From positions 1 to 64,000 of the forward strand of contig CT868073.1 of the NCBI GenBank assembly GCA_000165425.1: a DNA stretch of 64,000 nucleotides, written 5' to 3'. Below are positions 1-64,000 of the stretch, piece by piece; within the stretch, counting starts at the first letter, position 1; every line of letters begins with the position of its first letter. The DNA is from Paramecium tetraurelia (Eukaryota). The translations under genes and the position numbers were made by a program. The notes beneath the pieces are model-generated. The model ran no database searches. It had not been told where the DNA came from and worked only from the letters and a program-made list of their open reading frames with translations.

Positions 1-2559
1 AAAAATGGCTTTTAATGTTAACCTAACTCTCAATAACAATCAATACTCTAATTTTCTTTATAGTATAATCTACTTTAAAATAATTATCATGGATTAAACA
101 TAATTTAAAGTTTTTCGGTTTGTTATTTTCCAGATTCTTTAATTATTTAAGATTATTAATCAAATAGTTTAACTGAATGTAGAGATGGTTATAAATTTTC
201 GCCCAACACAAGATAATGTGTTGAAATGTGTAATTGTAAAGATTTAGTTAGTTTATAAAATAATGATTGTAATAATTGTATATAAAACTGCTCATCAGAA
301 TGTTTAGTATGTATTTTAGATAAATGCTATGCTTGTCTTGAAGGATGGCAGTTGATTGAACATAAATGCTAGCAGATTTGTGGAGATAATTAAGTAGCAT
401 TAACCTCAAATGAATAATGTGACGATGGTAATTATTTTATTGAGGATGGGTGCAATGAATGTTTATTTTAATGTGGACCTTATTGCTAATTTTGCAATAA
501 GGAATTAAATTGTCTCATATGTGAATCAAATTTCAAGCTGGTACATCATTTATGCGCACCAATATGTGGAGATAAAATAGTTATAAGTGGATTAGAGGAA
601 TGTGATGATGGAAATGATATTAAATATGATGGCTGTTTTGAATGTTAATTTTAATGTAATTTTGGCTGTAAAATTTGTGAATCTGGCAAATGTTAAGATG
701 TGTGTAAAGTTGATGAAGAATTTATAAATGGTAAATGTATTCCAATAGTTCTAATTAAAAGTGAAGAAATTGATCCAAATCAATCTGAATGCAAGAATCA
801 TTGCTTAGTTTGCGATGGGGCTAATTGCCTCCGATGTAAACAAGATTATATTTTGGAAAATAACAAGTGTTTCTCATGTGGAAATGGGATTATAACTAAA
901 GATGAAGAATGTGAAGATGGAAACAGGATCAATTCTGATGGATGTTCAAATTAATGTAAAATTGAAGAGGATTGGAATTGCATCGACTCCTTATCATTTT
1001 TAAGTTAATGTTTCCCTATTGCTAAAATTTCGATTGTATTTTTGAATTCAACTTTTAACACACAATATGTGAAATTATCATATAATAATAAAGTTAAATT
1101 GAATTAATAAGATGTCAACTTTTTAGATTTTAATTTTAATTCAATTAACATAGATCCTACTTATTATAACATAAGTATTTTTCCTGTAATCGAAATAGTC
1201 TCAAATGTGACTCGAAATATCAATTATGAATTAAAAATTCAAATTAACTAACAACTCTCATAAAATCCAATTTTGGAAGTTAAGGTCGATCTTATTTTAT
1301 TGGATGAAAACGATTTACTAGTACCACCATCATCATAATAAATTGTATTAATCGCCCCTTTAGTTTTAAATCAAGCATAAATAGAAGCTTCTCAGAATTT
1401 CTAAAAATTTGGTTACAATATTATGCTTGCATTAGGGAGTTTCGCTATTTTTGCATTCCTTCTTGGTTCTCCCTAATAATTTTTAGAAATCTTAGATATA
1501 TTATAATTTTATTCATACTTGAAGTTTATAAATGTAGAATATCCAGAAAATCTTTATATTTATTTTTAATCTTCTGAATTGATATCAGTGGATCCAATTT
1601 TATAATTTTTGGGAATTAAAGATAATTTTGAAGATTAGTTAGGGATTAATATAATTGAAGGTTTTGGGAAGTTTGATCAGTACAAAACTAATGCTGATTT
1701 AATAACTAATATTTATAGTTAATTTATGTAGGTCATTGTATTCTTTTCATTATTGGTGATTCTGAAAATGTATCTAAAGTTTTGCTTAAAATTTTGTTTT
1801 ACTTCATATTTCATGTATTTTATCAGAAAAAGGAAGTCAAAAGCAGTTGAGTGGCTTGCAATAAAACTATATTAATTTAATTACTACATAAAGAATTATT
1901 AAAATTTTGACACTGTAAATTTAATAATAGATTGTTATTATGCTAATGCTTGGGATTTAAATTTCAAGGTTTTATTGTATTTAACCTTTAATAAATAATC
2001 AGGAATTAGAACTTTGGTCTCTTATTTAGTTTGTCTGATATATTTTATAATAGGAATATGTATTGTATTGAGAAATTTTGGAATACCCAATAATAACTTA
2101 GATTTCAAAAAACTAAGAAATTAACAGCATTAGTCAATTATTTTATTAAAAAAGTTTATCTTTGTGTTAATTTTAATTAGAATGCAAGAAAGCTATATAG
2201 CATAATGCATAATGCTCTCTTTTTCTACTTGTGCATATATAGTGTTTTTATTAATTCTTAAAATTGCAAATACTGGCTTAGACTTGATGAATATCTTATG
2301 CGTAGAGGTTCCGGTAATATTATTTACATTAATTAATTTATCTTTTTGTAAAGATTTTAATAATCATTTTACTCCTGATTAAATAATTAGAATGGGTTTT
2401 TTATAAATAGGTTGTTTAATGTTGGGATTATTAGGTCCTTTATTTAATTGTGTTTATCAATTTTATTGTAAACTTAAATCGATCTATAAATTAATCAAAC
2501 CAAAAAAATCTTAATTTAAAGGAGCAATTAGGAATATTATGTTTGAAGTAACGCGTTGA
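1..2559 (+). CDS. Cysteine-rich repeat (CGDx..EECDDGN..DGC, Myxococcus-type/DUF4215-like) multi-pass membrane protein, 5' truncated by window
   Basis: Frame 1 is open from base 1 to TGA 2557-2559 in code 6. It has repeats CGDNQVALTSNEQCDDGN..DGC, CGDKIVISGLEECDDGN..DGC and CGNGIITKDEECEDGN..DGC, then hydrophobic segments (ILDILQFYSYLKFINVEYPENL...). Confidence 0.85.
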
Positions 2560-2980
2560 AATTCGATATTTAATACATTATTTATATCTAATAAATAATT
2601 ATGATTTTAAAAAATTAAAATATTTATGATTTTTCCAATTTCCTTATAGGTATTAAATAAGCCCATAATGTACTATATTGTAGATATCAAATTATAGATA
2701 TATATTTTAGTATTAATAATAATGATATTATCATAATAATACTTTAATTTGAATCTCAAATCTGTCTTTGATTTTAAAATTTATCTTATCATTATTTAAT
2801 GTTAAATTTATTTTAACTACTGTTCTAAGACTGAATAATTAGATATATGCTTAAAAGGAAAGTGTATTTAAAGTATCAAAGATTGAATTAATCAAGAAAT
2901 GATTAAACTTTACATAAATATTATTAAATGTTAGATTTTTTTGTCATTAATAAGTTTAAGAATAAAAACAAGTTTTATTA

Positions 2981-3829
2981 ATGGATAATATTGCATCCAA
3001 ATTAAATAACATAATATAATAGCTGACAAATTCAGCAAAAAAAGTCAATGATTAACTCATCTAAACAAATCTAAATAATACAACTAATTGACAAGTGGAA
3101 GTTGCAAATATGCTGAAAGTTACGATTGAACAATTTGGTTAAAAATGTTAAGTGAAGAAGAAATCATAAATAAGAAGATGGAAAAAATAAAATTCGAATT
3201 ATAATAAGTAATAGACAAAAAGAATTTACAAAAGATTTAGGTAAATCCAAATATATCATTATTTCATAAATTTTAGGTATTGATTAAAAACCACTAAGAG
3301 ATGAAATTGCTTAAGCTCTTTTAACCTTAATAATGAAAGACTATTTAATTGTGATAAAAAAAACTAGAAAAAGGAAAACGGAATAAAACAATTTTGTACT
3401 TAATAAGTCAAAATATGCAAAATTCATCATCATGTATCATTAAAAAACAGGAATTTACATATATGGGTGATAGAAATAATTAATCTTTAGCTCTCTATTA
3501 GAAGTATGGAAAATTTCCCCACTTAAACAAAAGAACAATAAATAAAACCAAAAAATAATCAAACTCAAAACTCAAACACAAAAAATGTCATGAAACAGAT
3601 AGACTTATCTATTAAAAAATTAATTATAGCATCTAAATTTGAAATTAAAGATAGCTTTTATCATTGGCTAGGCGAATTGTAAAACAAAGATGAAAGTAAA
3701 ATATTGAAATCATTGAGCAGTTAATTTTGGATTCGAAGAAGAACTACAAAGAAAACTGAGCAAATAATGAAATTAATTATTAGTGTGTATTATTCTCTGA
3801 ATGGGTTAAATAATACTAATAATAATATA

Positions 3830-3874
<45 letters not shown>

Positions 3875-3880
3875 TTAAGA
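2981..3880 (+). pseudogene. Probable decayed gene relic
   Basis: Coding-like stretches (MLSEEEIINKKMEKIKFELQQVIDKK; DSFYHWLGELQNKDESKILKSL) and an intron-like GT..TAG at about 3241-3276, but broken by TGA stops and frame changes. Confidence 0.3.
3830..3874. repeat. (AAT)15 microsatellite
   Basis: Perfect AAT trinucleotide run of 45 nt. Confidence 0.95.
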
Positions 3881-4797
3881 ATTATAAATTTGCTAAATTT
3901 ATTAAATGTATAATATAATGAGTTTTATTTTAGTTATTGACCTAGATCTTTTATTCGGTTTCCTTGATCTTTAGTGTCTCAAAATTTAATTATTTTAATA
4001 TCTTGATCTTAAATCAGAATATTTTCTGCTTCTCGTCGATGATTGTTTATTTGTAAATACTGGAGGCCTTTTAAAAAAGAAAGAGAATCAATAGAAATTG
4101 AAGTAATAGACAGAGCTTATTTAAGAAACCCTAAAAGCTATATATTGCCATGCCAAAAGTGGATGATTCTAATCATAAGAACCATAAGAAGGAAAACATT
4201 TTTTTATTAATTAACTAATATATTTGAAATTATCCTTTAATATAGCTGGAAATGCAAACAACAATAAAAATAAATTAACAGTAAATTAGAGTACTTTGAT
4301 TCTTAAAAATAATAATCAGAAGTAATTTTTTGATTTATTAAATAATCTCCTAAAAAACAAATAATATTTTTAGAATATTTTTTCTTTATTCTGAGATAGT
4401 CAATCAATTTTGAAGAAACATAACTTGTTAATTATATTACCTGAAAGACAAAATAATCTCCTTTTCTAGTGATAAAAATAATTTAAAAAAATGTCTATTA
4501 AAATTTTAATTATTTCATACAATCAAACATCTCAAATAAGGATCAGATATAGAGGGAAAATACAAACTATTAAGTTATAATTTTGATAAAAATCATGAGA
4601 TTCTGATATATTCACAATACATATTGGGGATTATGAAATATGAATTTATATTTAGCTAGAATCCAATAAATATTTACTGGTTGGAGCAATTAAAGTATTA
4701 AATATCTTGTGAATTATAAAAATATTTTAAATGTATAATGATAATATTTTTAAGTTAACATTATTAATAAATATATTTAACTTTTCAAATATTTACT

Positions 4798-7700
4798 ATG
4801 TCTTATCGTGTTAACAATGCGGAAATAGAGGGACAACATCCACTTCTCAAAGTTACTCCGGTCAGATTCCTTAGAATCAGACTTGTTTTGACTGTAATTG
4901 TTTATAACTGAATTTAGATTATTATTTCAATAATGACAGGCTTTATGTTTGCATTAGCATTGAGATGGAGTAAGAAATTGTATAACTGGTTTCTATTTAC
5001 TCCTTGTAATGTCGAAGAAACTGGAACACATTATCGAGTAGATACATAGAATGGTCAACAATTTACATTAGAAAAGCAGTAGATGAATGGCATTTATTAC
5101 TTTACATTCAGGTAGTATGGCTTTTGAATTTAGACTTCTTAAATATGCATTTGATCCGAAATCTCAGAGTTATCAACCAATTGAATTTGAAACTGATGGC
5201 AGGATAATCAAAGATATAGTAGCAAATCGTAATGTTTTAACTCAAAATTAAGAAATATAATATTATGGGAAATGCCAACTCTAAATTCCCATTTAGCCCC
5301 TAGCAGAGTTTTTATTCGAGCACTTAACGGGCCCATTTAATATTCTCCAATATTTTGCTGTTGCTGTATGGTTTGCTCAAAATTCAATAACATTTCCAAT
5401 TTTAATATTGGCATTCACTGCAATTGCAGTTATAGTCAATTATATCCTTTATAGAAGATCAAGGAGTCTCTTATAGAAATTAGCTAATATCCATCAGAAT
5501 GTAATTTTGAAGAGTGACACTTTAAGAACTGTCAATGGGTCTGAATTGCTACCAGGAGATTACATAATATTATAGGAAGGATAATAATTGAACTGCGATT
5601 GTGCTATTCTTTAAGGAGATGTCATGGTAAATGAGGCAACATTGACAGGAGAAAATGTTCCAATACCAAAGACAGCCTTGCCTGATCATTCAGTCAAATT
5701 CAATTTTGAATCATTAAATCAACATTGTCTATTCGAAGGAACTAGTATAGTGAAAGTGAATTCAACAACTGAGAATGTGGCAATAGTGCTTAGAACTGGA
5801 TTTAGTTCTTTGAGGGGTTAATATTTTAGAAATGTGCTATTCCCAGCACCTCCTTCATAAAGATTTTATATCCAAGCTGCTAAGTTTATTTTATCATTTG
5901 CAACAATAATAGCTATAGTCTATGGTTTTATGTTAATAAAATATATCCCAATGGAATTTAAAACAAGTCTATTAGTATTAAGATTCCTTGATAATATTGT
6001 TTGGTCGATACCTCCATCAATGCCTATCTTTTTCAATATTTGTAAGACAGCTAGTTTAGTTCGACTGAGTTCAATTGGCATTAATGGTAGTAATGCAGAT
6101 AAGATTGAGTCTGCCGGACGTATTGATACTTGTTGTTTTGATAAAACAGGAACGCTTACTACTCTAGGACTGAAAGCAATCAAAGTTTGGACTCATGATC
6201 AATCATTAGTAATTTTATATATTGATATTTAATAGGAATAAATTGCTAATTATATTTTAGCATGTTGTCATCATCTTCTTTTAATTAATGGAGAGTTGCA
6301 AGGTGATCCTTTGGAAATAGAAATGCTGAGCTTTATTGGTTGGAAGATTAATTTTGAAGGCAAATCATTCTTTTCAGTTAAAAAAGATTAATAAGAATTT
6401 GAAATCATTAAGATCTTTGACTTTAGTTCAGCAAGGTAAATGATGAGTGTCATAGCAACGGATGGATCTAATTTCTATTTATTTTCTAAAGGATCTCCTG
6501 AAATGATTAATCAGTAATCTCAAGACAAAAAGTAAGTAGTTTTAGATGAAGTGAAAAAATACGCATCAAATGGATTCAGAGTCTTGGGATTGGGTTATCG
6601 CAAATTAAGTAAAAATCAATTGGATCTACAAAGAGAAGAATTGGAAACATAATTGAATATTGTTGGAATGTTTGTTTTAGAAAATCCACTCAAAGATGAT
6701 ACTCCTTAAGTAATCTAAACTTTAAGAAACAGTGGATTGGATATCAAAGTGATTTCAGGTGATAGTCCTTTAACTACTATTTATTGTGCTAAAATATCTG
6801 GAATCATTGATTTAAACTCTGAGGTCGTGATTTTAGATTATAATTCATCCAAAAGATAAATAGTAATCTTTGATAATGATACTCAAACTAATTATGATGA
6901 GAATGTCATTGAGAACTAAAATATCATCGAAGAAATTATTAGAAATCCTAAAATGACAGCATTAACTGGGAAATTCTTGGAATTTATATCTAAATTTTTA
7001 ACTGTTGTCAATCCAAATAGAGATACGAGTTTAAGTATGACATAAAATAATTCATCAAATCAAATCTTCACAGAAAATAATGTTATTGAATTTGATGATA
7101 TAAGAATGAAAGAAACTACAATGAAATTAATCTCTAAGACTAGAGTTTTTGCAAGACAAAAGCCTGAACAAAAAAAATAAATTGTAGCTATGCTCTAAGA
7201 AATGGGAAGATAGGTCATGATGACCGGAGATGGTGCTAATGATTGTGTACAATAATTATTTTTTTATCAAATAGTCTGCTATAGCTTAGGCGCAAGTTGG
7301 AATCTCATTTAGTGAATCTGATGCTTCTTATACGGCACCATTTAGTTCGAAATCTACCTCATTAAAATGTTGTGTTTAAGTTTTAGCTTAAGGAAAAGCA
7401 GCCATAATGACTATCATTGAAGTTTTCTAATATCAACTTAGTGTTAATGGAATTAAATTTGCTGCTGTCACCATTATGTTTTTAGAAGTATAAAATTTTT
7501 GTAAGTTTTAATCTTTATTGTTATAGCTGAATTTTAAACCGTTTACGTTGGATTCATCTCTAATATTCCCTTGTTGATATTCCTTTGCATTTCTTCCCCT
7601 ACTACTGAATTAGCAGAATATATACCATTAGATGATCAATTCTCTTATTAAAATCAAATTCAAATCTATACAAACATTTTCTTTGCAGTTTTAGGGTAAC

Positions 7701-8168
7701 ATACTAAATTATACAATTTAGCCTATGTATTAATTATGGCATCCTCACTACAACAGATAGATTCTTTGAATATTCTAAACCTATTGAAAAATTTTAAAGA
7801 GAAGGATACTTAAATTCAATCATGTTTCTAAGCTTAATGTATTACTTCATGTCTTTTGGAGTATCTATATACGTATCAAATCCTTTTAAAGTCAAATACT
7901 ATAAAAACATCTTACTAACATTATGGACCACCCTTGGTTTTGTTGTTGCTATTGTATCCTTTATATTCCCTCAAAGAGCTACTTGGTGTGATGTAATCAA
8001 TATTAAAGAGGATACGTAAAAATTTATAATAATTGTTAATTTAGTTTCTAAGGATTCAATTGGGTTGTTTTAACAGTTGTCATTGTCACATCTTTTTTTG
8101 GATTCTTTTTCCAAGCTCTTCTTTAAAGATATATACCATCAATGTATAAAATAACACATAAATCATGA
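4798..8168 (+). CDS. P5-type (ATP13A-like) P-type ATPase, multiple tiny introns
   Basis: Motifs NEATLTGENVP, IPPSMP, CCFDKTGTLT, GDPLE, FDFSSARQMMSV, KGSPE, ISGDSPLT, FARQKPEQK, MTGDGANDC. ATG 4798, TGA 8166-8168. Confidence 0.93.
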
Positions 8169-8338
8169 ACAATCATTTTATAACAAATGTTACAACCATA
8201 TATTATTTCAAATTACTAAAGTTATGAAAATGGTAACTTCTCATTCTAGATAATAATTTTATCATTATCGTCAGCTTATGAGTTTGGGTACTTAAAATTT
8301 ATAATTAATTATAAATCCGTTTTATTAATTTTATTAAA

Positions 8339-9826
8339 ATGCTTATTTTGTTGTTATTAGTAGGAACTCTTAGCCAAAGCACTTAGTATTTATGACTAAA
8401 AATTATTAGAGCTTTTTAGTTACATAACGGTTGATGATGCCTTATCTGATCTGTTAAAAACATAACCAAAAGGATATAAACCATGGCATCCATCATTGAA
8501 TGTGAGATTACGTGTATAAGAGGAAGAAAGAACTTAAGAATTTTATTCATTTGTATAATAGCAAATCAAAATCAAATAAAGAGGAATCAACACATAGCAT
8601 CCCATGCAACTTGTGTAGGTTTAAGGTCCAGAATTTTTTGAGAACTTGGTTTGCAAATGCAGTTTTTCACCTGCAGAAGCAGCTTAAGAAGAGGAAGAAG
8701 GAGGAGAAGGAGGAGGTGAAGAAGCAGAAGGTGGAGCATGTGAAGCTGAAGGCAGTGGAGAAGGCGGTGAAGGAGAAGGGGAAGGAGAGGAAGTTGAATT
8801 TATTGTCAAAAAGACAAAGGCTCATGGGAAAGACTTCAGTTTTCTATAGGTAGGAACTTAAAGTAATTTAAATTAATATATACCTCAAACCTAACAAGTT
8901 GATTAATTATCATAGTACGATTAAAGACTACAAGCTCAAGAACTTTTGATCAAGCAATTCATGGAAAAATAAAATTAGTTGACTTAACAAATATCCATGT
9001 TGCAGCAGGGTTAAGGAGTATTTGTACCATCTCTTTTTCCATAAGTTGTAGATCCTAATTTTCTGACTCCTCAATAATAGGCACAACTGGTTTACATGAT
9101 GTAGCTGCAATAGTAATAACAATAAATCCAATAACAACTACTTTAATAGTAAATGTTGAATCCATTATCATTCTAATCTAGTCCAACTATCGTAAAGAAT
9201 GATAATGCCTAAACATAATAGTTTCAGGTTCCATTTTAATAGACACTTGCTTATACTCAGCCAATCACATAACCTATAATAAACCCTTAAATATTACTTT
9301 AACAATAAATCCTCTAATAATAGTAATTGAATTAGCAATAAATTCCTTAATAATTAAATCAATAGTAACTTCTTTAGCAATAGTAGTAATTATTAAATTA
9401 GCAATAAATACCGTAAGCTTAGCCTTAACAAATGGGATAATCCTAAATTCATTAATAGATACCTTAATTTTAATAATAATAAATTCCTTCGACACTTACT
9501 TAGAGCTAATAGTAATTTTAAGGTATTCCGCAATAGTCAGTGTAGCAATAGATTCCTTAACAAGTTCAATTTTAAAATATACAATAATAAACTTATTAAT
9601 AGATTCCTTAATAATAAGTTCAGCAATAAATTCCATAACTTTAATAATAAGTGCAATAATAATAAAATGGATTCTTGTAATAACCATAATAATAATAATA
9701 ACCTGTTCCTTAATTCGATTAATTGGTATTTAATATTATTTAATATAGTTGGCTCAATAAATGACCTAACCATTAATGCAGCCTTAATTTTTACAAAAAC
9801 AACCATAAATCATAGGAGGAAGATGA
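8339..9826 (+). CDS. Secreted protein: signal peptide, Gly/Glu acidic tract, very Gln/Pro-rich C-terminal half
   Basis: N-terminus MLILLLLVGTLSQST; a 34-nt intron restores the frame; EEEEGGEGGGEEAEGG tract; SFLQ; repeated QQQIPQ units encoded by TAA/TAG; ends QIIGGR-TGA. Confidence 0.75.
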
Positions 9827-9919
9827 TATATAAAGATAAATTGATAGTACATAAATATAAGATATATATAATTTATTCTTAATACAAAATTACAAGATCA
9901 TTAGTTTATTTAAATTAAC

Positions 9920-10600
9920 ATGTTCTAAGATATAATGAAGATGAACAAAAATTCTTATTTTAATTTACAAAAGCTCAAAGGATTACACTTAAATAGCAAT
10001 TTACTGCAATTTTTGTTTTTTGGCTAAGGAGCTATGAGCTTAAGGAATTTTTTCAGAATTAATTCTTTTTCAAATTAATCATCTCAATTACTTGAATAAT
10101 TTCTTTTATATGAAAGAAAAATTAAGGAAGCTCTGCCCAACGATTTATCTTTGATAATTCCAGTCAGGTATATTTGTAAGTTCAAAATCATTAGATTTTG
10201 GAAATAACATTAATTATCATTTAAGAACTTTATTTATTTCTCAATTGCTATGAGTGCACTTAATTGCAGAAGGAAAACTATCCGTATTCCAAATAGAAAT
10301 CTTAATATAAAGGTATATAGATATCTGATTCATCATGTAATATGTTCTTGAATTATCAATTCTTTTAAAATTTACTCTCATTAATTATTAATTTGTTCTC
10401 ATCTATTCTTATCATAATATCATAATGCTCTTTTATATAAACAGAGTTAATTCTATTTAATTATTGATATTCGCATATAACATTGTTAATTTATTCCAAG
10501 CTAATTTTATTGAATGTCTTTCTTTTGAATCATTCTTTTAATAGCAACGAATAATGGTTTTAATCTATCATATTAGTGTCTTTTCTTAATTTGACAATTT
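9920..10600 (+). pseudogene. Possible degenerate TMBIM/BI-1-like relic
   Basis: Fragments QFTAIFVFWLRSYELKEFFQN, KLRKLCPTIYL and FYLIIDIRI resemble BI-1 family segments (R.P.NY; FYLIYDTQ). No intact frame. Confidence 0.3.
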
Positions 10601-10675
10601 AATAATATTAATAAACAAATAAATTTATTACACAATTATAATTATTCAAGTTAAATTAAATCAATTTATCTTAAT

Positions 10676-10685
10676 AAACCCATAA
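10676..10685 (+). promoter_or_regulatory. Candidate ciliate snRNA upstream sequence element (AAACCCATAA)
   Basis: About 60 nt upstream of the U1 5' end; resembles the ACCCATAA-type USE recalled for ciliate snRNA genes. Confidence 0.55.
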
Positions 10686-10737
10686 TATTTTATTTTTAAT
10701 AAAGTTATATAAGACAATTTTTTTATATCCAAATTTC

Positions 10738-10890
10738 ACTTACCTGGCGAGCACTGCTGATGATCATGTAGATCAGTAGTGTGGGGTTAAGCTGGCCATC
10801 GCACAACCGGCGTCAGTGAGGCCCCAAAACTTTCCGTTTGGAAAGGCTTTATCGCTCAATTTCTGCTAGTGAGGGGAAACCCTCGCACCT
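10738..10890 (+). ncRNA. U1: U1 spliceosomal snRNA
   Basis: 5' ACTTACCTGG splice-site recognition sequence; stem-loop I with loop GATCATGTAG; loop II ATCGCAC; stem III CTTTCC/GGAAAG; Sm site AATTTCTG; 3' hairpin GTGAGGG-GAAA-CCCTCGC; GC-rich island in AT-rich DNA. Confidence 0.96.
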
Positions 10891-11288
10891 TATTTCATTA
10901 AATTAAACAAACGAAATAACATATTATTATATAGATATTATTTACTTTGAGTTCTTTTTGTTTTTGATCAAATATTGGATACTAATGATTATTATGTAAT
11001 TACTGTGATAAAAGAAGGTTACAAAGAGTAGTCTATGTGAAAATAATAAATAATATGATTGTTCCTTGGATGTTATACTGAGAACTTGATGTTACTAGCT
11101 CAATAAATGAATTCATAATTAACTGTTAAATGAAAATGGAAAATTTAAATTTGACTAAAGTATAGGTTTTATTGAGTGAATTAATAAAAACAAATAGCAC
11201 TGGTATTTATGATCAAATATTAAAATTAATACATTAAGAGATTCGAGCAGATTCAGCTTTAATATTAAATTTAAAAATAGTAAATTAG

Positions 11289-11525
11289 ATGGGCTGTTGC
11301 TAATAAAAATAACCTAATCCCAAATTAGTGAAAACTCGATACTCAGCAAATGCAAATACATGTAACTCAGTGTGTATATGACATTTAGAAGCGTCATAGA
11401 AAAGACAAAGTTTGGAAGTCTATGATCCAATAATAGGGAAAATGGTTTAGGTGCCAATTCTAGTACCTGCCTACAAAAGTAGTATATTGAAGAGGAGAAG
11501 CACACAAATGACTATAGGATAATGA
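11289..11525 (+). CDS. Small (~70 aa) putatively N-myristoylated/palmitoylated protein
   Basis: MGCCQQKQPNPK..., one ~27-nt intron, ...VPILVPAYKSSILKRRSTQMTIGQ-TGA. Confidence 0.65.
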
Positions 11526-11576
11526 ATCCAAATAGATTTGATATTATTTATATATATAATATTGTATTAGAAATTA

Positions 11577-14500
11577 ATGGAACTGAGGCTTCCTCAATAT
11601 ACCTAATTTTTTATAACTATCAACAGTATGGTGAGTGACATGGTTATTAATAAACAGTAAAAAACTGAATTAGAATAAGGCATTTTAAGAAAAGAGAAAA
11701 ACCTAATGGAGATTGTTAGCAAATACGGGAGTAAAGACATGTAAAATAAATACAGAATATCCAATTTAGGGAATAATAATTTCGTGATAGATTAGTTTAG
11801 TATTCAAACCACAGATAGAACAAAGTCTTATTACCTCATATCAAAATTTTAGATAAAAACTAAAGTAACAAATTTAGTGTTAGCGCCCGACAAATTTAAT
11901 TTTAGTAAGAATATACAATAGAAGAGACCAAATAAGAAGTATTACTTGAATTAAACAATAAAAGTCATTATGTCCCTTTATTCTGCAACTGATTGAGTAG
12001 CTAGACACAATGCTCTCAATACATACGACAAACGGAGGACATTTAATTCCTACTGATGTGTAGAAGTTATCCAAATTAAGGGACTAAATTAACTAGAATT
12101 TGGGAATCCAATACGAATAAGAATTAGATAATGAATCATCTGTAAGTTATAGAAATGCTAGTGATTGTGGTAGAGTAATATAGGAGTATTAAGATGAAAA
12201 ATCTGATTAAGTAGATACTAGTGTTCAGTTAAAATGTAAATATTATATTCAAATAATGAATTAAATTAAATAAACTTATGCTTAATTAAAAGTATAAAAT
12301 AATTCATATTATAGAGTCTATTTTTGGGTAGTTTACATACACTTTATTTACTTATGTAAGAGGAATTGTCCTACAATAACTTAGTAAACGTTGTTAAGTC
12401 ACTAATTAAAGAATTGACAGATTCAGAAGAGATATACTTTTTGATTAAAAGAAATGAGGAGTGGGATTTTTATTCCACAGAAAAAGACTCTATCAAATAG
12501 ATCGAGAAGGAGAAGCAGTAAGTATTCTTCTTGAATTTTTCACACTTGAAACCGAATATTATTTATAATTTTAAGAATAATGAAAATCAAACTGAATAAT
12601 TAAAACAAGTATTGGATTTGAATTCTTAGTTTACTGAACTTTCATTAATAAGATTCATCAATCAGAATAAATAAGAAACATTTTTCTTTTTCTATTGGAA
12701 TAAACCATGTAGAAATAAATTGTTGAGAAGATTTATCAAGTACATTACTTTATAATATAAAAAGTGAGGCCAACGAATACAGATTCAAAGACGAAGTCTT
12801 ATGCTTAACTAATTTCTTGATTGATGTAATTTTGCAAGCCAGAGTGCAATATTTTAATCCAGTGTAATTTGCAGATTAGATTTTCGACATAGTTTTAAGT
12901 TTTGTTGAATCGTCTAAATATATCCTATTTGATGAAATATTTAGGGCTTTGAATCCTTATTTTAAAATCAAGAAGGATCATGTTTCATCTGAGAATGGTC
13001 GATAGAATGTACACTCGGATAATTCTGTAAGAATTGAAATGGAATGCAGGAATCCTATTGCATTAATTTTGGAAGAGTTCTATCTTACCAGACAGGATCA
13101 TTAATACATTTACACAGGAATATTGAATTTGAAATCAAAGTATTTGAGACATTTGAGATTGTGTCATGAGAAAATTGCATACTACAAGTACTTTTTAAGA
13201 TCTTCAGATACTATTCTATTTGATTTTGATAAAAATGGAAGACTTCTATTTTTGAATCATTATATCTGGGAGACTCTCAAATCGAAATACAATATTTAAT
13301 TTACTCCAGATCAGAGGACTCCATACTATAAAGAGTTGTTTTTGGATAAAAGAATATTAAAGCACATAGACCTGGATGTATTTACAATGAAAAGGAAGAA
13401 TGAGTACATTTAGACTGAGGATTTTGAAATATTCCTGAAGGTGGTTGATCAAGTTTATAAAGGATTCGTGATAATATTCCATCTATAAGAAGGATCTAGG
13501 ATGACCGAATACATTAAGAATTTGAATGATGAAGAGCAGCATTTGGAGGATGAAATCAAATAGTAAATTCAACGCTCATACAACAAGCATTAAACATTTA
13601 AGTTCATTTCCCAATTACAAAAATCAAATCCGAGTGTTAAAAATTCATACATTTCTTTGTTTATACCAGAGGAATAAAAATCTTTGGATAATTTAGAACA
13701 ATAATATGAAACCAATAATTCATTTTAGTCCTTTGCATCCAAGAAGCCAAGGTTGAGTATTCAAATGTTGAGCAAAACAATCAAGGCATTTCGTTAGTAA
13801 GCAGCTAAATTGCGTATAAAGTCCATAGAATCAGCATTGGAAATTGAGGAGGATGATGATTTGGATAGTTTACATTAAGATGGGACAATTGATAAATTAG
13901 AATTTAATATTTTCTCTGTAATTATTTTAAATTTATTGATGCATAGTATAAGGACAATATGAAAACAAAACTAGTGTATCATATTATTAAGAAGAATGAT
14001 TGGATTGAGAATTACGATATGAATAGGGATGTTCTAATGAAATTTATTAAGGAGGTCGAGAGAAAATACAACAAAAGGAAGAATCCATTTCATAATTTTG
14101 ATCATGGCATTACGGTGATGCAGAGTTGTAATTTCTTATGTTCTTTGCCAAGAGCACATGAATATATAAGTGAGATTGTGTATTTTGCAACTGTGATTTC
14201 AGGGTTATGTCATGACATTTCTCATACAGGAAGGACGAATCAATTTGAAATCAATAGCAAAAGCAAATTGGCTACAAGATACTTGGACAAGAGTGTAATC
14301 TATATGATTTAATTGTTAGCCATTGGAAAATCATCATGCCGCAGTCACTTTGAAATTGTTGAAATAGGATAAGTACAATATATTATAGGGGTTGAATGCT
14401 GAGGATTTGGCAATTTTCAGATAGACTCTTATCGAGAACATTCTATTCACAGATATTAAATAACATTTTGGATTAATAAAGGATTTTGAGTAAAGAGTGA

Positions 14501-14933
14501 AGGAAGGCAAGGAAAATTAGGAGAGAGTGTTTGGATAGGTGGATGGGGATGTAAAGTTGTTCACAGGAATGATTGTTCATACTTCTGATTTTAGTGGTGC
14601 TGCAAAGGTGTTTGAATTGTCGAAGGCTTGGTCAGAGAAAGTCAATATGGAGTTTTAGGCATAATTCGATGAGGAGGGAACTCGCAAGCTCATCTCAACA
14701 CCATTTATGAAGGACTTAGACAAGTAAGAAATAATGGCAAAGAATGAAATGGGATTTTTTAAAGTTATTGTAAGACCGTTATGGGCTAGTTTAAATGAAT
14801 TTTATGTATTTTTATACAGGTTCAACATTTATAGGGTAAACAATTACAGAATGTTATTGACAATGTAGAGAACACTATAATTAATTGGGAGAAGATCTAT
14901 CACACATACAATGAACAAGCGAAATAGGGTTGA
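11577..14933 (+). CDS. Class I 3',5'-cyclic nucleotide phosphodiesterase with long N-terminal region
   Basis: Motifs NPFHNFDHG, GLCHDISHTGRTNQF, LENHHA, HTSDFS, EFQAQFDEE; TGA 14931-14933. Start codon approximate. Confidence 0.9.
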
Positions 14934-14986
14934 ACTGTAAATTGCATATTTCGTTTTTGAAATATTTATTTATATATTTATAATAA

Positions 14987-16004
14987 ATGAGTGAAAGAAG
15001 AGAAGAGGATACCACTCTTGTGCAAGCAGCAATCCCAGCCGCCTTGGAAGGAGCCAAAAAAGCTGAGGAAATGGAAAAGAAGATAAAAGAGTATGCATGA
15101 TCGAAGATATATTAATTTATAGATAAGGTGGATAAAAGCTTTAAGAAGCTGAGAGACAAGCAGACGAATAGATTGCTAAGGCATAAGAAATGATAGGCTT
15201 AACTGGGAATTAAGCTCAAGTTGCGTAGTAAAAATCGTTGATTGTTGCTGCCTCTTAATATCTAGCTGGAAGTTTGTTATCGATGTTGATTCTTCAACTT
15301 GGTTTCTTCGGATCCATTCTTACATTTATCCCATTCTTAGAATAATTGACAATCATTCTATACCTTGTTTCCATATTAATTGTTCAATTCTGTCCAGGCT
15401 CCGTTGACAAAGTAAACAATTTATATATTGATTAGGTTCCTAAAAATTTTGGATTTTGCATTGTTCATTCAGCCAGCAAAATATTATTGATGATATACCT
15501 TACACTTCATTTTGAATCAATCAAATTCGAATTAATACAATTAGTATTTGGAATTGTCATTCTCTTCTTATTGTTCTAAATTAAAAAGGGAATAGGTATC
15601 CAAATTATTACATTTTTTTAGCTGAAAATCAAGATATTGCTTTAGTCGTAAAGAAATAATTCTTCACAGTTTTGATAGTATCAGCAGTTATTTCAGGATT
15701 TTTGGGATTATTAACTAGATCAAACTTATTTATTACTGTCATTTTGATAGTAGTAGGAGCTGGATATACTTATTATTTATAATTGGCATTGTAGAGATTC
15801 GGGGATCACAAGTACTTGTATTTGGACAAAAATGACTTGTACATGGGAGCTGCTTAATTGGATGCAGATCTATTCTTATGGTGTAAATTGGTTGGGTATC
15901 ATTGCATTAAGAGGAATGAGGAAGGAGCCTATGTTCCAAATTTAGAATTTGATGAGGAGAACAAACAGAAGGAACCAGAGAACTAAGAATAAAACAAGAT
16001 CTGA
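14987..16004 (+). CDS. Divergent TMBIM/Bax-inhibitor-1-like multi-pass membrane protein
   Basis: Several hydrophobic segments, a KVPKNF loop and C-terminal LDKNDLYMGAAQLDADLF matching the family pattern; three tiny introns. Confidence 0.6.
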
Positions 16005-16089
16005 TATTTTCATTAAAGAATAAATAAACATATCATTTTATCTTTATATAAATATATATTAGAGATATGATTTTAATAATTATTTTTAT

Positions 16090-18364
16090 ATGTTTGATAA
16101 ATTTTGCATTAGACATTCAGATTAAATTCTAACTCATTTTTGTTCCAATCAATTGTGTCCTCAATTTCTTACGTTTTATTGTACTCAGTGTGAGATCAAA
16201 CAATGCAATAAAAATTATCATTTGCAATAATTTGACAATTTAAGCCATTTCATCAATAAATTGAGTTTGCCCAATTTTGGTAATTTATTATGGGATCAAC
16301 CTTAGACACCAAATAAATTGAGTATTGCTAACAATAAATGAACAAAATAATTAGTAATTTCAACACAATTTAGGAGAAGATCATCAATGATTATGACAAG
16401 GCAATCGAGAAAATAATCGAATAGTATAATATCCTTTTAATTAAGCATTTAGAATAGAAGTAGTTCATTTAAGACTGAAATCATCAGCTAAATAGATTTC
16501 CAAAAGGAATACATGATAGATAAATTGACAGAATTCACAAACACAATGGATAAGCATTATAATACATACAAGTAATCTTATGATTAGACTAAATCAATTC
16601 TGAATGCCCAAGAAAGCAATGTTCACATTGAGGAACATTACAGATAGGTTGACATGACCTCATTATAAGAATATTATAATGTGTTATTGAGAATGCAACC
16701 TGAACTCGAGGTTTTGGCAATAGAAAACAGTTTGTAAATTACAAAGGAACAATAGATTATTGAATCATTTAATCACAATATCTACAAGGAATTTTAAGAT
16801 AAAATCATAGAATATGCAGAAAATATACTAACTTTGCTGTGGAGCAAATACTATTCAATGACCTCCAATATCCATTTGTATGACAATAAAAGTATTTTCT
16901 AAATGCATATCATTAGCATAAAGCATAGCTTAATCTGAGATGATTGAAAACATTAGAATTAGCAGATCCTCATCATCAAACTCCTATTCTGTGTTCAATG
17001 AAATCGACAATATTATTGCCATGGGCCAACAATTCAATAACAACAATACGTCTATCAAGTTGAAAAGCTAATCCTATGGATATACCAAATTTAATCTGAT
17101 GACCTAAGCACAACTTAGTATCAGACGCAACCATTTGGATAATTAATAACAATTGCCAATCATCACTCCTCATTGTATCTTGGTCATTAAGAATTAACAT
17201 ATCATCTTGACTGCTGGAGATAGCAACACAATCTATGTTTGGATTCACAAGAAAGAGTCCAATCTATGGAGATTAGAATCACAATTACAATTGCAGAGTA
17301 AAGAATAGCAATATATTTAATGTATGGAATTACTCTACAACCCATTTATTAGTGAGTCACGAAACAGCAAATAGAGTTTTGCAAATCTAAAGGTTCTGTT
17401 GAATCCTATTATCGCAGTTTGTGGTTAGAATAACATCTACATTGTGCAATTCGATATTATGACTAATCAAATCACCATACAGTGTTAGTACACAATCAAA
17501 GACCAAAAGGAATAAGAAATACATACTGTATAACAGTGTCAAACTATGGGTAGTTATAATTATTTCATTATTGGCATGGAGAAAGGAACCATGATATTAT
17601 TTAATTATATTATCAGTATTGACAACACTTTTACTATAAAAATAGATTAGATTATCAAATAACACAAGGATTGCATTACAAGTATTGAAATAATAGGTGA
17701 TCAATTAATTGCAGTAGCAAGTAATGATAGATCTGTTTCGATTTGGCAATATTTTAATAATAAACTAAGGTTATCGCCAATCAAGTTAAACAGATTCTGG
17801 GAAGACATCCCATGTCTACGATAAGTTTATACCAATTCATTTATCACCTTTGATTCCAATTTCAATATAACATAATGGTATTTAGAAAATCTGAATAAAA
17901 TTGTTATTATTAACAGTCTCTAGTCTAGTAAATTGAAACAAGAAGTCTAAGAGGCCGTTATCATAAATAATCCAGATAATGCTTAAGATTTCTGTATCAT
18001 ATTACTCATCAGAGAATAGTCAAATACCAATAAGATTGTTATTTTGGATAGATATTTCTCAGTTGTATCATCGGAGTCTCTACCTCAATAATTTCAAAGT
18101 TATTTGAGCATCCCAAGGAAGAAGCATAATCATTATATTACAAACTATAAGATGAGGATTATAAATGACTTGGCCCCTAATAAAGGGTTCAGTTCCTTTG
18201 TAGATGTTAAGCAGAATGAGAAATAGCCTAATTAATAGTAATAATAATCTTTTTCTTAATAATAATAAATGAACTAGAATAAGAAGGTTAATCTGGCAAT
18301 TATCAACAATAATAAGACAAATTAACATTTTATTGAAATTTCTTACATTATAGGAACTGACTGA
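16090..18364 (+). CDS. Cys/His-rich (B-box-like) N-terminus, coiled coil and WD40 repeat protein
   Basis: CIRHSDQILTHFCSNQLC..YCTQC at the N-terminus; WD-like repeats ILTAGDSNTIYVW and HKDCITSIEIIGDQLIAVASNDRSVSIW. Confidence 0.75.
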
Positions 18365-18544
18365 AATGATGTTTATTATGTATAATAATAACATGTTTTT
18401 AATGAACATTGGTAAAATATATACAATCTTTCTCTCTGATTCACTTTAGAATGAGATTCAAAATTTAGAACTTGTAAATATATACAGAAGTATTTTGTAG
18501 AAAATAAATGGAACTGATTATAAAAATTAATTATTAAAAATAAT

Positions 18545-19292
18545 ATGAGTGCAGAGTAATGGTTAGTCTTACGCTTGGATTTATTGCCTAGCATCGCACA
18601 GGAAGTAGAATAGATTTGCATAAACTATATTCGTATTAGCTGATGATATAATGCATAGATTTATGTGACGAAGTCAGAAAAGGAAATAAATAAGCATACC
18701 AAGATTTAATCGTGCTATAGGCTAGAGTTTATAATATAATAATAATAGATTCGAGGGAGGATGGATGATTTTGATAAGTTTTACGATAGAAACTATGCTG
18801 ATTATCGTATTGGTTATTTTGAGAAAATGAAATTGAGATTAAGAAAGCTCATAAGTCCTCATATTGATGTTAATAGATTAATCTATGAAGAAACCTAAAA
18901 TTATAATCAATAGTACATGAATAAATCCAATTTATAGATCATCTCCTATCAAGAATACCACACCTCCTCCTGTTATGGATAATTAATCAAATGTTTAAAA
19001 AGTAACAGAATTCGTATCAGTGCAACCAAAAAGGATTCAATCACCTCCGAATAAAATGACTGCTTCCAGCAATTACAACAGCACCAATAAATAGAAACAG
19101 GCAACTCCAATCGCGTAAAACAATAAAAAGGCGAGCAAGTAACCCTAATAGGTGAAGTCATCATAAGCTAAGGCAAAGACATAATAGGATGAATTAGTTT
19201 TTACAATTAAGATGAGCAAGGAAGTATTATTCGATGATTAATAAAAATAGGAATATTTGTAATATATACAAGCTAAATAAAAATAGAGATGA
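18545..19292 (+). CDS. Hypothetical protein
   Basis: MSAEQWLVLRLDLLPSIAQEVEQICINY..., tiny introns, ends IQAKQKQR-TGA. Confidence 0.65.
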
Positions 19293-19336
19293 CTGTTTGA
19301 ATTATTTATATATAATTAAAAATTACGTTAAAAATA

Positions 19337-20836
19337 ATGTTTCAGAAGATGCTCAATTAACAATTGAAGAAACAAGTAGATGAATGTATTTAAATGATAG
19401 TCGGAAGAATAAAACAGAAGAGTAGTTACAGAAGTGGAAGAAATGGATAAGGAGATTAAAACATTATAGGATATTTCAAACCTAAAAGCTCGTTTAAAAA
19501 TGAATCAAATGGCCAAGTAGCCTTTTAAGAAAACCAAGGAAGAGCCCACGACTTCTATTTATGTGGGGAAGTTTGAAAATCAACTAAAATCATTCCAACA
19601 ATAGACAATCAAAAAACAGTCTCGCAAACCTCTTTCGATTGAAAAGAATAGCACCAAATCTGTGTTGATGCCAGCAACAACTGAAAGATATGATTATAGC
19701 AATTTTACTTACACAAATCTGAAAGTTGTTGGCAGCGGATCGTTTGGAGTTGTTTACAAAGTAAATAATTTTAGTATTTGCAGGCTAAAGTGAATGAGAC
19801 TGGAGAAATAGTAGCCATCAAGAAAGTCTTACAAGACAGAAGATATAAAAATAGAGAACTTTAAATCCTCCAAGAATTAGATCATTAGAATGTATTGAAG
19901 ATGAAACATGCTTTCTACACTCCAGCAGAGAACAAAGACGAAAGTTACTTAAATGTAGTAATGGAGTACTTCTCAGACACTCTCTATTCCTATAATAAGT
20001 CATTTATTAAGGATTTCAAGAGGATGCCTGAACTCTTAGTTAAAATCTTTAGTTATCAATTGCTCAGATCCATAGCGTACTAAATATTAATAATCCCTAG
20101 TTATATTTCAATTTTGGGAATATGTCATAGAGATATCAAACCACACAATGTTTTAGTTAATCCAGAAACCAATAAATTATAGTTATGTGATTTTGGAAGT
20201 GCCAAGAGATTGATATCAGGGGAACCAAATATCGCCTATATTTGCTCAAGATGTTACAGAGCCCCAGAACTCATATTTGGAGCGACTGATTATGACACCT
20301 AAATTGATGTTTGGTCTGTTGGCTGTGTCATTGCTGAATTAATTAATGGAGAACCATTATTTTTAGGAGACTCGGCTGTTGACTAAATGGTTGAAATCGT
20401 AAAAGTGCTTGGCACACCCTCTAAGGAGTAGATCTTAAGCATGAACAAAAACTATGATATGTAGCAGTATTAATTTGCTGCTATAAAGTAAAGAGATTGG
20501 AGAAGAGTACAATATTATATTAATTTAATAGGTATTGAAAACTAAAGATCCAAAAGCTATAGATCTAGTCTCAAAATTATTGACTTACTGTCCTAAAACT
20601 AGATTCACTCCTCTTTAATCTTTGGCACATCCTTATTTCGATGAGTTAAGAGATTAATTTAAAGCTATCTAAAGCACAATCAAACTTAGTGCCTCTGAGC
20701 TCTTTGAATTTTCAAATGGTATTTATTTTTATTTAAAATATTAGAAGAAGCATCTAAAATGACTTAATAATAAATGATTACATTAATACCAGATTGGTAT
20801 TCTAATACTTCAAAACCTTTAAAAACAGTTTGCTGA
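19337..20836 (+). CDS. GSK3: GSK3/Shaggy-like Ser/Thr kinase
   Basis: [89 protein letters not shown]. Confidence 0.95.
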
Positions 20837-21171
20837 TTAATCATGATTATTTTTACATAATGAATATATCAATCGAATTTTGTGGTTTGTTTACATGATA
20901 AAGTCTAAATATATTAATTTAACATATTGAATTAGAATAGCTATCAGTAGTTTATGTAATCATTTTATATCAACACATTAAGTGTTATTCGCTTCCGGCT
21001 TCGAATCTTAAATTTATATATAATTCTTATTATTGACAGTAAGAACATATCACATCCTACTAAATTTAATTAGTATTTAAATGACAGTCTTATTTGCATG
21101 AATAGATTATAAAATATTTAAAACTAACTACTAAATTATCAAAATTCAGTATATTATATTTTCAATTTATA

Positions 21172-23607
21172 TCAATTTTAATAATATTATTAAATGGGAG
21201 GAGTTCTAGGTATTTTTGGTCTGGATACGAAAGCCTAGGCTTATGGTTACACTTGTTTTTGATTAGGATTAATTTATGCTAGACTATCAGCTATGAATGG
21301 ACCTTCTAGATAAAATGATAAAAATTATGCTTACATCCAATAGGCATTTTCTCTAGTTGAGAATCCCTCAATTGCTCTTAAAAGATACTTCTCTACTGCA
21401 ACTCTTTCTGCATTATGGATTCCATCAATTGTCTTTGTTATTCTGCTTGTTCGTTATCTAATGCAAATTCATTCTTCAATAATTCTTCTCCAACAACCAT
21501 TTCATTGTTGTCTAAATCATCTTCATCCTCATCGTCCACTGGGCATTCTTCATCATCTTCTAAATCATCCACATCATTATCCTCCTCCAATTATGACTGT
21601 TCATAATCGTCTTCATTACTCTCTAATTGTTCAATCATATATTAAATTTATTTCTTGAATCTCTCTTCGCTAATCGACAATAACTTAGGTAATTCTTGAG
21701 GGATGTTCAGTTAATATGCATAATCTCTCAGTTCTCTCCTACTAAACATTGAATAAAATGTTCCATTAGTAAAGGTCCTAATCTAATCATTGGGATATTC
21801 AATTAATTCAAACAGCACTTCAAAAGCTAATTCTTTATTCATAGACAAAGCATCACGACCTCTTGAACTCAAGGATAAATTCATAATCAACGCAGTTATG
21901 TATTCATAGGTGTATTCACTAAGATTAAATTTCTCCTATTTATAATATGAATATTTCATACTCTTTATAAGATAGTCAAAGCCACATAAATGATATCGTT
22001 ATCAAGCATCCAAATTTGGCTTTATTTCCTTAACGATAATTTTTATAAAGTTCCTATGGCATTTTTCCTTTTTATTGAATCTGTCTAATCTTTTTTGATT
22101 AATTCAATTAGTAACTTAATGAGTTGAGAATTGGATATTAAATAAGTTCTACCATCGTAATCTGATGCCAATGCATTCATTAATTTTAATGTTTAACATT
22201 AGATCACAGGGGCTGCTTTGAACATTAAATGCTAAGCTAAAATGATATTGCGTTAATGAGTTCCTATCAAATCATGAGTTTAATAAGCAACCACAACAGA
22301 TCTCCTCTCCAAAGCACTTCTAGCTCTGGTAATTCTCCACCTCAATGCTTGCAATACAGTTGCTATCAATACTGAATTCTGAGACTTTGTGAACAATTAA
22401 ATGATTTTACCATAATTTAAAGGAATGTACTCCTCGATTGACTGTTGAACTGGATTGATCTCTATTAATATAATTACGACTACAACATACATTGCTAATT
22501 GGTAATTTCAGATAGGTCATGATCTGGTTAGGTTATGTTATTAAACAGAGAAATGTCCTCGGACTTATTCACCAAGTCTTCCAAATTCTAACTAAAGAAC
22601 TTGTCATAGGAAGTAATCTTCTTTTTGAATTGTTGAACCTGTTCAGGTATTTTCTTATTGCTTTCTATGTATTTGAGCATCTCTTTCTGCATCTTCAACA
22701 TTTCTCCTGTCAAAGAGAACCATTTTTTTTAAGCTTCCGTTAAATTTTTTTAGGCTAGATGATTTAATTCTTATAATGCCTAAATCTATTGATTATTCTT
22801 CTTTTTGAGTTCGAAGTTTTCTTGTTGCAATTATTTCATTTCTATAACACGTTTTTGATCAATTTATTGTTGATTGTTCGTGGATCCTTCCTTCGATAAA
22901 ACCAATCTTTTTAAAACACTACCATGTTGATCTGATCCATAGATGGATTAAATAAATTCCTTCAATTTTATTCTCAAATCTGATACCCATTCATGAGTGA
23001 ATAAATGCTAGAAGGATGGATGGGTTTATGGATTTTTTACATATGGCAATGCATAGAATGAAAGAACTTCATTTGTTTTCGATAAATCCCCTCCTTTTGT
23101 GTCGAGGTAGGTTTTCAATTGATTTATCGAATACTTATCAATCTAGCCTTTCCTCTTGAACAATGGATGAATAGGATAGATAAAGAAATAGATCTATATG
23201 TAGAACTCTAATTTCCAAGAATCATGGTCTTGACGTTGTGAAATAGGGATGTATCGACTCCAAGATTCGAAAAACTTATCTCTTTCTCCTCTATCGAAAT
23301 GCCCCAAAATTATATGTTCGGTTTCATTACTTTGTTCGGTTGCGAATTGTGATTCAATTTTGAATTGCTCTAATGTTTTAATACAATTAGATCTTAACAA
23401 GTAATCCTACACTATAATATTCAGTTGTTCTGTTAGATTTCCACTTGAGTCAACCGATTTATCAGCCTATATAATATTATTGCATACTGATTATACTGCT
23501 GATTGCACTCTTTTTTAAGGACTCTCATTCTTCCGATTCACCCCGGAGTTCACTTTACTTCTCGTATCCTTTGATGATTATGGTTTCCGATTGTTGTTAT
23601 TCATCAT
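21172..23607 (-). CDS. ARMC9: LisH/armadillo protein ARMC9 homolog (ciliary)
   Basis: LisH-like [53 protein letters not shown]-terminal [12 protein letters not shown]. Confidence 0.85.
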
Positions 23608-23939
23608 AACAGATAATATTAATAAATAAATTTTTAATTCTCATTACTTCCAAATAACAATTACTTTTAGAATATTCAAAAGAACTCTATAAGTAATTAA
23701 CATTTGTAATTCTTATATTCTTAAATGCATATCAGACTTATTTAAACTTTATATTTACATTTAAAATGAAGGTTGATTCATTTTCTCATTCAAAGAAATT
23801 AAAGTCATTTAAATATTCATTTAATGATAATTCTTACTAAAAAATAACTTTAATATCAAAATTGAAATGCAATAATTTAAACTTAACAAAACAATAATAA
23901 CCATAAATAACCTATTCTAAGATTATTAAAATTGATGAA

Positions 23940-24690
23940 CTATTGAGATTAATTTAATTTTAAAGGAATTTAAAAGAGACTGAGACCAAGACTCATGAAT
24001 TTAAATGAAATGAAATGCTACTTTGAATTGAAAAGACAGAGGATTTGTGATATATAGTTTACTTTATCTGTTTTTATCATTTAAATTTTTGACATGAATT
24101 AGTTAAATATAATCTTTTCCATAGAAATGTAAATCATCTCTCTTAACTCATTAATAAATCCAAAACATCACTTCGACAATTAGGACACTTTGTACTATGA
24201 TCAAGCCAAGAAAACAAGCAAGATTTATGGAAAATATGCTTGCAAGGAAGTTATATTATTGTCTCATCTAGTATATATAGATTATTACCTTTTTCGAAAC
24301 TATTACAGCAAATACTGCATTGTCTGTTGGATTTACCCATCTTCATCATCCTTAATTTTTTTTACAATATCTTAGGTACTCCATTACCCTTTTAAAAAAC
24401 CTTATCAATGTTGCTCTACCATAATTGATTTTGTAAAGACTAATTATCAATATTTGGTAGATAATACCACTATCTCTTATCTTATCTGATTAGTAACTAC
24501 ATAATGATTGCATTTATACCTTATTCCCAGATTCTAAGTGGAACTTCTTCAACTTCAAACTCAGATCTTTATTATTCTTCTAAAACTTATTTCATTTCAT
24601 ACCCCTTCTTTCTTCAACTATTGATATCATTCTCCGTGTAATTGTTCTTTATTTTGAGAATTTATTAATGCTGTTATATAAATTAATCAT
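23940..24690 (+). pseudogene. Possible degenerate TMBIM/BI-1-like relic upstream of the intact copy
   Basis: Hydrophobic frame fragments with stops and frameshifts; tail TIDIILRVIVLILRI resembles the family C-terminal helix. Confidence 0.25.
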
Positions 24691-25189
24691 AAATATATCA
24701 GCACAAAATATATTGTATACTGATTTACACATTCAACAAACCAATTGATGAGTTATTTAAATATTCTCAATATAAATTAAACTGTTCACAGTTCTCTCAA
24801 TATCTAAAACTGTTATTAGAAATAGAAGAACATTATGTTACACGGATCTTTTTCTATTATAATAATATATTAGTTAAATAATATGATTCATAATATTTGA
24901 GTATTATATAATAATATAATAAATAGTCAAAATAAAATATAAATGATATCGTTATGAAGTTAAAGTGAAGTTTGAGTGTCTTAATTTTTGTAAATTTAAT
25001 ATTAAATTTTTCAGAAATGGAGATTGATCTATAATATTTTATTGAGTCTTGTAGAAATGGAGATTAAACATCGGCAAACAAGTTCTCTAGAAAGACAATA
25101 TAGAATAAATTAATAATGCGTTGATTTTATGATTTTTAAACTATCGATATATGAAGAACTTTAATTAATATTTTTATCATCTTTAAAAA

Positions 25190-26218
25190 ATGTACAATAA
25201 TTCTAACCAAGATTATTACTAATACAATCAGAATACTTAGCAGCAGTATCAACAATAATAACAACAACAATAATATTATAATCCTTAGGCCTTTGACACA
25301 TCAGATGGAAAAGCTTAAAAAGCTAATAATAATTTTGGATGTATATTATGATTTAGATTATTTAGACATGGGGGACTTTTAAGATTCTTACATTAGAGCA
25401 GATTTCGTCAAAAAGGTGTACACTCTTTTGACAATGGAACTTTTGATCACCTTAGGAATGATTGCTTTAGGACTATACACAGGGATGGCTAATTGGCTAG
25501 TATAGATAGAATTGGATGATGATGTCATCCTTTGTTATTATCAAGCTTTTGGACCCATGTATTGTGAATCATATCATTATTAAACTATCTAACCTTATCC
25601 TACTTGGCTATTCTATGTGTCTTTTTTTGTTGCATTGATAATGTAATGTGCACTATACTGTGGTGGAAATCTTGCAAGAAAAGTAAATTATATGGTAAAA
25701 CTTAGGCTCCTGTTAATTACATAGTCCTATTTCTATACATTGTATTCTTCGGATTCACTCTAACAACCTTTTGCATATTAATGGCCATGTATTGGGGATA
25801 GGCTATTGTTTGGTAGGCCTGGGGAATCACTTTTATAATAGTTTTGGCATTGACATTATATGCATGCAAGACGAAAACTGATTTCTCTTTCAAAAGTATC
25901 AACTATTCCATATTTTTAGTTGGTGCAATTTTCATTCTATGTCCAACCATATTGATGTTAGCCATCATGTTATGCATTTGGTGGAGTTATGCTGTCTATA
26001 TCTTGTTGTGTACCCTATTTATAGTAATCTATGGATTCTATTTGATATGGGAAACCTAATTGATTATGGGCAAAGGAGTAAGAATATTTATAATATTATT
26101 ATAGAAACTAAAATTATCAATTGACGATTATGTGATTGGATCATTGTTGCTCTACGCTACTATAATTTAGTTGTTCCTCAGAATCATAGAAATCTTAGCC
26201 ATAGCCCGTGGAAAATGA
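25190..26218 (+). CDS. TMBIM/BI-1 (Lifeguard/GRINA-like) membrane protein
   Basis: IRADFVKKVYTLLTMELLIT, LARKAPVNYIVL, ALTLYACKTKTDFS, YGFYLIWETQLIMG, LSIDDYVIGSLLLYAT. Confidence 0.9.
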
Positions 26219-26397
26219 AAGTTATAATAATAATAATAATATCAATATCAACATTACTTAGATTGTGGTGATCAACCATCCAGTTTATTTAGTACCTTTT
26301 TAATTTTATTCGATTATGGTTTCTAATTTAAATCTTTTTTTTTAAATAAAAAGGACATTGAAAGTAAGAAATTAAAAATATTTTCATTAGAATATTT

Positions 26398-27724
26398 ATG
26401 GATCAAGCTACATAGGATTTACAAGAAAATTGGAACGAGGTAAATGATTATTGTTAATTATCAAGCAAGTCGAAACTTTCGAAGAATTAACATTGAGCAA
26501 AGATTTATTGAGAGGCATCTTCTCTTACGGTTTCGAAAGACCATCAGCCATCCAACAAAAGGCCATTAAACCAATCATACTTGGCAAAGACGTATTGGCA
26601 CAAGCCTAATCAGGTAAAGACTCTAATTTTACTATATCTAATAGGAACTGGAAAGACAGGTACATTCACCATTGGTGCCTTACAAAGAATTGACCCAAAT
26701 TAGAGAAAGACCCAAGTCATCATTTTGGCACCAGTCAGAGAATTGGCAAAGCAAATTTATGATGTTGTCAAAGGAATAGGATAATATTTAAATATCGAAG
26801 CCTTTTGTTGCATTGGAGGAACCTCAACTCAAGAAACCAGAGAGAAATGCAAATAAGGTGTGCACATCATCATTGCCACTCCAGGAAGATTGATTGACAT
26901 GATGAAAAACAAATATTTGGATGCCACATTCATGAGATTATTGGTTGTTGATGAAGCTGATTAGATGTTGGATCAAGGATTCAGTGATAACTTCGCTGAA
27001 ATCCTTAAAATGGTACCAGGAGATATCTAAATTGGTATACTTTCATCATATATTCTATATAGCATTGTTTAGTGCAACATTCCCATAAGAAATTATTGAA
27101 TTGAGTAAATAATTCTTAAGAGAAGGAACAGCAAAGATTTTAGTCAAGAAAGAATAATTGACCTTGGAAGGTATTAGATAGTTCTACATTGCCATTTAAT
27201 AAGAAGACCAAAAGTTCAGAGTTTTGGTTGAATTATACAAGAATCTTACAGTTTCATAATCAATCTTATTTTGCAATTCCAAAAAGACAGTCGATGATCT
27301 CCATGATAAATTGACAGCAGAAGGATTTACAGTCAGTAAAATCCACAGTCAAATGGAATAAAAGGAAAGAGAATAAGTAATTTTATCATCTCTACTCTTT
27401 AGGTTATGTAAGAATTCAAAAAGGGAGCTGCAAGAATCCTAGTATCGACAGATCTTATGGGAAGAGGTATTGATGTTCAATAATTATCTTTGGTTATCAA
27501 TTATGAATTCCCAAGACTCAAGGAATAATATATTCACAGGTATCATTCATTTTAATCTATTTTTTAGAGTTGGAAGAGCTGGTAGATATGGTAGAAAGGG
27601 AGTTGCAATCAACATGGTCGCTCAACAAGAAGCTAATCTCTTATTAGAAGTTGAAAAGTATTACAACACTAAAATCGATGAGATGCCCAAGGATTTGGCT
27701 GAAGTAGAGAAGGAATTAAGTTGA
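26398..27724 (+). CDS. eIF4A: Eukaryotic initiation factor 4A (DEAD-box helicase)
   Basis: [76 protein letters not shown]. Confidence 0.96.
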
Positions 27725-27891
27725 AAAATCAGTATATGTATAAATAAGAGTATATATATTAAATTAAACCATTATTAGTATATAATCATTCTATTTTTAA
27801 GAAATATAGAATACAAAAATTGTTTAAAATTGATTCCCAATTTTATATAATCAACTTAATTATTCTTAATGCAGAGAGCATTATTTAATCA

Positions 27892-28602
27892 ATGTAATAA
27901 ACACAGCAAATGTAAACAAACCCATAATCAAAATTTTTACACTCCCCTTATCTCCAAAATATAACAGAAAGTGTCAATTAGGAGCAAATTCTTAAAAATG
28001 AGTAAAATCTTACGTCAAAATAAAATACAGAAGATAATCAAAGTTATCCTATAATCATACTCATTTTATGTGTTATGATACTTATATATGTCTGTGGAGT
28101 CATTTTTGAAGTTTCAAGAAGAAAAAAACTCAAGAAGAATATAGAACAGAGATTAATCTAAGAAAACATGTACTCAATTCAAAATAACATAGTTAAAATA
28201 AGCTAAATCTAAGATTCTCTACAAAATTCCCTTTGGAACCTTAAAACGATCAATAATTAAAAATGTAATACTAAGTTACTTAAATTCAAAACAATATAAG
28301 TACACCATAATAAACTAGAATTATAAGTAACTCAAGAAAAATAATAAAATCTATGGTCTGCTGAAGGAAATATAGTACTATAATCTAACTAAGAAATACA
28401 AGTTCATCTTAGAACTTCTCTCGATTCTGATTTATTTCAGAAGATAAAATCAATTGATTATATATACTTACTTTAACTATATTAAGGATCCTTTAATGAA
28501 TAAGAAAATAAGTTCTTAGGAAATTGTAAAGTTTATGGATGTTAAGGAACATAAGATCAAAATTTTAATGGATCATTTGAACTGTAAAAAGTATCTCAAT
28601 GA
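27892..28602 (+). CDS. Hypothetical single-pass membrane protein
   Basis: 711-nt open frame in code 6 with hydrophobic IIILILCVMILIYVCGVIF followed by SRRKK. Start uncertain. Confidence 0.5.
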
Positions 28603-29535
28603 AATTATATTTATATTTGACTTATAGAGAAATTAATATAATACAACAAAGTTATTTTCATTATCTACTTCTTAATGAGATATAAACAATGTAATTATAA
28701 TTAATTTTCAATAGTTTAATTCTATGTTGTATTAAAACGCTGATTAATTAAAAAAAACAATAATTTAAAATCCATTTAATTGCAAAATTTAGTTATTATA
28801 CATATCAAGCATAAATAAGATAGAATTTAGAATGAAATATTAATAATCATCTAAGAAAATGTAATAACGAATATGTAGTATATATCTATATGAATTGATC
28901 CTCTTGCTAACAAATGATTTTCATCAATACTTAAATTACATTTCAAATGTTTCAATCTCTATTCTTATTCATCTCCATTTTAACAACGATCAAAGTGGTT
29001 ATTAATGCAAATTAAATAAATAAATGAATATATATTGTTAGGTAATTATTAAAATATTCTATCAAATCAAGACATAAGTATGATAATGGAACAATATTGA
29101 AATAGAAAAATAAGTTCTACTTAAAAAATAAAATTAAGAGAGGATACTTTTAAGACAATTAATCAAATGATACTTCATTATTTAATCTCAAATTATAATA
29201 AAATTAGATGAATTTATGAAAAATGTTCACCCTATTTCGATAAAGTACTTTAACTAGTTAATCAATACATATTATAATTATAGAATATTTCAAATCTTTT
29301 GGTTTATTTATTATGATATTTTTCCTTTTCAATTTTCTATGCGCATTATTTTTATTTTCTTAAAAACGATGCAAAAAGGTATCTTAATATTCATAAAATA
29401 AGATGAGTTAAATGGTAAATGCTAATCCATATAATGTAAAATTTTATTTATTATTAATTTAATAAAATTATAATTCATCAGAACGGTGTGCAATATATTT
29501 TGTTAGCAAGTATAATATATATTAATTTTATAAAT

Positions 29536-30255
29536 ATGTAACAATCCTACGATTGCCCAATTTGTTTAAGCATTTCTGTGGATCCTATCCAACTTTCTCA
29601 ATGCAATCATATATTTTGCTCTGCTTGTATCGTAGATTTACTAGATTACAACAATTAATCCTACAAGTGTCCATTATGCAGATAACTTTACCAGAAGAAT
29701 GAACCATTAATTATTAATTAAGAACTGGCTAAAAAGATTAAGGAGAGTAATCCTGAACTATATGTATAGAGATAATAGCAGATTCTCTAATAACAAATGA
29801 TGTTACCAAATCAAATTAAAGTCAGTGTTGTATATGGTAACCTATATGAAAAAATCAAAAATAATGATAAAAATTAACACCAATGGACTTTAGTTGTGAA
29901 AATGGATTATAATAAGGAATCGGACAGAGTTGCACTTAAGAATTTCGACATCAATAATATGATTGAATCTGTTACATATTAATTACATGCAACTTTTCGT
30001 CCAAGTGTAGTTACAGTTAAACAAGCTCCATTTCAATTACAAAGACTAGGTTGGGGAACATTTATGATTCCTTTCCTCATTAAATTTAAGAAGGAATACA
30101 ATATTCCTAATTTGACAGTCGATCACTATCTTAGTTTTTAGGGAAATGGATCATTGCAAAAATAAATAACTAAATTAGATATAAGTAATGTGAAAGAATA
30201 TCAAGAAATATCAGAATAACAGAACTAATAGCAGCAACTATAATAACAATAATGA
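29536..30255 (+). CDS. RING-HC finger + YEATS domain fusion protein (239 aa, intronless)
   Basis: C3HC4 RING: CPIC..CNHIFCSAC..CPLCR. YEATS: VVYGN..HQWTLVV..IESVTYQLHATF..APFQLQRLGWGTFMIP..HYLSF. Confidence 0.92.
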
Positions 30256-30413
30256 TTAAAATTATAATCTTTAATCAATCCTTTACAGATATATATTATT
30301 ATCATTAAATTATATTAACAGACTAATTAAACGTAAATATCAAAATTGTACTCTCCACTTAATGTATAGAGTTTAGATCAAATTGATATTCAGTTATTTA
30401 AATTTATTATTGA

Positions 30414-32650
30414 ATGGAATTTAATTAATACAAAACAAATGAAGTCAAATCAAATCCAAAATACAAGGGGCTGTTATAGTGGGGTGTATAGAATGGAGTG
30501 TTGATGAAGGGTGTGGATTTTCCAGCTTCATTCGGAGATGTCATAGGAGTAGTCGCCTCTGAAGACTTGCCATCAGATACTGTATTATTATTGATTTAAA
30601 TGTCATTAGGTAATTATTTGCATACCTTAATCATTGATTATTTCACCTGATAAATGCAAGTAGAGCACTCTCATAACAGTGTACAACAGTCATCCAGAAA
30701 TGTTTGATGAAGAAGAAACTAATGAGGCAGAGTTTAACATTTTAAGTATCAATCTCTTGTATCTGAGCATTTTACATGTTCAATGAAAAGAAGAAAGGGG
30801 AATAGTCATTTTATTACCCTTACATTTAGGCGATCTAAACTAGCAACACATTAATGGCTTGGTCGAATGAGGATTTGCAGAAAATTGAAGATCCTCTTAT
30901 ATTAGAAGAATTTTAATTAATTAAATAAGATTTCTTAGGGTTATGGAGTAAGGCCAAGTTAATCTTTGATAACGCTTAGGATATATTTGGAGCCCCAAGA
31001 ATAACAGATAAAAGTGACTTTTTTTGGGCAATAGAATGCGTTATGAGCAGATGTTTTGGATGGGCTCTTAAATCTACTTGTCTAGTTCCCATAGCTGATT
31101 TCCTTAATCATTCTAATAAAGCATGCACACATTATATGGTTCATTCAGCATTGGAAAAGGGTAGTTTTTCTAAATCAGAGGTGTAAGCTAATTTTCAAAA
31201 ACAATATGTCATAAAAAGAAACAATATGAATTTGAGTATTTTAGGTATTGAGGCTGATAATGAGATACAGAAATGGAAAGATGAGAAAATTAAATTTATT
31301 TTAGAGAATAAACAGTGTTTAAGAGATCAGGACTTACTAGTAGATTTGGAAGGAGCATCTATAAATGAGCAAAGAGATATCATAAATAAGATCCATTATG
31401 AATAGATTATTTAAGATCCGAAGTTGAATATATGGGATTTGGAGTCTATCGCTTCATCTGATAGTGAAGATAATGATTCTGATGAAGAAGTTAAATTAGA
31501 GAAGTTTTAACAATATGAGATTTTGAAGATTAAGGAATTGGCAGAATGGAAAATTAGAGAAGAATAAAAAAGAATAGAGAAAGAGTTTTAGTCTATCAAT
31601 TTGAAAAATCAACCTATTGTTACAGTAACCTTGAATCCAGGTATGATGTATTATAGATATAGTAGAGAAGAAAAATAAGGTAATAATTCGTGGATTACCA
31701 TAATATCAGATTGAAGCCATTAAGGCAAAGCTGTTAATTATCAATGGGAGATTAAGGAAGCAACAATAAGAAAAGATTTTGTCTGAAGTTGATGATGTGT
31801 AAAGTAGAGAAGATTAATAATGGGATTGGTTAGATGAATATGATTAAGAAGCCTACTTTTGCATTACAACTACAGCTCCAATTAAGAAATTTCAATAAGT
31901 GACTGTTTCATACGGGAAGAGAACAAATAGATTTTTAATATGTTGGTATGGGTTTGCATTGCTAGAGAATGTGTACAGTTCGTTTAATTTTAGAGTAATT
32001 AGCTGACTAATTAAAGTTATGGCTGAATACTGTGATCCTGGAAGATAAAGAGAAAACCTTAGATTAGATCTTGAACACAATAATTATTAAAAAACTAATA
32101 TATGAGGATGAATCAATTGTAGACAAGATTTCATACAACGGTTACGAAATACCTATTTCATCTTTATCCAAGGAGTTTAGAATAAAAAAGAATAAGTTGA
32201 ATATAGACATAATAAGCGTTTTGCGATTATTCTTATAGATAAAATACGGGAAGGAAAAAGATTTGTTGAGTACGATTCCTATGTCAATTGATTATGAAAT
32301 TGATGTGCTGCAATTTTACTATTCATTGTTACAAACCCTGATGAAGTCTTATTCTTAAGATTTGGTTCAAGATCTTAAAGAATTAGAGTAGACATTTGAA
32401 TATCCAAAAAGATTTGCTGTATGAATTGGTGTTTGATTATTATTAGATCTATATCAATAAAGAGCGGAAGGAAATTTTAATAAGCCAAAGTTAAATTGTG
32501 GAAGAGGCAATCACGATATTAAAAAGGTTTAAGGAAACATAAAAATTGAGGGATAGCTATGTTTCCGATTTGAACATAGAGACAGTGTCAACAATTTCTA
32601 TAATAAAGGGATTAAAGGATTATCTTAAATTATTATATGAATTTTTGTGA
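30414..32650 (+). CDS. SET-domain lysine methyltransferase of the Rubisco-LSMT/SETD3-SETD4-like group
   Basis: GVVASEDLP, FWAIECVMSRCF, LVPIADFLNHS, QVTVSYGKRTNRFLICWYGF. Confidence 0.88.
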
Positions 32651-32754
32651 TTTAAATATTGATATGCTTTATAATTGATGTGAGTAATTGAACATGGTTG
32701 TCGTTGAATAGAATTAAATGAAAACATCTTAAGAATATCATTAAATAAATAATC

Positions 32755-34309
32755 ATGTTTTTATTGTTGGTAATATGGGGTATTGCAGCTAGCTCTTTAT
32801 TGAAGAATACCAACTCATTATATGAAGAATGGAGACATAAAGCATAAGCCTTAGTTACTAGAACACCAATGGAAATGATAAGATAAACATTAGGATTAAG
32901 AAGCTTAGATTCAGATGATGAAGAATAGTTTATTATTCCAGAGACTAACGGAGATCTAAAACACTCTAGAGTAGTCAGAATGATGGAAGAGAAAGGAACA
33001 CCCAATCCTCCAGTTCCAGTAGTTAATAATACAATTAATGAATATTTAAGATAAGGACCACTGATCCCACTCAAGTGTTATCTTGGTTAGCCCATTCTTA
33101 TCAACGTGACTTAGCATTACTGCTTCAAATAGAAAGTCACCTATCTTTAATACTAAGATATTTCAGTCAAAAATTCAGCCAATTGCACCATTAGGTATAG
33201 ACTGCATTATGGGTGTTTGTGTCCTCCTGACTTTTATGGAGATTATTGCAAGAATTGGAATCCTATAGTCTGTGAAATAGAGTAACCATCTAAGAACTGC
33301 AAATTAGTTGTAGACGAAGACTATTACAATAAGAAGATAGATGGTAATCCCCCTTGTAATTAGTTTAGGAGTAGTTAGTTTGTGGATGTACAATTATTGA
33401 ATTTATATAGAATGTGAGAACAGTCTGCTATAACTATTACTAAAATCTACTGAATACTAGTGTATTTTATCCTGAAGAGAATTACACAATCATTTGGAGT
33501 AATTACACAAAAGGGATCAGTGCCTTGTTGCCTCAATAATACAAATATTCAGCTCCAATTCCTGAAGATCCCAATGATCCATAGTAATACATTCAATTTG
33601 CCACAGCCTCAGAAGAAGCAGAGAAGGAATACTTCAAATATGAATAGAAGGCATGCACTGGAGTTGAATCAAACACCTTATGCAGTTCCTTATTGTTCAA
33701 CATAAACCCTTACGTAAGGTTTATCAATTGGACATACTTATCAGAATCCGATACTACTTACATAGATTACGATTTGACACTCGTTGAAATGTTAGGATAG
33801 AACTACTTCTAGGTTCCCATTAAAGTTACTAAATCTACTCCTTTGTTTGGCAGATACTCGTTAGAAATTGGATTTATTCTACATCTCTACGGGTATAATG
33901 AATTATATGCAACAAATGGATCCAATGTTACAGCCTAAAATAGTTCAAAGGAGTATTAACCCCAATTGTAACCAAAAATCTTATTTTTTGAAGACTAGTT
34001 ATATGAAGGTATTAATGTGAAATAAATATCAAAGAACCTGCTTCTTCAATTAAGTAATTAGAAGGAAAGGCAAGAGCCGGATTAATAATTGCAATTGTAA
34101 TATTACTCATTGCAATTCTATTGATCTACAAATATAGAAACACTCTGACAGAATGTTGTTTCCCTCGAATCGACAAAGTAGTCCCAGAAAAATATGATAA
34201 TTAAAAAGGTTGTTGTGAAAAGTGTTTCGATTGTTTCAAAAAGGATTAGGGTCATCGTCATCATGTAGCCGAACCTAATTCTTAACATTAAAATTAAAGT
34301 TTGGAATGA
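32755..34309 (+). CDS. Type I membrane protein with EGF-like Cys motif
   Basis: Signal peptide MFLLLVIWGIAA; GCLCPPDFYGDYC; TM GLIIAIVILLIAILLIY; Cys-rich cytosolic tail. Confidence 0.8.
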
Positions 34310-34425
34310 TTAAATACGTATTATAAAATTATTGCTAATTAAATATATAACATTTATAGAAAGATTGAATAATAATACTCTTATTATTCTTGTTACTCTA
34401 AGACACTACTTATTCATTCCTATTA

Positions 34426-35632
34426 TCATTCGAGATTGATTCTTTTTCCATTATTCCACATCCCATATTTCACTCTTCCGTCTGCCATTAAAAATTTACC
34501 TCTTCCGTTCTATTTACCTTCATGCCATTCTCCTTCTAGAACCTTCCCATCTGGCCAAAAATACTTCCCTTTCCCTTATTTTTTATCATTAACATATTCA
34601 CCATGATAAGATCGGCCATCTCCCCATTGATACACTCCATAACCATGCATTTTATTATCCTTCCATGTACCCTTATACCTTCTTCCATCCCCCCAAACGT
34701 ATTCTCCCTATTTTCAATTAAAAATTTTACTTCACCATTTATTTTATTATCAAACCACTCTCCTTCAAAATAGCTGCCATCAGGCCACTTATAAGTCCCT
34801 CTTCCCTACTTTTTACCTTCAAAGTATTGTCCCTCATAAAGTGAATTATCAATCCCTATGATATAAACAACAATCTTATACATTTCTCTTATCCATGTCC
34901 TTATTGATAATCATCCTTCCATTATCCAAAGTATATAACTCCATTTGATTGTTTGTAGACTCCAAATCCGTTTGCTTTATCATTTTACCATTCGCCCTCA
35001 TAAACATCTCCATCGACATGATAAAAGGTTCCTTAACCAAATGCTTAATTATTTTTCCATTATCCAATATATTTGGCCCCGTCTTCCCATACTTGTATTC
35101 CCTATCCATCTCTCTTATCTCCCAACCATTCTCCCTCATATGTTGATCCACTAATAAATTTATATTTTGATCTATATTCCCTTTAAAGTGATTCAGATTT
35201 GATTGTTACTTCATAAGTATATTAAAATACATTCATACTCTTCTTTGGTAAAATATTTCTGCTTCCCCCTCTTACTCTTCTTATCTGTGGTTACTTAGTC
35301 ATTCTAAGACTTATTGAACAGCAGTTTGGTCTATAAATAAGCCTTCCTTGCTTTGTATCCCTTCCATTATTTTTATATCATAATAGCCATTTTAGTTTAT
35401 AAAATCTATTTCTATGCTTACTTCTAAGTTTCACCAAAACTTCTAGTTGATTTTTACTATTATAGCTATAATAATAAACTTTGTGTTAATGGGTATAATT
35501 TTAATAAGATTACTAAGAGCAAGATGAGATAACAGCTTTATTGCTTTCTGATTTCTTCGTAATGGTGACTTCATTGATCTAATCTAATCTATCTTTTTAG
35601 CATTAAGAACAATTTGAACAGTGTGATCCCAT
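34426..35632 (-). CDS. MORN-repeat protein with IQ-like motif and N-terminal acylation signal
   Basis: [23 protein letters not shown]; repeated YEGEW..GK..GKG...WPDG units. Confidence 0.9.
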
Positions 35633-36431
35633 ATAAAGTTATACAAATAAACAAATAATTAAAAAAAACTTTTCATTTTTTGATTCTATTTTTAGTTAAT
35701 CCATGTAAGTCCAATTTGATTACGAACGTACACAATCACTCTCCTCATAAATATGTACTTTTCGATCTGATTAGTTGCACTGGCTCATCCTTTTGTTTGA
35801 TGTTACTATTTTGATATAATCTTACTTAAGTACGTTTAATTTTGTATACAAATTTCCCAATAAGTAACTTAATCAAACTACTTTAGATTTATCAAATCTG
35901 ATAAATTATTAATTAAATAATTTAAATTTTGTATATATTATGATATCTTATGTTTAATAATCAAATATTTTTAGGAAGAATGAAAAATAAAATTAAGTAT
36001 ATCCTATAATGATTTTAGAGGTCAATAATAAAATTTTGGGTCTCAAAAGTACAACTAATACGAGAACTAAGGATATTATTATAATTTTATTCTTTAGAGT
36101 TCGAAGAAGAAAATTATAAATTTGCAAAAAATAATAGACAATTAAAGAAATTTAAATAGATGAATGTAAGTCATTTGTCAAATAATTACAACAATTAAAT
36201 GTGTGAACCAAAAATGGAATGTTAAGAATTTTAGAATTTCAATCAAGGTTTTAGGAAATCAAAGATAACTTTATTTTTTATTCTAAAATTTGTAAAATAT
36301 CGAAATAATAAATCTAAAAGAAAATCCACATGAATATAAACTCTTATCTCTGAAAAGAATCATATAGACCCCTAAACAGAATTAGCCATAAAATTTTGAA
36401 AAAAAAAATTATAAAATTAGTTAAATTTTAA

Positions 36432-37517
36432 TCAACTTAGAAATAGTTTTCGTAACTCTGATCTCATTTCTAAGGGACTCATTTTAAGCAATTTATTTCT
36501 ACAATTGGATCTAAACATTATTGCAAAAATGCAAGTGTACACTGCATTATCATAGTTGTTGTAGCATTAAGGAATATTTTCTTTGATAACTAGATTTGGT
36601 TAGAGTTTACGATTCAGTAATATTTAGAACAGTTTAGTGAGTTTGTGTTTTATGTTTTCATAAAATGGCCTACTGCATTTAATGGAATCATATACATAGA
36701 TAATGAATTTGTCTTCAGTAATTGATACTTTAACGAAATACCAATGATTGTGATCATGTTCTATAACAAATCCAATTTTTTTATAGATTAACCAAAACTA
36801 AACAAATCCGAATTATCTAAGTAGTTTTTTTTAAAATTGGTTAGAGTCTTCCAAAGAACATGTGCTTTAGAAGATGATAGTTCTCTAAAATTTCTCTCTC
36901 TTTTAAGGAGGAGTGTCCCAATACAATTATTCATCAAGCTATTAAAGATATTGGATATATCCATCAACAATATTCGCTCTAAGTTAATTTTTATCAGTAA
37001 TAGAATTTAGATCTTTATCATTTATTAGTTTGTTATATTTTTAATGATTATTCTAGATTATTGATTTCTATTATTCTTATTCTTCTGTGATTTCAGAATC
37101 AGAAGGTACATCCAAACATGCACCAAAAAGTGAAGTTTGTGCTGGTTCTTAATATTTATCATTTATAAACATTCCTTTCTTAACAGCAAACTTTTAGTTT
37201 CCATTATTATCCACATCTTGTAAATAAAGGTTTCCTTTGCCATTCTTTTAGAATTTCTAATTGATTTCGCCAATATAAACACTATTTTTTTAAAGAATTA
37301 AAAATTTGTGACTTGTGAATTAAATCACATCCATGCTCTCCATATAAGTGATTGAATAAGCAGAGTCTGGGGAAGGCATTATTGGAATGTTCTCCAAGGA
37401 TTTATTTGCTGGGAGTGCTACTGCGTTAATTCCAGGCCTGGAGTCTATTTTATTGAAATTTATTTATGAGTCTTCATTAATTAATGAATCACTGTCTGAA
37501 ACACAAATATTACCCAT
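36432..37517 (-). CDS. Ulp1/C48 SUMO-protease-like protein, probably catalytically altered
   Basis: Intronless 361-aa frame: MGNIC..; LRANIVDGYIQYL; NHWYFV; YVYDS; IPQCYNNYDNAVY in place of PQQxNxxDCGVF. Confidence 0.75.
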
Positions 37518-37709
37518 TTTAATTAAATATAGAAATATACACAGAAATCTCAAAGATTAACATACATAAAAAATTTAGGGGTAACATTGGACCCAAATAT
37601 TTTTAAATTTTTTAATTTAATATTTTTTAAATAAAATCCTTCTTTTTTAATATTAATCAATTTTCTTAAATATAATTGTTAATATTTGCATAATTCGATA
37701 ATTTTTAGA

Positions 37710-38741
37710 ATGAAATTTATCAAAGAAAATAAAGATAATAAAGTTTAATTCTTCGAATAAAAAAAAATCATTTATAAGGGCAGCGTGAGATTAGAAAAGT
37801 TTACCAACATAAAACCAAACAATATTAGTCCTACTCAGAGAGAATATAAAAGTGAATTGAGTCCAATCATAAGACAAAAAAGAGCTTAAACTATTTTAAA
37901 GTAGTTGCTTAATGAATAAAATTAACAGTAATATAGGTTGATTAAATTTAGAGTACTTGAAGCCAAATCCTCAAGGAATTTCAAACTAAAGAGAATATCA
38001 GTTGATTACAACTATTCAATTTAATTGCCGAACATTGAAGAATATTTCCATTCATAAGATAAACTCCAATTGCTCAAAACAATTAAGAATGAAAAGAATA
38101 GAGTAGAAAATCATATTGAGAAATTAGAAAAAATCAAGAAGGAATTAGATCTTTCAGATTATGTATTTACTCAGCATAAACCAAATACTTATCATTCAAA
38201 TACACCTAGCAAATCTGCAAGGAAACAACACACACTTAAATTAAATACAAGTGGCAGCACAGTATTTGGAAAAACAGAGAATGTGAAAAGGCAATTATCT
38301 ATTATTGACTGTGAAGACAGAAAATAGATTGATAAAAACAAAGAAATCGAATTGTATAGGAAGTACGAAAAAGTAAGAGATAGCAAAGTGTTACCTCAGT
38401 TAGTAAATCAGATAAATGAGTCATATGAAGAAAAGAATAAGTTAAGTGATAAATTCAATAGACAATTATATTATTGCATACACAATAGGGATTATAGCAT
38501 ATAAGATAAAATTAAAGAGTATAAAAAGGATAGTTTATCCTACTCTTAATTTTATTCAATATAAAAGAGACTTAAACAACATATGGAGGGCAGATTCAAG
38601 GCAACAGAGAATCAAGTTGTAAAATTTGAGGATGAACTAAAGAATCTAGCCAAAACTAACAGATTAACTGAAAGTAGAAAGCAACAACTATCTAGAATAA
38701 AGATTGAATTGGAGAATGGTAATTACTTAGAAAATTATTGA
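37710..38741 (+). CDS. Hypothetical basic/coiled-coil protein
   Basis: Open frame in code 6 with one tiny intron; ends ENGNYLENY-TGA. Confidence 0.7.
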
Positions 38742-38797
38742 TATGATTATAAATAGTGTGTTTAAATATTAAATGATTGTCACTATCATTCTTCCAA

Positions 38798-41529
38798 ATG
38801 AATTAAAATAATAGATGGCATTTAAAATAAGTATGTTTTATAGTTTAGAGTGTGAGTGATTAATTTTATTATTATAATATAATGAATAATGTAAATTTAA
38901 GAGTAGTAATTCAACTAGCCTATTTTATATTGGTGCTTACAATAAAATTAGTTAATCATAATTCAGAATACTTTTAAGTTATTTTAAGTATGATCTTAAC
39001 TATGCTCTTTATACCTTTTAATAGATATGTGAATACATGCGTTGAGCAATAATAACTGATATTTAAATCACTATGGTAAGTTTTAAATTCTATTTTGTTT
39101 GGGCAGCGTTGATCTTGGGTTGATAAATGATGGATTCCTAAGTAGATTTCAGTATTTTTGGTTGGGATTAACAATATAACTAGAATTTGATTCCACGATC
39201 CAAAATTAAATAGTTAGAGTTGGATACCTCTTGGTTGTAATTGCTTCAGCAAATTTGACTTCAATTTATCTATTAATTGATTCGTCTGCAATTGGGATCA
39301 TTTTTGGCGAAGCTTTGTATGGTTTGCTACTATTATATTAATTTATTGTGAAAACAAATTAGTAGGTAAAGAAGTTGCCTCTACAGAAACCTTGTTCTCA
39401 TAGTTTTACTGAGAAAATAGAGAGTCCTCAATAACAGATATTTGATGAAGACTCGAATCAAATTAAATTTATGCCATTGAATTAAGGATTAGGAAAAAAC
39501 TCTTCATTATATTCAAGGGATCCATCGGTTCTTGAATAAATAGAATAGTAAAAAACCTTTTATGAGATTTTATTCAATTAGTTTCCTGAGGGAATATTAA
39601 TAATCAATGATCAAAATAAGATTGATTATCACAATAATCAAGTCTACAATTTGTTGGGAAGAAAACATATTCAAAATAGACAAGATTAAATATTGCCTCG
39701 TTTGTATGAATTAAAGAATTATAGTTCGAAATTTCAATTTGAGGAATAAGCATAGTTTGACAAATTCTTTTCAAATTTGGACAAAAAGCTAAAATTTAAT
39801 TAACGTGAATATAATTAACCTTTCGATTAACAATTTGATCAATAAATAAACAATGAGAACTCTAAAGAGAGCATTTTCAATAACAATTTCGATGACAATC
39901 AAACCGATTACTATTTTCAAGCCGAACTCAGTAAAGCTGAAACCCTAAAATAAGAATTGGATAAGGCCTTATCAGAAAAAGTAACGGAGAAAAACGGATT
40001 GTCATCTCCATTTTAAAGATAATAATCTTTTCCTTCCTAAAGAACATATAAGGGATAGGATAAAATCAAATTTTCACCCGAAGTCAAAAAGATGTTGTGT
40101 ATGATAGAAGAATCTTCTGAAGATCATGATAACGAATTATAAGAAGATAAGTCTTAGAGTGAGTGTAATACTGGATTATTGATCCAGATAACAATTAAAC
40201 CCTATATTTATGAAAATAAAAGAAGTGTATTACTTCTGATAAGAGATGTGTCATTATTTAACCAATTCAAAGTGTTATAATAGCAAAATAAAAACAAATC
40301 TAGGATGCTGGCCTATGTTTCTCATGAGTTGCGTAATCCATTAGGAGCTATAATTGAAATAAATTAATAATTGAAAATTCAATTTTAACAAGATAACAAC
40401 TTGATTTCAAAGTAATCAATACTAAAATAACATTAGATACCTGTAGCCTTTGCAGAGTTCTGCAATATCAATTTAAGGTTTGGCTAATGATTTATTGGAT
40501 TTAGCTTAATTGAAAGCTGGAAAATTTAATTTGACATGCAAGGATTTTTCAATATATCAATTATTGAATGATGCTATATCAATTATGTAATATCCTGTAA
40601 GTTTAAGGAATTTGAAATTAGATTTACAATATGACGATAAAATTCCTCAGATAATAAATTCTGATTCATAAAGAATATAACAGATAATATTTAATCTTAT
40701 TAGCAATGCCACCAAATTCACCAAGGTTGGTGGAATAACTGTAACAGCTAAATTGCTATAGCCAAAGCTTATAGAAATCTGTGTTGAAGATACAGGAGTA
40801 GGTTTGAAGCCAGAAGATAAAAATAAATTGTTTTAACCATTTGGGAAATTGGAAGATACTAAAAATATGAATACGTCAGGAGTAGGCTTAGGATTGATGA
40901 TAAGCAATGTGCTAGCTTAGAAATTAAGCGGAAATGATGAAGGATTATAAGTAGATTCAAAAGGAGTAGATAAAGGAACTAGATTTGTATTTAAAATTCA
41001 GGATGTTAGTGAAAATTAAGCATCAACTCCGAAGGAATCCAAAGCACTCATCATGAAAGAGAGCAGTCATCGAAATATACTAATTCAGAAGAGATTCGAA
41101 GATTTATCCATGGAACCATTATAAAATTGTAAATGTCCTAAGATTATTATCGCTGATGATGAACCAATCAACTTGCAAACACTAGGTTGGAAACTAGATC
41201 GAATGAAATACACCTATCTAAAAGCTTAAAGTGGTTAAGAATGCATAGAAATTCTATAAAATTGGTATAAAAATTAAGATTATTGTTGCAATTGGATTAA
41301 ATTTATCATTCTCGATATTAATATGCCTTACTTAAATGGATATTAGACTTCTAAATTAGTAAGACAAATGGAAGTAGAGAAATAAGTTAAAAGATGCAAG
41401 ATAATAGGATGTAGTGGATTTACAGATAATGAAAGCAAAAGAGTAGGATTTGAAAGTGGAATGGATATCTTTATATCAAAGCCAATTGAGGATAAGGAGT
41501 TGTAAAGTGCCCTATAGTAGCTTTAATGA
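38798..41529 (+). CDS. Hybrid sensor histidine kinase (TM - PAS-like - HisKA - HATPase - receiver)
   Basis: H-box YVSHELRNPL, N-box NLISNATKFT, G1 VEDTGVG, G2 GVGLGL; receiver IADDEPIN..ILDINMP..SKP. Confidence 0.95.
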
Positions 41530-41690
41530 TAAAATGATTCGTGTAATTAAACTAACATATATAGTCTTCCAGCTATTTAAATTTTCCTCCTTCTTCTCTG
41601 TTGTTTGAATACTAAGCTAAATAAATTAATTTGAAATAATATCTATATATAACTAATTGAATAGGATTTGTTTTTCAATCTTTATATAAA

Positions 41691-43008
41691 TCATTCCTTT
41701 TTGAATAGTTCATCCAAAGATTCCTAATTACTTAAGTATCCCAAACCTTTACAGTTGAATATAGAGGCATTGCTATTTTCTGACCTTTTTAGACTAGCCC
41801 CGCTTTATTTTCTATTCATTAGACTACTCAAGGCTATGTGTTAGTTTTCCTTATTAGGATTTGACAGTCTGTGTTATTAAGTACCTTTATCCTTAAGATG
41901 TTCATAGCAATCTTAAGATTCAATTAACTAATCAGTAAATTATAAAAATGATTTGCTTTTTTATTTGCAATTAATTCCTGATTCTAATTTTGAATTTTGA
42001 ATATTTTTGATTTATTTCAAAATTACTTAATTATCAATTTAATGACTATCATAATTAACTTTTTAATTTTAATTTTACATACCCTTAGGAACAAGAATCT
42101 CTTTATTATTATTTCTATTAGCTTTTTATAACTCTTATTTTGATATCTGATTTGAAGGAGAAATGGATCTTTGATTTTAAGAAGGAAATTGAGTATTATT
42201 GTTCGATCTACTTTCGGTTGCACTTCTTTATTAACTTCTATTTTGAGACATCAAAGAACCTTCAAGTAATTGTCTCAATTATGAGGTTTGATTAAACTTT
42301 GATTAAAACTATTCTAAACTAAAGTAAATAATCTCATAACATTTTGTTTGGGTATGGTTAATCTTATAGTCAATCATTTAACTTTCTTCTAGAATAAAAT
42401 TACCAAGATCTCTTTTGCATATCCAAAACTACTATTATTTCATTTTGTATTCATCATCCATCATCTTCTCTTGTTATTTCAATTGTTTAAGCTGAGTTGT
42501 GGTCTATTTTTCATTTGAATACGTTGATTTTGACAAGGAGGATATTTTCGATCTTAACTCTTCTAATCTTTTATTTTAATCATCTTGATCTTTCCTCCTT
42601 GCATCTATCTGCTTAACATAATCATTAAAGGACTATTTCAATGATTTGCTTTCCTCAGTTATTGGAATTAACAATTCCTTTAATGCTTAAGAGGATCCTA
42701 CAATCTTGGATCCCAAGAGTTTTATCTAAACTAAACAACACTCATACTTATGAACCCATCTCTTTAAACAGTGTATTGATGTTAATTTTCATGTTATCTA
42801 CAATAACTTTCTTTGCAATTGCTTCAATCTTGCCTCCATACTCGCTTGTTACTTATCCGAATTCCTAAGCTCATAATTGAAGAAGAACCTTCATTATAGA
42901 TTTATTATGCTTCAAACACTCCAATACTTATTTAAGGTTTGACTGTAATTGTCCATATATGGATTATATTTCATTATCACTTAAAATTTGCTCAATTTAG
43001 CAGTTCAT
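41691..43008 (-). CDS. Hypothetical helical protein (possibly F-BAR-like N-terminus)
   Basis: MNCQIEQILSDNEIQSIYGQL..., frame restored by 24- and 22-nt introns; amphipathic helical N-half, low-complexity C-half. Domain call is tentative. Confidence 0.6.
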
Positions 43009-43029
43009 AATATTAATTCAATATAATAA

Positions 43030-43555
43030 TTCAGATATCAATTTTTCATCAACCTTATTTCCAATCAACCACACAATCAAGTAAATTACACATGGATACA
43101 TCAAATGATTCCAATCTTTTTCTGACAGAATAAAAAATATCCTCAATATTAATTAAAAGTACAAGAAATACAGAAACCTCCCAAGCAAATGATTAAATAG
43201 TTTACTAATGACAATTGTATGCGGAAACATCAATGAAATAATTGGTATCCCAGTTATTAATCTAAATTGATTGATATAATACTATACACATATATTGTAC
43301 AATAACTTGAATTACCAAAAATTAGAGATGTTTCTGATTTATCCTCTATTAAACACTTTTCACATTGTTTTTTAGAAATTGCACAGCTTTTTTTATAAAT
43401 TAAAAATACCATTTAAAAATAAGTAAGACTTTTATTAGTAAACAGACCCAAAATATTGTCTTTGAATCATATTCATCGAATTCTTCATATTGAGATATTG
43501 CTCTTTTTGATATCTCACTTTGAGAATTCTACTTCTCTACTAGTTCGATATCCAT
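43030..43555 (-). CDS. Possible small membrane protein or relic
   Basis: MDIELVEKQNSQSEISKRAISQYEEFDEYDSKTIFWVCLLIKVLLIF; 3' structure unresolved. Confidence 0.3.
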
Positions 43556-43902
43556 ATTTTATTTAATATTATGAAAATAATGAAAAGAAGAAAATAGGAA
43601 ATAAACTGTCTTTCCTTTTTCAATTAAAGAATGAAATAGAATAAGAAGGGAGGCGAAGGCAATTGGATAATAAATGGAGAATATTGAAATCAACAACAGG
43701 TGTAAAAACAAAGGGAAAATTAATTATTAGGTTAATCTCCATTAGCAGTGTTCTATAAGAATGGTGATTGTTTTGTAATGAAATATTATAGATAAAATGA
43801 TGAGATTTTAGGAGCACCAATTACCATATCTGAAATTAAACTCACGTTTTGGGTAATATAGTTTCACATTTAACTAGAGATTTAATTAATTTCAAAATTA
43901 AT

Positions 43903-45847
43903 TCAAGATTTTTTTACAGATGGTCTTCTACTATGTAACTGCAACTATTATATCACTTAAGGAGCCTTATTGTTGGTAAATGTCAATGGTTTTTCATATT
44001 TTTTCTTCTCCAACATCTCCTTTATTTATTATCCCTCAATTAATAATTTTCCCATTTGACTAATTTCTCTATTTGTTCTGCTTAATAAAGTGTTTTCATG
44101 TGAAGTTAATTAAATTTTAGCAGCCAGTCTATCACACTCCTATTACAATTATTTATTCATTCCTTCCAATCTTTCTACAACTGATTATAAATGCAATATC
44201 TCCCTATCTTTCAAGATCATCTGTTATGCATTCTTATCAAAATTTTAAGAACTTTACTTAATGTAAATGAATACTTTTTATTATTTCTCCTTAATTATCT
44301 CAATTCTTCTTCGTTTTTTTGTAAGTCATTCTCAAGATTAGCAACTTACCTTAAGAGATCTCTATTCTAATCTTATAATTGCATACATTATTAAGATACC
44401 TCTTCAAAGGATCTACATTATTTTAATATTATACTATTCTGCTTATTCTAAATAAATTCTCTCTTCTTATATCTATTTAATCAAATTTTCTGAATTCTTC
44501 TATTTCATTTCCAAATCCATATATTTATCATCCTTAATTTTAATAAGATCGATGAGATTTTATCTTTCCTTTTTCAATGACTCTACTTAATTTAAAGTAT
44601 CTTTCAATTCTTTAGATTATAGATCCTTAACCTAACTTAATTGATTAGCTTATATTTAATTTTCCTTTAACAATTAAGCAATTTAAGCCTATTAATCAGA
44701 CTTATGTTATTATAATTCCTTTAATTATTAATTAAACTCTTTGATTTGCTATTAAAATTATATATCCTTAAACTACTACTATTGTAATTGCGATTATAAT
44801 TTATCTGTAAGAGAGTCCTTTTCAAGTAATTAATCTTTGAAATTTTCAGCTTCTTGCAAATATTAGTTGTTCAATTCTTCTAATTCAGAATACTTTTATG
44901 TGAGAATAGTTAATTCTTCATTTATAGCTTAAATCTATTATTGATATTGTAGATTTTTCATTTGCAATTAATCAAATTGAACTTTCATTGATTAAAACTC
45001 TTTGTTCTTATTTTTCTCAGAATTAGAGAATTATTGTTAGAGAGTAGAAAATCTTTCATTAGAATTTTAAATTGAATCAATTTTAGATGCCAATTTATTT
45101 CTTTCTATTTCAATTTATTAATAATCGCTATATAAGTAAGAAAGATTTTGTTCATATTTTTCTGACTAATATTTCATTTATTAATTATAATTCTTTAGAT
45201 CCTCTATTTTAGAATATAATTAACTTATTTCTTATTCTTTTTTAATGATTAATCTCTCCAATTCCTTAACTTTCTTTCTGTTTTATTTTTTGACATGTTT
45301 GTTTTGATCTGAATTCTACAGCTGTTTACCATCCTAAGTATATGGATCATGATTATTAAGTGATTCTTATAAGTTGGCTACCTCTTAAGCTAATTATTCA
45401 TTATCTTCTTGCAATGAATGAATCTGTTCTTTATACAAATGATTCTCCTATGTTAGGTATTCATTCTATTAAATTTTATGTTGCATTTGTGATATATGAA
45501 GATCGTTTTCTTCGATTATTTAGTTGTAATACGATGCAGCAGATTCAATTTGTTTTTTGCATTCATGTATTTAATTTTCAAAGAATTCATTTTCTTATCT
45601 TAAATTCTGACTTATAGCAAATTATGTTCTGAGATCATTCTTGAGATTTTCAATTTGATCATTTAATTCATTATTTTCTGTTTCAAATGAACACAAAGTC
45701 TAGAATTAGGATTTGAAGGTTTACCTACTTCAATGTTTGAATTTCATTTTGTAATTTCTAATTTTCGAAGCCTATATTTTGATTGAGTTTATAAAGATTG
45801 TCATATCTTGAATGCAATTCTAGTAATTCTTCATCTTAAGAAGACAT
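43903..45847 (-). CDS. Long coiled-coil protein
   Basis: MSSQDEELLELHSRYDNL...; Q/E/K/L heptad-rich frame; ends RRPSVKKS-TGA. Confidence 0.75.
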
Positions 45848-46161
45848 AAAATATATTTATATTTAAAATAAAAGATTAACGATCATAAAATTATCATTTT
45901 TCATCTTCTGAATCACTCACTTTAATATCATTTCCGAATAAATCATTGAAACTACCTTCCTTTTTGATTTATTTGATAATTTAATCCACTTATATGGTTT
46001 ATTAGTATCACTATTATTATTAAATAAATTAAGATATGCAAGGCATATATGGGTATTATAAATGAAAGGTTAATTAGCCAAACAGAGCATTTATTGAATA
46101 CTATTTGGTCTTTTTATATAATCAAAGGGTTATTGAAGAAGAAGCAAATTACGATCTGATT

Positions 46162-47821
46162 TCACTAGCCTATGGCTTATACTGTTGTTATTTTCAGTTT
46201 TATGGATTTATGAAGATGTGAGCTCTCAAAAATCGGATGAGTAAAATTGAGAGAAGGATGGTTTACGTTTGTTATTAAAGATTACTAGTTTAGATCGATC
46301 ATCCTCAAATTGGAATTACTCATTTTATTTCTTAATACAATTTTAAAACTCGAGTTCATTTCAACTAAAAAGAGTGATTTAAGGGTGAAACTATTAAAAA
46401 TTCGACGTTTTTAATTCTCTAAGATTCTTTTGTTACCTCTAATTCCTTCTTGTTTTTATAAAATTACTAAATTAATTTAAAATTTGTAAAATTAATTACC
46501 TAAAATATGTAAAATTAATAAAACCTTAATCTCTCAACTTCCTAATTTTTTTCTTTATTTTATCCAGCTGGTAAGAACAAGCAATTTCAATTCATATTTA
46601 AACAATTTTTGAATATTGATCCAAATTATTTAAAGAAACTTCACTTGAGGCTTGAGATAGAATGACAATCAAGGATAATTATTATTGGATTCAAAAGATC
46701 GAAAGCCTTAAGATTTAACTAATTAAAAATAATATAAATGAGTAATTAGAAACTAAATATGTTCATAGATGTATTCATAATAAAACCTAGTAACCTAATA
46801 TCGATGGTTGCTAGGTCTAGTTTAATCTATTTCTGGCAGTATTCGGAGCGGATGTATTGGGCCTTGTAAAGAATTATCGACTGCTTAAATTGCCTTGTCT
46901 CAAATCAAAGCTTTCAGCCATTTTAAATGGTCTTACATTTTTAAAAAGTATATCATCAAATTTTATAAATTTTTTTATTATTTATGGTGTATATGAATTT
47001 TTCATAGCAACTTGATTGCATTTGATTAAAGTAGGTTATTTCTTATTTAATCTGCTTAAGAGCTTTTAATTTTATGATTTCAATTAATCATTGGTAATCT
47101 ATAAATCAATTTTACTTTTTTATAATTCTTAAATAGATTTTTTACATTCAAATAGTTCTCTGGATAAATCAATAGTAATGCTTTATTGTTCTTGAATTTA
47201 CTACTTGGATTATTTCACAGGTTTTTCTTTCTTCTTCTTAGCTAGTTCTGTTTGAGTAGAAATGGAGAAATATTTGTTTACTTTAATTTAATTCTAATTA
47301 TGGATTGAACTTTGGGTTTCATATTTAATTGTTTATTATGGAATTTAAATAGGTTTAGAATTTTAAGTATTTGGAACAAGGAATACTGGTTAGGGTTGTT
47401 CATCATAATTAAGGAAGACTTCTGCAATATTTTTCTAAAGCATATTTCTTTGGGCATGATACTCAGATTCAGAAATGATGTTATGATTCTTGAGTTGTAA
47501 TAATAGGGAGTTTATCTTTTAGGTTAATAGTTAATTGACAATTTCAAGACTCACATAATTTTTTGTTTGGATAGACTTGAACTCTTACTCTAAAATAAGT
47601 TTTGAATACTATTCATTTTTTAGTTTGAGTTATTCACAAATTAACTTACAATCTTCATACTATTCAACAATTGATAACAATTATTCTTTGTATTTGCATT
47701 CCATTAGTTTCATCTATTAGATAACATAATCGTGAGCTTTTGATTATAACGAAGTTAATTCATTCCTTAATGTAATTGCTTATGAATCTCTTAAGATCTA
47801 TATATATTCATCGTGTTTCAT
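46162..47821 (-). CDS. Hypothetical low-complexity protein
   Basis: MKHDEYIQILRDSQAITLRNELTSL...; long code-6 frame; 3' end uncertain. Confidence 0.5.
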
Positions 47822-48381
47822 ATGGGTATATTATTTATAGATATAAATATTAGTAACAATTTATAAAATTCTAATAAACATTCCTTATATATATATAAAA
47901 TATTGTATCAAAATTTCTTTAAAAATTTAAGAGGATTGATCATTTTTGATTTTGTTGGAAGAAAATAATTGATGTTCTTACTAATTTATTATCCCTTCCA
48001 TGATATTCAAGTAAAAGGGAAAGCTTTGTCTTTAATTGGCAACCTTTTATTATATCAAATAATTCTCTCTAAATCTAAGAGATTCTACAATAACTGAGAT
48101 ATTGGTAATAACAGAATAATAATTCATTGGAATGAACTCATTAATTGATTTTTGATACTCATTTTTATCAATCTAATAAATTGTAATGGAACCAATCACT
48201 AAAAATAACCATAAACCAAAATGTTGCTTTAGGATATATTAAAATTGTATATTAACTCTTTATGATAATAATAGTATAAGTACTAAATAGAAGAGATGGA
48301 AGAATTAATTATATGATATAATTATTATAATGATTTTTATTAATATAATTACTATGGTTATTGTTTAAAACATCAATTAAA

Positions 48382-48823
48382 ATGCAATAATATTTAGAGG
48401 TTGGTTATGCTTTGTCAAATAGAGCCAGATGTACAGGATGCTTTTAAAATATTGCAAAAAATGAAATTAGATTTGGGCATGTTTTTGTGGCCCCAGGATT
48501 TGGATATGACAAAAAACATTGGTATCATTTGACATGTTTAAAATTCATACCAAAAGGAGATCGTAATCAAGATGTTCCTCTGATTAACATTCATTGTTTG
48601 AAATCAGAGGATCAAAAGAAAGTCCATGATAGATTAGATTTCGTTAAAAAAAACTGTGGAAAAAGTATATCATTTATATTATTATCAAGAATTTGCAAAA
48701 GAATGTAAATTAATGGAAAAGCAAGATGATCAGTGTGAATATATCAAAGCAGATAAAGACATCTTTTCAACTTTTATTAAACATATGAGACACAAATAAT
48801 AAAAGGAATTAGGAGAGTTTTGA
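48382..48823 (+). CDS. Stand-alone PARP-type zinc finger protein
   Basis: YALSNRARCTGC..IAKNEIRFG..WYHLTC..LKSEDQKKV matches the zf-PARP C-x2-C..H-x2-C pattern; one intron; ~140 aa. Confidence 0.9.
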
Positions 48824-49217
48824 TGAATGTAATGATTATTTAATAAATAATATATTAAACAAATTGAATCAATTAGTTATACTAATAATTACTGAAGAGT
48901 GCTTTGAAATAAGTTAATAATTGATATTCAGTTATATATAAATACATGTTATCTAAATGATATGAACAATTTCGGATCCTAATTAGTAGTTTTAATTAAG
49001 ATTTTATACTATTGTAATTCATAGTTTCAAGTTTGTCCAAAACAAAGAAATATATTAAATTGATTAACTGATAGTATTGAGCAATCAAGGTGAGAATAAG
49101 TGGGTATGATTAGAATTAGACGTTATGAATGATTATTGTTTTATTGTCTAACTTTATTATGTTTAATGTATCTAAATATTTACATCAAATCAAATTTTTG
49201 ATTATTTAATACTTAAT

Positions 49218-49973
49218 ATGAAAACTTAGTCTGTATTTACTTATTCCCTTCACACAGTCAAAGATTCCTGTCATTTTAAATTTATTAAGACAATTCAACA
49301 AAAACATAAACATTCGTTTAGTGACCTCTTTTCAAATAATCCATTAGAACAGAGCAACAAATAAAAGATAAGAAGAAAGAGTTGTTATTGTAATGAATGT
49401 GGTAGAATAAGTACATTCCAATACAAATTTATGAATCTCAAACATCAATTGCACCAAAATAGAAATCAAAGTTATACTCTACATTCTTCAAAAGAACATT
49501 TGCCAAACTAAAATAAATTCTCTATTTAGCTTCCAAGTATTTTGTTATCATTATTAAGATATTCAACATATTCGCAAAAGTTAGAGCTCTTTTCGTATAA
49601 GTAGAAAATCATTATTAAATGAAAAATCTGAAGAACAAAGATCTCCACTCATGCTATATGACTCTTTCATTTGCAAGATCTTCAATTAGTACAACCTAGA
49701 AATTATTGGAGGAAACTGTTTAGAAAAATAAAACTTTGAGACCTAGTGTTTTTCATTCTAATGATGGACCTACTCCGTTCATACTTAAATCTTAACAATT
49801 AATTACTTAACGACCTCCATAATCTGTGAGATTTACAAATACTAAAATCAAACCCCGCAACAATACGAAAAATTTTATGTCCTCTCCTTATTGGATTTAC
49901 TAAAAAACTTTCGTGTTTTACAAAAATGAAACCACCTCAAATAAGCAAACACAAAAGATTAAAAACATAATGA
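49218..49973 (+). CDS. RRxSCxCxxCG-motif family member 1 (3' half possibly frameshifted or decaying)
   Basis: IRRKSCYCNECGRISTFQYKFMN at 49368-49436. After one intron the frame stops at 49764; coding-like sequence continues in other frames to TGA 49973. Confidence 0.55.
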
Positions 49974-50022
49974 TATATCATTATAATGTTATTTTTAGTT
50001 CTTTATAATAATTATATTTTAT

Positions 50023-50916
50023 ATGTAATAATTGGATTTACCATTTGTCAGAAAACAAAAATAAAACACAGACATTTGGAAAGGCCCTAGTTTCAAGGAC
50101 TATTCATTTGAAGAAGAACGAACTTCACATATTTATAAAAAACAACATAGAAGGAAAAGTTGTTATTGTTAAATGTGTGGCAAAATGAGTCTCTTTCAGT
50201 ATACTTATATGAATGTCTCCTCTTGTGTGAATCATATCAAAGAATCTTTAATTCTCCAACAAGACATTGAAAAACAATAAGAACTTGAAAAATAGTAGAG
50301 TATTATCGACCAAAGATAATTTAGAGATAACATTAATTTATAACATAATAATAGGAGTAAATCTATAGAGTTGATCAATTCTATATTTTTGAATAATTGC
50401 CAAAGAGATAGGAATAGAAGAAGTTGTGAATGTAGTGAATGTGGAATATAGAGCACTTTCTAATAAAAATATTAAAATTTGCATTTCTTTAAAAAATAAC
50501 TACTGGCAAATCAATTTAGAATTAAAAAGATTTTAAAAAGACCTCAATACCGAAAATAGAACACAGAACAATTTTCACCCGTAAAAAATGGAGAGTTCAG
50601 ATATTTTAAAAAAAGAATGCTTGAAATAGATCTTAATAATTCAAAAAATGACAACCCTATATTAAAGAAGTTTCAAGTAAAATAACCTTAAACATAACGA
50701 GTGCTACGTCATTAATAATCATTAAATCTATTTGAAACAAATACTAAAATTAAGTTCGATATACATTCACCTATAGAAAATAAAAAACAAATACTACCTT
50801 ATTTATAATTCAATTAAAACAAAAGTCCTCCCTAAAAGAATACTAAAAAACCTACCATCACTAATCAATAAAAAGAATACTTTAAAAAACATAACTAAAA
50901 ATCTGGTATATTTTGA
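50023..50916 (+). CDS. RRxSCxCxxCG-motif family member 2
   Basis: ATG-to-TGA span of 894 nt in frame, containing HRRKSCYCQMCGKMSLFQ and RNRRSCECSECGIQSTFQ. Confidence 0.8.
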
Positions 50917-51034
50917 TTGTAATTCATTTCTTAATTTATTTTTTCTTATGCATTTATATTTTAATAAATATAGATTTTATTTTAAAACAGTAATTAAAAG
51001 CATATTAATTTATTAAATAAACTCAGAATTCATT

Positions 51035-51922
51035 ATGTCTTCATCAAGCAATCAAAAATAAATTAAACGGAGGAACAAAAGTTACATTCATATTACAAAT
51101 CCTCAAATAACTGAATAATGGAGAGAGCGAAGAAAAAGTTGCACTTGTTTGTAATGCGGATAACTTAGCTCTCTATAATTCAAGTTTATCAATTTATAAT
51201 CACAAATTTTACATTTTTCAACAAATAAACATAAGAAATTTTAGAGTATTGAATCAACATATCTGGATTCTCAAGATACCATTATTGCAAATAATCAAAT
51301 TCATAAAAGAATCGCCAAACCAATTTAAGTTAAATAACACCATTCTAATATCAATAATATTAGTCTTATATAAACTAATTAAACCCATTTCTCTAAGAAA
51401 TAACGATCAAATAGCTGCTACTGTGATGAATGTGGAAATATTACTAAATTTTAATCATAAGCAAAGTTAATCTATACCTAATAAATAATTAAATCCAGGC
51501 ACACTAATTTTAGAATTAAAAGAAATCTGGATTAAATGTTTAAAGGAATCAGTCCAATTGAAAGAAAATAAGAATAAGAAATTGAAGAAGATGAAAATAA
51601 TCCACTCTAGCCCAATCAAATTACCTCATTTAGAAGATCATTTGTACTAATTAATTAACCTATCAAATAAATCTAAAAAGTCCAACAAGGAAGTGGAAGA
51701 AAGATTTTCCTTAGAGATGCATGTAAGACAACATTCTTCTCTAAGACAAATTCAAACAGCAGAGAATTTACAATTAAATCTGAGAGCAACAGCCCAAACA
51801 TTACAAATAAAAAATTAAATCTTCCAATTGTTAAATCATCATATAGCAAGAACAGATAAGTAAATGAAGTTCAACTTTTTAAATTTACTCCTAAATTAAA
51901 TAGTATTAATCTAATATCTTGA
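51035..51922 (+). CDS. RRxSCxCxxCG-motif family member 3
   Basis: ATG-to-TGA span of 888 nt in frame, containing ERRKSCTCLQCGQLSSLQ and QRSNSCYCDECGNITKFQ. Confidence 0.8.
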
Positions 51923-52002
51923 ATTATAGATGACTATTATTAAAATTTAATATTTATATTTATTTGATCTATTCTTTCCTTTTATTCATTCAATCATTAT
52001 TA

Positions 52003-52820
52003 ATGGAATGTGTGGAAATGGAGATTACAAGATACTATAAAATATTAGATAGTTTTACCTGGCGATTTAATTCTAAGATTATTTTATATTTTAAAAGATT
52101 CAATTGAAATCTATAATAGTCAATAGGTTTAACTAGAAGGAAGAGTTGTAATTCATAATTTTATAAATACACTAGATCTTAAGCTATAGGATTAGATTAA
52201 TTATTTCAATAATAAAAGTTGCGAACTAAGTGCATAAGTCTATTTCAATAAACACATTAAAATGATTCAATGTTTCATGAGTTTTTGAATAAATAAATAC
52301 TAATCCAATATTAAAATAATATAATAACATTGTAAATAGATAGAAGATGATGAAAGAAAAAAGAAAAAGAATGATGTCAAATGAAGGAGTTCTAGCAGTA
52401 GTTACTGATTAAATTCTTAGGGAAAATAAACCCAAACTTAGAAAATTAACTAAAAAATAGATTTAGCAATTGAAAGAAAATAAATAAAATCAATCAGAAT
52501 CATCAATAGAGATTATTGAAAAGAAAAGTCCTTTGAAATGCTAAAAGAAGATTAAAGTTACTTAGGAGGCTTTGTAAAGATTTCTAAAGAGGACATTCAT
52601 AATTATTAGTGATGATGAGGCTGAAAACAACGAGATTAGTAATAAGAAAGTATTATTGATATGAAAATCATTAGAGCCAAGGTTAATAATAATTGTAAAG
52701 TTACTCAAGTTCAAGATCATCATCATTTTTATCATCTTCATCTAGTAGTAGTAATTTATAATAATATGAAAAAAGAGAGAAACAAATTCAATAGTTTTAA
52801 AATTATGATCGATGATCAGA
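52003..52820 (+). CDS. Hypothetical protein or relic, structure unresolved
   Basis: Coding-like stretch EDDERKRKRMMSNEGVLAVVTDQILRENKPKLRK..IIISDDEAE; upstream part interrupted by TGA. Confidence 0.35.
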
Positions 52821-52959
52821 TTATGATAATATTAGTTTAAATTAATAAAGATTCTTCTGTTTATCTGAGTAAAATTCTAAATTACAATTAAAAGAATTTA
52901 GAGAATGAACACAGTGTTATTAATTTTTATAATATAAATAATTTAAATTCAAAATTGAA

Positions 52960-54292
52960 ATGAACTTTAGTGAAATATTTCCAGGAGTGATATTTGCATA
53001 ATTTGCACCCAACAGCAAGTTTATTGTTTTGAGTAATGGAACAAGAGTAATTGTAAAAGAAACAGATTAATTATAATCGATCAATTTTACTCATTCATAA
53101 ATTAATGATGCTTAAATACAATAAATAGAAATATCACCAAATAGCGAATTAATAGCATTAAGTTATCCAAAAAAGGGATATATAGAAATAAGGAAAATAG
53201 ATGATATTAATTGGTGTGCAAAGATAGATGATAGTATTGAAACTATTTAATGGTGTCCAGATTCTATTTAATTAGCAGTCATTAGTGAATTTTAAGTAAA
53301 AATAAATTAAATTGAATTAGATTAAAGCCACAATTTATAATCTAAATAACAAAAATGTTACTCATTTTAAAAATCCAAAATAAATTTCATTTAGTAAGAA
53401 TGGAAGATTTATGGTTATGAGTGAAAGAAAAGATGCTAAAGATTTTATTGGTATCTACAGTGTGAGAGATTGGAAATTATTAAATTATCAACCATCTGAT
53501 ACTTTAGATATTGCAGTATTGCAATGGTCCCATAATGATTCATTCATTGGGGTTTAAGACACTGAATTAAATGTAATTCATTAGATAAAAATGTTTTAGT
53601 TTAGATTGAATATTCATTGTCCTTGTTAAGGTCTATAAATGAAATTTGAACCTTATTCATATTCTTTAGGCATAAAGGTAAGTAGATTTGCAAACCAAAG
53701 TGACTTGATGGCGGTTGGAGCAAATGATGAGAAATTAAGAATCATAAATCTATTGACACTGAAATAAATAACAGAATTAGAACATAAGATTACAAAAGAT
53801 GTCCTCATCTATAAAGAAGAGGAGTATTCTGATTAATATTCATAGAGAGTAGTTACAAAATGTATTATTCTAATGTGATAAATAGTTACTCAAATGGAAT
53901 AGGGCTGTAAAATAAATTTATCAAAAACTCAAAATGGTATTAGTTTATTGGAATGGAGTTATAAGGATGATTATATTGCCACTAAATTTGATGGGATGCA
54001 AAATTGTGTATTCATTTGGGACATGGAATTATTGACCTTAAAAGCTATAATGGTTTAAATATTACCTGTTAAATCTTTTACATGGTCGAAGAATTCTACC
54101 ACTCTAACAGTTTGTACTGGAAGTAGCAAGATATTCTTTTGGAATCCATCGTGTACATCTGCTTGTGATATGCCATTCGATAAGAACTTCCATGTTGTAA
54201 AAATAGATTGGAGCACTGATTAAAAAAGTATGTTGCTTTTTGATAAATCTGATGTTGTTGTTGCCTATCCAACTCTAGATGATAGTTTTTGA
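52960..54292 (+). CDS. WRAP73: WD repeat protein WRAP73/WDR8 homolog
   Basis: N-terminus MNFSEIF..FAPNSKFI; WCAKIDD; FSKNGRFMVMSERKDAKDFIGIY; YSLGIK. Confidence 0.85.
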
Positions 54293-54443
54293 TTAATTAA
54301 TTATATTAACTCATCAAATATTTGTTAATATTATAATATGATATATTATGCCATTGTTAAATGAAAATAAAAGACTATATTTAATATTTGAAAATGAGCA
54401 AAACTCTATTCATAAGAAATTAAATAACAATTATTATTTGTAA

Positions 54444-54680
54444 TCAAATAAGCAAACAGCATTCATCTGCTACTTCTGTTTCAGGTGAAACATAATTATA
54501 TTTTTTCCAGCATTCTACTTCAATTACTGTTTGAACAGCTTTCCCTTTCTCTATTTCATCTATAAATGTAATTTTGTGTTTCTTAACTCCTTTCATTATT
54601 TCAGTGCCTGCTTTGTCCTGTCTTTTTATTTTCTGAACTACTATCTAATCTTAATTCACAATATTATTTGTTAATTCCAT
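54444..54680 (-). CDS. Small 78-aa protein with RVxF-like KITF motif and CaaX end
   Basis: MELTNNIV..RQDKAGTEIMKGVKKHKITFIDE..VIEVECWKKYN..DECCLLI-TGA. Confidence 0.8.
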
Positions 54681-55218
54681 ACTATTATAAATATGAACAA
54701 ATCCTACTCAAAAAACCCAAGATCATTCCTCCAAAACTCAATTTTTCAATCAACATATTCTCCAAATATACATAATTTATCGTCTTACAGAATTCATAAG
54801 ATTGAAAAACCACATAGTAATCGATACAAAAACTGAAGATTTCACTAAAATAAATAAAAAAAACCATAATTTCTATCAAATATTCTGTTTCTCTTGTTAA
54901 CAAAGTACTTATATCCCAAAAACATGAGTTCTTTATACTAAACTTCTAATAAAATAGAATAATTCAAACAAGGCAATTAGATGGTATATTTAAAAATAGA
55001 AATTAATTATAATTTGACAGCAGAACGATGTTATATTATAAAATACAGAAATATTTTTAACTGTTGTTGTAGTAAATGAACTTTAAAGATAGAATAGAAT
55101 AATTTGGGATAATATTAATATCTATAAAGTAAATAATTCTAAATAGAAGAAGAAATAGAAGCTCGAATATTCCATTTATAATCATGCTTTGTTAATTGAT
55201 AATATTTGAACATATAGT

Positions 55219-55703
55219 TCATTTTTTCTTATTGCTTTTAAACATGTTTTAGACTGGATCATATGGATCAGGTTCTGGTTTCCATCCTTTTTGATATTTC
55301 CATGTTTTTGGAATTTTTCTATCTTAAGGTTTCAAGTCTTTGTTCCTTTATTTATTATTTTGATCTGTCTAAAACTTCTCCAAGGCATCTCCTTTGCCAT
55401 AGGTTCTGTTAATTGTAATTTTATTTGGGTCAACTTATATTTTTTCAATTTCCTTTTGATAATATAAATTGGAAATACTTGTTACAGATTTTTAATTTAT
55501 TCATCAATATTATAAGGTTTAGTAGCATCTTCCAATTTGAGATTCTCTGAATTGCCTGCTAAGAATCCCCAATCTCTATTCCAAGCAGCTGTGCATGTTA
55601 ATTCATTATTAACTCTTCCTATCCAATTTCTATCATCTGCAACTGGATCTCCAGTTGACACAAATTTTCCTCCTGCTTACTTTTACTACACTTGTTTAGG
55701 CAT
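55219..55703 (-). CDS. C20orf85/C2orf50-like putative ciliary microtubule inner protein
   Basis: DDRNWIGRVNNELTCTAAWNRDWGFL matches the D..W...E......W...WGFL pattern recalled for this family; one intron. Confidence 0.65.
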
Positions 55704-55863
55704 GAAATTTATTTGATATAAATAATAATTAATTAAGTTACATTAAAAGATAGCATATAAACATATATATCGAAATCTGTATCGTTATTATTAATTATAA
55801 GAATAAATACTTAAGATGATAAAAACAAAAAGGAGTTCATTAATATTATAATGGTTGTATGTT

Positions 55864-56316
55864 TCATCTTTTTTTATTGGAAAATCTCTCAAGCACTTTA
55901 TTCAATGAATCTTAATGCATTCTAACTTTAGGAGTGACTGTGAGTAATTAACTCATATTTATTATAGTATATTTCGGTTTCTTTTTAATTGGAGATTGAG
56001 AAATATTTTTTTATCTTTGTTGATCTTCTTGAGTCAATGTTGGAGTGAATTTAAATCGAATTCGAGTCTTAGTAGTAGAAGGAGTGTAAAAGTTAGCACT
56101 AAAAGAACCCATCTAATAAGCTTAACTTTGAGTAGGTCTATGATGATGAAGAGAGTTGATTGACTGGTTAAACTATTTTGGTTATGATAAAGTTCTTATT
56201 CGATGACTACTGTTTTCGGAGATTCTTTTTTCCAATTTAGGTAAATAACCTGTAAATAGAGTATCTAAATAACACTACTCTTCGATATCCCATCCTGAGT
56301 TATCACATAAATTCAT
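55864..56316 (-). CDS. Hypothetical 150-aa basic protein
   Basis: Intact code-6 frame MNLCDNSGWDIEEQCYL...VLERFSNKKR-TGA. Confidence 0.7.
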
Positions 56317-56470
56317 TTTAAATATATAATTTAATAAGTTTCTTAAAATTAAGTTGCAAATCATGATATTCCTATTTTACTCTTAATCCTCTAAATTGAT
56401 ATTGATGATATCACATATTTATCATTATATAAGACATAATAATAATTGAATAATAAAATTAAAAACTATA

Positions 56471-57732
56471 ATGAAATAATCCACAAAAAAAGAAAGAAGA
56501 GGCTCTTTTGATTCCTTGCTTTCCTCCTCAATTTTCTAATCTAATTTTTTAGCAATTGATATCAAGAAATAAATAGATGATGAATTAGTAAATTATTAAG
56601 GAGATGAAGAACTTGCCATATCAGAAAAATGTATAACTCTATCCTTTATATTAGAACCAAAATATCCGCCAATACCTTTGTTGAATAATGAATAATTACT
56701 TAAACTAAGCAAAAAAAAGAATTTGGGAGATGAAGAAAAATTATAAATAGCTGCAACTTTAATACAATAGAGAGGCCTCAAATATCTGGAGTATGTCAAC
56801 CCATATTATTAATTAGACGAAGAGCTATTTGGATGAATTTCATTGAAAAAGGGGATGCCAAAAAGTATTTCTCTAAGTAACCTCCTTAAAATGTGTAACT
56901 ACAGATAAGCAAAGATCTCAACAGGTCTGGACATGATGATAAAATGAATACCAATAAATTCACTCATATATTAGGTCGAATTTTAGGGGCTTATGCAATA
57001 TATAATCCAAAAATAGGATATACATAAGGAATGAATATTATTTGTGGGAATGTTATTCTATTATTAAGTATTGATGGAAATGATAGACAGTTGGAATTGG
57101 ATAATTTTGAAGTAATAGAAGATGAAGAAGAAATGTTTTGGATGTTTGTTCATTTAATGAAATCAATGGAGAATCTCTTTATTTCAGGAGTGCCAGGCAT
57201 TCATAGTAGAATAGAAGAATTAGAATTAATGCTCTAAAGTCGTTGTAATGAAATACTTCTACATTTGTAAAGTAACAATATTGTATGAATATGATCATTT
57301 ATCTAGAATAACTTATGCTAATGTTTTAGTTAATATTATTTTACAATGCTAATGTAAAAACAAGAAAAGAAGTTCGTAAGATTAATACTAGAAATGCACT
57401 TATTATATGGAGAACCATTTATTTAAAATTTCATAGTTGGAACCCTATAGTTTTATTAACTTAAAATTACAAACATGAATGAATTAGAAAAATTAATGCC
57501 ATTTTTTAGAGATACAATGTTTGCTTCCTATTATTAAGAATTGAAAAAATTAAAAAAACAAAATTTAATTATCTAACATTTTCAATAGAATCACTATTTT
57601 GATAAGGTACCATATTTAGGTAATTCTTCAAATCAACCCACCATTGAAAAGAAAGGAAAGAAGTAATTATTCTAAGAAAAAATCTTAAATTTACTTAGTA
57701 AAAATTGGTTGAAAAAATTCCTTGGTTAATGA
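56471..57732 (+). CDS. TBC-domain Rab GTPase-activating protein
   Basis: Arg finger QISKDLNRS and Gln finger IGYTQGMNIICG; EEEMFWMF. Confidence 0.88.
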
Positions 57733-57767
57733 TTTATATATATATATATACTCAAATATTTTATACA

Positions 57768-58568
57768 TCAACCTAAACGTATACCTTATCCTTAAAAGAA
57801 CTGTCTTTAAGGTTGCTGGAATTACTATTAATTAAATCTGTTTCTTGCAAAAGGAGCATATTTTACAATGTGCTTATTCACAAAGTTCTTACTAGCAAAT
57901 TACTATGAATTGTTACAAAAATTGAGGTGTTTCCAACAAGGAGATGTTTTTGGTGACTGGTAGAAAGTCTTTTAATAATAAATATGAATGTGCTATTCCT
58001 AAACCTATAAGATCCTAGACTACGTCTTGATCAGTTATAGCATCAAAAGCAATCAGGACCCATGGAAAATATTCACTTTTGAATTAAAATCCAAAGTAAA
58101 ATCTCACAGTTTCAAATGGTTTTCTCTTGCACCAAACATAGATCAATGCAAAACAAAATGCTCCAGATAAAAATCCGTAATCGAATATCCAACTCATTAT
58201 CTACATAATCAAATGAATTACATCTCCTGTTATAAAAAAGTAAAGAATCATATAGTAGAAATCTGCATAGTTGGATCCTTCGAACATTACTTCACAGTTT
58301 TTTATACAAAAGATTATAAACAACAGATGCAGGATAAAACTAAAACTTAATGTACCGTTGAAAAAGTAATGAGTAAATAATCTATGGATCTACACAATTC
58401 GATGATAATTAATACTTAAAGACTGAATATTTTCTTAGCATCGAACATTAGATACCACAAATAAGCTGGCTTGAATTTTCCTATGATTCCAAACAACACC
58501 AATACACTCACATATGTTCTTGTAAAAAGAGGCTAATTTGTATACCAACTGTTGAAATCGTTGATCAT
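57768..58568 (-). CDS. Derlin (Der1-like ERAD membrane protein)
   Basis: PLFTRTY, IHRLFTHYFF, ALIYVWCKRKP, YFPWVL, DLIGLGIAHSY; C-terminal SHP-like box SFQGQGIRLG. Confidence 0.92.
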
Positions 58569-58964
58569 TGTTGACGTGTAATATTATTATAAGTTAAAGA
58601 AATTAATTAAAGAATATTCTCTTTTAATTATACACAACTATTCTATCATTAAATTACGAATCAATTATTTAAAATAATAAGTCTTACAAGTTCATTATAT
58701 ATATATATTAAATTAGTTAAATAGAATAGAAATCAGGTACAAACCTAAATCTGTAGTATAAATTAGTTTAAATGATAAATAATCTATAATAAAACCCTAT
58801 TCGATATGCAGTGAAGTAACTATAATTATTTAATTAATTTTTAACTTATTTAATATTATTATAAAAAATAATGGAATTTCCTTAACCAATAACTTATTGA
58901 TATCTCTAATTCATTTTTAAACCTACTAGAATATAATAATTGTTACTAAAAGAATATCAATATA

Positions 58965-59047
58965 GCACACATGCCCGAGTGGTCTAAGGGGCCGCACTCA
59001 AGATGCGGTGAGTCATTCTCGCGTGAGTTCAAATCTCACTGTGTGCA
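58965..59047 (+). tRNA. tRNA-Leu (anticodon CAA)
   Basis: Acceptor GCACACA/TGTGTGC, D-loop CGAGTGGTCTAAGG, anticodon stem CCGCA-CTCAAGA-TGCGG, long variable arm, T-loop TTCAAAT, discriminator A, then a T-run Pol III terminator. Confidence 0.96.
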
Positions 59048-59243
59048 GTTTTTTAATTTTTTAATTTTAATAGTTTGTATATTAGGAATAATCCCGATCA
59101 ACATTTTAAACCAAAATTATTTATATTTAAGGTATATATTAAATAAGAGAATATTAACAAAATTTGAGAATTTCTTATACATCCAAAAATTAAGACTCCA
59201 AATAAGTATAATTGTTTAAATTTATAAATTAATAAAAATGAAA

Positions 59244-62200
59244 TCATTATATAGGCTTCAAATCAAATGCTAGTGTCATAAGAGCATGGTTTTAGAGTTT
59301 GGTTTTATCTATTGGAGGCTTTTAAAAAGGTAGATTCAAAGTAGGTAAGGAATATCTACCATACTTAATTAAATCATGTACAAACCATGTGACTTTATCT
59401 TTTTTAGTTGAGAAATACAATAGTAATTAACAAGCTTGTTTAGTAATTCCTTGATTCTTTTCACTATTAAAATCAATTTCAAATTCAATTTTTTCATCTT
59501 CAAACAGAATTGCTCCTTTTTGGCTCTCAAATGTTTAATCTATTTTATATTTACAAGGTTCATCATTCACATCATAGACAACCTTATCTTTACAACAGAT
59601 AGCCACATCCACTATATATTCATCATCTCTAATCACTCCATTAAGCATTTCCAGCTAGATGACTACTTTCTGAGCATAACCCTAATCAACTGATTTGTCT
59701 TGAGACTTATTAAAAATGCTTGGGATTGGTCCTTAGGATCTGCTAGACTTATTTAGATTTGACATTTTAGATTGATCTAATTTTGATTAATTACTTAAGC
59801 TAATATATGTATCATATATTTGCAATTATTCAGCTTTTTATTCAGTTGTCATAATAATAAAATCTACTTCAATTTCTTATTTCTTCATAGTTTCTGGATT
59901 AAAAGGAGGCGATTATCCTGGAGGAGCCAATAAATTGCATGAATAAGCCCCTAATTTCATTTTGTAATCATTTTATGCATTATCAAGATAAAATAATGGA
60001 GTGGCTAGCCAACCAAATAGATCTTTTTAATTAATGAATAAACCCATAAATAACATAACATCATCTCCTCTGTAATTATACAACCAATCTAGGGATAATG
60101 TAAACTCGTGTTTTGTTTTGAATTCAATTTCCTTCTCGCCATTTGTTTTAGTTGGTTCTAATTATAAGACAGCCATCTATGGCTACTATTCAAAATCTTC
60201 TAATATCTTGGACCCATTAAAAACACCCAACTTTAATTTAATCGGAGCTGTTTTGTATTCATTAGTAGGTAATTTAGCCAATTTAATTAATCTAAATGTT
60301 AATTTTGCATCTCCGAATTAACTTTTCTATCTATTAGTTTATGATCCAGGAGTTGGAGTTGTATTTTTCGACTAATTTTTAGAACCTCGATTTGAGAATC
60401 TGGTTTTCATTTTAGTGGTTGCTCCTCCACTTTTTGTTACGGGACTATCAGCTGATTGATTAGTATAGGATAGTTATGAGATATTTTATTTAAAAGTTTA
60501 ATTTGATAGACCTAAATCAACTGGTGGAATGTCTTTCTTTTTCTCAAACTTCTTGGATTCATTCAAATAGACATCTTAAATTTCAGCAAGAGATGCTGCA
60601 TGTGCAGTAGTATGAATATGCATATCAGGCATGTCATATTCACTTTCTATTACAATAATATCATTGGAATCTAAGATTGGGTCTCCAGGAAGACAAATTC
60701 TACCATAAACCAAAGTATTGTTAACATATGGTAATGCTTGAGTGAATAAGAAATTCGGATTTAATTTTTGACTATAAAATGGAATTCGAAATCTTCCGAT
60801 AAGTAATTTACCTTCATCCTAAAATAATCTGATCATTGACCATCCTATAACTTCAGGTATATTGGACTAATAGCCCCATAATTCAACAAACACATATGTG
60901 TCAGGATAGGCTTCTAAATCTCTAATTATATCCCTATCAAAGAATACTGCTTTATTAGTTCTATAAGTTTCAAAAGCTGTTAGAGAATCTTTCGTTTGTT
61001 TATATGGGTACATATCTGAACCTTTTCTAAATATTCCATAATTTATTCTTAAAGTATGAAATTGAATTTCAACCATCGATGCATAATCAAAAAAGAGTAC
61101 AAATCCTTCACTTGCTGCATAATGAACTGCCCTATTGGATCTATCAAATAAATTAACTTATTATTTTATTAGTTTTTTTCTATATTCCTTGTCCTTATTG
61201 ATTGCATCAGAAACTCTTTTGTCAAAGACAGCCTTTTCTATCAAGTTTCTTAACTTTTATAATTCCTTGTAATTATCCATTAATCTTTAATGGTCAGCTG
61301 ATCTTGGGTCTAATTTACTCATCATCAATAATAGTTCAGCTTCTTGATTTCTTAGATACTCTAAAGTCATATCATCTGCATTGTTAGGATCAATCTTCTT
61401 CTTCTCCTCAATTTTCATAGGCTGAGTTTGTAATTATAACTTATTCAATTCTTCTCTAAAGGACTACGGTAAATATTGATATATTGGATGAGTTGATAAG
61501 GAATTTGAGTTTATTTGATTGTTTTGTTGATAGATGGCTCCTTATTATTGGCGATGCAGATTTGGTTGTGAATAGGATACATTAGGAGCCATTGATACAT
61601 TAGGAGCCATTGGTTATTAGTATGAAGAATTTCTTTAATTTTAAGGAATATGGACATATTGAGGTTATTAAGGTAAATCATACTACGAACCATTTGCCTT
61701 TCTATTTATATTTCTTTCTAATTGAGAAAGATTCAATAAAAAATTAGGATCTACTCCTCCAGCCTTAACATAGTCTTTTCTTAATTAATCTATCTCATTT
61801 AAATAACTATCTTAATCAGTATTTGCTTTCTTATTATCATTAATTTATTCAAATGGTAAGACTAGCCTTGTATTACCTTTATTATACTCTTCTAATTATT
61901 CTCTGATTTTTGATAGATGTTCTAATTATTCCCTCTAAGTTTTACCAATACCTTATTTCAATAAATACCTAACTTCATTTGATGTATTATCCCCTGGGCC
62001 ACTATCTAATATGAAAAGATTCAAATACTCATAACTTCATCTAGATCTCGATGCAAAATATCATCTGCTTATCGTGCTTTTAAAAATTATAATCTTGCTT
62101 CATCCTTATTCAACTTTTATTTAGCTGCATCGAAATTCTGGTTTTTACTCACATCCATCAAAACCGATAGCCCTACACTAGATAAGGTATTTGGATTTTA

Positions 62201-62681
62201 TTATTCTCTATATACCTTTGCTTTTTCTGTCTACAGTTACTCATATTGTAATTTCATCTTCAAAATTTCTTCTCTTTTCTTATACATTTCTTGATTCGAT
62301 ATACCCTTAGTGTTCATCAATTTTTCATTCAAAATATACTATTCTCTATAATTTTATAGGTTCCTTAAGAATTGTTATTCCTTTCCATGAGTTGCTTATC
62401 TTTGAGACATCAGATTTTATAAATAATACTTCTTTTAAACTTATTCCGGAGTTAAGAATTTCATTCCTCCTCTATCCAATTAATTAATTTCTGCCTATAT
62501 TTTAGCCATATCTCTTTCATATTCTCCTTATATAATATGCAATCTTCCTTAATTACGACAATTACTTATTTAATAACGAAAACATCTCCTATGCTTCTTA
62601 ATCATGATTTGCTTATCTAATAGATAAATTACTCTTCTGATTTGCTTACTCTAATAAAGAATCGCTTAAAATTCTAGACAT
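59244..62681 (-). CDS. CCDC17-like coiled-coil protein with C-terminal C2-like regions
   Basis: N-terminal coiled coil; YAASEGFVLFFDY..VFVELW..GWSMIRLF..LLIGRFRIPF resembles the CCDC17 C-terminal block. Confidence 0.7.
61576..61611. repeat. Exact 18-nt tandem duplication within the CCDC17-like gene
   Basis: GATACATTAGGAGCCATT twice; frame-preserving (MAPNVS x2 on the minus strand). Confidence 0.9.
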
Positions 62682-62867
62682 TCTAATTAAAATTAATTGT
62701 TTATCTCGTAAAACAAATTTTATTATTTAATTAATAAAATAATACATATATTTTTATATAAAAAATAGTACAAAATTTACCTCTTAGGAATAAATTCTGA
62801 CCTTAATTTATGTACATCCATCCATTTAAAAACATTAGACTAGTTCTAGATATTTAATAATATTTTA

Positions 62868-64000
62868 ATGCAATAGAAAACAAATACAATTTGTTAATTA
62901 CCCTTAAGGCCGTAAAGAAGAGCAAATCTAGACAAAGATTTTAGGATTAAGACTGTTGAGTCTAATCATTTTGAACTTTAATTTTTAAAGGACGTGATAC
63001 TTCATATTTACAGTTTTGCAATCTAACCTGAACCTCCTTTGGATTCAGAAAAGGAAATTAGAAAATAATTTAATGAATTTAAAGATGAAATTCAAAAGGA
63101 AGGAATTAAAAGGTATTGTATCACAGGAATGAATCTTTGGAGCTATGAATTGAGAAAGAATGCCATTCATTTAGAAAAAGTTATGAATAAAGAAAAGAAG
63201 ATGATACTCGACATCAAATATGTTAAAACAATTAATTTAAAAGAGATGGCCTAGTTTGATGATTAATCATCAATAAATGTAACCAAATAAGCTATCAATG
63301 CTATACTTAAGTAGCTTTATGAATCTAGAAACATGAAAGAGTTGTTTGGAAAAGGTAAATTTTATGAATCCAAAATGAATGAAGAAAAAAACCTCTAAAA
63401 AAATTACAATATTGGCTACATGAAAGGTTTCAGGAGTGCATTTTGCAGCGGACAATCATCTCCTCTACTTTAAATAGATTATAGCGTAAAGTTAATCAAT
63501 ACATATCCCATATCTAGAATAATTTCAGATATGGAATGGAACTATGATAAACATGAATTATAACTACAAATAAGAAAAAAATTAATTGGATAATCTGGGC
63601 TTGCTAAATATTCGAATCGATTCTATAGAATTGATGATATAGATTTTTCTAGAAATCCATAATCCATGATGGAAGATGGAAAAACTACATACCGTTTATA
63701 TTATTAATAAAGATACAATATTACTATAAATGATATATCCTAACCTTTATTGGTCCATCAGACTAAAAAGGGATAAAAAATAAGATTGATTCCTGAATTA
63801 ATGATGTTAACTGGATTATCATAAGCACAAAAAACTAATACTAACATCAAAAAATTCCTTAGGCCTATATTAATTGTGAATTAAAACGAAAGATAATAAA
63901 GGATTATGGATGAGAGAGGTGAATTAGAGTATTTGATGAAGTAATAAAATATAGTTCTCAAATCTAATTCTAAAACATAAGCCTATGAAATAAGGAAGCC
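62868..64000 (+). CDS. PTIWI: Piwi-clade Argonaute (Ptiwi family), N and PAZ domains; 3' truncated by window
   Basis: VESNHF..YSFAIQPE (N domain); GFRSAF..LLQIDYSVKLI (L1); YSNRFYRIDDIDF..YYQQRYNITINDISQPLL..LIPELMMLTGL (PAZ). Confidence 0.93.

Follow-up and report, generated by a model that had tools for sequence, protein, structure and literature searches.

A compact RING-YEATS protein of Paramecium tetraurelia, a candidate acyl-lysine-guided E3 ubiquitin ligase, belongs to a widespread and uncharacterised eukaryotic family

To our knowledge, YEATS domains have been described only in acetyltransferase, remodelling and elongation complexes, where they serve as readers, and the characterised YEATS proteins that we are aware of (YEATS2, GAS41/YEATS4, Yaf9, Taf14/TAF14b, AF9/ENL and Sas5) are all without a RING. 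RING ligases coupled to readers of other kinds are known. In the TIF1-family TRIM proteins (TRIM24, TRIM28, TRIM33 and TRIM66), an N-terminal RING E3 and a C-terminal acetyl-lysine/histone reader share one chain of ~1000 aa, in which the reader is a PHD-bromodomain, separated from the RING by B-boxes and a long coiled coil. In UHRF1, a RING is combined with readers of histones and of DNA. No direct relay from acylation to ubiquitin is known to us in animals, plants or budding yeast. YEATS readers and reader-coupled RING ligases are thus known separately, and what appears to be new here is their combination as a family, represented by a 27-kDa RING-YEATS protein of 239 aa encoded by Paramecium tetraurelia. 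Full-text literature searches, with subscription-only papers outside their scope, returned no description of a natural RING-YEATS protein, in agreement with the sequence-only reading that had drawn attention to this gene and knew of no characterised example; explicit names for a joint RING/YEATS architecture were likewise absent from the full text searched. Co-mentions of a YEATS domain and a RING finger concerned mammalian or disease topics only, among the matches listed. Two papers in which YEATS occurs together with C3HC4 (PMC4966962 and PMC1079808) were set aside, as the word is the author name Yeats and not the domain in the portions of them that were available.

The window, i.e., the whole stretch of DNA analysed, comprises 64,000 nucleotides of P. 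tetraurelia contig CT868073.1 and has a G+C content of 21–33%. By tblastn, the only RING-YEATS gene in the window is that at 29536–30255. Translated with the ciliate nuclear code (NCBI table 6), its frame is open for 239 codons up to a TGA stop, with 19 in-frame TAA/TAG codons specifying glutamine. The coding sequence and the region transcribed around it are the following:

29536..30255, plus strand: coding sequence, 239 codons and the TGA stop in the ciliate code, supported by Pfam domains and orthologues
29524..30352, plus strand: transcribed region, given as the outer limits of two transcript-like contigs, from the X4 and X3 contigs and the X20/X21 reads

The length of this ORF is weak evidence for a gene, because TGA is the sole stop and 35 ORFs of at least 150 aa occur within 20 kb under the ciliate code. 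It is the Pfam domain statistics (see below) rather than ORF length that carry the case, their scores not being attributable to chance. Together with the orthologues and the RNA data, the E-values of the domains led us to reject a spurious ORF. BLASTP identity to the orthologues, which are the closest database proteins, is 79–84% (84% for P. primaurelia, 82% and 79% for P. sonneborni), and the first Met of the P. primaurelia and P. sonneborni proteins is the same as that encoded at 29536. A longer ORF of 278 aa, opening at the in-frame ATG at 29419, was considered and rejected: reads are absent upstream of 29544, the orthologues share the Met at 29536, and the contigs start at 29524 and 29529. 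As the contigs begin downstream of the ATG at 29419, the ATG at 29536 is taken as the start codon.

Transcription was assessed with strand-specific oligo-dT RNA-seq (raw runs X20 and X21, which carry the same species label). The gene collected 78 reads in X20 and 59 in X21, and together these fill every bin over 29544–30257 at a low depth of 1–11x per bin. The first mate of all of these reads maps to the minus strand, which is what common stranded library protocols yield for an mRNA of the plus strand, and the reads over 29544–30257 contain no joints, indels or variant letters. Seven fragment ends are stacked at 29555; the contigs nonetheless extend upstream of the ATG at 29536. Both the X4 contig (29524–30303, 780 nt) and the X3 contig (29529–30352, 824 nt) agree with the window with 0 other letters and 0 gaps. 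Since single contigs cover both domains without differences, one unspliced transcript spans RING and YEATS. The sequence-only reading had proposed an intronless ORF of 239 aa and had named the lack of a transcript across both domains as grounds for abandoning the fusion; the frame is open over all 239 codons, the RNA cover is unspliced with 0 joints, and each of the two contigs spans both domains. An in-frame intron hidden in the longer YEATS loop was rejected for the same lack of joints in the reads. The gene at 29536–30255 is real and expressed.

We scanned the protein against Pfam and found both domains above their curated cut-offs, as the sequence-only reading had predicted. The RING scored with zf-C3HC4, PF00097 (E 2.7e-09, 37.2 bits against a cut-off of 21, residues 7–48), with the further RING families PF13445, PF13639, PF13923 and PF13920 likewise above their cut-offs, and the YEATS domain with PF03366 (E 3.4e-21, 75.4 bits against a cut-off of 22, residues 113–202). 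No domains beyond RING-type families and YEATS/pYEATS scored above the Pfam cut-offs; B-box, PHD and bromodomain were not found. AlphaFold2, run with the 93-member family alignment described below, gave a confident model containing both folds (pLDDT 92.7, pTM 0.80; 92.2–92.7 over five models), compared to a pLDDT of 76.8 and a pTM of 0.54 with six sequences. The model consists of the RING (residues 1 to ~55), two helices (62–71 and 73–89), a sandwich (93–215) and a C-terminal helix (220–238). In an exhaustive structural alignment of this model with 48,161 solved chain representatives (VIA-align), no chain covering both the RING and the YEATS part occurred among the matches listed. By every test run, the protein is a member of both the YEATS and the C3HC4 RING superfamilies.

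29554..29679, plus strand: C3HC4 RING finger, C7 to C48 (PF00097, PDB sequence matches, structural alignment)

The RING is complete, as had been claimed for ~29554–29680: all eight zinc ligands (C7, C10, C23, H25, C28, C31, C45 and C48) lie within 29554–29679 with cross-brace spacing. Its best PDB sequence matches are a RING1B/BMI1 chimera (1.3e-09) and BRCA1 (1.1e-08). Structurally, model residues 1–75/92 align with the TRIM25 RING-Ubc13~Ub entry (Z 10.7, rmsd 2.0, 74 aligned), and the RING with its first helix matches PCGF5-RING1B-UbcH5c (Z 10.7), RNF168 (Z 10.7) and RNF8-Ubc13/Mms2 (Z 10.6), followed by RING1B/BMI1, UHRF1, TRAF6, Rad18 and U-boxes. The fold is thus that of RINGs solved with E2 or E2~Ub (TRIM25, PCGF5-RING1B and RNF8). 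It is uninformative on substrate, because the matches are generic, with chromatin E3s, TRIMs and U-boxes falling within one Z unit.

These matches also place the protein with respect to the known reader-coupled ligases. It has the same RING-plus-reader logic as the TIF1-family TRIMs and UHRF1, and residues 1–75 find some of their best structural matches in the RINGs of TRIM proteins (TRIM25, Z 10.7; TRIM69, Z 10.3); at 239 aa and, by Pfam, without B-box, coiled coil, PHD or bromodomain, however, it falls outside both families. With the chromatin RING E3s RING1B-PCGF, RNF168, RNF8 and UHRF1, the RING and the helix that follows superpose at Z 9.1–10.7 (Z 7.0 for a BRCA1-BARD1 entry), whereas the readers of these ligases differ or sit on other subunits. 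This likeness is no evidence of a shared substrate, since the RING fold is generic and U-boxes and TRIMs score alike.

29812..30180, plus strand: YEATS beta-sandwich, residues 93–215, with the Pfam core at 113–202 (PF03366, Foldseek, VIA-align)
29983..29997, plus strand: cage motif L150-H151-A152-T153-F154, aligned with LHPSY of YEATS2, LHSSF of TAF14b and LHESY of GAS41
30049..30063, plus strand: cage motif G172-W173-G174-T175-F176, aligned with GWGEF of YEATS2, TAF14b and GAS41

The C-terminal part of the model displays the immunoglobulin-like beta-sandwich of solved YEATS domains. Foldseek ranked the YEATS domain of Yaf9 first (3.5e-10, probability 1.00) and matched the YEATS domains of GAS41, Taf14, YEATS2, ENL and Sas5 with the same probability of 1.00. 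In the exhaustive alignment, model residues 90–216 superpose on YEATS2 with Z 14.9 (rmsd 2.6 Å, 116 aligned) and on GAS41 with Z 14.8 (rmsd 2.1 Å, 110 aligned), and the YEATS part superposes on Yaf9 with Z 14.6 (rmsd 4.2 Å, 135 aligned). By their titles, the solved entries matched are complexes with H3K27ac, H3K27cr, H3K27bz or H3K9ac peptides. The protein therefore resembles the canonical YEATS readers in its Pfam family (3.4e-21), in its sandwich (Z 12.0–14.9) and in its LH.[ST][FY] and GWG.F motifs, which align residue for residue, even though its sequence identity to solved YEATS domains is only 17–25%. In HMMER alignments, H151, T153, F154, G172, W173, G174 and F176 correspond one-for-one to positions of YEATS2, TAF14b and GAS41. 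We take the residues of the two motifs, H-x-[S/T]-[F/Y] and G-W-G-x-F, to be those that contact the acyl-lysine in the aromatic cage. Both HATF (H151–F154, 29986–29997) and GWGTF are intact, at the coordinates at which the sequence-only reading had placed them.

To define the extent of the family, we built a search profile from the protein encoded at 29536–30255, three orthologues from Paramecium and two remote matches, and ran it against 1.84 billion cluster representatives. The search gave 15,910 matches at E ≤ 1e-3, of which 672 reached E ≤ 1e-10 and 77 reached E ≤ 1e-30. Among the best 150 matches, a RING regular expression was found in 124, a YEATS motif in 133 and both in 108, and the order of the domains is constant, the RING being N-terminal to YEATS in 108/108 two-domain representatives. 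Pfam recovered both domains in 47 of 50 top matches; the other three, which may be fragments, show two stretches of YEATS but lack a RING. Most members measure 210–300 aa, and a subgroup of 350–420 aa, which includes Ceratium transcripts, carries the RING followed by two tandem YEATS domains. One match of 1412 aa (P0136), in which CLU and eIF3_p135 domains accompany RING-YEATS, was rejected as a true fusion and is probably a merged gene model. Five of 30 representatives checked carry an organism name: the dinoflagellate Biecheleria cincta, Paramecium primaurelia, Ancoracysta twista, Naegleria lovaniensis and Willaertia magna. A further search with a 93-sequence profile (see below) gave 17 matches at E ≤ 1e-12 among 4283 candidates and no additional organism names. 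In the ESM Atlas, a RING+YEATS cluster of 54 members is mostly from Ciliophora (scores 0.96/0.92). A second such cluster, of 56 members, has named members that are mostly Ascomycota (scores ~0.92–0.94/0.94), and we regard it as a lead only.

Members differ at their ends and in their cages. In the heterolobosean proteins, the RING is placed at residues 34–46, after an N-terminal extension of 30–60 residues, whereas only six residues precede the first RING Cys in the Paramecium protein, whose YEATS-internal connection is ~9 residues longer. A second Paramecium paralogue group (P. primaurelia, with P. pentaurelia in the same cluster) is 40% identical and keeps the RING, but its cage motifs read LDETF and GWDVF instead of LH.TF and GWG.F. 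A quick family tree recovered the Paramecium pair at 98, a Naegleria-Willaertia clade at 99 and a dinoflagellate clade at 99, with an unresolved backbone; it is consistent with vertical descent within groups and gives no date for the family. Since Naegleria, Willaertia, Ancoracysta and dinoflagellates all have this compact architecture, it is an old and general eukaryotic module and not a ciliate invention, and the window's protein is a member of a widespread, uncharacterised eukaryotic family.

This distribution bears on the proposal that the protein is a divergent Yaf9/GAS41 orthologue, i.e., a reader subunit of NuA4/SWR1 that gained a RING in ciliates. The automatic database names of the orthologues, 'Protein AF-9 homolog' in UniRef beside 'RING-type E3 ubiquitin transferase', point in that direction, as do the first place of Yaf9 among the Foldseek matches and the alignment of the Yaf9 chain 3rls through the C-terminal helix (model residues 87–239, Z 14.6). 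However, the same RING-linker-YEATS arrangement in Heterolobosea, dinoflagellates and Ancoracysta implies that the RING is not a ciliate addition. YEATS2, GAS41 and Yaf9 are tied by structure (Z 14.6–14.9), and the sequence scores favor YEATS2 (~1e-08) and TAF14b (3e-08) over GAS41 and Yaf9 (~1e-06). Yaf9 and GAS41 use a conserved C-terminal coiled coil for complex assembly. The C-terminal tail of the RING-YEATS proteins is not conserved in the family: the window's protein ends in a Q-rich helix (residues 220–238), and many relatives end directly after the YEATS fold in the family alignment. Moreover, Tetrahymena has a separate tYAF9, which co-purified with SWR components according to the part of that report available to us (PMC12926916). 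We consider such an orthology highly improbable, and the label 'Protein AF-9 homolog' is probably misleading for these proteins.

29716..29802, plus strand: family-specific linker, residues 61–89, two modelled helices at 62–71 and 73–89 (model block pLDDT 98, 97, 89)
30193..30252, plus strand: Q-rich C-terminal tail, residues 220–239, a single helix in the model, without conservation across the family

For residue-level comparisons, 93 sequences were chosen by the RING regular expression and at least one YEATS motif. The linker between the two domains is conserved among these 93 (D/N61 in 76, L/I64 in 64, I/L68 in 71, P73 in 58, Y/F76 in 70 and R/K79 in 70). For a protein of two domains the pTM is high, which suggests that RING, linker and YEATS form one rigid unit in the model, with the conserved linker fixing the geometry of the domains. 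This helical linker to the RING also sets the family apart from canonical YEATS readers, as do the prevalence of LHPTF and the rarity of E in GWGxF (see below).

The invariance of the zinc ligands in the 93 sequences is partly by construction, as the RING regular expression was used for their selection. The residues I9, P46 and R49, all present in the window's protein, played no part in it. We take I9 and P46 to be E2-contact positions and R49 the ‘linchpin’ position of active RINGs. The first position is aliphatic in 90/93 members, P46 is kept in 89/93, and the third is R in 89/93 and K in 4/93, such that the pattern [ILVM]9-P46-[RK]49 is intact as a whole in 86/93. Purely structural RINGs often lose these positions. 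Their retention argues against a reader subunit with a non-catalytic RING that would serve in dimerisation or docking, like those of BMI1/PCGF or BARD1, and would equip a larger complex with an acyl-lysine reader, perhaps by pairing with a cage-degenerate paralogue in a heterodimer. Such an arrangement would accord with the obligate heterodimers RING1B/BMI1 and BRCA1 as the best sequence matches of the RING, with the 40%-identical Paramecium paralogue group that keeps its RING beside a degenerate cage, and with the two-YEATS chains of dinoflagellates, which suggest a use for bivalent reading, for which dimerisation could be another route. An N-terminal helix makes up half of the four-helix bundle of the BRCA1/BARD1 type, however, and it is absent from the Paramecium protein, which has room for only six residues before its first Cys. 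We regard a purely structural RING as unlikely.

Individually, the positions of the cage are kept in most of the 93 members: H151 in 80, T or S at 153 in 83, F or Y at 154 in 90, G172 in 86, W173 in 87, G174 in 91 and F176 in all 93. The full pattern, H-[ST]-[FY]...G-[WYF]-G-x-F, is retained in 68/93 and departed from in 25/93, and cage and RING triad ([ILVM]9-P46-[RK]49) are both intact in 62/93. The pocket is thus not indispensable to every member, given these 25 departures and the degenerate Paramecium paralogue group. The first motif most often reads LHPTF (P in 73/93, T in 75/93). At position 175, the GWGxF loop has T, Y, V or I in the family, with E in only 7/93.

These variations would fit an E3 ligase for non-histone or non-acyl targets, whose YEATS domain recognises acylated cytoplasmic or metabolic proteins, or an unmodified motif, away from chromatin. 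In addition to the 25/93 members with a varied cage, such a role is favored by the scarcity of E at position 175, compared to the GWGEF of YEATS2, TAF14b and GAS41, and by the sequence of the protein, in which neither a further chromatin domain nor an obvious nuclear signal was found. Against it, all YEATS domains matched among the solved structures are histone acyl-lysine readers, and the cage is intact in the window's protein itself. We therefore hold a role off chromatin to be improbable, more so than a structural RING.

On balance, the protein most likely functions as a RING E3 ligase guided by acyl-lysine, with chromatin as its probable site of action. The gene, its transcript, both folds, the conserved zinc ligands, the residues of the E2 face and the cage are all observed features, and the most economical reading of the sequence that carries them would be one in which acyl-lysine reading is coupled to ubiquitination. 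In the proposed mechanism, the YEATS pocket would bind a lysine that carries an acetyl, crotonyl or similar acyl group, with a histone tail as its most plausible location, and the RING would recruit a ubiquitin-charged E2, and ubiquitin would be placed on the marked protein or on a neighbor in the same nucleosome. Ligand binding, E3 activity and the chromatin target are predictions from residue conservation and fold. The tandem-YEATS forms of dinoflagellates hint that bivalent reading may be useful, and single-YEATS forms might reach it by dimerising.

The sequence-only reading had interpreted the protein as one that could couple histone acylation to ubiquitination, of particular interest in an organism with separate somatic and germline chromatin and programmed DNA elimination. 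Its architecture, its motifs, the spanning transcript and the lack of a characterised example in the literature searched all stand, and the RING-YEATS architecture recurs in 108 of the best 150 representatives. The significance attached to ciliate nuclear dualism and the link to DNA elimination are unsupported: members of the family are also present in Naegleria, Willaertia, Ancoracysta and dinoflagellates, none of which is known to us for nuclear dualism or programmed DNA elimination.

A broader proposal, which we advance tentatively as possible but short of probable, is that these proteins form an ancient and separate YEATS lineage, present in at least Alveolata, Discoba and Provora and perhaps in fungi, that would act as a rigid single-chain read-and-write enzyme: the YEATS domain would sit on an acylated histone lysine, and the RING would ubiquitinate a defined neighboring site on the same nucleosome. 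On this proposal, the Paramecium paralogues with intact and with degenerate cages might pair as active and regulatory partners. With its confident model of 239 residues and its fixed geometry, the protein would lend itself to structural work, and degraders directed at acyl-lysine could take it as a natural template. Several supergroups are represented in the family, and some of the organisms concerned, Paramecium and Naegleria among them, can be cultured and manipulated, so the prediction is directly testable. If it is true, no device known so far would convert lysine acylation into ubiquitination in a simpler way than a RING-YEATS protein.

The profile search recovered a second Paramecium group of RING-YEATS paralogues (relatives P0011 and P0155, from P. 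primaurelia and P. pentaurelia), which share 40% identity with the window's protein. These paralogues, encoded outside the window, retain the RING, while their cage motifs read LDETF and GWDVF instead of LH.TF and GWG.F. Asp occupies the cage His position in 7 of the 93 aligned RING-YEATS family members. The changed cage of the second Paramecium group may mean a different choice of ligand, or a partner that has lost its reader function.

Both Paramecium paralogue groups also have in common a longer connection within the YEATS sandwich, which occupies the following segment of the window's protein:

29902-29958 (residues about 123-141), inter-strand connection of the YEATS sandwich, ~9 residues longer than in YEATS2

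The AlphaFold2 model folds this connection into two short helices (residues 128-133 and 139-142). Most members of the family resemble YEATS2 in having a connection shorter by those ~9 residues.

Other relatives depart from the single RING-YEATS unit. In proteins of 350-444 aa (P0005-P0007, P0013, P0159-P0161, P0165, and P0167), whose sources include MMETSP records and Ceratium transcripts, a single RING precedes a tandem pair of YEATS domains, and in several of them the cage motifs are present in both YEATS domains. The 1412-aa predicted protein P0136, in which CLU and eIF3_p135 domains precede a C-terminal RING-YEATS unit, is probably two adjacent genes joined by the gene caller.

Three further features of the window lie outside the RING-YEATS gene:

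24134-24595 (-), ORF of a small RING-H2 protein (zf-RING_2, 1.8e-12)
26951-27724 (+), partial ORF that includes a Helicase_C match (helicase C-terminal domain, 3.2e-08)
30426-30500 (+), renewed RNA-seq cover ~170 bases past the RING-YEATS stop codon

The RING-H2 ORF is separate and has no kinship to the RING-YEATS family. The upstream helicase ORF, whose translation reads through apparent short introns, looks from its sequence like a DEAD-box (eIF4A-like) helicase gene. The renewed RNA-seq cover probably marks the beginning of the next gene; Pfam returned no match for that presumed gene's ORF pieces at 30414-30650 and 30776-31714.

Finally, an ESM Atlas cluster of 56 members contains zf-C3HC4 in 93% and YEATS in 82%, and its named members are mostly Ascomycota. 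If this Ascomycota-labelled cluster is real, the RING-YEATS architecture would occur in fungi as well.
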